DNA of 64,000 nt from a virus: IMG/VR virus record IMGVR_UViG_3300037325_000203, one strand, 5' to 3'. The notes under the pieces were generated by a model. The model was not told where the DNA came from. It saw only the letters and a list, made by a program, of their open reading frames with translations, and did no database searches. Positions 1 through 64,000 of this stretch are shown here, in pieces. Positions within the stretch are counted from its first letter, which is position 1. Each line of letters begins with the position of its first letter. The translations under genes and the position numbers were made by a program.

Positions 1-694
1 TGTCATCGTTAAATAGTATTACAGCAATTTCAACAGGATTAATGACTGGGCCAGCCAGAACATAGTCCAATTGCTTCCTCATCCGGTTACCGTCGACATC
101 GGTCACACTATTCCTGTGTACTTTTATAAGACCGTTGGATCCAAATTTCCATCTTACTATCGAAGTACATCTGCCTAACTGATCTACACTTTGAGCCAAG
201 TTCTCTGTATTAACCGAACAAATTGCTGCTATTGCTAAATTCCTGTGTGCACCTTTGTATTCAGACTTGTCACCGGGGCTGAAATGATAAAATCTTTCCC
301 AGTCTGCATCCCCGAAGTTAAAGTCAATCTGTACAAAACCGGATCGCGGTTTACACTCTTGTAGTTCTTCCTTGTAATTTACAATGGGATACTTCAAGTG
401 AACCATTGCGCCATTGCGAGCAGTAAATTCTATACCGAACAGACTGATTAAATTTTCCCTGAAACTTCCCGGACCGTGAGACCAGCGCTCATTGTCTAAC
501 ACAATATCGATGTCGCCGGAGTATTCTCTTTTTCCAGTCGAGCCCAAAGTATAGTCGTTTAGGTCAAATGGGAACCCTAAGTCATCTGACAGCTTTGTCA
601 GCGTATCTCTGACTTCAGACATGTGGATTGTTCCGCAACCGCGGACAGCCGTGCCCGCTTCATTATCAGGCTGTACTATATATTTTAATTTCAT
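1..694 (-). CDS. Pol-beta-superfamily nucleotidyltransferase-like protein (partial, runs off the window start)
   Basis: Not in the ORF track. Manual translation from ATG 694 gives MKLKYIVQPDNEAG...YTLGSTGKREYSGDIDIVLD, a GS-x-G...D-x-D NTase motif. Confidence 0.7.
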   Translation of the reverse strand, partial: MKLKYIVQPDNEAGTAVRGCGTIHMSEVRDTLTKLSDDLGFPFDLNDYTLGSTGKREYSGDIDIVLDNERWSHGPGSFRENLISLFGIEFTARNGAMVHLKYPIVNYKEELQECKPRSGFVQIDFNFGDADWERFYHFSPGDKSEYKGAHRNLAIAAICSVNTENLAQSVDQLGRCTSIVRWKFGSNGLIKVHRNSVTDVDGNRMRKQLDYVLAGPVINPVEIAVILFNDD

Positions 695-2093
695 TTATTA
701 AATCATCTAATTGTTTCCCGACAATAACCCCTAGTAAGGCCGGCGTTTCCACCGCCCCGTTGATCTTGCGCTGCATATTATTAATCTTCTCAAAAATATA
801 AGCAAACGATTCTCTTGTCCTCTGGTTGATGGAACCTTGCACGATACAGGTGACTTCGTGCAAATTTTCTTCTTTCTCATATCTATGCAAGTCCTCTTCT
901 AACCTAGATCGGCCGGATTCTATTAAACTCAGCCAATTTGTTTTAATCTCATGCAGATCTAACCCCTTAGTTAGGTTAAAAGTTATTTCTGAGTTATTGA
1001 TTCCTGCTTTTCGTAAATAGTTTTTTGCCTGCGTAGTTCCTAACGCAGGATGCCCGATTACAGTTGCCATACTAACATGAAGATTACCTATAAAACTTAA
1101 TTCACCGGTAATACTCTTTGCACGTTCGGTTAATTTATTTCTTTTTTCCCATGCAGATTCTCTGGCAGTACCAAATATACGCTTGTCTACGATCTTAACC
1201 ATTTTACCAGTGACAGTATGCCGAAGCACCACACCCTCGATCCATCCGCCATCTTCTAACGACGGTCCAAAACTACTTGTCTTATTTCTGACAACCTGAT
1301 CTAACAATACTTCTTTAATGTTTGCTTTCATTTCGGCTACAATAGTGCCAATTTCATTTTTCTTTTCTTTAACCAAGTGCTTGGTTAATTTCCAGTCTTG
1401 TGTATCGCACCAGACTGGTCTCTTGTTTAGGGGCAGGGACTCGATAATACGCACTGGTTGATCTGCAATTCCAGACGGTAACATTAAGTAAGCCGTGAGG
1501 GTGTCAACTTTCAATTTAATCGATTCTTCAATTTTTTCTGAGTCAAATTCAATATGTGGAACACGGACAAATACCCATCGACCTGATTCCTCTTTTAATT
1601 GTATTGTTCTGCCGTCGTGAGTAAAGGGCACGGGCAGATTTATTTCGTAGGAGGTATTGCACAGAAAATGGCTTAGTCGGTCGATGCACGACGAACCTTC
1701 GGTTACTCGCAAGAATATTATATAATTAAGATCTTTCGAGTATGTGACTACGTTGGGTAGCTCGCCGAATAATACTTCTGCCTCTACCTGATCACCTTCC
1801 GACAGACCCGCAGCTTTAAGCCTCGGCAGAGCGTCCTCAAGTAAGAGATGTGCTGAACGCATATATGTCGTAGGAAAGCTTATATCATAGCCATCCACCG
1901 AGTATATTCTTTTACCGCCCTTCGTTTCCCGTGAGGTGTAGAATCCGTTTTTGTCGATTCCGAACAGGATTTGAGCTCCGTCTACTTTTTCAGTTAACTC
2001 ATATTCGGAAAGATTCTGTAATGTATCGTAAAGACTATCTATGGATAAATCTTCTATGTGTAGTATGTTACGTGTTATTTTCTCAAGGATCAT
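666..2093 (-). CDS. ATP-dependent ligase-fold (RNA-ligase-like) protein
   Basis: Motif I TEKVDG, motif III-like EAEVL, motif IV IEGVVLR, motif V-like KIVDK. Confidence 0.6.
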   Translation of the reverse strand: MILEKITRNILHIEDLSIDSLYDTLQNLSEYELTEKVDGAQILFGIDKNGFYTSRETKGGKRIYSVDGYDISFPTTYMRSAHLLLEDALPRLKAAGLSEGDQVEAEVLFGELPNVVTYSKDLNYIIFLRVTEGSSCIDRLSHFLCNTSYEINLPVPFTHDGRTIQLKEESGRWVFVRVPHIEFDSEKIEESIKLKVDTLTAYLMLPSGIADQPVRIIESLPLNKRPVWCDTQDWKLTKHLVKEKKNEIGTIVAEMKANIKEVLLDQVVRNKTSSFGPSLEDGGWIEGVVLRHTVTGKMVKIVDKRIFGTARESAWEKRNKLTERAKSITGELSFIGNLHVSMATVIGHPALGTTQAKNYLRKAGINNSEITFNLTKGLDLHEIKTNWLSLIESGRSRLEEDLHRYEKEENLHEVTCIVQGSINQRTRESFAYIFEKINNMQRKINGAVETPALLGVIVGKQLDDLINEIKIYSTA

Positions 2094-3340
2094 TTCCGAG
2101 TTCTTCCAAGATGTACTAGTTCTGTTTGTCGTCTTGTTATTATACTCTCTTTTATAACAATGTCAAACAGCTCCATCACCTCTTCTTCTCTTAATCTATC
2201 CCCGATGAATTTACCAGCAGCCTTTCCCATCCTGGCCATAATTCCGCCCGGCGCCTGGACAGGGTCTATCTCTGATGCAAATTCTTGCTTCATAAATGCA
2301 ATAGTATCTTCTACAAAATTATTCTTCTTTATATAATCTGCAATCTGCGTAATTGCCTTTGTCTGATCAACAGATGGGTATCTGCCCGACTCTGGGTCGC
2401 CTGATACAGTTGCAAATGCTTTGGATATTTCTTTCTCAGAAAATCCAAATCTATTAAGAATAGACTGTATATCTCTAGAATCATCCGGCTTGTATTGTTT
2501 TCTCCACTCATTCATTAATGCCTCGACACTAACATTCCGCCTAAATGTGTTTACTATTCCTTTTTTATTTCTGACCTGAGAAATATTAGTAAGCATAGAC
2601 TTTATCTGGGAATCTGCCATCTTTGCTTCATTAACATCCGCCTGGTCTTGCAGAATTCCCCATAATATTTTGCGCTGGGAAGGCGTCATTGCATCCCGAA
2701 TAATTCTTCTTACTTCTTTTAACTCGGCTATCTTCTTTTCCGGGTCATTGTTATTTGCCGATTGCTGAGGGCTTCCTGCGGGGCTGTCGGCGCCATCGGG
2801 AGCGGATAATATATTGAAAATCTGCTCCACATCATTTTCCTCAAACTCTGCACCCGGGTCATCTCGAAAATCCTCATCTATATCTCTCCAATCGATATCG
2901 GTAGCATCGTCTGTATTGTATCTATTCTTCTTTTTTGATTTAGATGCCGGTTGCTCAGGCTGTCCCGAAAGTCGGGGCTGTCCCGAAAGTCGGGGCTGTT
3001 GCTGCCCGGGTGTCGGTGTCGGCCGAGCCGAAGGGGATTGTCGTCTTCGCGAGGAAATATCACTCCCCGGGGTTGAGTCGGAAGGATCGTTCTGCAGTCG
3101 TCTGTTACCAGAGGCTTGTAGTTTCTTTGCACTGACTATGCCTATTGCATTGTTAATTTGCTTGTCATCATAATCAGTCGCAAATTTTAAAAAGTGAATG
3201 ACGATATCTGCTGTTATTGGTTTTCGATAAGATAGTTTTCCAGAAGCACTTGCGTTTGTACCCACTAAACTATTGTTCTTAAGATACTGTATCCACTTCT
3301 TAACAAGAGGGTCGGTATTAGATGACATCTGATTCATCAT
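2090..3340 (-). CDS. Hypothetical protein with a low-complexity P/Q/S linker
   Basis: 416-aa ORF overlapping its neighbours; contains a QPRLSG tandem duplication. Confidence 0.75.
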   Translation of the reverse strand: MMNQMSSNTDPLVKKWIQYLKNNSLVGTNASASGKLSYRKPITADIVIHFLKFATDYDDKQINNAIGIVSAKKLQASGNRRLQNDPSDSTPGSDISSRRRQSPSARPTPTPGQQQPRLSGQPRLSGQPEQPASKSKKKNRYNTDDATDIDWRDIDEDFRDDPGAEFEENDVEQIFNILSAPDGADSPAGSPQQSANNNDPEKKIAELKEVRRIIRDAMTPSQRKILWGILQDQADVNEAKMADSQIKSMLTNISQVRNKKGIVNTFRRNVSVEALMNEWRKQYKPDDSRDIQSILNRFGFSEKEISKAFATVSGDPESGRYPSVDQTKAITQIADYIKKNNFVEDTIAFMKQEFASEIDPVQAPGGIMARMGKAAGKFIGDRLREEEVMELFDIVIKESIITRRQTELVHLGRTRK

Positions 3341-3596
3341 CCCTGCAACCGCCCTTGATCCGTTTTACCATTCTAGTAAATCTGCCAGGATCTGCACCTC
3401 TTATGCTAGACACGAATCGCTTTTTCAGTGACTCAGCCTCCTCTGCACTAAATGATTCGTCGATAGACTCCATCAGATTAATAGCAGAAACTATTATGTG
3501 CTGGGCACGAGCTTCAATTAAGTCTTCTTTGCTTTTTTGGGGCACATAGGAGCTTATCTCCTCTAAAATGGATTTGCTTCTTCGATTAACTGACAA
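3318..3596 (-). CDS. Conserved hypothetical phage protein
   Basis: 92-aa ORF with an upstream GGAG SD and an ATAAATA late-promoter-like motif (~3624-3630). Confidence 0.7.
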   Translation of the reverse strand: MSVNRRSKSILEEISSYVPQKSKEDLIEARAQHIIVSAINLMESIDESFSAEEAESLKKRFVSSIRGADPGRFTRMVKRIKGGCRDDESDVI

Positions 3597-3636
3597 TTTA
3601 GTTATCTCCTGTCTATTTCACGTATTTATCTATAAT

Positions 3637-4983
3637 CTAGTTTTTCTTATTCTTAATGAAGGCCCTTAGTATTGCTGCTCCGGCAAGCGGGTCGGGCTTG
3701 TTTTCCCTTCGAGTGATAGATGTAACGTCCTCCGATTCGACACCTAATTTCTCACTAGCCCTGATAATACTCTTTTGCTTTAGCTTCTCATAAATATCCT
3801 TAGATGTAGCAGTAATGGCGCCATCATCCCCTTCCTCTAAGTCACTAATCCTTAGGCTCCTGTTGTTAAATGCTAAATCGACCTTGGATCCTACACCCGA
3901 ACTAGATCGAGTTTTCATAAACTGGATCTGATAGCGACCGCCTTCCTTCATCGCGGCGCTAGTAAAAATGCCTATGACATTATCTGCTGTGTTAACTTTA
4001 GAGATACCACCAGCGATGTGACTAGGATCGAATTCTATTTGTTCGTACGAATTGCGATTTAGCTGGGATGCAGATACAGTCACTGTCTGCAATTCTACTG
4101 CTAAGTTACGTAGCTCTTCTGTTATATATTTGTCCTTAACAAACAAATTTTCTGCAGATATCTTTTTACTCATTGGCATCATTAAGTCTAAGTAGTCAAC
4201 TAAAATTGCATCGACTTTGCGTTTAGCATATATTTCATATTCCTTGATGTAAGCTCGTATATCGTTGGAAGTACACCCATTAGGCAGTTGCTTAACCCTT
4301 AACGACCCTCCACTTTTTTGCTGCGATGATCTGACCTTCATGTGTACATCGTCGATATTTCTCATGACTTCTCGAGTCTCATACCCAGTGTGCATCGCAT
4401 CTATACGCATAGCACACAATTTTTCACTTAGTTCCAAGGAAAGGTATACCACATTCAGACCAGACATGGCCCAATTTACTGCAAGGTTCTGTAAGAAAAG
4501 GGATTTTCCTGCACCAGAATTATGGGACGATATTCCGTTAGTATAGTACCTGTGATTTTCACTATCTACTACCAAATCAAATACAAGATCTGTTTCATTT
4601 GTATCCAGAATATCAGACACTATTCTAAATCCGTTATCGGATAATAATTTATCACCTATTTGTAAATTAATTATAGATACCCAGCACCCGTATATATTCT
4701 CAAACATATGCATAGGAGACGCTGTAACATATGTACCGTCGGTAAATTGGACGCAATAAATTTCATAACTTCCCTTGCTAATCAAATGCTTAACTGGTAC
4801 ATAGCCATCCGGCGAATCTACAAACCAATCATTTTTACATTTATTTAAATCAAAGATATTATATTCGATCGGTTGCATTTCAAGATATAATCTTTCAAAT
4901 GTGTCTATGTCCTGAGATTGATATTTAATTAATGTTTCTCTATCGTAAAACTGTGATAGGTATTCAATTTTTTCGTAATTCAT
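3637..4983 (-). CDS. DnaB/gp41-like replicative helicase, C-terminal part, preceded by a 155-aa split-intein C fragment
   Basis: Intein end ...VFDLVVDSENHRYYTNGISSHN|SGAGKS; then YLSLEL, ILVDYLDL and SASQLNR DnaB motifs. Confidence 0.92.
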   Translation of the reverse strand: MNYEKIEYLSQFYDRETLIKYQSQDIDTFERLYLEMQPIEYNIFDLNKCKNDWFVDSPDGYVPVKHLISKGSYEIYCVQFTDGTYVTASPMHMFENIYGCWVSIINLQIGDKLLSDNGFRIVSDILDTNETDLVFDLVVDSENHRYYTNGISSHNSGAGKSLFLQNLAVNWAMSGLNVVYLSLELSEKLCAMRIDAMHTGYETREVMRNIDDVHMKVRSSQQKSGGSLRVKQLPNGCTSNDIRAYIKEYEIYAKRKVDAILVDYLDLMMPMSKKISAENLFVKDKYITEELRNLAVELQTVTVSASQLNRNSYEQIEFDPSHIAGGISKVNTADNVIGIFTSAAMKEGGRYQIQFMKTRSSSGVGSKVDLAFNNRSLRISDLEEGDDGAITATSKDIYEKLKQKSIIRASEKLGVESEDVTSITRRENKPDPLAGAAILRAFIKNKKN

Positions 4984-6055
4984 TTATTTTAAAATTCCTA
5001 TTTTTTAAATCATTATTCCAGAATACATAATATTTTGTGCCTGTAAAAGTATTTAATATGTGATTTTTCTTTATATTATCGTTTCGATAACTATCCCCGT
5101 AAGTCCCGAGATGTGGCAAAGGCTTGTTATCTACTTCTATTATTTTATTAGATAATTCTTCTTTATAATCTGAGAAATTTATATGCCCGGGGCCGTGAAA
5201 CTCCATAATACACAGTAATTCTTTCTTCGCCGAATCTGCAAATACAGCTAAATCATATCTTCTAAATCCTGCAGTGGGTATCCATTGGAAATACTGTTCA
5301 GTTGGTGCACCGAACATACAATTTTCTCTATTGATATTATTTTGTTCTATAAATAGATTTACTGCCTGCATTTCCTGGCCGTTAATATTAAAGGATTTCT
5401 GAAGGGTCTTTAAGTAATGAGCCGACCTTTCGTCTTGTGTCTTGTTTTTCCAAGTCTGTTTCCGCTTATTGCAAGCATATCTGTATTTAATTGCACCTTC
5501 TATAGTTCCGTATTTCTCTATATAAAACGGTAACCCGCGTGCCTGATATGTTGTTACTAATACCTCAGCAGATTCTTTATCGTATCCCTTCTTTTCCCAG
5601 TATTCAACACACCTTACACTACACTTTCGATGATTTTTATTTCGGGAACTACCGGAGGCCATGATCTGATGATTTCTTACCTTCTCTATCGCCTCTGCTT
5701 CGGTAAATCCTTGATTTGTCCAATATATCTTTCTCGATGGAAAATAATCTTTGATTTTCGATAAATTATTATTCCATCTCTTTAAACCTAATTCGGCTCC
5801 ATACAAAATACAAAAATATTCGACACTCATTCTCTCATGTTTTAAAAGATCGAATTCTCGACTAATAACATCGGAATACCCTTGTTTTAAAAACCAGGCC
5901 AGGCGCATAAAATGATCTTGCGATTTTCTATAACCGCGCAAATCGAAATAGTCTAATAATCCACTTTCCTGTTCTGGTGTCAATAATATATCTGATAATA
6001 TTTTCTTAACTACTTTTATGTTTAAAAACTTCCTGATATACATTTTCCTGTTCAT
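4964..6055 (-). mobile_element. Free-standing homing endonuclease (Vsr/PD-(D/E)XK-like) between the two helicase halves
   Basis: KYG-type repeats and a C-terminal RRYDLAVF...IMEFHGPGH motif. Sits between IntN and IntC. ATAAATA at ~6091-6097 lies upstream of the probable start at 6055. Confidence 0.65.
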
Positions 6056-6725
6056 AATAAATTCCCTTTTGCTGATCACTCTGGCTAAAGTATTTATCAA
6101 TATCTATAACTCTTATTGCTTTTACTTTGGTGTCCGCAGTAACGCACTGACCTGCAAATATTGTTAGTTCGCCTTTATTAAGTCCGCCGTATAATTTTTC
6201 ATCTACTGTTTTCCACCCCGTAGAGCACTGACCTTTGCCTTCCCGAATAGCCTCTAGGCGCTCTTTCGGGTTTGCGTAATAATCTGTTCCCAGGTCTTTA
6301 ACTAGTGCAATTTGTACAGCCGCTTTAATAGTTGCCTCGACTTCCCCGTATCTTCCTTCGTCGAGTAGATCAGGAGATGCAAGAATGGCATCTCTAAGTG
6401 CTTTGTGTCTACAGAATTTTTCAAACTCTCTCAGAAACCATTCGTCATGCAGGGCGGCCTCGGCCTCCATCATGTTAATTTCTTTCCTAGTAACCGCTTT
6501 GATTTGTACTAAGGATGGTATGCTCACGAAGTCTGTGCTATATCCTTCAATAAATGCCACTGTGTCCCTGTTTTGCTTATCGTCGAAATACTCGGACTTC
6601 AATATTCCTTTGCATCTGACAAACAGGTCAGGTTTACTCATCATGAAGCTAATGAACAGATCTTCTATGTCCGTACTGTAGTCATTAATTTCGCTTGCGT
6701 TTTCTGTCTCTAGCATTTTGTTCAA
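6006..6725 (-). CDS. DnaB/gp41-like helicase, N-terminal part, ending in a short split-intein N fragment
   Basis: STGWKTVDEKLYGGLNKGELTIFAGQ|CVTADTKV: the Walker A is interrupted, and intein Cys1 is at 6146-6144. Confidence 0.92.
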   Translation of the reverse strand: MNKMLETENASEINDYSTDIEDLFISFMMSKPDLFVRCKGILKSEYFDDKQNRDTVAFIEGYSTDFVSIPSLVQIKAVTRKEINMMEAEAALHDEWFLREFEKFCRHKALRDAILASPDLLDEGRYGEVEATIKAAVQIALVKDLGTDYYANPKERLEAIREGKGQCSTGWKTVDEKLYGGLNKGELTIFAGQCVTADTKVKAIRVIDIDKYFSQSDQQKGIYYEQENVYQEVFKHKSS

Positions 6726-7752
6726 TGTCCCATGTAATTTGAATCTTTTCTTTCCCTTCTACTGCTGTAGAAATTATAGAATATGTTGTTAAAAGTCTTC
6801 CGTATTTTTCGGAAGCGTGGGCTGCGTCTTTTATCATCGGATCCCAATTGGGAAAAGACACTGCCCAGTTATTCTGTATCGCAACGTCTACCAAATCTTT
6901 GCCTTTTTTATCTCTGTCGGGGCATACTATGACTTGCTTTTGCAGTCTATTTATTATATCAATCTTTGTCTGCCCTATTTCTCCAAGTATAGCTAGCCCG
7001 TCTACTGACCATGCATCTAATACACCTTCCAGGACAAGTGCATATTTCCTTGTCCAATCCTGATGGTTGTCCAAATTATAAACAAAATCCTCCGGGCACT
7101 GTTGGTAATATTTAGGTATGGACTTTCCGTCTGTGTTATAACAAAGTCGAGATGTAAATCCTACCACCTTATCTTTATAAAAATAGGGAATGATTAATCT
7201 CTCGTTTATATTAAAGAATTTGTCAGGAGACCAATAAAACTCGTCTAGATTATAGATTTCTCTATCAATTGTGTAATTAACAACCTTTAGAAAATAGGGA
7301 TCGTCCAGGCCATTTTCTAACCAAACACTAATTGGAAGTGCACCATTTGGTAAGTCCATCGGTTTCCACTTTTGAAAAAGTGTTTTGAATTTCTGCTCCA
7401 GAGTTATTGTTTCGTTGTCGCCATCCCTGATTGATAAAATGCTATTCTTTTGTTTAAATATTTCAAACTCTATTTTATCTACAAATTTTCTGTCTATGTT
7501 TAGTTGACTGAGGAAAAACTTAAACGATCCAGACAACTCTTTACCCTCAGAATACCCAGAGGAGAATCCACAGTTAAAGCAATTACATGCTATAGATTGT
7601 GGGTTAAATTGTATTCCGAATCTATGACGAGTATCCCGCCCGTGTCCCTGGGTATGACAAAGGGGGCAATTTCTTTTATTCCATCCCTTGGGGGCTTGTT
7701 TTACTGGGCCTAGGTTTTGTCGAATAGCATTGGTTAATATGTCTATGATCAT
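6685..7752 (-). CDS. DNA primase (gp61-like)
   Basis: N-terminal Zn finger CPLC...CFNC; TOPRIM motifs VLEGVLDA and PDRD; adjacent to the helicase. Confidence 0.85.
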   Translation of the reverse strand: MIIDILTNAIRQNLGPVKQAPKGWNKRNCPLCHTQGHGRDTRHRFGIQFNPQSIACNCFNCGFSSGYSEGKELSGSFKFFLSQLNIDRKFVDKIEFEIFKQKNSILSIRDGDNETITLEQKFKTLFQKWKPMDLPNGALPISVWLENGLDDPYFLKVVNYTIDREIYNLDEFYWSPDKFFNINERLIIPYFYKDKVVGFTSRLCYNTDGKSIPKYYQQCPEDFVYNLDNHQDWTRKYALVLEGVLDAWSVDGLAILGEIGQTKIDIINRLQKQVIVCPDRDKKGKDLVDVAIQNNWAVSFPNWDPMIKDAAHASEKYGRLLTTYSIISTAVEGKEKIQITWDIEQNARDRKRKRN

Positions 7753-7792
7753 CCAGACATTATAACAGGGTAATTGTTGGAAATCAAATACT

Positions 7793-8089
7793 CTATTCTT
7801 CGCAATTCCACTTGTCTAATGCAAGTTTCTTTCTAGTAGGTTCCCCATTATCCTTCTTCATAGGTCCATCCATGCCACCCATCCTGGCACAGAATGACTT
7901 TCTGCGCTTAGCATCTTTGCTACCGGCTTTGAGTTTCGAAGGCGGGGTGGTTACTGCTTTCTGCAACTTAGATCCAGGATTTTCTTTTCGATATGATGCC
8001 ACACCCTTGTCATTGAGTCCGCCGTTTTTGTTTTTGCCCTCTTTCTTCTTCCATGCAGCAGATTCTTGTAAGATCTCGTCTAATGTCAT
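7793..8089 (-). CDS. Small basic conserved phage protein
   Basis: AWKKKEGKNKNGGLN...RRKSFCARM...LDKWNC, a motif recalled from large phages; N-terminus MTLDEILQE. Confidence 0.7.
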   Translation of the reverse strand: MTLDEILQESAAWKKKEGKNKNGGLNDKGVASYRKENPGSKLQKAVTTPPSKLKAGSKDAKRRKSFCARMGGMDGPMKKDNGEPTRKKLALDKWNCEE

Positions 8090-8175
8090 ATTTTATTCCC
8101 TATCGATTACTTATTGCACTTATATAAGAACCTGGAGTGATATATTCTCCAGTAATGCCTTTATTGATCCAGCGC

Positions 8176-9048
8176 TCAAGTCCTTACAATTAGCTTTGTC
8201 ATTTTACCGGCATCTAATACCTCAGTAGACGGTGTCCATCTAAATTTGATCCACATGAAATTTGCTGCAAATGTCCATGCCTGAGTGCCGGTATATCCTT
8301 TGTACCTAATATCTCTGGACATGGATGATGGATAAATCTTTGTCCAATGTGTAGATTGCAAATAAGGGTCTGGAGTTGACTCGAGTGAGCCAAAAATTTC
8401 CAATACACCTGTTGCATTTTCCGTATAGGTCGAGAAAGTATGTACTGAATTTATATGATTTCTGACTCTGCCGCCGGGAATCCTAGAAGTATACAAGCAG
8501 GGTGCCGGGGACTTGGATAATGAAGGAATTACGTCCTGCGACCAATGCTCTCTGAATATAGTTATACTAGGAGATGGTGTCTTAAAGGCTTGTTCGGTAA
8601 TCTCTATCTGCATCGCAACGTCATCATTCATGTTACTATATAGAGGCTTTTCGACATAGTATCCAGGAATATTAGCAACAAAGTCTTCTGTTCTGATTAG
8701 TACGATTTCATGAAGGCCGGCGTGTATCAGAGCAAGATCTCCCGAGTCTAGTTCTAGAGTGATTATGCCTTTTGCAGGACCTAGTCTGCATAACTTTTCT
8801 ATTTCCACCTTCCTGTTATCTGGATCAATAATCCTGGCATAGACTTGCTGATTACTTGCAATGTCCTGAGGAGATCTGTCAGGCCCCAACACCCTAAAGA
8901 TTAGTTTATTATCCAACCCTTTGTGCGCTTTCATGCTTATATTATTATTCATTGGTCCATTGTCCTTATAAGGGCAGAAACTGTCACCTACGGCCAGCAA
9001 TTGCCATACATGATCGTATAAATATAGTTTGTGAAAAGTTACATCCAT
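8176..9048 (-). CDS. Hypothetical (possibly virion) protein
   Basis: Long ORF; probable start MDVTFHK lies downstream of ATAAATA (~9066-9072). Confidence 0.7.
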   Translation of the reverse strand: MDVTFHKLYLYDHVWQLLAVGDSFCPYKDNGPMNNNISMKAHKGLDNKLIFRVLGPDRSPQDIASNQQVYARIIDPDNRKVEIEKLCRLGPAKGIITLELDSGDLALIHAGLHEIVLIRTEDFVANIPGYYVEKPLYSNMNDDVAMQIEITEQAFKTPSPSITIFREHWSQDVIPSLSKSPAPCLYTSRIPGGRVRNHINSVHTFSTYTENATGVLEIFGSLESTPDPYLQSTHWTKIYPSSMSRDIRYKGYTGTQAWTFAANFMWIKFRWTPSTEVLDAGKMTKLIVRT

Positions 9049-9128
9049 TTGCCCGCCTTTGTTATATTTATCAAGAAAGGTGTCAAAAAAAGGATCCAAA
9101 ATTACCATAACTGTATAAATATATTCAT

Positions 9129-9500
9129 ATGATTAATTCGCAAGATATCCAGATAAAATTTCCCTTTTTAACCGGGTTAAAGTCTTATACCCAAGAATAT
9201 ATAGGTATTATTCAGAATTCCGATGACAAAATCATTAGTTTTTACGATTACGAGTCTATAAGAACATCGGCGGAAAAAATAGTATTTCTAGAACACGGGG
9301 AAACATGGTGGTGGGAGAGTAATAGATTATTACCTATTAACATATTTTTGCAAGGGCAGATGATACCGTTTCGTTACTGTCTAAAAACAGTAGTAAATAA
9401 AGATATCGAAATAATGTTTGGCTCAGTTACAAGTCTAAATAATATTATGAAAAAACGCATTAAAAAGCGTCAAATTCAACTAATACGTAAGTCTGACTAA
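9129..9500 (+). CDS. Conserved hypothetical phage protein
   Basis: 123-aa ORF with a WWWES motif, directly after TATAAATA (9114-9121). Confidence 0.75.
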   Translation: MINSQDIQIKFPFLTGLKSYTQEYIGIIQNSDDKIISFYDYESIRTSAEKIVFLEHGETWWWESNRLLPINIFLQGQMIPFRYCLKTVVNKDIEIMFGSVTSLNNIMKKRIKKRQIQLIRKSD

Positions 9501-11143
9501 GGTAGTACGGGTCTAGTCCAGGCCCATACATCGACCCCGCAATCCCATATTCTGTCATATCCATGATCTTGCATATTCTCCCATTCGGTGCGGCCAGGGT
9601 TGAAATTATCTAGTAATTTAGATAGTTTATGCTTTTGATATTTCATTCTATTTTCAAAAGATTTATAATTATTTGTATAATAGTAAGATGGTGGAGAAGT
9701 AGATATAAATTCGAATCCCAAATTACCATAAACTGCCCCACTTCCGTACTGTTTGTCGGAATAGCTAATAACATTCTCTGGATTAACAGTCTTAATAAAA
9801 TGTTTAAATAATTTACTCGCTCCGCCTATCACAGTTGTGCCGAGTATTGTGGAAAATCTAAGAAGTTCCCATTTATATGCAGAATTAAATCGTGGCTTTC
9901 CAAATGTCATAACAGAATACAGCGTATCGCCAATATATAGCCCGATTTCGACCGATGAGCCGCAGTCACCCTGCAGATGAGAGTATTCTAAAAATTTAAC
10001 TTTGTCCGACTTAGACACTGGACGTATTTCACACTTCCTTGCGTAGATTTTTTTAGAACAATTAAACTTATTCGAAATTCTAGATTTAATTATATCCTTC
10101 TTTGTATTCCACAGATGTTCCCAAACAAAGAACACATCTATCCCTCTTTCCTTACATGCGTTCAGTTTATCGATATGATACTTGTTTCCTCGATTATTTA
10201 ATTCACTATGCCAATACGACCCATTAACCTCTATGGCAAATAAGATGTCATCGAAATAAATATCTAATTCTTTCGGTGATATAATCTTACGTGTATCTGT
10301 TTGCATAGATAAAATATTAGATAAACTTAGAGATTTTATATATTCGATGACCTCTTGCTGAATGCTAGATTTGAATGTAATCTGTATATTAAACTGCTTA
10401 ATTCTCGATCGTAATGTATCAATTGATATGTCTAAGAATTTGGATAACCCGACAAGGCCGTAACGAGTTAATAGTAATATTAATTCTTGCTCATTATCTA
10501 TAGCAGCTCGTACTGCGGATGGTATAAGCGATAATTGAAAACTTGTTGCTCCATACTTTTCGACACATGTATCCCTGATCTTGGACTTAGTTGATTCGAG
10601 TAAGTGGGTTGATCTAATTTTCTCAATTATTGAATCTGCCTTGGATGCAATCTCATTACCATATCTAGCCTTGCATGTTTCCCTTATTTTTAATTCAATC
10701 TCTTTACATAAGATAGGGTGTTCAACGCCATACCGTTCTAATAACGTTTTTCGTCTCAATTCTCTTATCAAATAATCAGACTGTGGATTGCCGTTATAGT
10801 TTTTCTCCCATGTGTTAGTTTGTTTGCTCTTTAACTCGCTATTCTGGCACGCAAAAGGCACTCCATACTTTTCTATCATAGATGCTTGCTGCCTGGCCCT
10901 GACTTCTGCTAGTTTAAATGGGTTAGATACCCCATATTTTTTAATATTACTATCGGTACGAGTATTAATAATGTCTATACTTTTACTTGGGTTATCGACA
11001 CCATACTTCTTTATGTTAGTGGCTTTTCGTTTAATGATTGTATTTTTAGAATTATGTCTGGACCTGCACGACATTGAGCAGAAATCAGACTGCTTACCGT
11101 GTTTTGTTATTATCGCATCTGCATCACAATTAAGACATTTCAT
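9497..11143 (-). mobile_element. Putative homing endonuclease (KYGV repeats plus a Hef/Vsr-like nuclease domain)
   Basis: Several KYGVxNP repeats; ELDIYF...IEVNGSYWH; C-terminal domain paralogous to that of 30101-31711. Confidence 0.7.
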
Positions 11144-11183
11144 AGTATGCTCCTTAAATGGTATTTAGCATCCCAACATACAG

Positions 11184-11771
11184 TTAATCTTTTTCCATTC
11201 TTTCTATCAGAAGATTAAGGTTTACTACGATGGCGATTGCATACGCAATTCCGTGACCTCTTTTAAATTGATAGCTGGACATAACTTCCTTTTCCCATAC
11301 CTTCTTTTGTATTTCTTCCCATGGGGAGTTTTTTAAATAGGACTTCGACGGACGAATAATTGCAAGTATCATAGCTAGGTCTTCTACCGATGTAGGTTTG
11401 TACCTGACAAGTAGGTCGCTGTGCCCCTTCAAATGAAACAATTGATCAGTAACCTCCTGATATAGGAAGAAATCCCACGGAGGTTCCCTGTCTATAAGAC
11501 GAAGCAGATGGTCCTCGTTTTCTATCCCTGAGTACATGTTTACATTGAGAAAGTCTATCTTAAAATATCCATACTCGTTTGCAATTCTGTGATCTAATGT
11601 AGATGTATTCGTGACGGGATCTCTAGGAATATTCTGAAAATATACACCAGTTGGGTGCTTCTCGAATTTGTCGTTTGGACGATCTATCCTGCCATATATA
11701 CACTCCATACTGTCCAGTATCTTATCTCTGCCGAATACGTCTATGTCTACATCAGTTGCTACTTTTTTCAA
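11184..11771 (-). CDS. Miniature DNA polymerase III alpha (DnaE)-like protein
   Basis: TDVDID, KHPTGVY, GYFKIDFL, LAIIRP and FKRGHGIAYA match DnaE core motifs, but the ORF is only 195 aa. Confidence 0.75.
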   Translation of the reverse strand: MKKVATDVDIDVFGRDKILDSMECIYGRIDRPNDKFEKHPTGVYFQNIPRDPVTNTSTLDHRIANEYGYFKIDFLNVNMYSGIENEDHLLRLIDREPPWDFFLYQEVTDQLFHLKGHSDLLVRYKPTSVEDLAMILAIIRPSKSYLKNSPWEEIQKKVWEKEVMSSYQFKRGHGIAYAIAIVVNLNLLIERMEKD

Positions 11772-11813
11772 AATATGATCTCATAGTAAATACTAATCGG
11801 CATTCTTTAGCCA

Positions 11814-12008
11814 TCAATTTATATCCCTATCGTACACTGGTAATTGAAATTTTAAGGAAAAGGCCACTGCATCGTCGCAATGTGCAAACGAAACCACATG
11901 CGGTGACCATTCATACGTAAAGTCATTCTCCAGACGGTTTAACGATATCCATTCATACACCTCTACTAAGTGTATGGCGTTCAGTTTAAAGTACACAGGG
12001 GTATTCAT
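11814..12008 (-). CDS. Small hypothetical protein
   Basis: 64 aa, ATGA-type overlap with the upstream gene; C-terminal AVAFSLKF motif resembles 57355-57831 and 59332-59592. Confidence 0.55.
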   Translation of the reverse strand: MNTPVYFKLNAIHLVEVYEWISLNRLENDFTYEWSPHVVSFAHCDDAVAFSLKFQLPVYDRDIN

Positions 12009-12727
12009 ATGCCGGCCTGTTCCAGTAAATCTTTAATAAAATCTACATCATCATCCTGTTTTTTAAACTTTTTCATCCAGAAGCCGGGGTCTATGATATC
12101 CGCGATCATTTTAGAGTGATCTTCGCTGAATCTGCCCATTAGATCATCTCCGCTTGCGGACAGGTATAACACCCACGGGCTAATTCTCCCAGTTCTGATC
12201 ATATATGCAGCCTCGTTCGCAGACACACTAAAGAAGAATTCATTAAACTTCACTCTGTTCACTTCGCACCATTGCATAATATCCATTATGGTTCTGTCTG
12301 TCGCACTAGTAGCTGGTTCCTTTTTTAATAAATCCATAATATACGTGTCATACACAAAGTCCTTTGTCCAGTCCTTTAACTTAACTCCGTTTTTGATAAC
12401 AAAATCGATGTATTGCTCCAGGTAAACGGGCTTTAAACATGCAAGGTGATGTCCGAATTTAACAAAATCAATATAGTATGCACTATTGATAAATTCTTCC
12501 GAAGACTTCAGTTTCTTAGAGTTGGCACTAATTTCGTAAAATCGTTGATAGGCTCTGAACCCTAGCCTCGGGCCAGTTGAATCTTTTTCCATGTGTCGTC
12601 TTTTTTTAACGCACATGTGTGTCATGAGGGTGGCTTCCTTATGAAACTTTGTATTACAAAATTTACATTGGAAATTTTGTTCCATTAACCTGTTCGATTC
12701 TGACAATTTTGTCAATAGTTTCACCAT
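12005..12727 (-). CDS. Conserved hypothetical protein with an N-terminal C2H2-like Zn finger
   Basis: FQCKFCNTKF...LMTHMC; within the replication cluster. Confidence 0.7.
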   Translation of the reverse strand: MVKLLTKLSESNRLMEQNFQCKFCNTKFHKEATLMTHMCVKKRRHMEKDSTGPRLGFRAYQRFYEISANSKKLKSSEEFINSAYYIDFVKFGHHLACLKPVYLEQYIDFVIKNGVKLKDWTKDFVYDTYIMDLLKKEPATSATDRTIMDIMQWCEVNRVKFNEFFFSVSANEAAYMIRTGRISPWVLYLSASGDDLMGRFSEDHSKMIADIIDPGFWMKKFKKQDDDVDFIKDLLEQAGI

Positions 12728-12738
12728 AAGTCATCAAA

Positions 12739-13323
12739 TCAGCGTTTATCAGCAGGGATGTAGTGTTTGAGTAATTCTTTAATAGTTTTATCGTCGTACC
12801 CATTTTCTTTAAAAAATCCCTCAATGTCTTCTTTACTATTTATTTGCAATAAGAGCTCAAGGTCAGAATCATTTAGCAAGGGATAGTGAATTAGTATTCC
12901 CTCTTCTAATTTATTTTTCTTCAATCCCTTCGGCGCTGGTACCTTTTCATGATACTGCTTTTTTCCAGATCCGCACAGAGCCAGTAACATCCATTGTAGC
13001 TCGGGATGGCCTTCTTTTCCTTCTCGGGCCTTCTTTACAAAGAGATTAAAGTTTACATTTACCAGCTCATTAACCATTAGCAAATGGTGTTCGGCCGCAG
13101 ACTTGGATGAGCTCATAAACCTCATAAGTATCCACATAGATTTTTCTATTTCTTTTCTTTGTTCGGGGGATCGGTTACTATAAAACTTCAAATCCCTTGC
13201 ATCAAGCGCAGGCAAGGATTCCCTGAACATGTCAACTAGATATTCTTTACCAGCTGTAATGGCATACTCGGATGTATTTGACACGTTAAATCCATCTAGC
13301 CAGTCTTTAAGGTCGTTACTCAA
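12739..13323 (-). CDS. Possible clamp-loader small subunit (gp62-like)
   Basis: WILMRFMSS...VNELVN...HPELQWMLL pattern, size and context resemble gp62. Confidence 0.45.
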   Translation of the reverse strand: MSNDLKDWLDGFNVSNTSEYAITAGKEYLVDMFRESLPALDARDLKFYSNRSPEQRKEIEKSMWILMRFMSSSKSAAEHHLLMVNELVNVNFNLFVKKAREGKEGHPELQWMLLALCGSGKKQYHEKVPAPKGLKKNKLEEGILIHYPLLNDSDLELLLQINSKEDIEGFFKENGYDDKTIKELLKHYIPADKR

Positions 13324-13822
13324 ACAATGCCCCTATATCTATAACGTCGGGTAGTTTTGAAGTTTCTTTAACAAACAGCGCACAATCCGGGTGCGGAGAG
13401 TCATCCAACGGGACAACTAATATATTACCATTCTTTAGTTTAGGAAAAAACCATTTAACTTCCGAATATACGTTTGTTATTGTAATTTCTTGAGGGCGAG
13501 GTACCATGTGCCGAAGAGGATTGAATGCCATTGTGTAAAATCCTCTATCATTAAGGCTCGTTAATGGCATTAACTCCAGATCACTGTAATCCTCATCACA
13601 TACAAGTATGGACCAATCTAACGGCATTTGTACTGTATATTTTCCAATAGTCAGCACAACTGCTGGTGCATGAAAACTTTCTAAAAATATCAAAGGTATA
13701 AAGAAATAGTCTGAATTCTTTGGGTCTGAGTAGTCAAGAACTGCGTACCTGATATCTTCAATTTCGTTTGGAATCTTATCCAAATTATATGCTTTATTTT
13801 CGTTCGTGAGGATGAATGTCAT
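13316..13822 (-). CDS. Conserved hypothetical protein
   Basis: 168-aa ORF overlapping the downstream gene. Confidence 0.7.
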   Translation of the reverse strand: MTFILTNENKAYNLDKIPNEIEDIRYAVLDYSDPKNSDYFFIPLIFLESFHAPAVVLTIGKYTVQMPLDWSILVCDEDYSDLELMPLTSLNDRGFYTMAFNPLRHMVPRPQEITITNVYSEVKWFFPKLKNGNILVVPLDDSPHPDCALFVKETSKLPDVIDIGALFE

Positions 13823-13903
13823 TAATATACCTTATGATAAATAAGTGTAGTTCGCGATACTATCAATATCCAACTACTCTAACGCCTATCAGGAGCAATC
13901 AGC

Positions 13904-14569
13904 ATGATATTTATCGACAACAAATACACTAGGTGTTATTTTAACATCATTGCTATAGCAAAAGCAAGAATTCCGATTACGGGTTATGTAGAAAAACATC
14001 ATATTTTGCCACGATCACTCGGTGGAAATAATACTACATCTAATTTAGTGCAATTAACAGCACGAGAACATTTTATATGCCACGCATTACTAACTAAAAT
14101 GACATCTGGGGATGATAGAAGAAAAATGATTTTTGCTTCTAATATGATGTTGTGTGGTAAAAATAGATATGTCCCGTCTGGTAAAATCTATCAGATTGTA
14201 AAGGGAGATTTTGCCAAAATGTCTTCTATATTACATACTGGAAAATCTATATCAGATAAACAGAAATTATTAATTTCGGAAGCAAATAAGAATAAAATTG
14301 TTTCAGATGAAACATGTATTAAAATTTCTAATAGTAAGATTGGAAAGAAAAGAAAATTGTTTGCCGAATCTGCCAAAGAAAATATGAGTAAATGCAAATT
14401 AGGTGAAAAGAATGCAAGTTTTGGAAAAACTTTCACGGCTTGCACAATAGAAAAAATGAAGTTATCTGCACAAAATCGGTCTAAATTAAAATGCCAGTGC
14501 GGAAAGGAATGTTCACCGTCAAATTTCAAAAGATGGCATGGAGATAACTGCAAGTCATCTAAATCTTAG
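13904..14569 (+). mobile_element. HNH homing endonuclease with NUMOD3-like repeats
   Basis: EKHHILPRSLGG...NLVQLTAREHFICH; HTGKSIS/KISNSKIGK repeats; opposite strand, with GGAG SD and GATAAATA upstream. Confidence 0.85.
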
Positions 14570-14896
14570 TTTGTTTCTTTTATGTAATTCCCAGTCGTCA
14601 TCTAACTTTTTCATATCACGCTGTATTGCTACTTTACCTACGGGAATCATACCAGGACATATTCCGCATTTTATAAGATAATCGCATAACATGTTTTCAA
14701 ATCCAAGATGTCTAACTGACATAAATGTTATGGAATGTGCAGTCGGCGAGTTGTCTTCGAACACTAAGTTCATCATTGACATAGGAGGGGATCCTTCTAG
14801 TCTTTCCTCGCACGTTACGTCTAATTTGTTTGCTTCAAAAAAAGTCTTTAGCAGACTTACATATCCCCACGAGATATTACTTTCTACAGCCGACAT
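14555..14896 (-). CDS. Hypothetical protein
   Basis: Probable start MSAVESN abuts the UvsW-C stop. Confidence 0.55.
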   Translation of the reverse strand: MSAVESNISWGYVSLLKTFFEANKLDVTCEERLEGSPPMSMMNLVFEDNSPTAHSITFMSVRHLGFENMLCDYLIKCGICPGMIPVGKVAIQRDMKKLDDDWELHKRNKLRFR

Positions 14897-15738
14897 TAGT
14901 ATTTTACCTTTGTAACTGTATAAGGGTACTCTGCCTCGGCATAGAACTTTTTTCGTTGAGTTAAATGCCTCTTTGAGAACTTGCAATTTGAACAAACATC
15001 GTAGACGTTCACGAAGTCCTTGTCCTCCGCAACCCTGATGCCGCGGCCTATGCTCTGAATTACTCTCACAAAACTCTTGCCAGACTCGAAGAGAACAAGA
15101 TTAAAAATACGCACAATGTTAATGCCTGTAGAAGCAACCCCGTAAGTTGCAATAATGACCTTCCCGTCTACTTCTTGTACTTCCTTATATTCATCTTTCC
15201 TGTCTTTAGATTTCATTTTTCCTGAAACAAATACAGAATCCGGTATAAGCGATTGTAACAGGGTTCCCGTCTCGATTCTATCTACCAATACTAGCGTGTT
15301 GCCAGATGCTGACATTTCAATAACAGACTTGGCAAGAAACTTTAACCTAGTCTGGCTTGTGGTCAACCACTTTAACTCTGCTTGATAGTTAGTGAATGCA
15401 GCTTCTCCTAAATCTTGAAGCTGCCAAACATTAACATGCAACTGTGCAAGTATTCCTTTGTCTTGCAGCTCTTTTGTTCTGATTTTTCCAAGCATAGGTC
15501 CAATACATGCAAGGACAGACATTCTTTCGTGATCCTGTTCGGGCATAGTGCCTGTTAGCCCCCACCTAATCGGCACGTGGGACAAATAAGTCGACAATAG
15601 CTTTCTCAATACATCTGCCTTTGCTTTGTGGCAATTCTGAACTACTGCATCATTAACGATAAAGTTATGGTCATCTTTTATACCTAATGTATATACTTCG
15701 GGCGGCTTATCTATTTCTGTTCTTAATATAAGTTTCAT
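14896..15738 (-). CDS. uvsW: UvsW-like SF2 helicase, C-terminal part, preceded by a 35-aa IntC
   Basis: MKLILRTEI...VYTLGIKDDHNFIVNDAVVQN|CHKAK; then WGLTGT and QSIGRGIR motifs. Confidence 0.9.
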   Translation of the reverse strand: MKLILRTEIDKPPEVYTLGIKDDHNFIVNDAVVQNCHKAKADVLRKLLSTYLSHVPIRWGLTGTMPEQDHERMSVLACIGPMLGKIRTKELQDKGILAQLHVNVWQLQDLGEAAFTNYQAELKWLTTSQTRLKFLAKSVIEMSASGNTLVLVDRIETGTLLQSLIPDSVFVSGKMKSKDRKDEYKEVQEVDGKVIIATYGVASTGINIVRIFNLVLFESGKSFVRVIQSIGRGIRVAEDKDFVNVYDVCSNCKFSKRHLTQRKKFYAEAEYPYTVTKVKY

Positions 15739-16751
15739 GTATTTATGCTTTTTACACTATCATCAACATCTAACTGATCTGCTCGTACCCAACCTCGTTG
15801 AGTTAAAAACTTATGATTTCCTGTAACTTTTATTTTCTTATTATTATCGAACTCTAATTCATACATTTTTTCATTTGACGATTTTGTCAGATTTTTATAG
15901 ACTGCATCAACGGTATCTTCTTTGAATATATTCTCCATTTCTGAATAGTTTATTATCCTATCCCCGACTTTTATTTCCGATATTTTCAAATAGCCCAATG
16001 ATGTCAAGACTAATGCATCTGGGTGAAAACATTCGTCCACCATAACGCAGACCACTCCCTTGAAGAAAGCGATTATATCTATTTCTAAATCGGTTCCTTT
16101 CGAACGCTTTGCCAGGCTTTCCAAACTTTGCCATGTACATATAGTATGAGTCTTCAGATACTCCTTCCTATCTCCAAAAAATACCCCGACATCGAGTCCG
16201 AGATTAGTATAATCTTCTTCGGTCTGTGTTACTAAATCCTTAGTAGGCACGATTACTATACTGCGACCATACGGCTGGACCTTGTGGCTAAGAATCGCCG
16301 TTATTAGTGTCTTTCCAGCACCTGTAGGGGCGATAGCGACGCCTGCTAAGTTCTCTAAATAAGAATTGATAACGTCGACTTGATGCTCTCGAAGTGTTAT
16401 GGGTTCGCCGGTCTTGACATGCCCTTTGGGCCAGGAATGCGCGGCATAGCTATTTTCATCTACCTTAGTAAACTCGAATACGTGCTGATCCCTCATATCT
16501 TCGATATCAATATCGAAACCATGTTGTTGTACAATGGGTAGTAATATGTCCAACAGATTCAAATAAGATCTGCCGCCTACATCGCAGAAACTCATACATC
16601 CATCCCATCTGCCTAGTTTGTAGCTGGGCATATGTCTTGCGTGCTGCAAGAAAAACTTTACCGAATCTACTAACTTACGTCGAGTAGAAACATCGAGCCC
16701 GTCTAGCTTAACGTTTACTTCGTCTTGAATTATTAATTTACATGTTGCCAT
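15735..16751 (-). CDS. uvsW: UvsW-like SF2 helicase, N-terminal part, ending in a 98-aa IntN
   Basis: APTGAGKT Walker A; VMVDE|CFHPDALV...VTGNHKFLT (intein blocks A and B). Splicing would restore DECH. Confidence 0.9.
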   Translation of the reverse strand: MATCKLIIQDEVNVKLDGLDVSTRRKLVDSVKFFLQHARHMPSYKLGRWDGCMSFCDVGGRSYLNLLDILLPIVQQHGFDIDIEDMRDQHVFEFTKVDENSYAAHSWPKGHVKTGEPITLREHQVDVINSYLENLAGVAIAPTGAGKTLITAILSHKVQPYGRSIVIVPTKDLVTQTEEDYTNLGLDVGVFFGDRKEYLKTHTICTWQSLESLAKRSKGTDLEIDIIAFFKGVVCVMVDECFHPDALVLTSLGYLKISEIKVGDRIINYSEMENIFKEDTVDAVYKNLTKSSNEKMYELEFDNNKKIKVTGNHKFLTQRGWVRADQLDVDDSVKSINT

Positions 16752-16761
16752 TATTCTTCCA

Positions 16762-17223
16762 TTACATACTTGCATCGTCCAGACCTGCCACACGCAATTT
16801 AACAATGTGTCCAGTCATGAAATTCTTTGCTTCGAAGCCCTTTGTGATACCCAAAAACTTATTCCTCAGCAGTGCAACTTCATTTATTAGCATAGTCGAA
16901 TCGACAATACCGGGGACTCCGTCTACGTATTTCTCAGCATCTCGAGAACTTAATACCTTGTTATATGCTTCTATAAATACTTTAAATTGAGCCGATCTAT
17001 CCTTTTTCAACTGTATGTTGAGGTATTCCAGAACTGCCTCAATTTCTTGTAATTGGGAATACCTATGCTCGACTACGCCGGGCAGTTCTGCGGCATGCTT
17101 CTCTAGCGTCTTCCCTTTTAGTGATAATTCCATTCTTGCTTTATCGAGCTCTAACTCAAAAAAGCCGATAAAATCGGGGATGTTTGATAGATCACTCGTC
17201 ACTTTGTAATACCAATTGCTCAT
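16762..17223 (-). CDS. uvsY: UvsY-like recombination mediator
   Basis: Helical 153-aa protein (LSSRDAEKYVDG) between UvsW and UvsX. Confidence 0.65.
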   Translation of the reverse strand: MSNWYYKVTSDLSNIPDFIGFFELELDKARMELSLKGKTLEKHAAELPGVVEHRYSQLQEIEAVLEYLNIQLKKDRSAQFKVFIEAYNKVLSSRDAEKYVDGVPGIVDSTMLINEVALLRNKFLGITKGFEAKNFMTGHIVKLRVAGLDDASM

Positions 17224-17344
17224 CTTGTTTCACATTTTTTATAAATCTTATAGCCGGAGTGTTCGAGCAATAAAAATGCCCAGTCGTATAAATGGAGCGA
17301 GACATTTAATCTGCCGATTTCCTTATTAGTCTCATGCTTGCCAT

Positions 17345-17650
17345 TCATAGTTTATAAACTCTTTTAATTGCAATCTCCATTGCATGAACTAAGCGCGAAG
17401 CTCTTTGTGACCTCGACATTAATACTCTTTTAATCGCCATAGCTCTTGGAGGGACCGATAGGTCTTCTGCCAATGCTTTATGCAGTCTGGTCAGATTTGC
17501 AGGTTCAGATACCCAAAAAACGTAGTCAGAACCGACAGTTGCATCTCTCATGTTTTCTCTGAACTGCTGGACTTGCGTAATGGTCATCTGGACATCCTTG
17601 CTCTTGATTGTCTCGAGTAAAAGCTCGCCGAATTCGCCGGCTTTAATCAT
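17345..17650 (-). CDS. Hypothetical protein
   Basis: Probable start MIKAGEF overlaps the upstream stop. Confidence 0.55.
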   Translation of the reverse strand: MIKAGEFGELLLETIKSKDVQMTITQVQQFRENMRDATVGSDYVFWVSEPANLTRLHKALAEDLSVPPRAMAIKRVLMSRSQRASRLVHAMEIAIKRVYKL

Positions 17651-17879
17651 CGCTGATATCCTCGTCTGATTCGTCTTCGTTAAACTCGGCCAAGTGACTT
17701 CGGGCTGCTGCACTCAGTTCTTTATCAAGTTCCTCACTCAGGAGACTCTCTGTTACTAGCCCAAACTCGTCGAAGACTGCGACAAAAATATCTGCCACTT
17801 CAAGTCTTTCCTTAGGAGCAACGTGGGACTTTATACGAGCCCACAACTCCAATAATAATTCGTTATTGTCGTTTACCAT
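17643..17879 (-). CDS. Hypothetical acidic protein
   Basis: 78 aa directly after UvsX, with an acidic tail. Confidence 0.65.
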   Translation of the reverse strand: MVNDNNELLLELWARIKSHVAPKERLEVADIFVAVFDEFGLVTESLLSEELDKELSAAARSHLAEFNEDESDEDISDD

Positions 17880-17882
17880 TTC

Positions 17883-18986
17883 TTAATCTCCATGAACAAC
17901 TACCAACCCGGGTAATTCGTCCCCGTTATCCTTAATTACTACGATCAAATCTTCTTTTGTAAATTCATCCATAAGTATTTTCATACTATCTAAATCATTG
18001 TTCCATGCTTTCTTGAACTGTTTGATTACCTTACCGGTAATCTTCGAAGTGTAAACATAACTATTCCCTTCCTTCACGAGCTTTCCTGCTTTGTCGAACA
18101 GATCAAATAATCCAGATGTTGGGTTCATGCCCGTCTCCCACGGAATATCAATCTTAATAGACTCAAACGGCTTTGAATACCGAGTTTTAACAACTTTACA
18201 AGTTGCACGAATTCCTCGGATATCGGATCCTGTAGTTTTATTACCATCCTCATCTTCTTTAAGTTTGTACTTCTTCATAGCAATAACTATGCTGGAGGCA
18301 AACATAAAACCAGATCCGCCAGAAATTTTATCATCGGGGTCAAACATGTCTTGACTTGCGTATGTATGGTTAGTAACTACCATACCCATGTTCAGATCTC
18401 CAAACATGTTTACACAGTTGGAAACAAACGCCTTTAGCTGCTTTGCTTTGCGACCCATGTCACCCTTCATATCAGCTGCTTCGAACTGCTTCACCTCAGT
18501 AGGTGTTAGTAACATACCCAGAGAGTCGATAATGAAAAGTATCTTTGGACGATCTGGTTTAGGAAGATCCATGTGATTGGCTTTGTAGTCTGTCACAAAG
18601 GCATGAACGATGCCTGCAACATCATCGATCATAGATGCACTAATTCGAAGTAACTTGTCCTCCGATGTGTCTACTCCGAGTGGAATTAACCACTTTTCAT
18701 CTAAGGCGTTTTCTGTATCGATCATAACAACAAAAATGCCTTGCTCTTGTGCATGCTTTGCAATGTTGCCAGATACGATGTAAGATTTGCCGGCGCCTGA
18801 TTCGCCTGCAAACACTGTTACCTTACCCATCGGTACTCCTTTGTCGAAGTCTCCGCTAATAAGATAGTTTAATCCGTAGGATCCTGTACTTATCCAGGTA
18901 TCCGGATCATTAAAACCGGTCGAAATGCCGGTAATGCTCTTAGTAAGAGTTTTTCTAAATTTACTTATGTCGAATGGTCTAGTCAT
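17883..18986 (-). CDS. uvsX: RecA/UvsX recombinase
   Basis: AGESGAGKS, IDTENA, IIDSLGML, VTNHTY and SGGSG motifs. Confidence 0.95.
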   Translation of the reverse strand: MTRPFDISKFRKTLTKSITGISTGFNDPDTWISTGSYGLNYLISGDFDKGVPMGKVTVFAGESGAGKSYIVSGNIAKHAQEQGIFVVMIDTENALDEKWLIPLGVDTSEDKLLRISASMIDDVAGIVHAFVTDYKANHMDLPKPDRPKILFIIDSLGMLLTPTEVKQFEAADMKGDMGRKAKQLKAFVSNCVNMFGDLNMGMVVTNHTYASQDMFDPDDKISGGSGFMFASSIVIAMKKYKLKEDEDGNKTTGSDIRGIRATCKVVKTRYSKPFESIKIDIPWETGMNPTSGLFDLFDKAGKLVKEGNSYVYTSKITGKVIKQFKKAWNNDLDSMKILMDEFTKEDLIVVIKDNGDELPGLVVVHGD

Positions 18987-19037
18987 GGCTACTACTTGTA
19001 AATGATGGGGCAAGTTGACACCTGCCCCGGTTAAGGA

Positions 19038-20066
19038 TTACTTGCTACGGTTTCTGATCATCGCAAGAATTTCCTGCGGTGTCTTACCACTAGAAGCAGT
19101 GCTGACTGCTGCAACAGTTTCCTTAGCCACTGCTGGAGGATCAATGTCGAACGGTGGGCCCGATGTATCATCCTCTTTTACTACAGGTTTTGTGGTTGGT
19201 ACGGTAGTTACTGGCCGGGCTGGCGCCCTCGCAGCAGGTCGGCTGGATTCGCCGTCGTCGCTTGCACCTGCACCCGACTCGAACCCAAACGGCTTGTAAA
19301 ACTGTGCCCACAATGATGGGTCATACATTTCGCCATCTAGGGATGCCTGGAACATGTCAAACATGATTGCCAGTTGCTCTGGTGTTGGGCGCTTTGGTAA
19401 ATATGTTGCCAGATCCACCAATCCAAATTGATCAATTGCCTCTTGCATTTCTGCTGCGATGCTAGATTCTTTTCTTGCCCACTTAGAGGTGCCATAGTCC
19501 GAGTAGCCGCCTTTGCTTGTCTTTGAAACAATAAAGTCAGTTCCATTGATATAGTCCACTGGACTGTTTTCCATATCAGGATCCATCAGCGCCGCTTTCA
19601 TGATTGCATAGATTTGCGGACCAATAATAAATTTACGAATTGGGTTCTCCGGGGAATCCGTTTCATTCATCGGATCCTGCTTTACAAAGCCCTGTGCGTA
19701 ATAGGTCTTCTTTACCCAATACTTACGAGCTGTGTCTTCCAGTGATTTATCCTTCCACATAGGACGGACTTCATTAAGGATAGGGCAAGTGTTTTTGCCT
19801 GTCCACATTTCTACGCAAGGCACTTGTACGGTGACTGATTTAGTTTCGTCCTGTCCCTTAATGCCTGGAAATTCCAACTTAATAAGTTGTCGTTCTGTCC
19901 AGAATAGTGTGTTATCTTCATTTGCGTCGGGTAAAAACCTGAGGAGTGTAGTTGTTCCTTCAGGAATGTTCCAGTGGGGATATGTTGACTTATCCCCAAT
20001 TTTGGGTCCCTTGCGTGTATCGAGTGCTTGTAATTTCTTACGAATTTCGTCTAATGTTTTTGACAT
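19038..20066 (-). CDS. Single-stranded DNA-binding protein (gp32-like)
   Basis: LRFLPD, PC...CPI, ARKYWVK, GTDFIVSK and YSDYGTSKW motifs; adjacent to UvsX. Confidence 0.85.
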   Translation of the reverse strand: MSKTLDEIRKKLQALDTRKGPKIGDKSTYPHWNIPEGTTTLLRFLPDANEDNTLFWTERQLIKLEFPGIKGQDETKSVTVQVPCVEMWTGKNTCPILNEVRPMWKDKSLEDTARKYWVKKTYYAQGFVKQDPMNETDSPENPIRKFIIGPQIYAIMKAALMDPDMENSPVDYINGTDFIVSKTSKGGYSDYGTSKWARKESSIAAEMQEAIDQFGLVDLATYLPKRPTPEQLAIMFDMFQASLDGEMYDPSLWAQFYKPFGFESGAGASDDGESSRPAARAPARPVTTVPTTKPVVKEDDTSGPPFDIDPPAVAKETVAAVSTASSGKTPQEILAMIRNRSK

Positions 20067-20208
20067 GATTTTGTTTTCCTGTGCTTTAACGCTATTAATT
20101 GAGTTGCTAGCCTACTCAGGACACGTTAATCCTTTTTGCGCCTACCTTCTACGAACATTTCGTACAGCAACTATTTTACGAAATTTTTATAACTTTGTCA
20201 AGGACTTC

Positions 20209-21693
20209 TTAATAGAAATTCTTAATATATTTATCAAACATTGTGTCTATGGCCATCGACTCTTTAATATCTTTCTTTTCTGAAAATTCTTCTATTTTTG
20301 CATTTTCAAAAACCTGAGACAGCACTGCTTTTTCGAAATCGTTTACAACACCTTCTTTACATAGCTTGGTGCCTATTTTTCCAATGAATCCTGCAAGTTC
20401 ATCATTCTCTACCAATCTGAGTGCAAGTTCGCTTAACTTAAACCCCATCCGGGCATTGTCGCTGGCAAATTCGAACATCGGCGTACTATTTATAGATCCT
20501 CGACGCAGAGTAACTGTATTTGCGGCAGCTTCTTCAATGCGTTTACGAAAGGAATCTTTTTCCTGGACTAGCTGTTTCACAATAGGGAGGACTTCCTCGA
20601 ACTTCTCGTCAAATCTACGGACGGTGAAAAGGTCTTTGAGACCCGATACATCGTCTTCGGCCAATATCTCTTGCTCTAGTGTCTCGACACGAGCCCTAAT
20701 GGTTTCATAAGTCTTTGTGCCGGTGAACTTTTTAAGTTCGGTACGAAGTGTTTCGATACTCTCTTTAATGGTCTCAATGATTCCCGAACTATCTTCATTA
20801 ATCAATTTATTCGTAGTCACGTATCGGTTAAACGACTGTAGCTTCAGTAGCTGGCTTGTACTTTCAGTGATATGGTGCCCTACCTTATCTGTCATTGTGC
20901 CGGCGTGAGCCAGGTGTTGAGCCATAGCCCTGGCGCCTGGCAAATAATTGTGAGGGAAACGAAATCGTTCGCCGTTGCTTTCTAAGAAAATAGAGGAAAT
21001 ATGGCGGCTACGCGAGCCTCTTACTGTCTCGTCCACTGGAGTTTTGTGTCTGACTAGTATCTTTACATTTTCTAATGTTTGATGTGATGTCTTTAAGGAA
21101 CCAAACATCTTACTGAAACTTTCTGTAATTGCTTCTTCCACGGACTTTCCATACACAGGCTGTTTACCCATATACTGAATAATTTCAATTTTGTCATCGT
21201 GCTGTAAGGCGTTCAATGCGCGCTGTACGTCGTTTAGGTCTGCACCGGGTATACTGGATGCGAGAGCTTCTGCTGTCATACCAGAAGTATATCCTAATTC
21301 GTGATAGACCTTAGATAACATTAGACTGTTGGTTTTGTACCCTTCCATCATGGCCGACTCCTGTTCTGCTTTAGCCTTGTAAGAGAAATCCCTTGGCTGA
21401 ATTGTTTTACCAAAAACTTTTATATCTGAATTCATCAGGAAACTATCTGCTAATTTCCTAATTTGTTTCTGTACATTTAAAATCGAATCATCATCTGTCG
21501 ACCCTTTGCTAAACTCTACAGCGTTACCTTCCTCATCTATAGTAACCATAAGGTTCGGTGTTAGTACGAAAAATCTACGGCCGTCTGCGGGATTAGTTGT
21601 TTCGGCGCCGGCCTGATCGAAAATTTTAATTTTCAATCCGTTACCTTTTAACAATGAAAAAATCTTTCCAGCAAGATCGTCTATTTCAACCAT
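20209..21693 (-). CDS. Conserved hypothetical (probable virion) protein
   Basis: 494 aa; AAGGGA SD and ATAAATA motifs upstream. Confidence 0.75.
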   Translation of the reverse strand: MVEIDDLAGKIFSLLKGNGLKIKIFDQAGAETTNPADGRRFFVLTPNLMVTIDEEGNAVEFSKGSTDDDSILNVQKQIRKLADSFLMNSDIKVFGKTIQPRDFSYKAKAEQESAMMEGYKTNSLMLSKVYHELGYTSGMTAEALASSIPGADLNDVQRALNALQHDDKIEIIQYMGKQPVYGKSVEEAITESFSKMFGSLKTSHQTLENVKILVRHKTPVDETVRGSRSRHISSIFLESNGERFRFPHNYLPGARAMAQHLAHAGTMTDKVGHHITESTSQLLKLQSFNRYVTTNKLINEDSSGIIETIKESIETLRTELKKFTGTKTYETIRARVETLEQEILAEDDVSGLKDLFTVRRFDEKFEEVLPIVKQLVQEKDSFRKRIEEAAANTVTLRRGSINSTPMFEFASDNARMGFKLSELALRLVENDELAGFIGKIGTKLCKEGVVNDFEKAVLSQVFENAKIEEFSEKKDIKESMAIDTMFDKYIKNFY

Positions 21694-21741
21694 TTATATT
21701 TCCCTTTTCATTATTTATCTATTTATCAAACAATTGCTGTG

Positions 21742-22827
21742 TCAGATAAAAATAGGCATAGGAGAATCATAGCTGTTATCGTCTGAGGATGCTATATTAC
21801 TATTAGTTGCAGCTTGTGATTGGTCATCCCACGTAGAAATATAATCTGTCATGCGTAATGCAAGGATAAGAGCCATGATTAAATCATCTGTCTGCCCGTT
21901 TCTTGCTTCGTACGTATTACCTCTAGACACGAATACCTTAAGCTCGGAGATTATTCCCCTGGAGTTGAGTTTCAGTCGTTGGGATTCTAACAAAAACTTC
22001 AATTTGGCGCAAGCTTCGAGCTTAGACTTATTAGTAGTTACAAACCCGGCACGCCGGCCCGACTTTCCTTGTAATCTATTCTTAGGGTCGTGTAGCATTG
22101 TTCCGGGAAAGTTTTCCTCGCCTGTATCCCTAATGACTACTAATGCTGCTTCACCAAGTGTATTGCTTTCTACTGACCAGTATATTTCTGGACGCCCTGC
22201 TGCTGCCAGTTCTTCCAGTATATTACGCATAGTCCTGACCTGATCTTCAACTGGCGCCTTATTGTTACTCCATTCTGCAACTTGCACTAGCGTAGGCAGT
22301 TCAATGACCTGTATTGCAGAATTATCGCCGCCGGTTCCCATAGCAGGATCTAATGCAACAACATATGTCAGGTCTGCTCTAATCGGCGAATACCATCTTA
22401 CTTGCCCGGTCTTTCTGATCGGCTGAATGGATGTAATTTGACTTAGCTTAACGGCATTGATAAGAGTTTCTTCGAAGGTAATAAACTGGCAATTCGAAAC
22501 TAAAATACCATTTCCATAAAATCTATTGCCGCCGTGGACACCTATAACATCATAAACATTAGACACCGCACCGGTGTATATCGACCCAATAAGTTGCAAA
22601 TGTCCATAGATAGATAACACCATATCGCCTAATTTAATATCCTTTGCCTCTATCATATCACTATCATTTATATAGATCTTATGATCGTCAGTGCATTCTA
22701 AAAATATACCATTAGGAAAATCTAATCTAATTATTGCCTTTTCGCCCATGAATGCTATGCCGGCAAAAGGCATATAACCGTCAGGGGTATTTATTTGTAA
22801 TCCTAGTGTATTTTCTCTATAGATCAT
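21742..22827 (-). CDS. Large terminase, C-terminal nuclease part, preceded by a 112-aa IntC
   Basis: CTDDH block B; ...VYDVIGVHGGNRFYGNGILVSN|CQF; then ALDPAMGTGGD, VESN and TDDLIMA RNase H-fold motifs. Confidence 0.92.
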   Translation of the reverse strand: MIYRENTLGLQINTPDGYMPFAGIAFMGEKAIIRLDFPNGIFLECTDDHKIYINDSDMIEAKDIKLGDMVLSIYGHLQLIGSIYTGAVSNVYDVIGVHGGNRFYGNGILVSNCQFITFEETLINAVKLSQITSIQPIRKTGQVRWYSPIRADLTYVVALDPAMGTGGDNSAIQVIELPTLVQVAEWSNNKAPVEDQVRTMRNILEELAAAGRPEIYWSVESNTLGEAALVVIRDTGEENFPGTMLHDPKNRLQGKSGRRAGFVTTNKSKLEACAKLKFLLESQRLKLNSRGIISELKVFVSRGNTYEARNGQTDDLIMALILALRMTDYISTWDDQSQAATNSNIASSDDNSYDSPMPIFI

Positions 22828-23872
22828 ATCTTAATATCTCATATTCTGTTAGTGTCTTAAATAACCATACTTCGTATTTATGCCCCTTAGATAAGACTGC
22901 ATCTTTCTTTTTAAGATTATTGATTAATCTCGACTTATAGATATCCTTTAGGTCGCCATTGCCATCCCACCAATACTGTGCCTTAACCTCGATGATTCGA
23001 TTTTCTGCTGGAATAAAAATATCAGGATAATATTTTAATAGTTTTCTGTCATTTGTTACATATTCGAATATAGGTAATTCATATTTTTCAAGTGAATTAT
23101 GTATGATTAAGTCGGTCTCGACATACCCTTGATTAAATAATGAATCTAATACTTTATTTTCATATCCTCGTATGTGAACTATCTTTCCGGACGGTAATAT
23201 ATAATCCTTACCTATTGCGTTAGACTGACGTGACTTCTTAATTGCCTCTGGTATAAGAAATGTACAACTCACGCCAAATTTTTCTATATTTGTCAATCGA
23301 CGGATCTGATTTATCTCATTCTGTTCTTCTATAGTTTTATTTCTATTTGTTTCTGCAGATTTCTGCCACCCTGCATAATATTCGTTTCCGTATTTTCTTA
23401 GCTTTGTAGCTCTTGATTTATTTTTATTATTAGTCGATTGAGTGGAATGTACGACCCCAAATTTTACTAAATTCGTGTCTTTTCTTTTTTTAATAATCTC
23501 ATTATATTCATCGTCTGTGCGCTGTGAGACTGCAAATTTTTTATTTGCTTTATCACTCTCTTGCTGTTCTTTAGACCATCGAGATTTAGTAGCATGTACT
23601 TCTTTTCCTACACATGCCGTACTACCGCATGTCTTGCCATAGGTGTGATCCTTTTGGTAGAATGTCTTAGGAGAATTGCAGTGCAGACACTGCTCCTTAG
23701 TACCTGTTATGTATTTTTCGTAATATTGTTGATACGAAATATTATTATTTCGTAAATGCCTAGTGAATTGCCCATTAGACTTACAATACCGCACATTGTC
23801 AATTATTGATGTAATATAGGTTGCTTCACTCATTATGATTTCGATTAAATAGTTATTTTCCAAACTATTCAT
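22817..23872 (-). mobile_element. Free-standing PD-(D/E)XK homing endonuclease between the terminase halves
   Basis: KFGV/KYG repeats and YYPDIFIP...IIEVK; sits between IntN and IntC. Confidence 0.75.
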
Positions 23873-23875
23873 CTC

Positions 23876-24793
23876 TTAGCCTAACATACCGAATAGGTCT
23901 CCGATTGTTATGTCGAATTTTTCAGTATTTTTATCCGATATTTGTAAGAGTGTTGTTTGCGCGCAACACTTATGCTCACGAAGGAAACGGTCCTCGCCTA
24001 AGGACGCGAGCTGTTCATCTGCCCAACTTTCGTCTCTGTCAGGATGAGCTTCCCACGTAGCCATATACGGCTTAAATCCATTAGTGCCCGTGACTGTTTC
24101 GTTGCCATTATTATCCACTAGCTTGTTGGCGTTGAACCAAATGTCGGCGAACTGGTCTTCATCGGTATTCGGCGTTGATGTGATTATGCACTTACCGCCC
24201 GTCGATAGTGTCGGTGCCAATGAAGTCCAGAATTCTTTTGCAATGTTTGCATCGACGAAAGCGAACTCATCCAGATAGATTAACGATAACGCCATTCCTC
24301 GACCTGTGTTTTGTGTAGTCGTTGTTGCCGTGATTTTAGAACCGTTGTCGAACACAATGGAGCGTTTGTTATATGTCGTTACTCCTGCTCGTATATGGTC
24401 TGGTACAGATTCATACGCATAGCGAACCCTGTCCATGATATCCTGTGCAGAGTCGTACTTGTAGGATGTTACTAATATCTGTGAATCATCGGTGAACATT
24501 GCGTACCATAGGAGATACCCTGCGGCAACAGCAGTCTTGCCCATCTGCCTACTTACCATATTCACTGATTTTTTGAAGTGAGTATATGAATCAATTAAAT
24601 CTAATTGAAAATCGTATGGTGAAAATTTTTGTTTTCCCCGGGTCGAGTGCTGCACATACATGAAGTTGGAAACAAAATACAAAGGACCCGTGTCGGGATC
24701 CATACATGCAGCGAGCTGGTCTATCTGCTCCTTTGTATAGGATACCTTTGTATACGCACGCTTAACTAACTTATCGTCTTGATATATTGCCAC
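23876..24793 (-). CDS. Large terminase, N-terminal ATPase part, ending in a 30-aa IntN
   Basis: SRQMGKT, LIYLDEFAFV, ITSTPN; FLREHK|CCAQTTLL...TIGDLF. Confidence 0.93.
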   Translation of the reverse strand: MAIYQDDKLVKRAYTKVSYTKEQIDQLAACMDPDTGPLYFVSNFMYVQHSTRGKQKFSPYDFQLDLIDSYTHFKKSVNMVSRQMGKTAVAAGYLLWYAMFTDDSQILVTSYKYDSAQDIMDRVRYAYESVPDHIRAGVTTYNKRSIVFDNGSKITATTTTQNTGRGMALSLIYLDEFAFVDANIAKEFWTSLAPTLSTGGKCIITSTPNTDEDQFADIWFNANKLVDNNGNETVTGTNGFKPYMATWEAHPDRDESWADEQLASLGEDRFLREHKCCAQTTLLQISDKNTEKFDITIGDLFGMLG

Positions 24794-24796
24794 ATT

Positions 24797-26050
24797 TTAG
24801 TACCGGTTATCGTCTCTGTCGCTGTAGTCTCTGTCGGGCTCCGACGGAGGTATACCCTCCGCTTCTTTGTCAAACAAGGGCCCGAGCACCCCTGCATACG
24901 TTAACGGATGCAGAAGTTGCTTTATAACCGCCGGGTCTATAACTTTTATAGCATCATTAACCGAATACTCTTTCCCGTTGATGCCAATGGCATCTACATC
25001 GGGGGAAAACGCAACCGAGCTAACAGTCACATCACCTGCTACTGAATATAACTGTGTTGTATAAGTTTCGCTGTCTGTGCGGTGATTCCATCCAGTAGGA
25101 CTTTCGTCAGACTCCGTAGATACATCGCAAGATGCAGAAATATCCAGAAGATACCGTAGGTTAACCGGATTTCCTTGTCGATCTGCCACTGTTGCGCTAA
25201 ATCCCATCCAGCCGGTATAACTGATGTCTGACGATGAGGTTTTAAAATCATCGTACATGTCGACAATCTTTACTTCAGATATTTGTCGGCTCTCATTTAT
25301 TTTTTTTTTAGAAACTGCAGACTCGTTTAGGTATTTCCTATAAGCATACACCAACTCTGTATGAGTTTCTGCAACTTGCATTTTTTTCTGCTCTGGATTA
25401 TCGCCATGGCGGGCACCCGACGGACCGACTGCTTTTACTACAGGGCCGTCTGCTCCGTTTGGGAAGTAGTCATTTCCGTCTAATTCTTTTACATCGTTGT
25501 AGCCATTTTGGATATCTTCCTCGAACGATCTCTCGTCTCCCGAGTACCCGCGATCTATCCAGCCAGTGTCATTACCCGAGACATTATCTGGTTCATCATT
25601 CGGGAAAAAATCTCTCTCTAAATTTGATAAGATTTCCTCAATTTCTACGTCGTCGAGCCCTTGTTCGGACATCTCTCTTTTCACAGTATCAAAGGCTTCT
25701 TTGATGCCAACGAAATTAGAAATTAACATAGAAAACCTTGAATGTTGTTGCTGATAATTCAACTCTGTCATTTCATCCATTTCTCTCCTGGGCGTGTGTC
25801 CTCCCAGAGCTTTACTTATTCCTTTAGCTCTTTTATCTCTATTAAATGCATGTTTCTTTCGATCGTCGGCAGTCATTGCATTGCGTGCCCCCATTTCTTG
25901 GTGGCTATGGTCTGACATAGCTTTAGACATGTAGTTGCCTTTCATTCTAGAACTAATTTCGTTAAGTTCGGTCTCTACGTTCTGTGAACTGATGCCGGGT
26001 ACAGCAACAACACCTTCCATAAGATTTATTAGTTTACGCATATTACTCAT
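24797..26050 (-). CDS. Hypothetical acidic protein (possible internal head protein)
   Basis: MRKLINLME N-terminus; several LNE/INE sites. Confidence 0.7.
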   Translation of the reverse strand: MSNMRKLINLMEGVVAVPGISSQNVETELNEISSRMKGNYMSKAMSDHSHQEMGARNAMTADDRKKHAFNRDKRAKGISKALGGHTPRREMDEMTELNYQQQHSRFSMLISNFVGIKEAFDTVKREMSEQGLDDVEIEEILSNLERDFFPNDEPDNVSGNDTGWIDRGYSGDERSFEEDIQNGYNDVKELDGNDYFPNGADGPVVKAVGPSGARHGDNPEQKKMQVAETHTELVYAYRKYLNESAVSKKKINESRQISEVKIVDMYDDFKTSSSDISYTGWMGFSATVADRQGNPVNLRYLLDISASCDVSTESDESPTGWNHRTDSETYTTQLYSVAGDVTVSSVAFSPDVDAIGINGKEYSVNDAIKVIDPAVIKQLLHPLTYAGVLGPLFDKEAEGIPPSEPDRDYSDRDDNRY

Positions 26051-26063
26051 AGTACACCTGATT

Positions 26064-26711
26064 TTAAAATTTAGATTTCTTAATTCTGCCAAAAAATCCT
26101 ACATCATCCGATTTTAGGTTCTTTGGGCTATTAAATTCGTCGTAGCCACTTGGCAAAGTCGAATGATTTTCTGTTGATTCGGGACTTAGTGGATTAATAA
26201 CTACTGTTCTAGCACGTTCTTTACTAACTTTCTCAAGTTCTTTTAGAAAGTCGGTATTGTGTTCGGCTCCGTATGCCGGGACCTCAGTGGGATCTGGGTC
26301 ACTCCCCAGTCGAGCTTTGTATTTGGTTTTGTACTCTTCCGAGTTCCTGTCCAAGTACAAATCAGTTTCTATCTGCCTTGGATCGTTTTCGGAATATACT
26401 GCCAGGTTTGCTGGAGAAATTCCTAATGTGTTACAAATGTATGTTCTAAGGAAATCCAACGAACCTGGATAGCCTAACACTAAGTCGCAGATATAAACTG
26501 CTGTATTCTTAACATTAGGAAAGTCCAGCGGACTTTCCTGGATTGGGGTTTTCCTGAATGAAGATGCGGATTTTAGATCGTACTTCTTAAGACTTTGTTC
26601 AAGATGATCTATCATGACGTCCGACATCTCATTTACTGCAAATTTCAAGACGTACTTATAGTCTGCGTTGTTCTCTGCAACGTAATTTGAAAAAGATTTA
26701 GTATCTGCCAT
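26064..26711 (-). CDS. Conserved hypothetical virion-module protein
   Basis: KTPIQESPLDFP motif; ATAAATA upstream. Confidence 0.7.
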   Translation of the reverse strand: MADTKSFSNYVAENNADYKYVLKFAVNEMSDVMIDHLEQSLKKYDLKSASSFRKTPIQESPLDFPNVKNTAVYICDLVLGYPGSLDFLRTYICNTLGISPANLAVYSENDPRQIETDLYLDRNSEEYKTKYKARLGSDPDPTEVPAYGAEHNTDFLKELEKVSKERARTVVINPLSPESTENHSTLPSGYDEFNSPKNLKSDDVGFFGRIKKSKF

Positions 26712-26733
26712 TATAATAACTCCGGTGTTATTA

Positions 26734-27240
26734 CTATTTATCAGATGTTTCCGTTTTTGCAGATACAATGTATTTCAACAGTTCATTCCGGTCGAAATCG
26801 CCGCCATTGGCATTTTTTCTATCTCCATTACCCTGATCTAAGTCGATTTGTTCTGATCTGACCTTCTTTAGCTGAAGTTCTATCATTCTAAGTTTTCGGT
26901 CAGTTTTTGAATTCTTTGCATCTAACGCTGTCTTTAGCATCTGTCCTGCTACTTCGTATATTTTCCCAGCGTGCATATCCGGTACATTACCACCCAGGGA
27001 TATAAGGTCATTGAATGTGTTAATTGCCTTAGTAGCAATACTATCCATTTCTGTGTCGTGAGATTCTAACCCCAACACTACCGGGAGTGCAGAATCCACT
27101 TTTTCCGCAGTCGTCAACGACGAGTACACTTGTTGAGCCTCGGCAAGAACTTCTGATCTAGTCTTAATGTGTACTTCCATATCATCTTCGTTCACACTAG
27201 TAGGTGGCAAATTGAAAAAGTCTTCTAATTTTTTTGTCAA
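26734..27240 (-). CDS. Possible small terminase subunit (gp16-like)
   Basis: Helical, with a KIYEVAGQMLK pattern; near TerL and gp4. Confidence 0.5.
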   Translation of the reverse strand: MTKKLEDFFNLPPTSVNEDDMEVHIKTRSEVLAEAQQVYSSLTTAEKVDSALPVVLGLESHDTEMDSIATKAINTFNDLISLGGNVPDMHAGKIYEVAGQMLKTALDAKNSKTDRKLRMIELQLKKVRSEQIDLDQGNGDRKNANGGDFDRNELLKYIVSAKTETSDK

Positions 27241-27245
27241 GCTGT

Positions 27246-27683
27246 CTATCCCTTCCCTTTTGGATTATTGAATATATTATTCTCTGTCATTACCCGAAAC
27301 GTCATCCCATGACTCTTAGCAAATGCTTGCGCTGCCGCCCATTTGAAGGTATTCAATGCGACCGCTGCCTTAGCTCGTTGACTCTTGGCTTGTTCCAAGA
27401 AAGTTTCTTTAGCTGGCTTTACTTCGATAATCTCTGCTCTCTGATTACCTTTAGCATCCACATAAGTTACTACAAAATCAGGTACATACACAGTGTATTT
27501 ACCAGTGAAGGGATTCTGGTAAGGGATTTTAATTGGCTCGCTTGCCCAGGAAGAAATATTAGGATTTGTATCAAATAGTACCATAACCTTATGTTCCCAT
27601 GACGATCGGAAAACAATAGGATATGTGCCTGCATACTTACTTGGGTTTATAGGCTTATAATGACCTTGGACATAAGATCTCAT
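27246..27683 (-). CDS. Head completion nuclease (T4 gp4-like, TnsA fold)
   Basis: YKPINPSKYAG, FRSSWE, WASE, YVPDF and IEVKP motifs. Confidence 0.88.
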   Translation of the reverse strand: MRSYVQGHYKPINPSKYAGTYPIVFRSSWEHKVMVLFDTNPNISSWASEPIKIPYQNPFTGKYTVYVPDFVVTYVDAKGNQRAEIIEVKPAKETFLEQAKSQRAKAAVALNTFKWAAAQAFAKSHGMTFRVMTENNIFNNPKGKG

Positions 27684-28153
27684 ACACGTATTTGCCTTGC
27701 CTGCAAACTATGCTTATTACTCACCGAAGTAACAGTGCCTACTTGGCTTCCCGGGTCTCTAAGATTGTTGAATGCCCTATATGCATTGTCACTGAACGCT
27801 AACTGTCCGGTGGTCGGAAGTGCTTCCAATAGTGCTTGCGTGGATACGCCAATTTGTGCAGCAATGTCAGTAGATAACGCGGACATGGTATCCGCATACA
27901 GAGGACCGGTGCCCCTTGATAAAAAATAGCATTTAGCAGAATCAAATGATGCAGCAGAGTAGTTACCTACGACGCCGCCACCTAAATCAGATTGTAGAAA
28001 AGACCCTGCGCTGGGGAATACAGTGCCTCCTGCAGAATACTTAAACGTGTTAGTCGGTGTCCCGTTAACTGTCTTTACAGTCTTTTGCGTACCCAGATAT
28101 GTAAGCATCTGAGAACTAAATCTGCCTATAGTTGCTATGGTAGGATTAGCCAC
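27680..28153 (-). CDS. Hypothetical structural-module protein
   Basis: 157 aa, overlapping both neighbours. Confidence 0.65.
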   Translation of the reverse strand: MANPTIATIGRFSSQMLTYLGTQKTVKTVNGTPTNTFKYSAGGTVFPSAGSFLQSDLGGGVVGNYSAASFDSAKCYFLSRGTGPLYADTMSALSTDIAAQIGVSTQALLEALPTTGQLAFSDNAYRAFNNLRDPGSQVGTVTSVSNKHSLQARQIRV

Positions 28154-29414
28154 CCGAATTTCCTCCTGTTCGATTCACATCAGTGTAGGCCGATGGGGTT
28201 CTTGCTGCGGCAAACTTAAACGGTCTTGTCTGTAATACAGCAGTCTTTGTGGGATGATAGGGGGTTGGACTAATATTTGCCAGCCCGTTTAGTGCACTTG
28301 CACTTACCCTTCTTACTATCTTGTCAGATGCAAAGGCGCCGGTAACATCCCCTATACTAGATTGAACATTCTTTCCTATTCTTTGCAAAATAGGATTATC
28401 GGATTGTAATAAAGGATTATTAGACTCGATGAAATCTAGCAGTGATACATTAAATGCCAATGAGGGTAGTTCTAAGAACTCTCCGTGTTCGAACGGCTCC
28501 GTAGAAGAAGTATTCTGGGGATTACTTGCACCGCTACCCAATTCTAAATTCTGAACAGTGTAGTATGCATACTCATATTCAAACGTAAACGTAAGTTCCA
28601 ATGTTTTATCTGTGGTTGCATAATTTAGTACATCATGGCTAAAAGCCGCTATTCTAGGATTCACAAGTGTTACCTGATTAAATCTTCCAGCGTGTACCTG
28701 ATATATGTCTATGGTTTGAATAAGATTTCGTTCGTTCTGCACCTGTGGTAAGTTAAAACCGAAATTATGGTTGATCAGTGCGTCGGCAACAATATTCTGT
28801 GTATCTTGTTTGCTCCCGTCTGTGTTGGCCAGCGGCGGTACCGATGGATTTGTCCCTTGAAACAAATTTCTAATACTAGATGGTAAATTAGCAATATTAG
28901 GATTAATTGAAGGTGCAAATTGTCTCTTAAAGCTTTCTACCGAGAATGTACCTGGTGCACCGGTAGATGACTTTGCAGCATTTCGACCGGGCTCAGTGCC
29001 ATCGGCAAAATAATATCGATAATACATTTCCCAAAACTTCAAAGTCTTGCCATCGGCCACATCATGGAATACCATTTTTATCGGTTCAAACTCTATTTTA
29101 GTCTGGCTTATTCTTTTTCTGTTGTATTGGTTAAGAGCCTCAGTTTCTATCTTAAAGGACGGCATTTCTACAGACTTAATCAAGGGCGCAATCTGATCCC
29201 ATGTAGCAGAATTAAAGAATGTATTATAAAATTTACCTGCTGTTTCCGACTTATTTAACGATATGTTAACATAATATTGAAACGGGAATCTAGGCTGGTT
29301 CCTGTATAAGGACTGACCTTCCTGATTGAAGTGGTGACTAGCGTGGCGCGGACTTTTATTATAATAAAATCCCGCGCCTGTAAGCGACGTAAAAATGCTC
29401 GAAAAGCTAGCCAT
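28146..29414 (-). CDS. Tail-tube-like / baseplate tube-initiator protein
   Basis: IKSVEMPSF...EPIKMVFHD...TFTFEY tube fold; adjacent to the tube gene. Confidence 0.65.
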   Translation of the reverse strand: MASFSSIFTSLTGAGFYYNKSPRHASHHFNQEGQSLYRNQPRFPFQYYVNISLNKSETAGKFYNTFFNSATWDQIAPLIKSVEMPSFKIETEALNQYNRKRISQTKIEFEPIKMVFHDVADGKTLKFWEMYYRYYFADGTEPGRNAAKSSTGAPGTFSVESFKRQFAPSINPNIANLPSSIRNLFQGTNPSVPPLANTDGSKQDTQNIVADALINHNFGFNLPQVQNERNLIQTIDIYQVHAGRFNQVTLVNPRIAAFSHDVLNYATTDKTLELTFTFEYEYAYYTVQNLELGSGASNPQNTSSTEPFEHGEFLELPSLAFNVSLLDFIESNNPLLQSDNPILQRIGKNVQSSIGDVTGAFASDKIVRRVSASALNGLANISPTPYHPTKTAVLQTRPFKFAAARTPSAYTDVNRTGGNSGG

Positions 29415-29436
29415 CTATTACCCCGATAATCTCTCG

Positions 29437-30051
29437 TCACCCGAAAGTAGTACCACCAGTCGGGCTGGCAATATTGGGATATGGATTTCCGCCCACTGTT
29501 GTTCCATCGTTTGTATTCGGGCCGGCAATGTTTGTTGCATTGTCGAAACGAATCGTCAATGTTACCATGACAGGCTCGCCTTCCTTATAGTCGTGATCAC
29601 CATAAGAGACAGTCTTAATGAAACACCCACTTAGAACCCATGATTCTAGTTGGTCATTGTCTGTACCATCTAATGTATGAATTTCCATTGCAAACTTGTA
29701 ATTAATACCCGCAACAGCACTTGTCTGTTCAAAGTGGTTCATTTGTTTTTGTATCTGGGCGCCGACTGACGACACAACCGAGTTCGTAATATCATCTCGA
29801 AGTGTAATTTCTATTGGGTCGAACGTATGCTTACCCATTATCCACGCAATAGAGTTGTATGAATGCAACTCTACTTCAGAGTGATCAACTTTCGGTCTCT
29901 GACAAGTTACTACGTTAGCAGTCATCTCGCGCAGGCCGTTGTTTTCGCCAAAGTTTTGCCAGACCACTCTAAAGCGATATTTTTGCTTTGGGTGAAGTAT
30001 ACCGAGCTTGGCGCCGTCTAAGGGTACGCCGAATTTAGCTAAATTTGCCAT
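29437..30051 (-). CDS. Tail tube protein (gp19-like)
   Basis: YRFRV, CQRPKV, GKHTFDPIEITLRDD, WVLSGCF and TIRFDNA motifs. Confidence 0.88.
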   Translation of the reverse strand: MANLAKFGVPLDGAKLGILHPKQKYRFRVVWQNFGENNGLREMTANVVTCQRPKVDHSEVELHSYNSIAWIMGKHTFDPIEITLRDDITNSVVSSVGAQIQKQMNHFEQTSAVAGINYKFAMEIHTLDGTDNDQLESWVLSGCFIKTVSYGDHDYKEGEPVMVTLTIRFDNATNIAGPNTNDGTTVGGNPYPNIASPTGGTTFG

Positions 30052-30100
30052 CTTTTTCTCCTGCTTTTAAGCTAATACTATTTATCAATTTGACATATTT

Positions 30101-31711
30101 TTATTTCAACCGATTAGGAATCCATTCCCACTTGGATGACCCCGAGTCCCATATAGTCTTATATCCTTGCAATAGTCTGTTTTCCCTTTCCGTAAGAAGC
30201 ATATCATCATCCGGTGTCTTCCTTAGCGAGAATCGATGTATTCTCGCTATAATATTATCTTTTATATACCAGTATCCAGGTACAGTATTCTTAACAAAGT
30301 TAAACCCTAATATGCTATAGAGATTACCGTTGGACCAGCGTCTGTCTGCATATGTTACAATAGATGTGGGAGAATTATTAGATATGAAATATTTAAATAA
30401 TTTAGAGGCACCGCCTGGTATATTATAGTTTGCGGAGCAGAATCTATTTAATTCCCAAGATAAAACTTTTCTAGAAATGTTATTTTTAGAAAATGTCATA
30501 ACAGATATCAGCTCCTTATTAAAAAACAGGCCAAGTCGCAAATTACTACGACCAGCCCCTTGAAGGTGATATCTGTTGCAAAATACTGAGGCCTGGGATG
30601 AACTAATTTCTTCGACCACACAGCGTCTTGCATACACTGTTGCTGATTTATTTTGTTTAATCAGTTGAAGTAATCTAGATTCGACTACTTCTCTCTTATT
30701 TTTCCATTCATCCTCAAAGATTTGTATAAGCCGTATTCCAGTACCCTCTACATCTCTAAGCTTATCCATGTCCTTTGTCTTCGAGTAGCCATTAGCGGAC
30801 AGCACCTGCTCTGAGTGCCAATACAATCCATTGTACTCTATGCCCGTATTCAGTGAAGGTATGAATATATCTAATTCTTTTTTACCATCGTATCTGTAGT
30901 TCGGAATGGCAGTGACATGTGAACTTATGAAGTCAAATATTTCTATCTCCGCAGCACTCCTGTTTACAATAGGGGGATAACATGTTAGACAAAGTCGATC
31001 TTTTATTTTGTTTGGCTGAAACATTTGCTTTGTGTATGATACGTCATTTCCACACTTGTTACATGTTGCAGTGAGATAATTACCATCTACATTCCCCGGG
31101 GTAAACCCTAGATCTACTAATCTAGCCTTCATTAACTCTAGACTTTTTTTCTGCTTCATTTCCCCTATTATCTTAGATTTTATGGAAATTTTCTCTCGTG
31201 TCTCATCCGTATGTTTTTTACCTCTGAAGAATGCAAGGTCATGCCCATTTTTTAGCTTTGTCTCCAATGCTTTTTTTGCACGTAAAGAAACCTCGTCCCT
31301 GTTGTTGGAAGCATAGTCGGAAACAGATGCCGATATTTTCTGCCGTGTGGCGTCTGATACAATTTGAGTTGGTCTGGTCAATACGCCTGTGGCATATCTT
31401 TCCTCTCTGAGGCGAGCCGATTCTACATACGCAGTTGTGTCTTCCAGGGTCTTGCCTGTGTTCCACGTGACATTCCCCGTATTTGCCACGGATATCAATC
31501 TTTTAGATTCGACTGACATTTTATTCCCGTAGTTGGGATTATTTTTACCAGCAGATTGTGCCGACTTCGAAGTTCTGTACTCCACTGATGTCAGCGACTC
31601 CTTGCCATATTTGTTAACATATTCGGCAGTAAGAATACCGTGTTTCTTCAAATGGGTGCTGGATATGAGTTTTTCAAACTCAATATTACATATTTGGCAT
31701 CTAATAGACAT
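30101..31711 (-). mobile_element. Putative homing endonuclease (NUMOD3 plus Hef/Vsr-like) between the sheath and tube genes
   Basis: GKKHTDETREKIS repeats; SAAEIEI...ELDIFIP...IEYNGLYWH; paralog of 9497-11143. Confidence 0.72.
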
Positions 31712-31755
31712 AGTTATGTATTCCTGTAAGAGTAATAACGCAACAGTAAAATTAA

Positions 31756-31782
31756 AATAATAGTGACCGGAGTCACTATTAT
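31756..31782 (-). terminator. Intrinsic terminator after the tail sheath gene
   Basis: Inverted repeat aataatagtgac-cgga-gtcactattatt, followed by a T-rich run on the minus strand. Confidence 0.6.
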
Positions 31783-31798
31783 TCAGGGTATTTACTAA

Positions 31799-34573
31799 TC
31801 AAGACAACGATGCGCCGGTGTTCTTGATCCTGATCGGAATGTAAATAAATTCAATTGCCTTAACTGGTTGAATTGCAATGTCTACCCACAACTCATTCCT
31901 GTCGATTCGAGCAACGGTATTATTTGACAAGTCACAGACTACCAAGAAGTCATATAATGCGCGAAGAGTAATTAACTCAGATAAGAACCTGTCAAACGCA
32001 TCTTTAACTGCTTTGCGAGTTATGCTGTCGTTGGGTTCAAATAAGAACGGCATTGCAATCAAGTTCATCTGGTAGCGCAAGTAGTTTTCTAATCGAACTA
32101 CGTTGATACGATCGGTTGCACTCGAGAAAGGTTGGCGTGTCTTTTGTCCAAACATTACAATGCCTCCCTGTGGCATTACCCTAATGGGGTTAACGCCATT
32201 TTGGTAAAGAATGTCTCTCTGCCCCTCGTTTAGCCTAGTCGAGACAAACTGCCCTTCTGGGTTAACAAACCCCACGGCTCCTGCGTTGTTAACAATACCA
32301 CGTTGGAGACCAGCCGGCGCGAACCAAGGGTACGAAACCTGATCACTATATGCAATCGTCCTTAGAGCCATGTGTGTAGGCGGAACAACTACGTCTTGGC
32401 CATCTAAGTTTGTGCTTAGGCCACTTGGGTACCATGCTGAAAAATATTTACTAGATGACACAAGCCCGCCGTCACCGTTGCCCAGAGCAAGAGATGCATT
32501 CGTAGACCAATTCTGTAAAGATGTTCCGTTAGCAGCCAATGTAAATGGACTGTCTCCTAATACAAATGCAGTATTTTTTCGGTCATCATTCAAGCCAAGC
32601 ATTTCGTCAATTGCTTCCACAAATCCGGGGGCAGCAATTAGATTAAAGAATGTATCTTCTGCACGAATGTCTTCATTAGATACGATGTCAGATTGGACTG
32701 CTCTTACAATCATAATTTTCTGTGCTGCGGGTCCCATATACGGGCTGCCAGCCGCGTCGTTGCCGGATGCACTGGACCAGCGACCTATCGAACCATTGTT
32801 AGTATTATCAGGTTCTGCTGTAATTCCTGATATAACAAACGGGCTTTGCCAAACCTTAACGTTGCTGGTAGAGTATCGTGTATTCCACAACAAAAATCCT
32901 TTTGGATATAGATCCGAATCTGGAGCATCTGGGTCTAGGTCAGGATTTGAACTACCTCCGTTATTTTCTCCCGCATACGATCCGCTATGATAAAGGGGAT
33001 TTGGTCGAGCATCAGTAAACACAATACCATGGTTAGAAACCTGGTCGGTATTGCTCATCATTACCCATGCTGTACCAGACCAGTATCGAATCGATGGGTA
33101 CGGATCTACATCTGTATCCACCCATAAGTCATTTGCTTCTAGTACTACTGGCGGCGCGTTATCCCTGGGGTCGGCCGATTGTGTAAACAAAGTTGGGGCC
33201 CCTGACGGTACTACGAGATCCGTAAACCCTGGTAGGTTAATATTTTGCCAAGAGCCCTGGCCGGTGGCAACAAGAATATCAATTGTTGATTGTCCGATGC
33301 CGTTGATGCCTAATTCTTGGTTATACCATAACTGCCCATTGTCGGGCCCGGTGGTAGGAACTGAATCAGATCCAATTACAACGCCTAATACTGGCCATGG
33401 CCCGGTTGATCCTGTCGATCTCCGGAACTGAAAGGAATTTACGGTTGTAGAGATTCCAGATATCGTTTGTCTAATATAGATTTGACCGTTCGACCCTGCC
33501 TGATTATTGCTATAATAAGTATTTGCATCGCCATCGTTTAAGAAAATAGGAGATTCGACATCCACAAACTGAGCTAGTGTGGCATCCATCCTACGTAGAA
33601 CAAAATTAGCACCTCTCGCAGGTGCAGATGTTTTGATCCAATACTTATTTGTGTTGGCAGGGTCTGTCAAATCTACCCATACTGATTGTAACTTTACTCC
33701 TGTTGCTGCTTTGATAGTAGCCCCGACAAGTACCGTTGACGGAGCGGTCGAAACTGTAAAGGTTGTCGGGCCTGTAATCGCAGTAATTGTTGTGTTTATA
33801 CCAAAAGCACCTGTTCCTCCCGAAACAGACGGCACCATGCCAGTAACTATGCCTGCCGTAGTGTCGACAGTAATAGTAACTCCAGTTGAAGTTGCGGATG
33901 CTATGCCGGATACATAGGAAGTAGTTCCTATCTGTGACCATGCTCCGTTAATTTTAACCCAGTACGTGATAAGACCGGCGGCAGTTTCAAATACAACTGC
34001 ATAATTCCCGTCGACTCCGTCTGCAAGAATAGGAAGATTTGCTGTTCCTGTTGCAAAATTATAAACAAACTTTGGGTTAACTAGCGACCATATCTCATTA
34101 GGGAATATGCCTGATCTTCGAAATAATCCATACGACGACCCGTTTGGTAATGCTGATTCGTCGAACCAATACGTGCCTATGGCTGCAGGACTTACAGGCT
34201 CGATGGGAGTCGGAGCCAATTGTGCAGTATCTATGTCTGCCCTTACAACTCTTGCTAAGTTCGAAATTCCTAAATAAGAGTATGCAGATAGTAATCCATA
34301 TTCATTGAGTGGGTAACCATTTAGAGATGTGCCGGCAACCGAGTAGAAAACTGGATCTCCAAAAGTCTGAACTAAGTCTCGCTGTGATGTTATAGCCCAT
34401 AGTCTGCCGGCATTTGCCTTTGTGGTACCAATTGCGGTAGATAGGCCATCCGGAGATGATTTGTCTTGCTGAGTAGCAATAAAGATTAACGGGACTGTGC
34501 CCGGTCCGGCGCCGACATTGATACTCTCATCGATGACCGAGATACTTACGCCGGGTGATACTAATGTAGCCAT
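31799..34573 (-). CDS. Contractile tail sheath protein (gp18-like)
   Basis: LVSPGVSISVIDES start; WFAPAG, GVNPI, DRINVVRL, FLFEPND and PVKAIEFIYI motifs. Confidence 0.95.
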   Translation of the reverse strand: MATLVSPGVSISVIDESINVGAGPGTVPLIFIATQQDKSSPDGLSTAIGTTKANAGRLWAITSQRDLVQTFGDPVFYSVAGTSLNGYPLNEYGLLSAYSYLGISNLARVVRADIDTAQLAPTPIEPVSPAAIGTYWFDESALPNGSSYGLFRRSGIFPNEIWSLVNPKFVYNFATGTANLPILADGVDGNYAVVFETAAGLITYWVKINGAWSQIGTTSYVSGIASATSTGVTITVDTTAGIVTGMVPSVSGGTGAFGINTTITAITGPTTFTVSTAPSTVLVGATIKAATGVKLQSVWVDLTDPANTNKYWIKTSAPARGANFVLRRMDATLAQFVDVESPIFLNDGDANTYYSNNQAGSNGQIYIRQTISGISTTVNSFQFRRSTGSTGPWPVLGVVIGSDSVPTTGPDNGQLWYNQELGINGIGQSTIDILVATGQGSWQNINLPGFTDLVVPSGAPTLFTQSADPRDNAPPVVLEANDLWVDTDVDPYPSIRYWSGTAWVMMSNTDQVSNHGIVFTDARPNPLYHSGSYAGENNGGSSNPDLDPDAPDSDLYPKGFLLWNTRYSTSNVKVWQSPFVISGITAEPDNTNNGSIGRWSSASGNDAAGSPYMGPAAQKIMIVRAVQSDIVSNEDIRAEDTFFNLIAAPGFVEAIDEMLGLNDDRKNTAFVLGDSPFTLAANGTSLQNWSTNASLALGNGDGGLVSSSKYFSAWYPSGLSTNLDGQDVVVPPTHMALRTIAYSDQVSYPWFAPAGLQRGIVNNAGAVGFVNPEGQFVSTRLNEGQRDILYQNGVNPIRVMPQGGIVMFGQKTRQPFSSATDRINVVRLENYLRYQMNLIAMPFLFEPNDSITRKAVKDAFDRFLSELITLRALYDFLVVCDLSNNTVARIDRNELWVDIAIQPVKAIEFIYIPIRIKNTGASLS

Positions 34574-34660
34574 GTAATTTAACTCCTTCTGAAGAATTGT
34601 TGCTTCTTGTTACGAGTATTTATCTACAAAGGCATTAAACATACTGCAAACGATGCGATG

Positions 34661-35293
34661 TTATATTAAGACAGAAATAACTTTTCTTACATCTGTGTGT
34701 AAAGAATCTACAGTTCCATTATTACTTACCTCATAATCAGCCTCTACCCCTACCCACGCCCATTCACTAAAGTGTGCAGCCGGGTAGGTTTTTTCCATTA
34801 CGTCCTTAGCCAAAGAATTTCCTTTGTTAGATAATAACGCAGTTTCATACCATACGGGCGGCGTGCCACGGTTTATCTTAAGCAGAATCCCGTTTTGTTC
34901 CTTAATGAATTTTATTTCGTTGGGAAATCTTACATCACTAATAACGACGTGCTGTGTTGGGTTTTTCCTAATTCTGTTTTGTAATGTCAGAAACCACATA
35001 TCCTGATGGAAATTATTCCTCAGAACATTAGTGCCGATAAGCTGCAATGCAAGACGTGGGGTAAAATTTTCAATACACAACTTTTCCGACCACCATACAT
35101 CGGTAACCTCTCTCCATTCTCTAGACTCCTTAGTGTCTCCTTCTAACATGGCTCTGGGCCAGTCGAACATCAGAGAACAAGCATCTTTTAGGCTATTAGC
35201 AAAGCTATCTTGCCTGAAGTTAAATTCTGTAGAAAGTTGGCAGGACACTGTTCCTTTTCCACTGCCAATAAACCCAATTAATCCTATAATCAT
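34661..35293 (-). CDS. Deoxynucleoside monophosphate kinase (gp1-like)
   Basis: IIGLIGFIGSGKGT, FANSLKD, TPRLALQLIGT and ISDVRFPNE motifs. Confidence 0.92.
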   Translation of the reverse strand: MIIGLIGFIGSGKGTVSCQLSTEFNFRQDSFANSLKDACSLMFDWPRAMLEGDTKESREWREVTDVWWSEKLCIENFTPRLALQLIGTNVLRNNFHQDMWFLTLQNRIRKNPTQHVVISDVRFPNEIKFIKEQNGILLKINRGTPPVWYETALLSNKGNSLAKDVMEKTYPAAHFSEWAWVGVEADYEVSNNGTVDSLHTDVRKVISVLI

Positions 35294-35357
35294 ATAATAT
35301 TCCTATATAGTTCACATAGTTATACGACTATTGCTAAAAATGTATGTTTTTCCGTTA

Positions 35358-36110
35358 TTAGCCGATCACGAATGAGTAACCATCTCCGCTGGTAACTAGA
35401 TCAAGTAATTGCTTCTCTAGTTTGTCCAACGATGCCTGGGCCTCTGCCTTCATCGCCGCGCCGTTTAATTGTACGTTGCCGTTAGCCCCTGGAAATCCAC
35501 TGGGGAATTTGTCCCTTGCTTCGCCTAACATAAGTTTGGATAATGCTACTGCATAGGAACGCAACCATGGACCAGTATAAGCGTCATTAATTATATCATC
35601 TTCTGATTTCTTTGCATAAACTCTGACTGCTACTTCTTCGTCCGCTCTTGGATTTTTAATAAGTGTCAATTTATGATTATTTGGATCAAATGTAAAATTA
35701 TATTGGCTTGCAAAAAGACGCTCGGTTGTTTCTAAAAACTGATTGTAAAAGTCCCAGGTTGCTAAGCCACCTGCTCTGTTCGGCTGTAACATATAGATAT
35801 TATAGAATGCAGCATCTACCGGGTCGAAATTTACACCTCCATTGGTGTATGCACCGACACCACGACGGTATAGTCGCCTGACTTCTTGCACTTCTTCCGG
35901 TAAAGTGTATACGTTGTTATCCCGTGTAACGTGTAAGAAAATATCCTTCTCCACATTAGCGCCGTCAGACTGCTGGCGTAGTTTTTGGATCCCAATAGTA
36001 ATTGCAAGATTCAAATGTTCGGCGTCTAACTCGACATCGACCATTTGCGAACCGAGCCTAAGCTGGATTTGCTTCGTTAACAAAACTCTCGGTGTAATTT
36101 GTGAGGACAT
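35358..36110 (-). CDS. Neck protein (gp13-like)
   Basis: RLGSQMVDVEL start and GEARDKF...GNVQLNG...KAEA end. Confidence 0.8.
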   Translation of the reverse strand: MSSQITPRVLLTKQIQLRLGSQMVDVELDAEHLNLAITIGIQKLRQQSDGANVEKDIFLHVTRDNNVYTLPEEVQEVRRLYRRGVGAYTNGGVNFDPVDAAFYNIYMLQPNRAGGLATWDFYNQFLETTERLFASQYNFTFDPNNHKLTLIKNPRADEEVAVRVYAKKSEDDIINDAYTGPWLRSYAVALSKLMLGEARDKFPSGFPGANGNVQLNGAAMKAEAQASLDKLEKQLLDLVTSGDGYSFVIG

Positions 36111-36258
36111 AATATGACTCTTCTCCAGTGCATACTATTTATCTTTTATCTGCATATCAACAGACTGGGATTTTGTAAATAACAGAAACTGACTAGTTGA
36201 TTAATATAATATGTATGTAGCGATATTATTTAGATACAACATTGTTAACGACACTATA

Positions 36259-37365
36259 TTATGATATGCCAGCTTCAGGCCATGGGCCTTTAATTACGTC
36301 CTTAGCATACTCACGTGCCATACTCCGATCTTTCATTATATAAGGCTCCGCTTCGCGCCAACGTCCTTTAATTACGTTGATGGCATACATCATCGCCTCG
36401 AACGGGTCTTTCATTATATAAAGTTCCGCTTCAGGCCAACGTCCTTTAATTACGCGAGTCGCGTAATCAACAACCGACCACAGGTCTTTCATTATTATAG
36501 GCTCCGCTTCGCGCCAGCGCCCTTTAATTACGCGGATGGCGTACATCGCTGCTATAAACGGTTCTGTCATTATATAAGGCTCCGCTTCGCGCCAACGTCC
36601 TTTAATTACGTTGATGGCATACTCGAATGCTGGCCAGGGGTCTTTCATTATTTTGGATTCAATTTTCTTAAACAACTGAGACATCACTGGATGTTTTTTT
36701 CTAAAATACTCTGCTTTCTCAGCATCGAGTGGTCTGTTTTGTGCATTCATAAACTCGAAATTACCCAGATCCGTTTCTATAGATATCTGAAACTTTTCCC
36801 CGTTTCTGTCACGCCAAATGTACAATTTCCCCTTGTTATTATATGTGTCGAATTGATTATTTTCGTTGCCGGCAGTACACCACTTGGTGCCATTTCCCAA
36901 CTGGCAGCTGGCTATCTCGGTGTTGGGAATTGCTAGTTGACCCAGCGGCCCGTTATATAACACTGTACTATCGTCTATGACTGGAAATGTTCCCGTATCT
37001 GTAGCCGACTTGCTGTCTAAGTTAACATTCATCGTCTTATCAATTAAGTCCTCAAGTGAATATAATGTATACCTATTGACATCTTTGATAGGCAAACGAG
37101 GTTTCAGTTTTTCAAAATTAACCAACACGCTATTAATACGTGGGTAATCTTCCAGTGCGAACTGGCCAGATATGTACTGACGAGCTAACCACTCCACATA
37201 TTGCTTGTTTTTGGTAGGATCGATAGATTCCAGTTGGGTTAGTACTTCGTCAATTGATTGTCCACGGTCATCAGCAGCGGCTGCCAGTAACTTCGGACCC
37301 AGTTTGGTCGCTGTGATATCTCTTTTGTATTCTAACAATACTGATAGGATTTCGTTTATTCTCAT
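36259..37365 (-). CDS. Protein with five C-terminal 26-aa helical repeats
   Basis: Probable start MRINEIL after ATAAATA; GTKWCTA motif; YA..VIKGRW.EAEP.IM repeats. Confidence 0.8.
   Translation of the reverse strand: MRINEILSVLLEYKRDITATKLGPKLLAAAADDRGQSIDEVLTQLESIDPTKNKQYVEWLARQYISGQFALEDYPRINSVLVNFEKLKPRLPIKDVNRYTLYSLEDLIDKTMNVNLDSKSATDTGTFPVIDDSTVLYNGPLGQLAIPNTEIASCQLGNGTKWCTAGNENNQFDTYNNKGKLYIWRDRNGEKFQISIETDLGNFEFMNAQNRPLDAEKAEYFRKKHPVMSQLFKKIESKIMKDPWPAFEYAINVIKGRWREAEPYIMTEPFIAAMYAIRVIKGRWREAEPIIMKDLWSVVDYATRVIKGRWPEAELYIMKDPFEAMMYAINVIKGRWREAEPYIMKDRSMAREYAKDVIKGPWPEAGIS
36265..36655 (-). repeat. 78-bp coding tandem repeat, 5 copies
   Basis: cctttaattacg recurs at 36287, 36365, 36443, 36521 and 36599 (period 78). 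Confidence 0.9.
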
Positions 37366-37418
37366 GAATTTATTTATCCTTTTTGCCCCTCGATCCAGTT
37401 TTCCATCTTTGAAGGTAC

Positions 37419-38588
37419 TCACTTATCGATCCTTAATATAAGATGGTGCTCGTTTAGTTTACCTTGTGCAGGGACATCAAGTGTGCTAAGATCCTTCATA
37501 AAAGTGCGTAATTTAACCTTGCTAGCCTTCTTAAAGTCCGCGAGTGTCTCCGCGGGCTTGCGTACTGTTTTTTCCTGCGAATCTGTGGAGAACTGAATCA
37601 AGCTTGCGCCCTTTACAGCAAGACCTCTCTCGTCGAGTGCTTTGTATTGGGCAATTTTGCGAGTCTTTGTGTTGTAAACCCACATTTCCTTAGCACCTAG
37701 AATGCCTACCGGATGTTGGCTTACGATACCTAACGCAGCATCATTCTTCTTATATTTAATTTTATCTACTAATTTTTCCTGCGATATAGGTTTCTTCATC
37801 CGGGGGGCACGCTCTACCTTGGCCACTTCTTGCATCATATTGCATGCTGCTAATAAATTTTGATGGAATAAATCAAACTTTTTAAGTTCAGATTTTGTAA
37901 AGTTAGAATAAGCTTCCGTCAATTCTTTATCTTTGCCATTGGCTGCTGTCGATATCTCTAATGCACGTTTTTCGAACATACCTTGCACATAACGCATATG
38001 TGGAGCTTTAAGATCTTCTGCCTTAAATAGATTTACAAAATCTTCTACTTTCTTAGGATGCACTGTTTTTATATCAATAAAAAATTCATCTATCCACCCC
38101 TCCACTTCGCCTGCAATTTCCCGGGCTCGTTCTCGCAAACGATCTTGTATTGTGATAATCGGGACAGGTGCGGTAGTGGACTTTTTATCGAGTGTACTTT
38201 CGGATTCAATGCCCTCGCGTCGTTTTGCTCGGGACGCTGTTTTGATTTCTTCTTCGACAATTATTCTTTCCAATGCAGGCATTAGTCCGATAGATATATT
38301 ATCCGGCGCATCTGCTCCGTGATTAAGAACGTACATATACTTACCAATTGTGGAAAATCTATTTTCGTGCATGTCTTTAATTCTGTCTAAATATGGATGT
38401 TTAGGATCAACAGACTTTAGATACTTAATTGTTTCCTTTTTTAACTCGGATGAACTAATTTCATAATGGGCATACATTATAGCCGATCGAAAAATACTTA
38501 CAAAATTTTTATGAGTTTTGAGTATTAACTTGCAATCTGGTTTTGACCAACCCGAGAATGAAGATGCGTTTCTTACCTTGCCTGCCAT
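37419..38588 (-). CDS. Conserved hypothetical T4-like protein
   Basis: 389 aa with WVYNTKTRK, KTVRKP and GKLNEH motifs. Confidence 0.75.
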   Translation of the reverse strand: MAGKVRNASSFSGWSKPDCKLILKTHKNFVSIFRSAIMYAHYEISSSELKKETIKYLKSVDPKHPYLDRIKDMHENRFSTIGKYMYVLNHGADAPDNISIGLMPALERIIVEEEIKTASRAKRREGIESESTLDKKSTTAPVPIITIQDRLRERAREIAGEVEGWIDEFFIDIKTVHPKKVEDFVNLFKAEDLKAPHMRYVQGMFEKRALEISTAANGKDKELTEAYSNFTKSELKKFDLFHQNLLAACNMMQEVAKVERAPRMKKPISQEKLVDKIKYKKNDAALGIVSQHPVGILGAKEMWVYNTKTRKIAQYKALDERGLAVKGASLIQFSTDSQEKTVRKPAETLADFKKASKVKLRTFMKDLSTLDVPAQGKLNEHHLILRIDK

Positions 38589-38683
38589 TTTATTTTCCTT
38601 GTAACTTTTACTATTTTAGCTGTCACAAATGGCAAACGCAACTAATCTTGGTTTAGTTGCGTTTTATATTGGATGAATTGATT

Positions 38684-38878
38684 CTATTCGTCAGTTTCTT
38701 TGTTCTTATGCTTGTGTCCACGGACTTGTATCTTGCCTTTCTTTGCCATCTTCGGGTCTTCTTTATGTCTACCAGCTCCTGTAGTTTGGGCATTTTTGGC
38801 AACAAAATTTCTAGGAATAGATGATTTAATTTCTATCTTTTTTGCCGGTTTAGTTTCAAATAGTTCAAATAATCTCAT
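38684..38878 (-). CDS. Small basic protein
   Basis: Probable start MRLFELFE; PRNFVAKN...GAGRHK. Confidence 0.6.
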   Translation of the reverse strand: MRLFELFETKPAKKIEIKSSIPRNFVAKNAQTTGAGRHKEDPKMAKKGKIQVRGHKHKNKETDE

Positions 38879-38892
38879 AATAATCCCAATGT

Positions 38893-38978
38893 AAATAAGG
38901 GGATGCGGTAGCGAATCGCATCCCCTAGACGCCTGCATTTCGGCAGTAGCCACAATCGGTCCTAAGGTAGATTGTTAT
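38893..38978 (-). ncRNA. Candidate ~85-nt structured late sRNA
   Basis: Begins just after GATAAATA. Hairpin ACAATC/GATTGT, then CTGC/GCAG, then a terminator-like AGGGGATGCG/CGCATCCCCT stem. Confidence 0.4.
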
Positions 38979-39035
38979 GATTATTTATCGGATATCCAGA
39001 AAATTATTACCTTTTCTTAAAATTGGCGTAATTTA

Positions 39036-39935
39036 TTAGTAATTCTTCTTACCGATTAATCTAATTTTCGTATTGGCTTCTTCTGCTTCCCGAATGACAG
39101 ACAGTCGTTTATTTTGGTCAAACCCAATCAATGCCTTAACATCTTTTGGAAAACACGATCCGCCATATCCGTAGTTTTTGTCGGGTCCCGGTACATTAAG
39201 ATGGGAGTTTCCGATTCTCACGTCTGCAGAAAGAATATCACTAAATTTATGCCATCCAGAAGAATGCATTGTGTCAGGCGCGCTACCGTGTACATCGTGG
39301 TACAGCTGATACATCTGATTCATAAAAACTACCTTTGTTGCAAGGTAAGCATTAATTGAATACTTTATAAGTGATGCGGTCTTGTAATCGGTAATGCGAT
39401 ATGTACAATGCTTGGTAATGTGCGAATGATTTCGATATAACTCTTCTAATTTGCAACAGTCGGAATATTCGCCTGCCATAATTATATAGGATGGATCAAT
39501 GGCATCTGTTTGCCAGCTTGACTCTCTGATGAACTCTGGCGAATAGACATATCGCAGCTTCCCTGGTTTACATGACACGGGCTTAATAGACTTAGTATAC
39601 ACAGGCTTATTGCCGTATTTTACGGATAAATCTTCTACTATATCAGGAGGCAACGTACTCTTAAGGACTACTATTCCTTTGTATTCTGCATCTACTAATT
39701 GTTGAAATATGCTGTATATAGAACTAGCATCTACTTTGCCACTATCCAACGTCGGTGCGTTGACTGACACGAACGTTAGTGCAGCCTTGTTTATAAATAC
39801 GTTCTGTATGGTATTATCGTTGTATGCAGGATCTATGATCACGGCCTCAGTATTATGCTCAAACGCTAAATGGCAAGATTTGCCCACTATTCCATAGCCT
39901 ATAAAATTTGTGTATTTCAACATATATAACTCCAA
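39036..39935 (-). CDS. UDP-glucose/GDP-mannose 6-dehydrogenase family protein (lacks the C-terminal domain)
   Basis: IGYGIVG, VLKST, YSPEF, KYSINAYLATKV and GYGGSCFPKD motifs. Confidence 0.88.
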   Translation of the reverse strand: MELYMLKYTNFIGYGIVGKSCHLAFEHNTEAVIIDPAYNDNTIQNVFINKAALTFVSVNAPTLDSGKVDASSIYSIFQQLVDAEYKGIVVLKSTLPPDIVEDLSVKYGNKPVYTKSIKPVSCKPGKLRYVYSPEFIRESSWQTDAIDPSYIIMAGEYSDCCKLEELYRNHSHITKHCTYRITDYKTASLIKYSINAYLATKVVFMNQMYQLYHDVHGSAPDTMHSSGWHKFSDILSADVRIGNSHLNVPGPDKNYGYGGSCFPKDVKALIGFDQNKRLSVIREAEEANTKIRLIGKKNY

Positions 39936-39969
39936 AAAAATGCAGTAGCAGGTTGCCCTGGCTACTGCA
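39934..39969 (-). terminator. Intrinsic terminator just upstream of the dehydrogenase
   Basis: tgcagtagc...gctactgca stem followed by T7 on the minus strand. Confidence 0.7.
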
Positions 39970-40133
39970 ATAGTATGCTCCTAGGCACCCCACCTAAGAT
40001 CCCCGTCCTGTGTTTCGGTAACCTCCGCGGTTACGTTCTCCGTGTGGGGAAAAGTGCCGCACCATATTCAGCAGACATATGTACACCATCGATAGCGTTT
40101 TTAACATTGACGCTGCTTGCGTATCACAGGTTC

Positions 40134-41129
40134 TCAACCGGGTCCACACCCCCGCATACTTAATCCTAAAAGGTCCAAGTCGCTCAACACAATCTTCAGC
40201 ATAGCCTTCTTCTGTCGGACATTTTTCTCTACCATTGCTTCGGCATCCTCAAGCGAAATTTCCATTGCTACGATAGCTCCTCCATGCACCCGGACTACGT
40301 TATACATAACGTCGTCTTCCTCGGAGTGAACTGGGCCGCTTACCGGGAACGGCCATTCTGTTGCTGGGCTAACAGGTTTGTTATACTCGCTGTTTACTAC
40401 CCCCGCGAACGCATGCGAAGGGGGACCATCTACCTGTCCCACGACTTCGTATCTCATACAACGGCCTTTTGCGCCGTTGTAATCCGTCGGGATACTAACA
40501 ACATCGGCAGGACTAATCTTCAAAATCATCACTGGATCACTCTGTCGCCCAAAGCTAACAAGATACGACTCGCTACAAAAGTGCAAGCCTGCGGAACAAT
40601 GAGATTCTGGATCATCATCTACAAGATTTCGATCCATCTGGACAACTTGTCCGACACTATTATCGATAGTACCAGAATGTACGTCCATGAAGTCACTACG
40701 AACTCGTTTATAGGCCAGAAAATACCCGTCTTCGGTAATAGGCAGTTTATTTTTTTCCAAAAATCCGTATACCTGGTCAACTGACCGTTTGGAAGGATTT
40801 TGCATTAAGTTTTCCATGAATCGGACCATTGGGTCGACCGGAAATCCTTCTAAATACATCTCGACTAGTCTGGCAGACAGTGTATTGTGAAAGGGTTGAC
40901 CTTTCCACATCACAGTGTTGCCGTCAATAGACACATATCCTCTACCAAAGTTTACCATAACTTTGGCCGGGGTGACCAAATTGCGCAGGTCGTCCCATGC
41001 CTGGGCTTTCAGCGCATCTACAATTTTCCCATAACCAATATGGGTTTCTTTGCTAATCGTGTGGCTTTTACCATCAATCACCAAAATTATATTTTTGCCT
41101 TGAATCAAATATGGAATTGCATTACTCAT
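40134..41129 (-). CDS. rIIB: RIIB-like protein
   Basis: LPITEDGYFLAYKRV, CSAGLHFCS and DVVSIPTDY motifs; follows rIIA. Confidence 0.9.
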   Translation of the reverse strand: MSNAIPYLIQGKNIILVIDGKSHTISKETHIGYGKIVDALKAQAWDDLRNLVTPAKVMVNFGRGYVSIDGNTVMWKGQPFHNTLSARLVEMYLEGFPVDPMVRFMENLMQNPSKRSVDQVYGFLEKNKLPITEDGYFLAYKRVRSDFMDVHSGTIDNSVGQVVQMDRNLVDDDPESHCSAGLHFCSESYLVSFGRQSDPVMILKISPADVVSIPTDYNGAKGRCMRYEVVGQVDGPPSHAFAGVVNSEYNKPVSPATEWPFPVSGPVHSEEDDVMYNVVRVHGGAIVAMEISLEDAEAMVEKNVRQKKAMLKIVLSDLDLLGLSMRGCGPG

Positions 41130-43268
41130 TTAAATTTTCTCCTGTTTATCTATCATACTAATATAATTCACAATTTCATGCACCTCTGCATGTTTTAAGT
41201 ATTGCAGTAAAGGGTACTTTCTGCTAAGTGCCATCTTCATATCTTCTATGTCTTTCCTCACTTTATCTGCTGTAACAAGGTTGCCGTACTTATTGCATAA
41301 TTCAATAAGGTGTGTGACATCTGTGCTAATTCTTGGTGTTTTTCCAAATTTTTCGAAATACTTAGAATAATCGGACGTCACATCTAAATTTTTTGCTACC
41401 TGTGAGTTATTATACACAGCTAACTCTGCAGAGTCAAGTACATCACTTAATACCAGAGATGCAATATGGGACTCGCCGATCTTCGCTGTCTCTTCTCTTA
41501 GCTTATCTTCTATCCACACCCAATTACTTAATTTGACCATCTCCGCTATACGACTTTTTCGTACACCGTATACCACAATATTTTCAATAGCAGGGACGCC
41601 GGAGTTGGCCATGTTATATCGTAATTCGTAGATACCGACAAACTGTGTCCCATCTTGCAATACAGGTGCAGCGTTACTCAGTGCTACATAGTAGTAAGTT
41701 TTAGAGCTATCTATTTCCCCGTTAATCGGCACCCATGTGTATCTGGCGTTGGGGGGGGTGTAAAACCGAATATCGGGTTTTTCAATGCAAACAGTAATTC
41801 CTTGATTAGACATCACTGTTCTGACCTTCTCTTTTACCTTTAAAGAACTGGCTTTCTCGACCACTAATGGATTATGGAGATCCAGCAACAGAGCATCATA
41901 CGCCAACTGTCGTGCTACCTCATCCACTTTGCCGTTTACCTTCGGAGTGTATGTAACACAATATACAGTCTTCGATGAGATGCCGTAATGGAATCTAGCT
42001 CGCGCTATACAACCTGTCTTCAAGTCGTTAAGTACAAAAACAGCATTCTCTTGAATAGGTATTTCAATAGAAAGAATATGCTTCCCGGACACATATCTGT
42101 TTGTCTCCTTTACTGTATACGTCGTTCCGTAACTGACACGGAATACCTTGATCTCCAGTCCTTTTGCTTTGAGATCTGCTACAGTCATAGCAAAGTTATA
42201 TCCCCGATTGTAACAAGAGTTGTCAAATAATGTAAATTTAGTATCATCGACATATTTCAATACAGCGGCTTTATACACACTCTGCCTGAATGTCGATGAC
42301 AAATACATCGACCTGTCCCAGTCGTGGGTTATCAAGTCTGCTTTAGCAGCAATGTGAGTTGCTAAATTAGCATTAAGAAGTTCTAACTTCTTCTTGATAC
42401 TATCCATAGTCAGCCGTACAAAACTAAGCTCTTCTCTGGATGCAGCAAAATCTAATTCGCCAATATCAAATTCCAATATCAGATTCTCTTTTAAAAGATT
42501 AGTAAGCCTACCAAAGTGTTCTTCTGCACCGGGAATTTTTTCACTTAGTGGATAGGCAATATTGCCCATAATTGCCACAGCGCCTTGATTACTTAATCCA
42601 ATATGTACACCCGGGGCAATGTCCTTTTCCTGATACTTTGGGATAGTATGTGTGAAACCGACGCCGGTGATTGTCGGGCGGTCCGTAAACCATTTGAATA
42701 CCGTATGGGCTTCTTCAATGAACCTAGTATAATCATATCGATCAGTCACGCTAAACTTAACTTCGACTCCATTTCCTTCGTCTGTAAGCTGTTCGCTCAT
42801 TTCGGCCACACATGGTATGCCTGCCTGATTGATGAATGCACTGTATATACGCTGGATACCATTCTTAATTGCTGTAATAGTAAAATTTTCCGTATAGCTG
42901 AATGGTGATTTTGACCCAAGGCCGAGTGCTCCGATGTAATCGTTGGAGTCTGTTTTAGTAGACTCAAAATAAGTCGTGTAAATATTAACGACTTGATCTC
43001 CACTCAGGCCGATTCCATAATCTCGAACCGAAAACCATGGCTCCATCGTAGATGGCAGATGTACTTCAAATGGGACTCCTTTTTTACCGGCTGCCATGTG
43101 ACTGTCTATTGCATTGCATGATAGTTCTCGGATGATTGCCCGAATTTTGTTCGAATATAGCCCGTCCGAAAGAATTTTAAAAGCCTTTGCAGAATTTCGA
43201 ATCTTGAATTCTCCGGTGGCACCGGTATTTGATAGTACTACCTCATTAACTGCTACGTCTAACTTCAT
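41130..43268 (-). CDS. rIIA: RIIA-like protein (N-terminal GHKL ATPase)
   Basis: LYSNKIRAIIRELSCNAIDSH, VRDYGIGL and GALGLGSKSPF motifs. Confidence 0.92.
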   Translation of the reverse strand: MKLDVAVNEVVLSNTGATGEFKIRNSAKAFKILSDGLYSNKIRAIIRELSCNAIDSHMAAGKKGVPFEVHLPSTMEPWFSVRDYGIGLSGDQVVNIYTTYFESTKTDSNDYIGALGLGSKSPFSYTENFTITAIKNGIQRIYSAFINQAGIPCVAEMSEQLTDEGNGVEVKFSVTDRYDYTRFIEEAHTVFKWFTDRPTITGVGFTHTIPKYQEKDIAPGVHIGLSNQGAVAIMGNIAYPLSEKIPGAEEHFGRLTNLLKENLILEFDIGELDFAASREELSFVRLTMDSIKKKLELLNANLATHIAAKADLITHDWDRSMYLSSTFRQSVYKAAVLKYVDDTKFTLFDNSCYNRGYNFAMTVADLKAKGLEIKVFRVSYGTTYTVKETNRYVSGKHILSIEIPIQENAVFVLNDLKTGCIARARFHYGISSKTVYCVTYTPKVNGKVDEVARQLAYDALLLDLHNPLVVEKASSLKVKEKVRTVMSNQGITVCIEKPDIRFYTPPNARYTWVPINGEIDSSKTYYYVALSNAAPVLQDGTQFVGIYELRYNMANSGVPAIENIVVYGVRKSRIAEMVKLSNWVWIEDKLREETAKIGESHIASLVLSDVLDSAELAVYNNSQVAKNLDVTSDYSKYFEKFGKTPRISTDVTHLIELCNKYGNLVTADKVRKDIEDMKMALSRKYPLLQYLKHAEVHEIVNYISMIDKQEKI

Positions 43269-43421
43269 TGTGTGTTTTCCCCTATATACGTATATTTTAC
43301 GTTAGGTGTTAATCTGTGTCAACTGGTTAAAATGATAAATAGTGAATCAATGAGGAATATGTCCTTGTTGGATAACGTAGATCCCCGAAAGGGAGTAACT
43401 ATTCATTAAGGAAAATATATT

Positions 43422-44072
43422 ATGGGGCGTCCAATTCAGAGAAAATGGTTCGGTGTAGCAGCGGCTGCCGGAGCACAAATTATAGTTAACGGAGTCAAAT
43501 GGGCAGATGGTACAACAGCTACCAGTGCATACATTGTTAAGCAAACAGGCGATCGTGCATATGTTGTGAGCAATGGTTCGAAGGCAGAAATCTGCTTTTT
43601 GGTAAATGCAGCAACAGTGGGGGCATTAAGTGCCAACCAATGTTTTATCCTATGTACACCGTTTGGTGGGACATCGATTCCATGTGAGAAAATTGCACAA
43701 TACAGACTAAGTACGTATGCTGCTGACGGTACTGTCGATAGCTACCGTTGGTCAGCAATTCCTGCTGGCGCAATAGGGCAAGCAGACCTTATTACAGCAG
43801 CAGAAGCCGGATTCCCAGTTAATACTTTGGCTCCGGCAGTAACACCAACCTCCGGTACCGGAGCAACATTGCTTACTACAACAACAGGTTCATGGACAGG
43901 AAATCCTACCATCACATTCTCTCGTCAGTGGACGTTGGGTGGTGTGGACATTGTAGCTGCTACATCGGCAACCTACACAACCGCAGTAGCCGGTACATAT
44001 GCGTGTGTGATCACTGCATCGAACGCAAGTGGTTCGACAGTTGCGATATCCAACAACGCAGTTATTGCTTAA
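43422..44072 (+). CDS. Putative virion surface protein with a C-terminal Ig-like domain
   Basis: MGRP start, A/T-rich, PVNTLAP...TGSWTG...YACVITASN; GATAAATA (~43335) and AAGGA SD upstream. Confidence 0.75.
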   Translation: MGRPIQRKWFGVAAAAGAQIIVNGVKWADGTTATSAYIVKQTGDRAYVVSNGSKAEICFLVNAATVGALSANQCFILCTPFGGTSIPCEKIAQYRLSTYAADGTVDSYRWSAIPAGAIGQADLITAAEAGFPVNTLAPAVTPTSGTGATLLTTTTGSWTGNPTITFSRQWTLGGVDIVAATSATYTTAVAGTYACVITASNASGSTVAISNNAVIA

Positions 44073-44088
44073 ACGATACAAAAGTCGT

Positions 44089-44119
44089 GAAAAAGGGTGC
44101 ATTTATGCACCCTTTTTTA
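44089..44119. terminator. Bidirectional intrinsic terminator
   Basis: aaaaagggtgca-ttta-tgcaccctttttt between convergent units. Confidence 0.8.
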
Positions 44120-44120
44120 T

Positions 44121-44195
44121 TGGTACCCTTAGCAGGAATCTAACCTGCACTTATCCTTTAGGAGAGGATTGTAATGTACATTTTACTATAAGGGC
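44121..44195 (-). tRNA. tRNA-Arg(CCT), atypical D and T loops
   Basis: Cloverleaf with anticodon arm ATCCT-CTCCTAA-AGGAT and encoded CCA; T loop is TTAGATT and the D loop lacks GG. Confidence 0.7.
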
Positions 44196-44227
44196 GCTGG
44201 TTTAAATGAATAATTGATATTTAAATT

Positions 44228-45514
44228 TTAATCAGAGTCGCGTATAATCCTATTAGGATTGGTCAGTATAAAATCACCCCGCTCCTGCCCCACAGTCAAT
44301 CCCCAAGTGGGCAATAATCTTTGTACCATTTTAGTATACAATGATCTCCGTGATGGTTCTTCGGCACTAAATTCAAGTGTACTGATTGCACTATGCGATT
44401 TAATAAATTCTCGCAATATATCGACTATCGTTGCCATTACAATAGCTGAATTTCCGATACCAGTAATTTTATACCCATCATATCCTTTGCCGGCCGCTTG
44501 AAACAAAACTTTCCATTCTTCTGAATAGTAATCGTCGGCGCTTGCAAAAAATATATAATCTTGTCCCTTAACAACAAAATGAGCGATGGCTAAGCCGAAT
44601 TTATTTTGTTCCCATTCCCAGGGAACTGATTTATTTGTAAAGAGTTCATTTATTTGTGACTTGTTAATCTGACTTTCATTCGATAGCATAGGATTAGTTA
44701 ACGTAAAATGTAAGCCGTCTGGGCTTTTATTAAAAGTCCAATCTGGCAACAATCGTTTTATCATTCTTGTATATAATGCGTTACGTGATTCTTCTTTTGC
44801 AGTAAATCCTAAGGTTTCGATATTGGGATGACTTTTAAGAAAATCCTTCATAATGTCTACTATCGTAGACATCACTGTGGCAGCATTTCCGGTACCTGTG
44901 AGCCCAAATCCGTTATTTCGTCTAGTGGCAGATCTGAATTCTGCTTCCCAAGATACCGTGTCATCCGAGTAAGCATAAAACCTATATGTTTCATCTCCCA
45001 CTGTAAAATCTGTTACGGCTTCTTCGGACCCATTGAACGACCACTCCCACGGGACAACACTATTTTTAAATAATTCAGTTATCTTTCTAATTCGGGCTTC
45101 GTCTACTCGATCGGGATGAGTTATTGTAAAAATAGCATTATCTTCACTTTTTTCAACTTTCCACGTAGGTAATAATCGATTTATCATTTTGGCATATAGT
45201 GACCTGCGAGACGACTCGTATGCGCTAAATTGTAGTTTTGTAGCGGTAGTATACAAGCGTAAAAAGTCTCGCATTATGTCTACAATAGTCGACATTACTG
45301 TTGCGGAACTACCTAGGCCGTTGATATTATATTGTGTGTCGTCTTGCTCCCCACTAAGTGCTGAAAAACTAATATACCATATTCCATCTACATGGCGTGC
45401 AACAAGCTCGTATGGTTCTCCGCTGATCTTGAATTCAGCAGTGGCTGCTGTGCCGCTTTTTTGTGCCCATGACCAAGGAATGTTGGTGTTAGTAAATAAT
45501 TCAGTTAGTCGCAT
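44228..45514 (-). CDS. Protein with three tandem copies of a ~140-aa domain
   Basis: Three ELF..PW.W...G.G....VM.TIVDI...FSA.E.SR..LY.KM..RLLP.W units. Confidence 0.85.
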   Translation of the reverse strand: MRLTELFTNTNIPWSWAQKSGTAATAEFKISGEPYELVARHVDGIWYISFSALSGEQDDTQYNINGLGSSATVMSTIVDIMRDFLRLYTTATKLQFSAYESSRRSLYAKMINRLLPTWKVEKSEDNAIFTITHPDRVDEARIRKITELFKNSVVPWEWSFNGSEEAVTDFTVGDETYRFYAYSDDTVSWEAEFRSATRRNNGFGLTGTGNAATVMSTIVDIMKDFLKSHPNIETLGFTAKEESRNALYTRMIKRLLPDWTFNKSPDGLHFTLTNPMLSNESQINKSQINELFTNKSVPWEWEQNKFGLAIAHFVVKGQDYIFFASADDYYSEEWKVLFQAAGKGYDGYKITGIGNSAIVMATIVDILREFIKSHSAISTLEFSAEEPSRRSLYTKMVQRLLPTWGLTVGQERGDFILTNPNRIIRDSD

Positions 45515-45527
45515 ATCATTACTCTAG

Positions 45528-45968
45528 TTATTTGTATCCACGGTAACTCGCATCGACCCTAGGTGCTGTGAGAGTAAACTCCGATCCTAGATTTATAGTT
45601 TCCATTTTCCAGGTAGGCAATAGACGACGAACCATTTTGGCATACAGGGACCGTCTGGATGGTTCGTCGGCACTAAACTCTATGGATTCGATTTCAGGGC
45701 GAGATGATAAAAAGTTTCGCATTATGTCGACAACAGTGGACATAACGGTAGCAGAGCTGCCTGTGCCAGTTATTCCGACTCGTACGTTGTAATACCCGTC
45801 AACGGCAAAAAATTGGATATTCCATTTCCTCAACGCATCTTCTACTTCATATGCAACGAACTTATAATTAGTGTCGTTGACAACAAAGCTAGTCGAAGCT
45901 TTAGATATTGTATCTTTTTCCCACTGCCAAGGCGCTGCGCCTTGTCTGAATAGTTCGTCAATTCTCAT
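45528..45968 (-). CDS. Single-domain paralog of 44228-45514
   Basis: Same motif set; MRIDELF start. Confidence 0.85.
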   Translation of the reverse strand: MRIDELFRQGAAPWQWEKDTISKASTSFVVNDTNYKFVAYEVEDALRKWNIQFFAVDGYYNVRVGITGTGSSATVMSTVVDIMRNFLSSRPEIESIEFSADEPSRRSLYAKMVRRLLPTWKMETINLGSEFTLTAPRVDASYRGYK

Positions 45969-45992
45969 AATTATAATAAAACACGATGCCTG

Positions 45993-46427
45993 TCAAGGCT
46001 CTGACTCAATGACTGAAGGGTGAAACAATTTAAAATTTTTGCCAGATTTATCTTTTACCAATTTCCATGTTGGTAACAATCTCTGCACCATATGAGTATA
46101 CAGTCTGTTGCGGGAGAACTCCTTAGCAGAAAATGTCAATACTAAAATGTCGGGCTTCTTCTTTAGAAAATCTCGTGTAATGTCAACCACAGTAGTCATT
46201 ACCATTGCGGCGTTACCAGTTCCGGTTACTTCATACCGGTTATGGAGAAATTCTGAATTATTGACTCGAAACTCGAGTTCCCACTCGACCGGATCTCTCA
46301 CAGTGTAATACGAATAGAATGAGTATTCTATATCTCCAACCATGAATTTGGCTTCTGCATCTGTGGCACTTATATAATACCACTTCCATGGTACAGGAGT
46401 ATTTGTGAATAATTCAACTAATTTCAT
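45993..46427 (-). CDS. Single-domain paralog of 44228-45514
   Basis: Same motif set; MKLVELF start just after ATAAATA. Confidence 0.85.
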   Translation of the reverse strand: MKLVELFTNTPVPWKWYYISATDAEAKFMVGDIEYSFYSYYTVRDPVEWELEFRVNNSEFLHNRYEVTGTGNAAMVMTTVVDITRDFLKKKPDILVLTFSAKEFSRNRLYTHMVQRLLPTWKLVKDKSGKNFKLFHPSVIESEP

Positions 46428-46498
46428 TACTTATTTATCAGAAATTAGTATTTTTCTTTAGACGACATTAATGTACTGACTATTCTAATATTATTCGA

Positions 46499-46587
46499 TG
46501 GAGGAAAATAACGGAATCGAACCGTTCCCTGTTTTCACAAAGAGTCGAACTTTCCAAGTTCGTTGCGACCCAGTCGCACTATCTTCC
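46499..46587 (-). tRNA. tRNA-Ser(GGA)
   Basis: Anticodon arm CGAAC-TTGGAAA-GTTCG, long variable arm, TTCGATT T loop, CCA. Confidence 0.85.
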
Positions 46588-46615
46588 AATGCGCTATGTA
46601 TCAAAGAACACACAT

Positions 46616-46855
46616 TCAGAGTTTTATTAATTCTTTCTCTAATCCCGAGTATCCGCCTAACACAAGTTGCCCGTCTATAAAAATCTGAGGTACCGCCCTG
46701 ACTTTATTCCCAATCCGGGTTTCTAATAGTCGCATATTAGATGTTTTGTCTATATCTACGTATTCATATTGCAGAAGCTTTATCTTACATAATTCAACAG
46801 CCTTTTTGCAATACCCGCACCAGTCGGCACCATAGATTTCGATTTTCATAGACAT
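46616..46855 (-). CDS. Glutaredoxin
   Basis: CGYC active site; VPQIFIDG and GGY motifs. Confidence 0.92.
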   Translation of the reverse strand: MSMKIEIYGADWCGYCKKAVELCKIKLLQYEYVDIDKTSNMRLLETRIGNKVRAVPQIFIDGQLVLGGYSGLEKELIKL

Positions 46856-46924
46856 TTGCTCCTTAGAACATTACTTATCGAAGTTAGTCTATATCCGACA
46901 TTATAGCGAATTAGACTAGCTGTG

Positions 46925-47137
46925 TTACTCGATAATTGACATGAATTCCAATTTCCCATCCGGATATTCGAATATCCCAATTGCCTCTGCTTTCCTGTTA
47001 AAAAATGGATTCCTCTTAGGGGATTCGTCAATCTTCATTACGATAACATTCTTACGATATGTTTCTGTTATCTTTATAATCGTGCCTTTAAACCCATAGA
47101 ATGTTATCTTACCACCCTCGCTAAAAAATGATTTCAT
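46925..47137 (-). CDS. Small hypothetical protein
   Basis: 70-aa ORF in gene order. Confidence 0.55.
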   Translation of the reverse strand: MKSFFSEGGKITFYGFKGTIIKITETYRKNVIVMKIDESPKRNPFFNRKAEAIGIFEYPDGKLEFMSIIE

Positions 47138-47142
47138 GTTAG

Positions 47143-47670
47143 TTAAAATGTGCTTAACACTAAATGTATTCTTGTTGTTTTTCCGGAGTTAACAAATGTA
47201 TGTCGGTTTCTTGTATCAGTGAAATATAAATACCCATCTGCGGGTATATGAACTGCCAGCCTCTCACTACTAAATAAAAAAACACAATCATCGTTTGTTT
47301 CTATTGCCATATGATATCTTGTCAGTACATCTTTATGGGTGGTATATACAAATTGAGGTCCCATTGTCATAATTCTTAAACGACAAATATTCATATGCTT
47401 TGATAAATCCATATACATATTGTGCAGTTCGGTATTGACAAACTTTTTGTTAAATATGCAAAACCTTTTATCGGGATGCAACTGGGTGTTATGTTTTGTG
47501 ACATTTACTGCACCAGCCGACTCAAACACCTTATCAGCTTCCGTAACAGCAGATTCGGAATGCATTAGCCCTATTTGTTGCGGGTTATCATAATCATTTA
47601 GCATCTTTAAGACCTCGGCCCTGATCAAAGGTAGGTTGTACTGAAAATTTGTTTTGTGTAGTAAATCCAT
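47143..47670 (-). CDS. 2OG-Fe(II) oxygenase / Asp-Asn hydroxylase-like cupin
   Basis: RLRIM...HKD...RYHMAI...HTFVN...RIHLV: HxD...H facial triad. Confidence 0.7.
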   Translation of the reverse strand: MDLLHKTNFQYNLPLIRAEVLKMLNDYDNPQQIGLMHSESAVTEADKVFESAGAVNVTKHNTQLHPDKRFCIFNKKFVNTELHNMYMDLSKHMNICRLRIMTMGPQFVYTTHKDVLTRYHMAIETNDDCVFLFSSERLAVHIPADGYLYFTDTRNRHTFVNSGKTTRIHLVLSTF

Positions 47671-47700
47671 ATGTTTGCGTTATTGTTATATAAATAGTTA

Positions 47701-48141
47701 GTGTACTTTGAATACTTAGATTTGCCTGCTATACCCGTTGCATTAATTGAAGCTGATTCCACTGGTATTGAACTACGGGAAAATATTTTTAGAAACCCAG
47801 AATATAAATTTTACAAGCAATACCGTGTATCGGAAGATATTACCGATTTCCTAAAAACAATATTTACCTATAATTTTCATGCCTCTTATCAAGTCATTAG
47901 ATCCGGAATTAGCATACATAAAGACGGAGGCAGGACCAATGCAATAAATTACATTCTATCCCAGGGCGGAGATAATGCATCTTTAAATATTTATGATGAT
48001 GACAAAAGAAGTATATTACATAGAGAAATTATCAAAAAACATAAATGGCACCAAATAGATGTTAGTAAGTTTCATAACGTCACAAATATAACCGGGGTTA
48101 GAATGTCTGTGACGGTTGTTAAGATCCACGATATTAGATAA
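47701..48141 (+). CDS. 2OG-Fe(II) oxygenase-like protein
   Basis: IHKDGGR...WHQIDVSKFHNV...R; TATAAATA upstream. Confidence 0.6.
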   Translation: MYFEYLDLPAIPVALIEADSTGIELRENIFRNPEYKFYKQYRVSEDITDFLKTIFTYNFHASYQVIRSGISIHKDGGRTNAINYILSQGGDNASLNIYDDDKRSILHREIIKKHKWHQIDVSKFHNVTNITGVRMSVTVVKIHDIR

Positions 48142-48147
48142 TTTTAT

Positions 48148-48396
48148 CTACTTTACCTTAATCCTACTTGCTGCAATCATTAATTCTGCAATTCTTGCTG
48201 CCTCATCATCTGCATAAATCCCATTACGTTTCTTTAATGCTAACAGTTGTTCTTTTATCCATAATGGAAAATGAGTACCTGTTAGGCTATTGATATCATC
48301 CTCAGAATATTCGTCGATGTTATCCAATATTTCCTGCAATGCAGGTTTTTTCTTCATCTTCTTAAAAAATTTGTCAGGGTTATAAAAGCTTCGCAT
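48148..48396 (-). CDS. Hypothetical protein
   Basis: 82 aa; ATAAATA upstream. Confidence 0.55.
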   Translation of the reverse strand: MRSFYNPDKFFKKMKKKPALQEILDNIDEYSEDDINSLTGTHFPLWIKEQLLALKKRNGIYADDEAARIAELMIAASRIKVK

Positions 48397-48472
48397 AATT
48401 ATGTGTTCCGATACAAGTATTTATCATTGTATAAATACTATTATAATTATATTACGGGACAACAAACAACTC

Positions 48473-49870
48473 ATGAGACATATTATTTTCCTAAACGGAA
48501 TTTGGCCAAATAGTCATCTGGCAATACCAAAGCAATACACTCGCTCTATAGGACCTTATCAACTAAAACACTGGTTAAGCCATTTTGGATTCAGTTGCCA
48601 GGTTATCGACTATTGTCAGTTGCTAACACATAAGGAAATAGTCGAGTATGTGTCAAAATTTCTATCTGCAGATACTATAGCAATTGGCGTGTCGACTACA
48701 TTCTGGCCAACTTCTGTCAAAATACCCAATAATATAAAAGTTGCCATTGAGCACATAAAATCCGAATGGCCGAATATAAAAATTATATCGGGCGGGGCAA
48801 GGACAGTGGATATGCCAACATTATTCGATAAACATTTTTCAGGTGAATCAGAGAATGGATTAGTGGCATGGTGTCAGTCGCATGTTAAAAAATCATCTCT
48901 CTTAAATAAAAAATTTGATATAACAAAAAACAGCCACCGGTTCGATTACAGAGATGCAATAATGCCCAGTGAGGCGCTGCCTATTGAACTAGGGCGTGGG
49001 TGCATATTTAAGTGCAAATTTTGTTCACATCATAATCTTGGTAAACCTAAATTTACATACCAGCGTCAGTTCGAGTATATATTAGATGAAATAGAATATA
49101 ACAAAAAATGTTTTAATACAGACAAGTACATGCTGCTGGATGACACAGTAAATGAAGATCTAGACAAGCTCAGGAATCTTGCAAATACAAAAAAAAGTCT
49201 CGGATTTGATATCGAGTGGACTGGGTATTTAAGAGCGGACCTTGTCTGGGCAAAACCAGAAAGTGTCGATTTGTTAGCTCAGAGTGGGTTGAGGAGTTGC
49301 TTCTTTGGTATCGAAACTTTTAATAAAACTGCAGGTAAGTCCATTGATAAGGGCTGGGCGTCAAAGCATGGTAAGGAATATATACCAAAACTTTATACCG
49401 AATTGTGGAATAAAAAGATAAACATTCATCTCAACTTTATTGCAGGATTACCCGGTGAATCTCTCATCACACTACAGGACTCATTAGAATGGTGTAAGAT
49501 TCACGATATAGGATATCATAGATTTGTTCCACTAACATTATACGTTGAGAAGCAAGATAAGTTTGCTTCTTCCGAATTTACTAGAAATTATAAAGATCAT
49601 GGATATACGAATGTAAATGAAACCACTGGCTACTGGGAATCAACAGAAATGACATTACCTGAAGCTACTTTATTTTGTAAAAATTCCGAACGGTCGCTTA
49701 CAACTGTAAACAGAGTCTCATCGTGGGACGTCTTCTCAATGAGTAATTTAGGATTTACTACCGATGAAGTAATGCAATGGAATTCCACTAAGTACATGTG
49801 GGCCATTTTTAGCAATAGATTAAAATTTAAAAATCTATATCTGGAACAACTAAGTAATATTCCAGATTAA
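48473..49870 (+). CDS. B12-binding-type radical SAM protein
   Basis: N-terminal cobalamin-like domain (IGVSTTF, IISGG); GRGCIFKCKFC (CxxxCxxC); FFGIETF and FIAGLPGE motifs. Confidence 0.85.
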   Translation: MRHIIFLNGIWPNSHLAIPKQYTRSIGPYQLKHWLSHFGFSCQVIDYCQLLTHKEIVEYVSKFLSADTIAIGVSTTFWPTSVKIPNNIKVAIEHIKSEWPNIKIISGGARTVDMPTLFDKHFSGESENGLVAWCQSHVKKSSLLNKKFDITKNSHRFDYRDAIMPSEALPIELGRGCIFKCKFCSHHNLGKPKFTYQRQFEYILDEIEYNKKCFNTDKYMLLDDTVNEDLDKLRNLANTKKSLGFDIEWTGYLRADLVWAKPESVDLLAQSGLRSCFFGIETFNKTAGKSIDKGWASKHGKEYIPKLYTELWNKKINIHLNFIAGLPGESLITLQDSLEWCKIHDIGYHRFVPLTLYVEKQDKFASSEFTRNYKDHGYTNVNETTGYWESTEMTLPEATLFCKNSERSLTTVNRVSSWDVFSMSNLGFTTDEVMQWNSTKYMWAIFSNRLKFKNLYLEQLSNIPD

Positions 49871-49983
49871 CGTCTAATTTTTTAGTGTCATATTCAAAGA
49901 GATATGCGCCGTTACTGCATATAACGAAGTTAATTCGGTGTGTAGCCTGTTTGTGTGAGTAATGCCTCGAGTGTATACATATT

Positions 49984-50058
49984 TGGTGCATCCTGTAGGA
50001 ATTGAACCTACTGCCCTCACGATGTCAACGTAATGCTCTGCCAATGAGCTAAGGATGC
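49984..50058 (-). tRNA. tRNA-Val(GAC)
   Basis: Canonical cloverleaf, TTGACAT anticodon loop, CCA. Confidence 0.92.
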
Positions 50059-50059
50059 G

Positions 50060-50290
50060 TTATTTTATTCTAGTTGCAGGATAATTATTCTTTATCTTTT
50101 GATGGTAGTATCTACCAATAGACGGCGCCTTAGTCCACTGCTCGAATGTTGCGCGTGTTATTCCCGAAAATGTAAATCTTCTACCATTTGACAAACTCAT
50201 TGTCAACAACTTATTAGCTCGACTATATCTTAAGTCAGTAATCCACGTAGATTCAACCGGCTTTTCGTTTAATAGTTCAGATACTCTCAT
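50060..50290 (-). CDS. KTSC-domain protein
   Basis: VESTWITDLRY...L...NG..F.F.G...F.....APSIGRYYHQKIK. Confidence 0.85.
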   Translation of the reverse strand: MRVSELLNEKPVESTWITDLRYSRANKLLTMSLSNGRRFTFSGITRATFEQWTKAPSIGRYYHQKIKNNYPATRIK

Positions 50291-50759
50291 GCCTCACATA
50301 CTCGACAAATTTATAATTATACAGCTCATTATGACCATCCACTAAACTATTTATCTTCCAAGTTGCCAAATCTATTGTAGGGAAAAATGTGTCTGCGTTA
50401 GTGTTTGCATCCACATGAGTAATAACTAATTTATCAGCAAGGTCGATAGTTTGCGCATATATTGATGCACCACCTATCACTACTATTTCCGGGAAACAAT
50501 GCTCGACGGACAAAGCGTCTTTAATACTGCCGGCGTGAACTGCCATAGTGCCCTGATACTTTGTGTGAGATATTACAATGCATTTTCTGCCTGGGAGGGA
50601 CTTACTACTAACAATGGCAAACGTATTGATTCCCATCACAATGATTTTTTCCATTGTGTAGGATTTAAAATGCCTCATGTCATCGGGTATATGCCATAAT
50701 AGTTTATTTCTGTTCCCGATTTCGTTGTTGCGGCCAACTGTAGCGATTAATGTTATCAA
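50277..50759 (-). CDS. Dihydrofolate reductase
   Basis: IGNRNKLLWHIPDDMRHFK, LPGRKCIVIS, VIGGASIY and ADTFFP motifs. Confidence 0.93.
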   Translation of the reverse strand: MITLIATVGRNNEIGNRNKLLWHIPDDMRHFKSYTMEKIIVMGINTFAIVSSKSLPGRKCIVISHTKYQGTMAVHAGSIKDALSVEHCFPEIVVIGGASIYAQTIDLADKLVITHVDANTNADTFFPTIDLATWKINSLVDGHNELYNYKFVEYVRHESI

Positions 50760-50769
50760 GTGTTTATCC

Positions 50770-50859
50770 TGGAGGAAGATAACAGAATCGAACCGTTACC
50801 GTTTCGTCGACGATGAAACGGTTTTCAAGACCGTGTACATTCTATAGGGCCTATCTTCC
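50770..50859 (-). tRNA. tRNA-Ser(TGA), degenerate D arm
   Basis: Anticodon arm ACGGT-CTTGAAA-ACCGT, long variable arm, TTCGATT, CCA; the D arm pairs poorly. Confidence 0.7.
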
Positions 50860-50893
50860 GATTTTATGGTAGGAACGGAGGTAGAGTATATTG

Positions 50894-50966
50894 AGCGGCG
50901 TAACGGGTTCGAACCGTTGACAGTCAGATTGGAAATCTGAAGCTCTACCAACTGAGCTAACGCCGC
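50894..50966 (-). tRNA. tRNA-Gly(TCC) with no encoded CCA, inside a 24-bp inverted repeat
   Basis: Canonical cloverleaf with TCAGA-TTTCCAA-TCTGA; followed by CAA rather than CCA. Confidence 0.88.
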
Positions 50967-51009
50967 TCAATATACTCTACCTCTATCCCCTAAACCAATC
51001 CTGGTTAAT

Positions 51010-51255
51010 TTATTCCCTAATGGACAAGTTACGATAAAACTGCTCTCTCTTAATATTTTCTGCTTCTCGAATATAAAATCTACCTAGTTCATCAAGTTGA
51101 GAAGGTGTCATAAACATATCACTTACTCCACGAACCATATCTTCAGATACATAATTTTCAATCTTTACGTATACAGCTTGTGTATGTTTGTCACTTTCTC
51201 TGACTGTTACATGGAGTGAGAATGAATTATTAACAGATATACTAAGCATTGCCAT
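51010..51255 (-). CDS. Hypothetical protein
   Basis: 81 aa with a GAGG SD. Confidence 0.6.
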   Translation of the reverse strand: MAMLSISVNNSFSLHVTVRESDKHTQAVYVKIENYVSEDMVRGVSDMFMTPSQLDELGRFYIREAENIKREQFYRNLSIRE

Positions 51256-51277
51256 ACTGGCACCTCTTTCTATTAAA

Positions 51278-51353
51278 TGGTGCTGAATGTCGGATTCGAA
51301 CTGACCACATCCGCCTTACAAGAGCGGCGCTCTACCAAATGAGCTAATCCAGC
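51278..51353 (-). tRNA. tRNA-Thr(TGT)
   Basis: Canonical cloverleaf, CTTGTAA loop, CCA. Confidence 0.92.
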
Positions 51354-51372
51354 GTATACCTACTATGTATCT

Positions 51373-51401
51373 ATTATAATACTATTTATGCTATTAGTCA
51401 A
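51373..51401 (-). promoter_or_regulatory. Sigma70-type promoter for the tRNA-Thr unit
   Basis: TTGACT-N17-TATAAT. Confidence 0.75.
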
Positions 51402-51431
51402 TTATACCAGTAATTTCACCTATAATTAAAA

Positions 51432-51655
51432 ATATTAGAGGTGTGTTATTACACCAAAGATTCTAAGACATAATATACACATTGTATCAATAACCATGCC
51501 GGGCAGCAGGATACTTGGTTCGACTTTTATAGTAAAACATATGTATAACATCGACCCGAGACTTTTACCACTGTTCGGCGGCAGGCTTAATTAGTAGGAG
51601 TTCGCTTCTCACTCTTTAAAGGATGGCCACTTCTAAGCCCACCTCCCTCTAACAC
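51432..51655 (-). ncRNA. 23S rRNA L11-binding domain (H43/H44, GTPase-associated centre) mimic with a ~155-nt insertion
   Basis: 5' GUGUUAGAGG-GAGGUGGGCUUAGAAGUGGCCAUCCUUUAAAGAGU...GGUGUAAUAACACA-CCUCUAAUAU 3', closed by a 10-bp terminal helix. Confidence 0.78.
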
Positions 51656-51660
51656 TCAGC

Positions 51661-51687
51661 AGAATAGGAGCCTTACGCTCCTATTCT
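51661..51687. terminator. Strong hairpin between the Ro60-like gene and the rRNA-mimic RNA
   Basis: agaataggag-ccttacg-ctcctattct. The U tract is only on the + strand, so it probably does not stop minus-strand transcription. Confidence 0.55.
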
Positions 51688-51700
51688 TTTTTAGGACTTC

Positions 51701-53101
51701 TTAGAAATCATAGCGGGCGGTCATTACAGTTTTAAGCATAATGCTGATTGGTGTCATTTCTTCGCCACCCAATACCGACTTAACGATGCTTGGGCTAAAG
51801 CCTGACACCAAGGCTGCACCTGACTCGTTGTAAGTCACTGGACTGTTGCCGGCGCGGCCATTCAGGTTCCAGAACACAATCTGTGGCATCTCGTATCCAG
51901 CATTATTGAACTCTTGTTTTACCATTTCCATAGCGCTAACACTCACGCCCCGAGAATTGGTCGAAACGCATTGATTAAATTCCATGTCAGACAGGATAAG
52001 GAGTTTGCTCGGCATTTCGCTCTGCGGTACACCGTGCTTAACGCCGGCGTTAAGCACCAGTTTAAACACTGCCTGAATGTTTGTGCTCATTCCCCAATCG
52101 GTTCGGGCCATCTGCTCGTAGCGCTGTATTAGGTTACCCGACACCTTTTGCAAAGAAGGGGTACTACTAAAAGTAACAAATTGGTCCTTGAAAGCTCCAC
52201 TTAGTCGTTCGGACAGATATAGTCCCAGAGAGATAGATACGTCCATAGCAGTTACACTACCAGACACTTCGACGCCACTCATGGAGCCCGAGACATCTAC
52301 GATTGGCAGAATATTTTCTCTTGACCCTTCGAGGTAGTTCGGCAGTGCCGCCCATTGTGCATTCGCCACAGTTGGGTCACCGTTGTTCAATGAACGAATA
52401 ACATCGTATGGATATGCAACAGATGCATTGATCTTTGCCTCACCCGTAGCCAACTTAGCTTTGTAGTCGCCGTATCCCGCAGGATCATGCTTCAAGAAAG
52501 CTTTTTGGTAGCGCCCGGCGGCGACTGAGGGAACATGCGGATACACAATGCCAGTCCAGTCTTGCGCACACATTTTCTGCTCAACCGTGTTAGACAGACC
52601 GACCAGCAACTTACGGTACTGTTTCGGGGTCAATTTCAAGTAAGAGCGGATCTTGTTTGCTTCTGCACCCTGTCGAGGCATCCATTTTGCACACAATCCA
52701 TCTCGGGTCTCGTTCAGTGCAAACGCAATCATGCGGAGAGCTTCGCGTTCGATGGGCGAACCGAATGCAACTAGCACATCATCCCACCGACCAAGTTCGG
52801 GCGCCTTTACCAGAACTCGGGAAGCGCTTGCCGGTTCGTTCTTCAGGATATAACTAAACAATTTCCGGAATGTATCGCGCTCACCTGCGCCGCCTCTTGC
52901 ATCTCGGGCCCATTGCAATACACGAATTGCCACTTCCGAGTCTTCGACAAATGCCCCTACAAAAGTAGAGGTGATATCTTTACCGCGGCTCGCGCCGGCG
53001 AGAAAGAACAAGTCAACGTTCTTGTTCAACGAAGATGCGTTAGTAACTGCGCCGTTGGCAGTTGTAGCAGATGAATTTACGGCTTCAAATAGTGTTGTCA
53101 T
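51701..53101 (-). CDS. Ro60/TROVE-like helical protein with a C-terminal vWA (MIDAS) domain (DUF2828-like)
   Basis: WARDARGGAGER, GRWDD, AKWMPR, YRKLL; vWA motifs VDVSGSM, ILSDMEF and VFWNL. Confidence 0.85.
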   Translation of the reverse strand: MTTLFEAVNSSATTANGAVTNASSLNKNVDLFFLAGASRGKDITSTFVGAFVEDSEVAIRVLQWARDARGGAGERDTFRKLFSYILKNEPASASRVLVKAPELGRWDDVLVAFGSPIEREALRMIAFALNETRDGLCAKWMPRQGAEANKIRSYLKLTPKQYRKLLVGLSNTVEQKMCAQDWTGIVYPHVPSVAAGRYQKAFLKHDPAGYGDYKAKLATGEAKINASVAYPYDVIRSLNNGDPTVANAQWAALPNYLEGSRENILPIVDVSGSMSGVEVSGSVTAMDVSISLGLYLSERLSGAFKDQFVTFSSTPSLQKVSGNLIQRYEQMARTDWGMSTNIQAVFKLVLNAGVKHGVPQSEMPSKLLILSDMEFNQCVSTNSRGVSVSAMEMVKQEFNNAGYEMPQIVFWNLNGRAGNSPVTYNESGAALVSGFSPSIVKSVLGGEEMTPISIMLKTVMTARYDF

Positions 53102-53108
53102 AATTTAT

Positions 53109-53184
53109 CTCCAGAATTAATATTTAAAATTTGCTGTTTGAATTCTTAAAAACATAGTATGTGACAATTTACATGCTATGTCAG
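53109..53184 (-). promoter_or_regulatory. Promoter and 5'UTR stem carrying ACAGCAA, abutting the SD of the Ro60-like gene
   Basis: CTGACA-N17-CATACT; then AGAAUU-CAAACAGCAA...AAUUCU-GGAG-AUAAAUU-AUG. Confidence 0.65.
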
Positions 53185-53408
53185 GGGCGGCTACTCAAAA
53201 AGATACCAAATTGTTATTAGGTAATACAGAGGATCATCATATATTACCTAAATGCTTCAATCTCTGTGGAGAGAAAGATATAGAAAACTTTGACTTTCTT
53301 ACTGTTAAGGGGCATTTTGTTGTGCATCATCCCGTGGATCAAAGTCTGTTCGAGAAATCAACACCAACACATCATCGATGTCTACTTTGCCATCCACTAT
53401 ATCTCTAA
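53178..53408 (+). pseudogene. Degenerate HNH endonuclease remnant
   Basis: EDHHILPKC...GEKDIENFDFLTVKGHFVVH resembles the HNH core of 13904-14569 but is truncated. Confidence 0.55.
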
Positions 53409-53435
53409 CGCAACGGCTATAACTAAGTCCAGTTT

Positions 53436-53633
53436 TCATTCTTCTGCTTCGAAATGTTCCAGTAATATTACATCAATGTGAGTTTGTTCACCATCTTCCC
53501 GTATAGCAAGATAAATTTCCTTGTCCAACACACTGATGCATTCCTGCACAATCAACTGGGCGAATTTGTGATAATCAGGTCTTGGCAAGTCTTCCATGGA
53601 CTGCTTTAGCAGTTGTTCAATTCGTTCATTCAT
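53436..53633 (-). CDS. Small hypothetical phage protein
   Basis: MNERIEQL...KFAQLIVQEC...HF pattern. Confidence 0.65.
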   Translation of the reverse strand: MNERIEQLLKQSMEDLPRPDYHKFAQLIVQECISVLDKEIYLAIREDGEQTHIDVILLEHFEAEE

Positions 53634-53671
53634 GGGGTAACTCTGAAGTGTTCTTAACTAGCTTACCAAAG

Positions 53672-53760
53672 TAAGTTCGCTAATAAAATTGTTTTATTAT
53701 TGGCGGTAACGAATCTTTTGCTTAAAAATATAGTGTACTATTATTTCTTTTATCTGTCAA
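53672..53760 (-). ncRNA. Promoter plus short stem element with a variant motif (ACCGCCAA)
   Basis: TTGACA-N17-TACACT (53760-53732); then AGAUUCG-UUACCGCCAA-(AU hairpin)-CGAACUU. Confidence 0.45.
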
Positions 53761-53774
53761 CTACATTCAAAATT

Positions 53775-54012
53775 AAAACTAGGTGATCGTAATTGGTTAT
53801 TTTATTGTCTGGTCGATTTACTTTAATTACCCCGACCATATCACTAATCGTTAGTGACCGATTTCGTACTTGTGTCTGCTACGAACAACATATCGACATT
53901 CTGTCGCATATCCAATCTATTAGCGCTTAATATTTCTATCAAGTATAGCTTTGCGAGCTCACTGTCTTTGGCAACGATGCTTTATGTTTTAACTTGCTGT
54001 AATCACCTATCA
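53775..54012 (-). ncRNA. Y-RNA-like ncRNA B (~235 nt)
   Basis: Promoter TCGACA-N17-TATAAT (54047-54019); terminal stem UAGGUGAU/AUCACCUA, UACAGCAA, UUACG, multiple internal hairpins, 3' GUUUU. Confidence 0.7.
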
Positions 54013-54049
54013 AACTTTATTATATAGTAACATCATTACAATGTCGACT

Positions 54050-54275
54050 AAAAACAGAGTGGCGTAAGGAACACATAGTCTAAAAAGAATACATGTTGTA
54101 CGGCCTTACCCGTAGATCGAACCTTTTACATCGTTCTAGGATGTTTATACCACTGTAAGTCTCCTTACGCAATAGGACCAGTTTCAACGAGTTTCCTCTC
54201 CACTGGATATATATGGTACGTACAGTTACCTTTCGGTAAGTTTTTGTTTGCTGTATCCACTCTTTGTGTATAACA
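54050..54275 (-). ncRNA. Y-RNA-like ncRNA A (~215-225 nt)
   Basis: Promoter TTGACT-N18-TATAAT (54311-54282); terminal stem AGAGUGG/CCACUCU, AUACAGCAA, UUACG, internal GAAA-loop hairpin, 3' GUUUUU. Confidence 0.7.
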
Positions 54276-54347
54276 AGTTCTATTATACAGTGTGTTTACT
54301 TATCTAGTCAACCCAAATCTGCTGCAGAAACAGGTTAACATATTGTC

Positions 54348-55586
54348 TTAAGAGTTGCGTTTACCCATTAAAACAGAATCACGAATTCCGCCCTTCTTGT
54401 GAAGTTTATCAAGTTTTGCACTCATTACCGATAACTCTTCGCCATACTCTTTGAAGTATATGTCCTTTGCATTAGCTGACATACCTTTTGTTGGTACCAT
54501 CAAATTCTGAAATAGAAGAGTAACAGTTGCATATGTCTGTTCGTCCTGACTTAGTGGCCTGGCTTCATCGGCTGTAGCTCGATTACGAGAGTCAACTGAC
54601 ATCTGATCTCTTACGAGTTCTGCAACTTTAGTCTGTGCTAATTTCAAAGCAGGAGACGAATTCCATATTGCAGGGAATTCAAACGATGCAACTTCTTTAT
54701 CGTTTTCATCATAAACTGCATATCTCTTCTCATCTGGCAACACAGTATGATACGGGCGCTTTATAGCCTCTGTCATTTGTTTTGTGTCTCGAAGATAGGC
54801 TAACTCTTTATCGATAAAGTCTGCGCCTCGCTTTAGTAATCTCTTATAGTCGGGGGACTGATCTTTAGTTTTAAATATATGGGCTATATCATGCATTTCT
54901 AATTGATATACAAGAATTTTGTGCATCTTGTCGCGTACCTGGGTTATACTAAGATTAGACTTTGCCAATCTATCAATCTGCGGAACTAAAGAATGCAATA
55001 CCTGTACAAATCTTGCGTTAATTTCTGCCGGTTGGGCCAAGTAAGGCATGTCCGGTTTTCCGGGCTGTGGCGCTGTTCTGTGTGACTTGTCTTTGGGTTG
55101 AGAATATCTTCCATCGACTTTGTTGGCCTCGAATCCTGACTTAAAGTCATCTAGTGCATGTCGTAGTTCGTGTGCAATAATGGACTTTAGACTGGCTCGT
55201 CCCAATATGTCTTTATTAATCGTAATGCTTTCCTTATTACTATCCCAGACACCACGCGGGGCTCTGGCCAATTTATCGTCTTTGGCTACAAGCCCCAGGC
55301 TTCTTGCTGTGCTTAAAAAAGATTCGTCCGATTGTAAAATCAATTCTACAGAGTTTAATTCTTCCAGAGATGTATTAAAGATGTTTCCTATTTTACCGAG
55401 CTCGATTCTGTCCGAGGAACTGAAACTTGGGTCGAAGTCATCTCCATAGTCCGGATCATCATCGAGATCGAACTCATAGTCGTCGTACTCATACTCGTTC
55501 ATCTTATCCGCAATTGCTGAGGCCAATGATATGATTGCTCGGTCTTCCTCCGAAGATTCATTTAAAAATAGCTCTATCAGTCTCAT
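54348..55586 (-). CDS. Zincin-like (HExxH) metallopeptidase-domain protein, possible internal virion protein
   Basis: IIAHELRHALD...PAEINAR; MRLIELF start; ATAAATA upstream. Confidence 0.7.
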   Translation of the reverse strand: MRLIELFLNESSEEDRAIISLASAIADKMNEYEYDDYEFDLDDDPDYGDDFDPSFSSSDRIELGKIGNIFNTSLEELNSVELILQSDESFLSTARSLGLVAKDDKLARAPRGVWDSNKESITINKDILGRASLKSIIAHELRHALDDFKSGFEANKVDGRYSQPKDKSHRTAPQPGKPDMPYLAQPAEINARFVQVLHSLVPQIDRLAKSNLSITQVRDKMHKILVYQLEMHDIAHIFKTKDQSPDYKRLLKRGADFIDKELAYLRDTKQMTEAIKRPYHTVLPDEKRYAVYDENDKEVASFEFPAIWNSSPALKLAQTKVAELVRDQMSVDSRNRATADEARPLSQDEQTYATVTLLFQNLMVPTKGMSANAKDIYFKEYGEELSVMSAKLDKLHKKGGIRDSVLMGKRNS

Positions 55587-55937
55587 AGTACATCCTTTAA
55601 GATTTACTATTTATCTATTTTTGAAGTAAGAGTGGGATTGGAATATAGATCCGAAATTATTTTGTCTGTATATTCAAGCACACACATAGAATAATTGCGT
55701 ATACATCGACCTGCCTGAGCTGAGTTGATATTTCGACTCGCATGCAATGATCAGTTTACGTTTATATTCCTCATGTGGATCAACAATATCAGCGCTGAGA
55801 CAATATTCGACTGGCCCAACAGGCCCCTCTAGCATGTCACGAGCGGCAATATATTCATTTACCGCACATCGAGCAAGTTCTCATTGGTTGCCATCATACT
55901 TACACGCTACTGTAATTGTCGGTAGCAAGTGATAGAT

Positions 55938-56306
55938 TTACGCAACTGCTATACCTCGTAGAATATCAAATTCGCTGGGTCGCATTCTTCTTTCAATCAT
56001 AATATCCAGTCGGTCTTGATCACTCAGTGCTCTCCAAGAGTTAACGGCTTCTCGGTTACCCCATGCAATATCGGGTACACAGTTAATAAACCACTTTGCA
56101 ATAGAACGCAATCCATTCGGATCTATCCCCGAGTGTGCAGAGCATACTGCTCTTGTAAAGTTATTAAGTAGTACGCTTGTTCCGAAATTACCTGGATCAA
56201 GCCCGTATGCCAAATAATTCCAGAATGCTTCTTGCATTTCTTCCGGCACACCCGGGTAATGCTCGAACATATCACGAAACTGTGGATGCATTCTTCTGTA
56301 AGTCAT
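55938..56306 (-). CDS. Hypothetical protein
   Basis: 122-aa ORF in gene order. Confidence 0.65.
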   Translation of the reverse strand: MTYRRMHPQFRDMFEHYPGVPEEMQEAFWNYLAYGLDPGNFGTSVLLNNFTRAVCSAHSGIDPNGLRSIAKWFINCVPDIAWGNREAVNSWRALSDQDRLDIMIERRMRPSEFDILRGIAVA

Positions 56307-56327
56307 ATCATTTTTCTAAAATTGTAC

Positions 56328-57377
56328 TTAGTCTTTTTCTTTAAGCAAATATATGTTAGAAATCGCTTTAAAGGAGAACTTGCCGTCGACTCTCTTAAAC
56401 ACTAACCCTTCCCTGACAGGATGGGTAATGCTCGTACCTTCCGCAAATTTTAGTATGTCTGCCACAGTTTGTATACCGAGTGTATCCCTTAAATTTGCAG
56501 TGTGTGCAATAACAGGAACGTGTTCTGCCATTTTTCTATCTAACCCGAATACGTGCATGTTGTCAACAAATCCTCGACGGCTGCTCGGGGACAAATACGA
56601 TCCTTGGTCGATATCGTAGATGTCAAAGATATACAGTTTAGCAGCGGATAATCCCTCTCGATTCTGTTGTATACCCGGGCCCATAAGTTCCCCTTGTACC
56701 GCGTAATTCTGCCGTAAAGACGCTAATACTGACTGTAGTCCGGAGTCGACGAACATACGAACATAGGAGTTACCTCCATTCGTATCGTCAACACTTAATT
56801 CCCAATTCCTGCTACACACACCTGTGTCGCCATTGTTGTAATACGCAGTGAACGAAGTCCCGTCTAGCTTTAGAGAAACTTCGAACTTCGAATCAAATTC
56901 AGCGAATATATCAGCGCCAATATTCTGGCAACGCTCTTGCTCAGTTTTACTAATAAAGGACGGAAAATTTCCTCGAACCACACCGGCAAGTTCTGCGGGT
57001 ATTTGAGCTTCCCACTTCTTAATTCCTAAATTAGCTGTAACGTCTGTGTCAACAGAAAGTGTACCATTAGTACTGCCGAGTACAGACAAAGAACATACGA
57101 ATCCTTGACTAAGCTGTCCGCGTAATTTAATAGTTTTCAGTCTATGGCCCTTATTCCCCTCAAATATGCGCGAGCGTTTTTCAACAAGATGTTGCCAAGC
57201 CGGGTTATCATCAGGTAAAAAACTATCTACCTCGCAATAAATGCAAAGTTCTCCTACATAGAATTCTCCCTTCTTTACAACGGCTTGCCACCCGTCGATC
57301 TTAGCCAACACAATGAGGTCGGCACCTTCGATCGGCAATAGTTCGTCAATTTTTCTAATTGTTGCTAAGTTTCTCAT
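56328..57377 (-). CDS. RNA ligase, DRB0094/Rnl2-like family
   Basis: N-terminal OB-like LATIRKI...PIEGAD...GWQAVVKKGEF; KLDGTS, QGELMGPGIQ, FDIYD, REGLVFK and FKAISN motifs. Confidence 0.9.
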   Translation of the reverse strand: MRNLATIRKIDELLPIEGADLIVLAKIDGWQAVVKKGEFYVGELCIYCEVDSFLPDDNPAWQHLVEKRSRIFEGNKGHRLKTIKLRGQLSQGFVCSLSVLGSTNGTLSVDTDVTANLGIKKWEAQIPAELAGVVRGNFPSFISKTEQERCQNIGADIFAEFDSKFEVSLKLDGTSFTAYYNNGDTGVCSRNWELSVDDTNGGNSYVRMFVDSGLQSVLASLRQNYAVQGELMGPGIQQNREGLSAAKLYIFDIYDIDQGSYLSPSSRRGFVDNMHVFGLDRKMAEHVPVIAHTANLRDTLGIQTVADILKFAEGTSITHPVREGLVFKRVDGKFSFKAISNIYLLKEKD

Positions 57378-57831
57378 TTGATTTCTCACTTATTGTTTTA
57401 AGAATAGCTTCGTGATGAGGCCAATCCGGGCTGTGTGTTGTAAGTGACCTTACCTGCTCGCCAAAGACTAGAGAAAACATAATCGCCGATTCTTTTGTCT
57501 GAAAACTAAATCGATACCAACAGTTCGTAACCTTGTACGACGCAACATTGTACGAATCATTATGAGTCCTTTTATTGTCTGAGTACATTGTATAACTCAA
57601 ATCAACGTCGTCCATTATGACTGTTTCTATTAGTGCAGATTCTATCCACTGGCGTATCTTTACCTTAGGGACTGGACTATTTCCGTATTTACTATTATAC
57701 ATATACACATGATATGGATAATCCGGACTAGGCCATATATAAGAATATCTTTGACTAGATGTACAATATGCGTCTGTAAAATACCACTCCGCCATATTCT
57801 GTATTTCGTGTTTAGCAACCAATGTTCCCAT
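57355..57831 (-). CDS. Hypothetical protein
   Basis: 158-aa ORF. Confidence 0.6.
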   Translation of the reverse strand: MGTLVAKHEIQNMAEWYFTDAYCTSSQRYSYIWPSPDYPYHVYMYNSKYGNSPVPKVKIRQWIESALIETVIMDDVDLSYTMYSDNKRTHNDSYNVASYKVTNCWYRFSFQTKESAIMFSLVFGEQVRSLTTHSPDWPHHEAILKTISEKSNEKLSNN

Positions 57832-58015
57832 ATTGTAGTATATTTAGAAAAGCCGTATAAATGCAGCTTTGTGTGGACACGATTATATTTACTTCTAGTC
57901 TTTGTATTTTAATTGGGCTCATGACATTCCTTCGTATATTTTGTATTCATACTCCTAATCAGGAGAATGCAACTTGCCTACTGTAGTTATACTATATACA
58001 TCAACTATGTCTGTG

Positions 58016-58300
58016 TCAACCAATAAGTGTAGCGACTAATATGTAGTCACGTGTCATATCTATATCTGTATTTATTTTTTCCAAATATGGAATTAAAGAA
58101 GTCTTGTTGCTTCGTTGTCTAAAAACAACTTCCAATCTGGATAATGCAGTAATATCTTTGTCTATATTATCTATTATCTTTTTTATATCTTTGAAATTGG
58201 ATAGTTTTCTGGAACTCTTTATAAGATCATACTTTATTGAATTCCAATCAGTAGCTGTCTTTATTATCTTCATATATTTCTGAATATACTTGTCTGTCAA
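58016..58300 (-). CDS. Hypothetical protein
   Basis: 94-aa helical ORF. Confidence 0.55.
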   Translation of the reverse strand: MTDKYIQKYMKIIKTATDWNSIKYDLIKSSRKLSNFKDIKKIIDNIDKDITALSRLEVVFRQRSNKTSLIPYLEKINTDIDMTRDYILVATLIG

Positions 58301-58344
58301 ATGATCCGATTCTGGTTATTATAAAGTCGTAAAATAAATGTCGT

Positions 58345-58372
58345 AAAAAATAGCAGGAATTTCCTGCTATTT
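58345..58372. terminator. Bidirectional intrinsic terminator
   Basis: aaaaaatagcagg-aattt-cctgctatttt. Confidence 0.75.
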
Positions 58373-58540
58373 TAGAGATAGATGACCGTATATCAACGAC
58401 TTATTCACAGCTTCAGTCGACCCATGGTGTTACATATTTTTCCTTAGTTAGTTAATGTCCCGGTCCGGGAACCTAATGTTTACACTAGGATTTTAAAAAT
58501 AGGAGTTTGCATACTACCATTGGTATTATAGCACAATATA

Positions 58541-58595
58541 TTGTTGCGGACAGTTGGATTTGAACCAACAAGCTATCAGGCTGCTCCGTGCCGCG
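58541..58595 (-). pseudogene. Initiator-tRNA-like element lacking the anticodon arm
   Basis: CGCGGCACGGAGCAGCCTGATAGCT joined directly to TGTTGGTTCAAATCCAAC..CCGCAACAA; C1-A72 mismatch and an fMet-like D arm. Confidence 0.65.
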
Positions 58596-58607
58596 AATAC
58601 TATTTAG

Positions 58608-59267
58608 TTACTTTGAACTTTCAATTCTATATATCTGCTCAGATAGTAGCTTAAAGTCTATGGTAATAGATTGAAGTTGAAATGACGAAAGAGGTAAGGA
58701 TGTGTGTATGGACATATATCCTATGCCATCTGGCCCAAAAGCAGGCGGCAACCCTAAGCTACACGTAGTAACTAATATGCTCTTAAGATCAGGCCAATTC
58801 CTGGATAGTCCACTGTTGGAGAATTTGTCGCATGACATCTCTCCTTGTATTACCGATATCATTTGATTATTACTAGAAGTGTCATCTGAAATGAATATTG
58901 GAAGAGTGCCTTCGTTACCCGACAATCGTTCATAAACAAGGCTTTCTAAATTCCTGTCATTGAACTTCATATATATTGGTATTCTTAGATTTTGCTTAAA
59001 TTCTAGTCTGTGTACTTCTAAGTACAGAAGTTTGGTTCTGTACTTTTTCATGAATAAATCTATTAATTCCTTGCTTTCCGGAGACACATTACTTATATTT
59101 TTTATTGCAGTGATCTTACTGCCGAACAGTTTATCAGATATAATCTTAGAATGTGCATAGGATATATATCCAACTACCAAAATTAAAGTGGTCAGTGCTA
59201 ACAGTACAACTTTGCGCAGAGTTAGCTTATCCAAAAATAATGAGAAATGCGATAATAAGTTTTCCAT
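58608..59267 (-). CDS. Membrane-anchored protein (one N-terminal TM helix); possibly T-holin-like
   Basis: Hydrophobic VVLLALTTLILVVGYISY followed by a soluble domain with two Cys; size and topology resemble T4 holin T; ATAAATA upstream. Confidence 0.45.
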   Translation of the reverse strand: MENLLSHFSLFLDKLTLRKVVLLALTTLILVVGYISYAHSKIISDKLFGSKITAIKNISNVSPESKELIDLFMKKYRTKLLYLEVHRLEFKQNLRIPIYMKFNDRNLESLVYERLSGNEGTLPIFISDDTSSNNQMISVIQGEMSCDKFSNSGLSRNWPDLKSILVTTCSLGLPPAFGPDGIGYMSIHTSLPLSSFQLQSITIDFKLLSEQIYRIESSK

Positions 59268-59331
59268 ACTTATATTTATCTACAATCACCATATCACTTC
59301 TGTGCTATGTATATTACATACCTCTTCGAAC

Positions 59332-59592
59332 TTATCGGGATGTATGCGTCTGTAGTATTAGCCGTACACCGAATCTTAGTTTAAGTGCAAGTAAATCTGT
59401 CTCTGAAGTAACGTGGAATGTTACCACATCTGCATTACTTATAATTCTTTCTCCTGTTGCCATGTCACGCCAGCCACTGTCTGTAGGGCCCATGGTATCT
59501 GCATAGACAATATCATATCTAACCTCTGTCACAATAAGAAAATCTATGTCTGACTGATTTGCAAAATTATATAAAGAGTATTGAGTCAACAT
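59332..59592 (-). CDS. Hypothetical protein
   Basis: 86 aa ending LLALKLRFG. Confidence 0.55.
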   Translation of the reverse strand: MLTQYSLYNFANQSDIDFLIVTEVRYDIVYADTMGPTDSGWRDMATGERIISNADVVTFHVTSETDLLALKLRFGVRLILQTHTSR

Positions 59593-59667
59593 GCACTACC
59601 ATAGTAGAATTATTATTTACTTAGTAATAAGGTTAAACATGCTTATGGAATAAGCATGCCATAGATG

Positions 59668-59877
59668 TTAATTATTGTCGGGTGCTACTGCTCCGCGACT
59701 CACGGAGCCTCTTACCTCTTTCGACTTCGAGGATGCTCGGCGTGCAGATTCGTCACTCAATTGTGCATCAATCATCATGCGCTTAAAATTAAAACGATCT
59801 TGCGAATCACGAAATGTACCAACTGCTAGCATGGCTTTTGTAGAAGGCCACATTTTAAAATTTTTGTCTGGTGTCAT
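59668..59877 (-). CDS. Small hypothetical protein
   Basis: 69 aa, overlapping the upstream stop, AAGGA SD. Confidence 0.6.
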   Translation of the reverse strand: MTPDKNFKMWPSTKAMLAVGTFRDSQDRFNFKRMMIDAQLSDESARRASSKSKEVRGSVSRGAVAPDNN

Positions 59878-60218
59878 TTATTTTTTCCTTGCTGTGTTTT
59901 TATAAAATTTCTAATAGAAAATACTTGTCTTTTTAGGCTTACAGTTTCCTTCAACGCCTTGTCGGCTATCGATTGTGCCCTGTTTACTTGCCCTAAGTTT
60001 ACACTAGACTCTTGAACATTAGCAATCTTTGGTGCAATTTCTTTAAAATCTTCCTGCTTCAAATAGACCCGAACATCATTTGTGGCTGGGTACCAGATCA
60101 CATCGTCCACGTAAAACAAATCATCGAGCCAAACTTTATCTCCCGGCCTCGGTACATTAATGTTCTCGTACTCCCCATTATTCACTTCTTCTAAATCGAT
60201 ATAATATTTTATTTTCAT
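59874..60218 (-). CDS. Hypothetical protein
   Basis: Probable start MKIKYY overlaps the aldolase stop. Confidence 0.6.
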   Translation of the reverse strand: MKIKYYIDLEEVNNGEYENINVPRPGDKVWLDDLFYVDDVIWYPATNDVRVYLKQEDFKEIAPKIANVQESSVNLGQVNRAQSIADKALKETVSLKRQVFSIRNFIKTQQGKNK

Positions 60219-60862
60219 TTTCTCGATGCCAACACAATCTTGCAAATATGTTCCAACCGTTCAATGTGCTCGTATGCACGCCATGGGCTTGTATCAATCG
60301 AAACCACACCATGCCCCTTTATGCCGACAATATCAAAATCAATGTGGCCGTTGCTCTCTAATCTGAGATTAGTATGGCATTCATCTGCAAGTTCTTGACT
60401 GATAGGCGCCACGTCACCGACATTAGGGGCGACCTTAGTATATCGGTTGAGTTCCGGGAACGACTCGCTGACCGCAGAAAGATCGATGCCGGCGTGCATT
60501 GCTGCGATGCAATACGTTGGATGAAAGTGCATGACTACACGAACATCCTTTTCATGTTGACCCATCCTCTTCTGCAATCCAAAGTGTAGAGGGAGTTCAC
60601 CAGACGGCTTCAGATTTTTGCTAATATCGGTCCAATCCATCACATGCGGATGTAAAGAATAAAAGGGTTGCGTAGCACTAAGAACTTCTTGAATTCCAAT
60701 TTTCTTAAACTGATCTGGCTGAAGAGTTTGCTTTCTTACGCCGCTCGGAGTAATATAAAAATGGTCACGGTCATGATGACGAATAGATACATTACCGTCT
60801 CGACTGGTGATCCAGTTTCTCTTGTATGCATCTTGCATTACTTCGCAAATTGTTTCTAGCAT
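60215..60862 (-). CDS. Class II aldolase/adducin family protein
   Basis: DGNVSIR, YITPSG, KPSGELPLH, VMHFHP and GHGVV motifs. Confidence 0.88.
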   Translation of the reverse strand: MLETICEVMQDAYKRNWITSRDGNVSIRHHDRDHFYITPSGVRKQTLQPDQFKKIGIQEVLSATQPFYSLHPHVMDWTDISKNLKPSGELPLHFGLQKRMGQHEKDVRVVMHFHPTYCIAAMHAGIDLSAVSESFPELNRYTKVAPNVGDVAPISQELADECHTNLRLESNGHIDFDIVGIKGHGVVSIDTSPWRAYEHIERLEHICKIVLASRK

Positions 60863-60914
60863 TTTTTTCCTTTTTTGGCTGTACAGAATACCTGTATATA
60901 ATTTATAAATTGTC

Positions 60915-61496
60915 TTACCGTGTTTGGTCCGGTATTCTATTTTCATACAGACCCTTTAGAATCTTATCTCTGCGTTTGTAAATAGCTGCATTAGAAATTC
61001 CTAATTTTACTTCTAACTCACCTATTGTATAGTCTTTCATTAGTTTAAGCAGGTCTACGTCATCCCAGTTAACTTTTCTGCGACTTGTTGCTGCGCATTT
61101 ATGGCTGCAAAACTTCATATTGGAATATTTATCATTGTTGCATATAGAGCATTTATCGACAAGTTTTTCAAATGCAATCTTATATTCGGCAAAAGATTCA
61201 TCAAAAAGTTGGTATGTATCGGGGAGTCTTCTTACACCTGCATGTATCTCACCGTGACAATTGTTACAAACTAGTATACACTTTCTAAGTTCCGCAACTA
61301 CGCTGGACCATTGTGCTGGATTGGCACGTAACCCCCCAAAAGATAGATCTTTAATAGATGGATCTATGTGATGGAATGCCAGTGAATTAGTCGATGTATT
61401 GTATCCGCAGCATTGGCATTTACTACCCATAGCCTTTACCATTCTATCTTTGGTTCTTGCCCTCCATCTCTTTACTGCTTCGCTACTCTTAGACAT
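60915..61496 (-). mobile_element. HNH endonuclease
   Basis: CQCCGY...LAFHHIDP...KCILVCNNCHGEIH; C-terminal HTH-like segment; GATAAATA upstream. Confidence 0.82.
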
Positions 61497-61670
61497 ATAA
61501 CCTCTGTTTTATAGAAGTTATTTATCGTTAGAGCAGTAGTGTAGATACGCTTAGTGGGTGTGTCACGCATTATTGCGTATTACGTATTTTTATGCAAAAT
61601 TGTGATACTATAACCGCATCTTCCGTAGTAGGCTACCGCATACGCCTAGCTTGCTCGAGGGGAATATTCT

Positions 61671-62087
61671 TTAATACAGACTAAGATGCCCTGTGTACTC
61701 GTCAATTCTGTCACTAATACCGGGTCCAATAGCTAAGCAAGTGTGGGTGGGCTCATTGAACACTGTCCTGCCGCTATCCTTAATTAAACAGTGGATGGTA
61801 CCTGCTTCTAGCACTTTACTATATAGTTCTAGCAACTCTTCCTCACTATTTACCGCAAGACATACTTTTGTGAAACTATCTTGAAACAGCCAATGATCTA
61901 GCGCAGGCTTGTGCATCAAGTCCATATGGAATTGCTTCACGCTGAGCTCTTGGCCATTATTAAATTTCTCAACAATATTGCCCTGAGTAAGGATGGCGCC
62001 CATACTGGCATGTGCTACCTGGGATGCCATTTTTCCATGCTTCATCTTGAGATCTTTGCGAACTACAATAACTTGTTTGGTTTTCAT
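61671..62087 (-). CDS. pth2: Peptidyl-tRNA hydrolase 2 (Pth2)
   Basis: KQVIVVRKDLKMKHGKMASQVAHA, KVCL, IKDSGRT and TCLAIGP motifs. Confidence 0.92.
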   Translation of the reverse strand: MKTKQVIVVRKDLKMKHGKMASQVAHASMGAILTQGNIVEKFNNGQELSVKQFHMDLMHKPALDHWLFQDSFTKVCLAVNSEEELLELYSKVLEAGTIHCLIKDSGRTVFNEPTHTCLAIGPGISDRIDEYTGHLSLY

Positions 62088-62149
62088 TTTTTCTATTGCC
62101 TAATACTGTATACCAATCACATGAGGTATATTGCACACCGAACTAAAAA

Positions 62150-63030
62150 TAAGTGAATGTTTTGCTAATTGGTCATCGAGCTACTACAAGGACTCATGCG
62201 GTATTCGTTAGGTTATTTACCCTACTCTACTTAGACAAACCTTGTCCCAGATACCTATAATATATTTACAGTTTTTGCACATTTTCCCGACATTCGAGAG
62301 TAGATATAGTAAGACAGGATAGAGGCTAGAGGCTATCGCAGGCTTCCGACCTGTCATGCATATCCACCGGCATATTCTCTTTCTTTGCTGCTCTTTTACT
62401 TAATTAGTGCTATGCCTGACAAAGGCAACTGTAGCCAATTACGGCTAACCCGATATGGTGTCTAAAGCGAGACACGGTAGAATTTTCATCTACGGTAATT
62501 ATTACCATTCGTCGACCCCGACGCGGAGCCCGATTTACTGTCCGGGATCATATTCGGCACCAGCATAAGCCAGTGTGTCATCCAAAGACTTTAAAATTAG
62601 TGCTATAGGGCGGTAAAACCCCGTTTAGGTATTTCATACTTACGGGTCTAAAGCGAGACCCGGCATACGCTGTTGATGCTAAAGACAACCTGTTTAAGAT
62701 GACAAGTTGAAAACTACCGTTACTGCGGAACAGTATTGAGGCACATTTTACTGGGTACCATCCTCAAGATCTTAAACATCTTTCATCGACAATGAAAGAT
62801 TAGAAATTATAGCTTGCGTAAGTTTTTCCAAATTGTCTTACGCTAACGGTTCGGCCCCCGATATGTTTATTTAGTCCATGGACATAATAGTGTTACTACT
62901 CACTCGAGCTGTTTAGAGTAAACCTCACAAAACCTGCTGGTGCGTCTTGGGATAGCCAGTCAACTCCCACTTCGACATAACGATTCGAAGTCGACCGGAC
63001 AATCATTTACACGGATTGTCAGCGTGTGGA
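62150..63030 (-). ncRNA. Large ornate ncRNA candidate (~870 nt, GOLLD-like context)
   Basis: No ORF of 60 aa or more; dense inverted repeats; duplicated module GUCUCGCUUUAGAC...UAGCACUAAUU; directly downstream of tRNA-Val. Confidence 0.6.
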
Positions 63031-63032
63031 TT

Positions 63033-63108
63033 TGGTTGGTCCTGCCAGGCTCGAACTGACGACGTCCTCGGTGTAAGCGAGACACTCTACCAACTGAGTT
63101 AAGGACCA
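63033..63108 (-). tRNA. tRNA-Val(TAC)
   Basis: Canonical cloverleaf, CTTACAC loop, CCA. Confidence 0.92.
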
Positions 63109-63129
63109 ATATCTTCTTATCTTACTACT

Positions 63130-63158
63130 ATTATAGCTGTTAACATTGCTGCTGTCAA
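63130..63158 (-). promoter_or_regulatory. Consensus sigma70 promoter for tRNA-Val and the large ncRNA
   Basis: Exact TTGACA-N17-TATAAT. Confidence 0.85.
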
Positions 63159-63185
63159 ATCTTCTGTGGCAGTATTATTACTGTT

Positions 63186-63270
63186 TGGTGCCCTAAGAGG
63201 GACTCGAACCCCCACGCCTTGCGGCGCCAGAACCTAAATCTGGTGCGTCTTCCAATTTCGCCATTAGGGC
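63186..63270 (-). tRNA. tRNA-Leu(TAG)
   Basis: CCAGA-TTTAGGT-TCTGG, long variable arm with a GCAA loop, CCA; promoter TTGACT-N16-TATAAT at 63315-63288. Confidence 0.93.
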
Positions 63271-63315
63271 AACTAAACTATGTGCTTATTATAGCAGTTT
63301 ATTTATCCTAGTCAA

Positions 63316-63492
63316 CTAAATCTCTCTGGAGTTTGCTGTGATGTTGGTAAGTGTTATTGCTTTGTCGAGGAGTTCGAATTGAATCTCGTCACCAGTTAAC
63401 CATCCCAGCTGTACCATTAACTCGTCAGGTATTGGCAGGAGTAACTCTCCATTCTCACCCTCTTCTGGTGTCACTGTATACGAATTTAACAT
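63316..63492 (-). CDS. AbrB/MazE-like swapped-hairpin DNA-binding protein (58 aa)
   Basis: Below the ORF-track cutoff. Manual translation: MLNSYTVTPEEGENGELLLPIPDELMVQLGWLTGDEIQFELLDKAITLTNITANSREI; AAGGA SD. Confidence 0.65.
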   Translation of the reverse strand: MLNSYTVTPEEGENGELLLPIPDELMVQLGWLTGDEIQFELLDKAITLTNITANSREI

Positions 63493-63710
63493 GTGGTTCC
63501 TTTTAATTTTTCAACTACTATGTCTTCCTCGGAGAACTCAAAAACAATGTCCCCGTAAGCTGGCATATTGATTCTACGTTTTATCAATTTCTCTGCTTCG
63601 GACTGGGTGTCGGTTGCGCCTATCGTAGTCCAAAAGTACCATGATTTAGCTTTACGTTCTGCACGATACGGATACTTAGGATTACCGGTATATTTTACTC
63701 TATATTTCAT
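63486..63710 (-). CDS. Hypothetical protein
   Basis: Probable start MKYRVKY. Confidence 0.55.
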   Translation of the reverse strand: MKYRVKYTGNPKYPYRAERKAKSWYFWTTIGATDTQSEAEKLIKRRINMPAYGDIVFEFSEEDIVVEKLKGTTC

Positions 63711-63718
63711 AATTAAAC

Positions 63719-63922
63719 TTAGTAGGCACCGTCGAGACTGCTGCACGCCTGTTCTTCGAGTATGCTAATTTCCAATTCTAAAGACTCGAGTCTGTCGGCT
63801 GCTTCTTCGAGTAAACTCGAAATACGATCTGGTTCGCCGGCTTGGACACTTCTGCGTGAAGGTATCTGCCTTCGTATTTCTGCACGCTTTCGTAATCTTT
63901 CAATTAAATCTGTATTGATCAT
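63719..63922 (-). CDS. Small hypothetical phage protein
   Basis: LIERLRKRAEIRRQI...LLEEAADRL. Confidence 0.6.
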   Translation of the reverse strand: MINTDLIERLRKRAEIRRQIPSRRSVQAGEPDRISSLLEEAADRLESLELEISILEEQACSSLDGAY

Positions 63923-64000
63923 CTCTTTAATAACAAAAGTGGTTTATTTTGTTTTCGGGCATATCGGATGGTGGCCCATGTCCCACTGCGGACGATCTCG

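Follow-up and report, generated by a model that had tools for sequence, protein, structure and literature searches.

Does the minus strand at 51430-51657 of the window (the whole 64,000-nucleotide stretch of viral DNA that we analyzed) carry a stray piece of host 23S rRNA or an RNA gene of the phage's own, and, if the latter, what might that RNA do? The region is predicted to encode a non-coding RNA of about 228 bases in an uncultured large phage. The two ends of this RNA together correspond to nucleotides (nts) 1055 to 1104 of 23S rRNA (E. coli numbering, used throughout) and are separated by an insertion between U1090 and G1091. E. coli 23S nts 1051 to 1108, which comprise the top of helix 42 (H42), H43, and H44, form the GTPase-associated center (GAC), the minimal uL11- and thiostrepton-binding domain, which also meets the translational GTPases.

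Architecture of the element in the window

Inside a closing helix come, in order, G1056, H43, the junction, a 156-nt insert (51610-51455, linker included), and the H44 hairpin. The features of the element and its surroundings are as follows.

51701-53101, minus strand: gene for a DUF2828/DUF7788 protein (Pfam; PHROG 850, "RNA-binding protein"), called the Ro60-like gene below; context of the element, not part of it
51661-51687, minus strand: hairpin of 11 bp in the gap that precedes the element, with a U-run on the plus strand only
51646-51657, minus strand: 5' arm of the helix that closes the element in place of H42; G1055 is 51646, and the partner is 51430-51441
51620-51644, minus strand: mimic of H43 (23S 1057-1081), loop UUAGAAGUG, aligned by the Rfam large-subunit (LSU) rRNA model; A1067 is 51634 and U1072 is 51629
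51611-51619, minus strand: junction UUAAAGAGU (23S 1082-1090), with the U1082-A1086 pair, A1085, G1087, and A1088
51459-51610, minus strand: variable inserted domain, between U1090 and G1091
51455-51458, minus strand: family-specific linker UUUG before H44
51441-51454, minus strand: mimic of H44, GU-GUAAUA-AC-ACAC (23S 1091-1104); A1095 is 51450
51430-51440, minus strand: 3' strand of the closing helix, continuing into a U-run (51427-51431); the match to covariance model R1 (described below) ends at 51429
51373-51401, minus strand: TTGACT-17-TATAAT, a strong promoter-like site that follows the element and lies before a tRNA-Thr gene

The closing helix is formed by GAGUGUUAGAGG (51657-51646) and CCUCUAAUAUUU (51441-51430). 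It has 12 bp, three of them G-U, where the first-pass annotation had counted 10; the coordinates given there, 51432-51655, were essentially right, and re-reading the strand confirmed its description of the minus-strand sequence. Both halves of the element are unique in the window. A 29-nt pattern for the 5' half (≤3 mismatches) matched once, with 0.00 matches expected from 100 shuffles, and an 18-nt pattern for the 3' half matched once, with 0.01 expected from shuffles; chance therefore does not explain the element. A search of the window with model R1 gave no second copy.

In the window copy U1072 accompanies a U1092-A1099 pair, the triple class U:(U-A), obeying the base-triple rule of the family (see below). 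The window has G1073, where 97% of members among the 3'-anchored matches listed have A, and the ends of its insert close weakly, with only two contiguous pairs. The minimum free energy of the RNA is -64.5 kcal/mol unconstrained and -50.0 kcal/mol when constrained to the GAC fold, so a different fold is favored by nearest-neighbor models, which omit tertiary, ion, and protein stabilization. The unconstrained fold departs from the GAC because UAAGCC in the insert (51578-51590) is complementary to GGCUUA of H43 (51630-51641). CUUAGAA at 51467-51461, also in the insert, repeats the H43 loop. The complement and the repeat could be due to chance or to an alternative conformer, and they were not seen as a family feature.

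Alignment to an LSU rRNA model had been proposed in the first-pass annotation, and the 5' half does align: positions 51594-51646 match model positions 1096-1145 of the Rfam bacterial LSU model (RF02541) with E = 0.0025. The score of 18.1 bits is below the gathering score of 50, the match covers 50 of the 2,925 model positions, and no flanking rRNA was found in the window beyond those 50. Rfam 15, searched at the gathering score and at E values up to 10, gave only this weak LSU match and chance-level matches (L20_leader, sraA, preQ1-II, and DUF805b). Given the weak score, the small part of the model matched, and the lack of any other Rfam family, we regard the element as an rRNA look-alike and not an rRNA gene.

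Some other identities were considered and rejected. An intron or intervening sequence does not fit, as no intron model matched, inserts are as short as 41 nt, and a covarying non-rRNA helix closes the flanks. Neither ARAGORN nor the Rfam tRNA model placed a tRNA-like module inside the window insert. A ribosomal-protein leader acting in cis was discarded because no ribosomal-protein gene lies downstream and the Rfam leader models matched only at chance level.

A phage RNA family with a selected fold

The first-pass annotation had suggested searching phage sequences outside rRNA operons for variable inserts, and that search defined a family. An exact pattern for H43 plus the junction occurred in 85 stretches of IMG/VR viral contigs, of which 84 have the split design; the one exception, L070, is genuine 23S rRNA and lacks the UUU(G/A) linker. 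The 84 diverge directly after AAAGAGU, and in almost all of them the 3' half follows 41 to 365 nt on and is itself followed by the complement of the 5' flank. The consensus of the 3' half is (C/U)UUU(G/A)-G(C/U)-GUANNA-(G/A)C-ACA(C/U). An independent scan of viral contigs with the 3' half alone gave more than 119 loci, and the 5' half was present in 85 of the 105 distinct 3'-anchored loci among the matches listed.

Among 185,579 prokaryotic genomes there were 57 matches, mostly on contigs of metagenome-assembled genomes (MAGs) and many with tRNA arrays; 31 are complete elements. The 26 that lack the 5' half fit chance, since by a rough estimate tens of matches to a 17-base pattern are expected in 596 Gb. 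One MAG contig (L215) carries two copies of the element, at 3991-4349 and 5199-5391, one of them without the exact 3' anchor pattern. Cultured phages also have the element: Pseudomonas phages pf16, UNO-G1W1, Milchi, and Astolliot, as well as Cronobacter phage GAP32, Aeromonas phage 4_4572, Xanthomonas phages XacN1 and XaC1, and Paenibacillus phage Pd_22F. No RNA feature is annotated over the element in any of these cultured-phage records.

Covariance model R1, built from 44 members, retrieved 33 further full-length members at 54 to 127 bits. The window copy, which belonged to the training set, scores 95.6 bits, and 51430-51657 has all the elements of the family: closing helix, H43, junction, insert, UUUG, H44, and A1101. 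A megablast search with 24 kb of the window found no match among 50,697 phage records, and the literature that we searched, in which coverage of subscription journals was limited, held no description of such an RNA. The element belongs to a family of phage non-coding RNAs that is large and, as far as these searches show, undescribed.

We measured selection on the fold in alignment A1, which holds 44 nonredundant members including the window copy, at 21 named pairs. Standard pairs filled 90.2% of the cells, versus 67.1% in shuffles and 31 to 50% when the partners were slid. At 17 of the 21 pairs both sides had changed, and none of 500 shuffles reached the observed covariation. The closing helix had both-side changes at all 11 aligned pairs in the 44 members, and the C1102-G1087 pair was present in all 44 sequences.

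For individual positions we used the set of matches that is unbiased for the half in question, the 3'-anchored set for the 5' half and the 5'-anchored set for the 3' half. Among the 3'-anchored matches listed, the pair 1057-1081 is A-U in 57 and C-G in 7; the pair 1058-1080 is U-A in 28, A-U in 17, G-C in 16, and C-G in 2; and the junction pair 1082-1086 is U-A in 34, C-G in 19, and A-U in 11. In the 5'-anchored set the combination 1072:(1092-1099) is C:(C-G) in 38, U:(U-A) in 9, mixed in 1, and never U:(C-G) (Fisher's P = 6e-9, a statistic that ignores the relatedness of the sequences). Position 1072 thus follows the pair 1092-1099, as in the base triple first inferred from rRNA covariation, and the native tertiary fold therefore appears to be conserved. 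C1072 in 68 of 68 of the 3'-anchored members listed agrees with the triple rule but is not independent evidence of invariance, because the 3' pattern forces C-G at 1092-1099.

Conservation was uneven along the 5' half. In the 3'-anchored matches listed, G1055, G1059, U1060, G1063, U1066, G1071, A1077, and A1085 are invariant, and A1084, G1087, A1088 (97%), G1089, and U1090 are 96 to 99% conserved. More variable in the same matches are A1067 (81% A, with G, C, or U in the other 19%), G1068 (74%), and A1070 (81%). In the 3' half A1095 is kept in nearly all members, and (C/U)UUU(G/A) precedes G1091 in nearly all 5'-anchored members. We take G1059, U1060, G1071, A1077, A1085, and A1088 to be positions of the fold and of the uL11 site, as in L11-RNA crystal structures, and A1067 to be the main contact for EF-G and thiostrepton. 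Because A1067 is variable, the pattern of conservation fits the fold and the uL11 site better than the factor-binding face.

The secondary structure and two tertiary contacts (1082-1086 and the 1072 triple) are thus under selection: it is the covariation of the stems and of these contacts that argues for selection on the native fold. The first-pass annotation had likewise read the element as a selected fold and not as decaying rRNA, and the split design in 84 of 85 stretches, together with this covariation, bears it out.

These data also dispose of the idea that the element has no function and is either a piece of host 23S rRNA, captured or chimeric, or an artifact of assembly. What speaks for it is a run of 38 consecutive bases near the bacterial LSU consensus. 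Against this, the rRNA ends with the 50 model positions, the number of independent contigs with the split design is well over 150 and finished phage genomes have it too, covariation is extensive, and the members share traits that rRNA does not have, namely A1101, the UUU(G/A) linker, and a fixed insertion point. Because A1101 and the linker recur in phages of unrelated hosts, the element is not a recent copy of host rRNA. GAGU at 1087-1090 is present even in phages of gammaproteobacteria (GAP32 and pf16, compared with the 23S rRNA of L070), although the rRNA of these bacteria has GAAA there. The family data have already refuted the captured-rRNA reading.

The insert is the variable part of the RNA. 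In 115 members its length ranged from 41 to 365 nt (median, 138) and its sequences differed, but its ends pair, with a mean of 3.98 contiguous pairs versus 2.57 (standard deviation, 0.10) for shuffled partners. A Watson-Crick pair between U1090 and A1101 is possible; with such a pair the insert would branch off between two stacked pairs of H44. The inserts fall into recurring modules. A small conserved hairpin, G(G/U)CACC-CCG-NNNN-CGG-UAAGG(C/A), lies 11 to 13 nt before the 3' end of the insert in about 30 of the 115 members; its outer three pairs covary, and its loop is GNRA or UAAC (e.g., L003:11551-11732 and L043:1423-1623). The window has only a loose look-alike of this hairpin, at about 51576-51555. 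A second module, GCGAAAUG...hairpin...GAUGUG...GAAAAAUGG, occurs in five loci (L032, L141, L094, L175, and L148) and suggests that inserts may be drawn from a few exchangeable types. The family therewith offers more than 100 natural variants of the classic 58-nt GAC model fold that tolerate an insertion at one fixed site.

Genomic setting and the Ro60-like neighbor

The family resides in tRNA arrays of phages. A tRNA gene lies within 1.5 kb of the element in 68 of the 85 loci of the first scan, and in every case the two share a strand. The H43 pattern begins 15 to 28 nt past the 3' end of a tRNA in 23 of these 85 loci. The closing helix there starts almost at the tRNA 3' end, and tRNA-processing enzymes would therefore be expected to excise the RNA. 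The pf16 copy fills the gap between tRNA-Asn and tRNA-Pro, and the GAP32 copy fills a gap between two protein genes. The setting in the window is less typical: a protein gene lies upstream, and the tRNA-Thr gene (51278-51353) is 76 nt downstream on the same strand with a strong promoter-like site of its own. That site suggests that the element and tRNA-Thr are separate transcription units.

Upstream, the hairpin at 51661-51687 has an A-run on one side and a U-run on the other; it was predicted as a terminator on the plus strand but not on the minus strand, although no plus-strand open reading frame ends at it. On the minus strand, no terminator was found in the gap that separates the Ro60-like gene from the element, and the one promoter-like site ahead of the element is weak. 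Because the hairpin is a poor minus-strand terminator and this promoter is weak, transcription could plausibly run on from the gene into the element. The window RNA is thus probably made by such read-through, with its 3' end at the closing helix plus U5. The wider surroundings are a neighborhood of RNA repair and translation, with eight tRNA genes at 44 to 63 kb of the window and an RNA ligase gene (PHROG 968; 56328-57389) 3 kb from the Ro60-like gene.

The element starts about 44 nt after the stop codon of the gene at 51701-53101 (gap, 51658-51700). The protein had no sequence match to TROVE in Pfam or to solved structures in a sequence search of the Protein Data Bank (PDB). Its AlphaFold model (6-sequence alignment; mean pLDDT, 72) had Ro60/TROVE structures as all 12 of its top PDB matches, the best being Ro60 of Thermus phage phiLo (E = 8e-8, TM of about 0.5, and about 500 aligned columns). 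The name "Ro60-like," introduced in the first-pass annotation, is therefore valid at the level of the fold.

The link that this annotation drew between the RNA and the Ro60-like gene stands as local adjacency in the window but not as a conserved association: a DUF2828/DUF7788-type gene is near the element in 2 of the 85 loci. DUF7788 was found in 13 of 50 whole RNA-bearing contigs and in 10 of the 28 of those that are at least 90% complete, TROVE was found in 4 of the 50 and in 2 of the 28, and neither was found in 16 of the 28 near-complete genomes. Searches with R1 placed no element next to the closest homologues of the Ro60-like gene, those of Stenotrophomonas phage DLP6, Citrobacter phage Ci1, and Cronobacter phage S13, and none within about 1.5 kb of the homologous gene in four RNA-bearing contigs. 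On these counts, and given the homologous loci without the element, we rejected an obligate partnership with the Ro60-like gene.

Several other observations concern this gene and its homologues. Between 53101 and 54311 on the minus strand, upstream of the Ro60-like gene, are three RNAs or leaders with ACAGCAA at 54254, 54000, and 53137. Each has a stem (AGAGUGG, AGGUGAU, and AGAAUU, respectively), then ACAGCAA, and the complementary arm at its end, and two of the three are preceded by good -10 boxes. Look-alikes with ACAGCAA are also near the homologous gene in L038 and L004. These RNAs are candidate Y-RNA-like partners of the Ro60-like protein; the stem-plus-ACAGCAA signature is missing from the GAC-like element. 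A few hundred bases past the DUF2828 gene, S13 (L252:5896-6138) and Ci1 (L251:6012-6125) have over-long "tRNA" features of 113 to 121 nt (tRNA-OTHER or pseudo), which may be tRNA-like Y RNAs rather than tRNAs. In Stenotrophomonas phage DLP6 an annotated gene for a ppGpp pyrophosphohydrolase (L250:447-1055) is 3 kb upstream of the closest Ro60-like homologue, in the same tRNA-bearing region.

Possible function and comparison with known systems

To our knowledge, uL11 is the only protein known to recognize the GAC fold with high affinity. None of the 50 RNA-bearing contigs encodes an L11 homologue (the same search was positive in 14 of 14 control genomes), which eliminates a phage-encoded L11 as the partner; any uL11 partner must thus be the host's. 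With a conserved uL11-binding domain and no phage L11, the simplest reading is that host uL11 is bound off the ribosome. We hold with modest confidence that the RNA takes up the native GAC fold and binds host uL11 in this way, as a decoy or as a scaffold. The closing helix, of free sequence, substitutes for H42, while H43, the junction, and H44 keep all the nucleotides of the GAC tertiary fold; a short helix and the UUU(G/A) linker connect the variable domain to the core between U1090 and G1091. Host uL11 would be bound through its C-terminal domain. Either exchangeable or newly made uL11 would then be withdrawn (a decoy), or uL11 would help form a stable particle on which the insert is displayed (a scaffold). 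A point against the decoy is that uL11 in assembled ribosomes may not be titratable, and the large variable insert suggests that the conserved core may be only a platform.

Other partners named in the first-pass annotation fared less well. A decoy for translational GTPases or thiopeptides is a poor fit, because the contact of both factors and thiostrepton, A1067, varies in 19% of the members listed. Binding of uL10 (as L10-L12) is doubtful, since a helix of free sequence stands where H42 would be.

It is conceivable that the GAC fold, whether uL11 is bound or not, provides a nuclease-resistant, self-folding platform, matured by tRNA-processing enzymes, and that the insert is the working part. 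The range of insert lengths, the recurring modules with their hairpin motif, the pairing of the insert ends, and the spacing from tRNA ends in 23 of 85 loci all agree with this. We nevertheless think it unlikely, as a mere stabilizer does not need every tertiary contact of one rRNA domain, some inserts have just 41 to 60 nt, and no element is common to all inserts. Lower still do we rate the chance that the RNA is a decoy whose target attacks or senses the ribosomal GAC; that target might be a host defense nuclease, a modifying enzyme, or a thiopeptide. The setting in tRNA arrays would parallel that of phage tRNAs that counter tRNA-targeting defenses, and the exposed loops are mostly kept, with nearly all members having A1095 and 81% of those listed having A1067. 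However, A1067 is the main contact for thiopeptides and factors and is altered in the remaining 19%, and we know of no defense that targets H43/H44.

The element might instead be a Y-RNA-like partner of the Ro60-like protein, its GAC module tethering uL11 or ribosomal material. Its place just past a gene whose protein model matches Ro60, the stem formed by its ends in the fashion of a Y RNA, and the presence of DUF7788 in 10 of the 28 near-complete genomes would suit such a role. It is very improbable all the same, with 16 of those 28 genomes lacking both DUF7788 and TROVE, no element beside the homologues in DLP6, Ci1, and S13 or within about 1.5 kb in the four contigs, and none of the stem-plus-ACAGCAA signature of the three upstream RNAs.

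Binding of host uL11 thus remains our preferred reading, and its wider consequence is put forward more tentatively: phages of many bacterial phyla may possess a dedicated RNA gene that captures host uL11 and reprograms translation or stress signaling during infection. If so, uL11-dependent activation of RelA might, for example, be blunted, or the GAC might be shielded from an unknown defense, and the variable insert would add lineage-specific functions. Binding of uL11 would give phages a new route to the stalk-base region of the host ribosome or to uL11-dependent signaling, and the RNA would be the first trans-acting viral mimic of an rRNA domain. Viruses and Y RNAs are well known to mimic tRNA, and rRNA-like leaders of host mRNAs are well known too; in the literature searched we found no report of a virus encoding a stand-alone copy of a tertiary domain of rRNA. 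New here are the quantified non-linkage to Ro60-like genes, the fold of the neighbor, the variability of A1067, and the lack of phage L11 genes. This large family spans phages whose hosts are unrelated, and not even RefSeq phage genomes annotate it; its cultured members with tractable hosts (pf16 with Pseudomonas putida and GAP32 with Cronobacter) make the function directly testable.

The closest known structure is the GAC of bacterial 23S rRNA itself. Common to both are the stems and loops of H43 and H44, the 1082-1086 pair, and the sites of the contact U1060-A1088 and of the triples at G1071 and 1072, and the covariation rules of rRNA phylogeny also hold in the phage RNA. In contrast to the GAC, the phage RNA is free-standing, has a short helix of free sequence in place of H42, carries a domain of 41 to 365 nt between 1090 and 1091, and has A1101, the added UUU(G/A) linker, and a less conserved A1067. 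The leaders of ribosomal-protein operons (e.g., the L10, L1, and L20 leaders) also mimic rRNA, and they are likewise RNAs off the ribosome that imitate the binding site of a ribosomal protein. However, they act in cis in the host mRNAs that they regulate, and their mimicry of the site is partial, whereas the phage RNA is a separate gene product that copies a whole tertiary domain, with no ribosomal-protein gene nearby and no L11 gene in the 50 contigs.

Among the Y RNAs that partner Ro60 are bacterial YrlA, which has a tRNA-like module, and Yrl1 and Yrl2 of Thermus phage phiLo (PMC12135203, PMC4201824). They too combine a terminal stem with an internal module that imitates an RNA of translation, and the window element, like them, adjoins a Ro60-like gene. 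Its module, however, mimics rRNA and not tRNA, no Ro60-site motif is shared, and most split-GAC members are in genomes without any Ro60-like gene. Sequestration by RNA is exemplified by 6S RNA, which sequesters RNA polymerase, and by CsrB and RsmZ, which sequester CsrA. Although the phage RNA has another target, is phage encoded, and is only proposed to sequester it, the proposed logic is the same: an abundant RNA that mimics the natural nucleic acid ligand of a protein.
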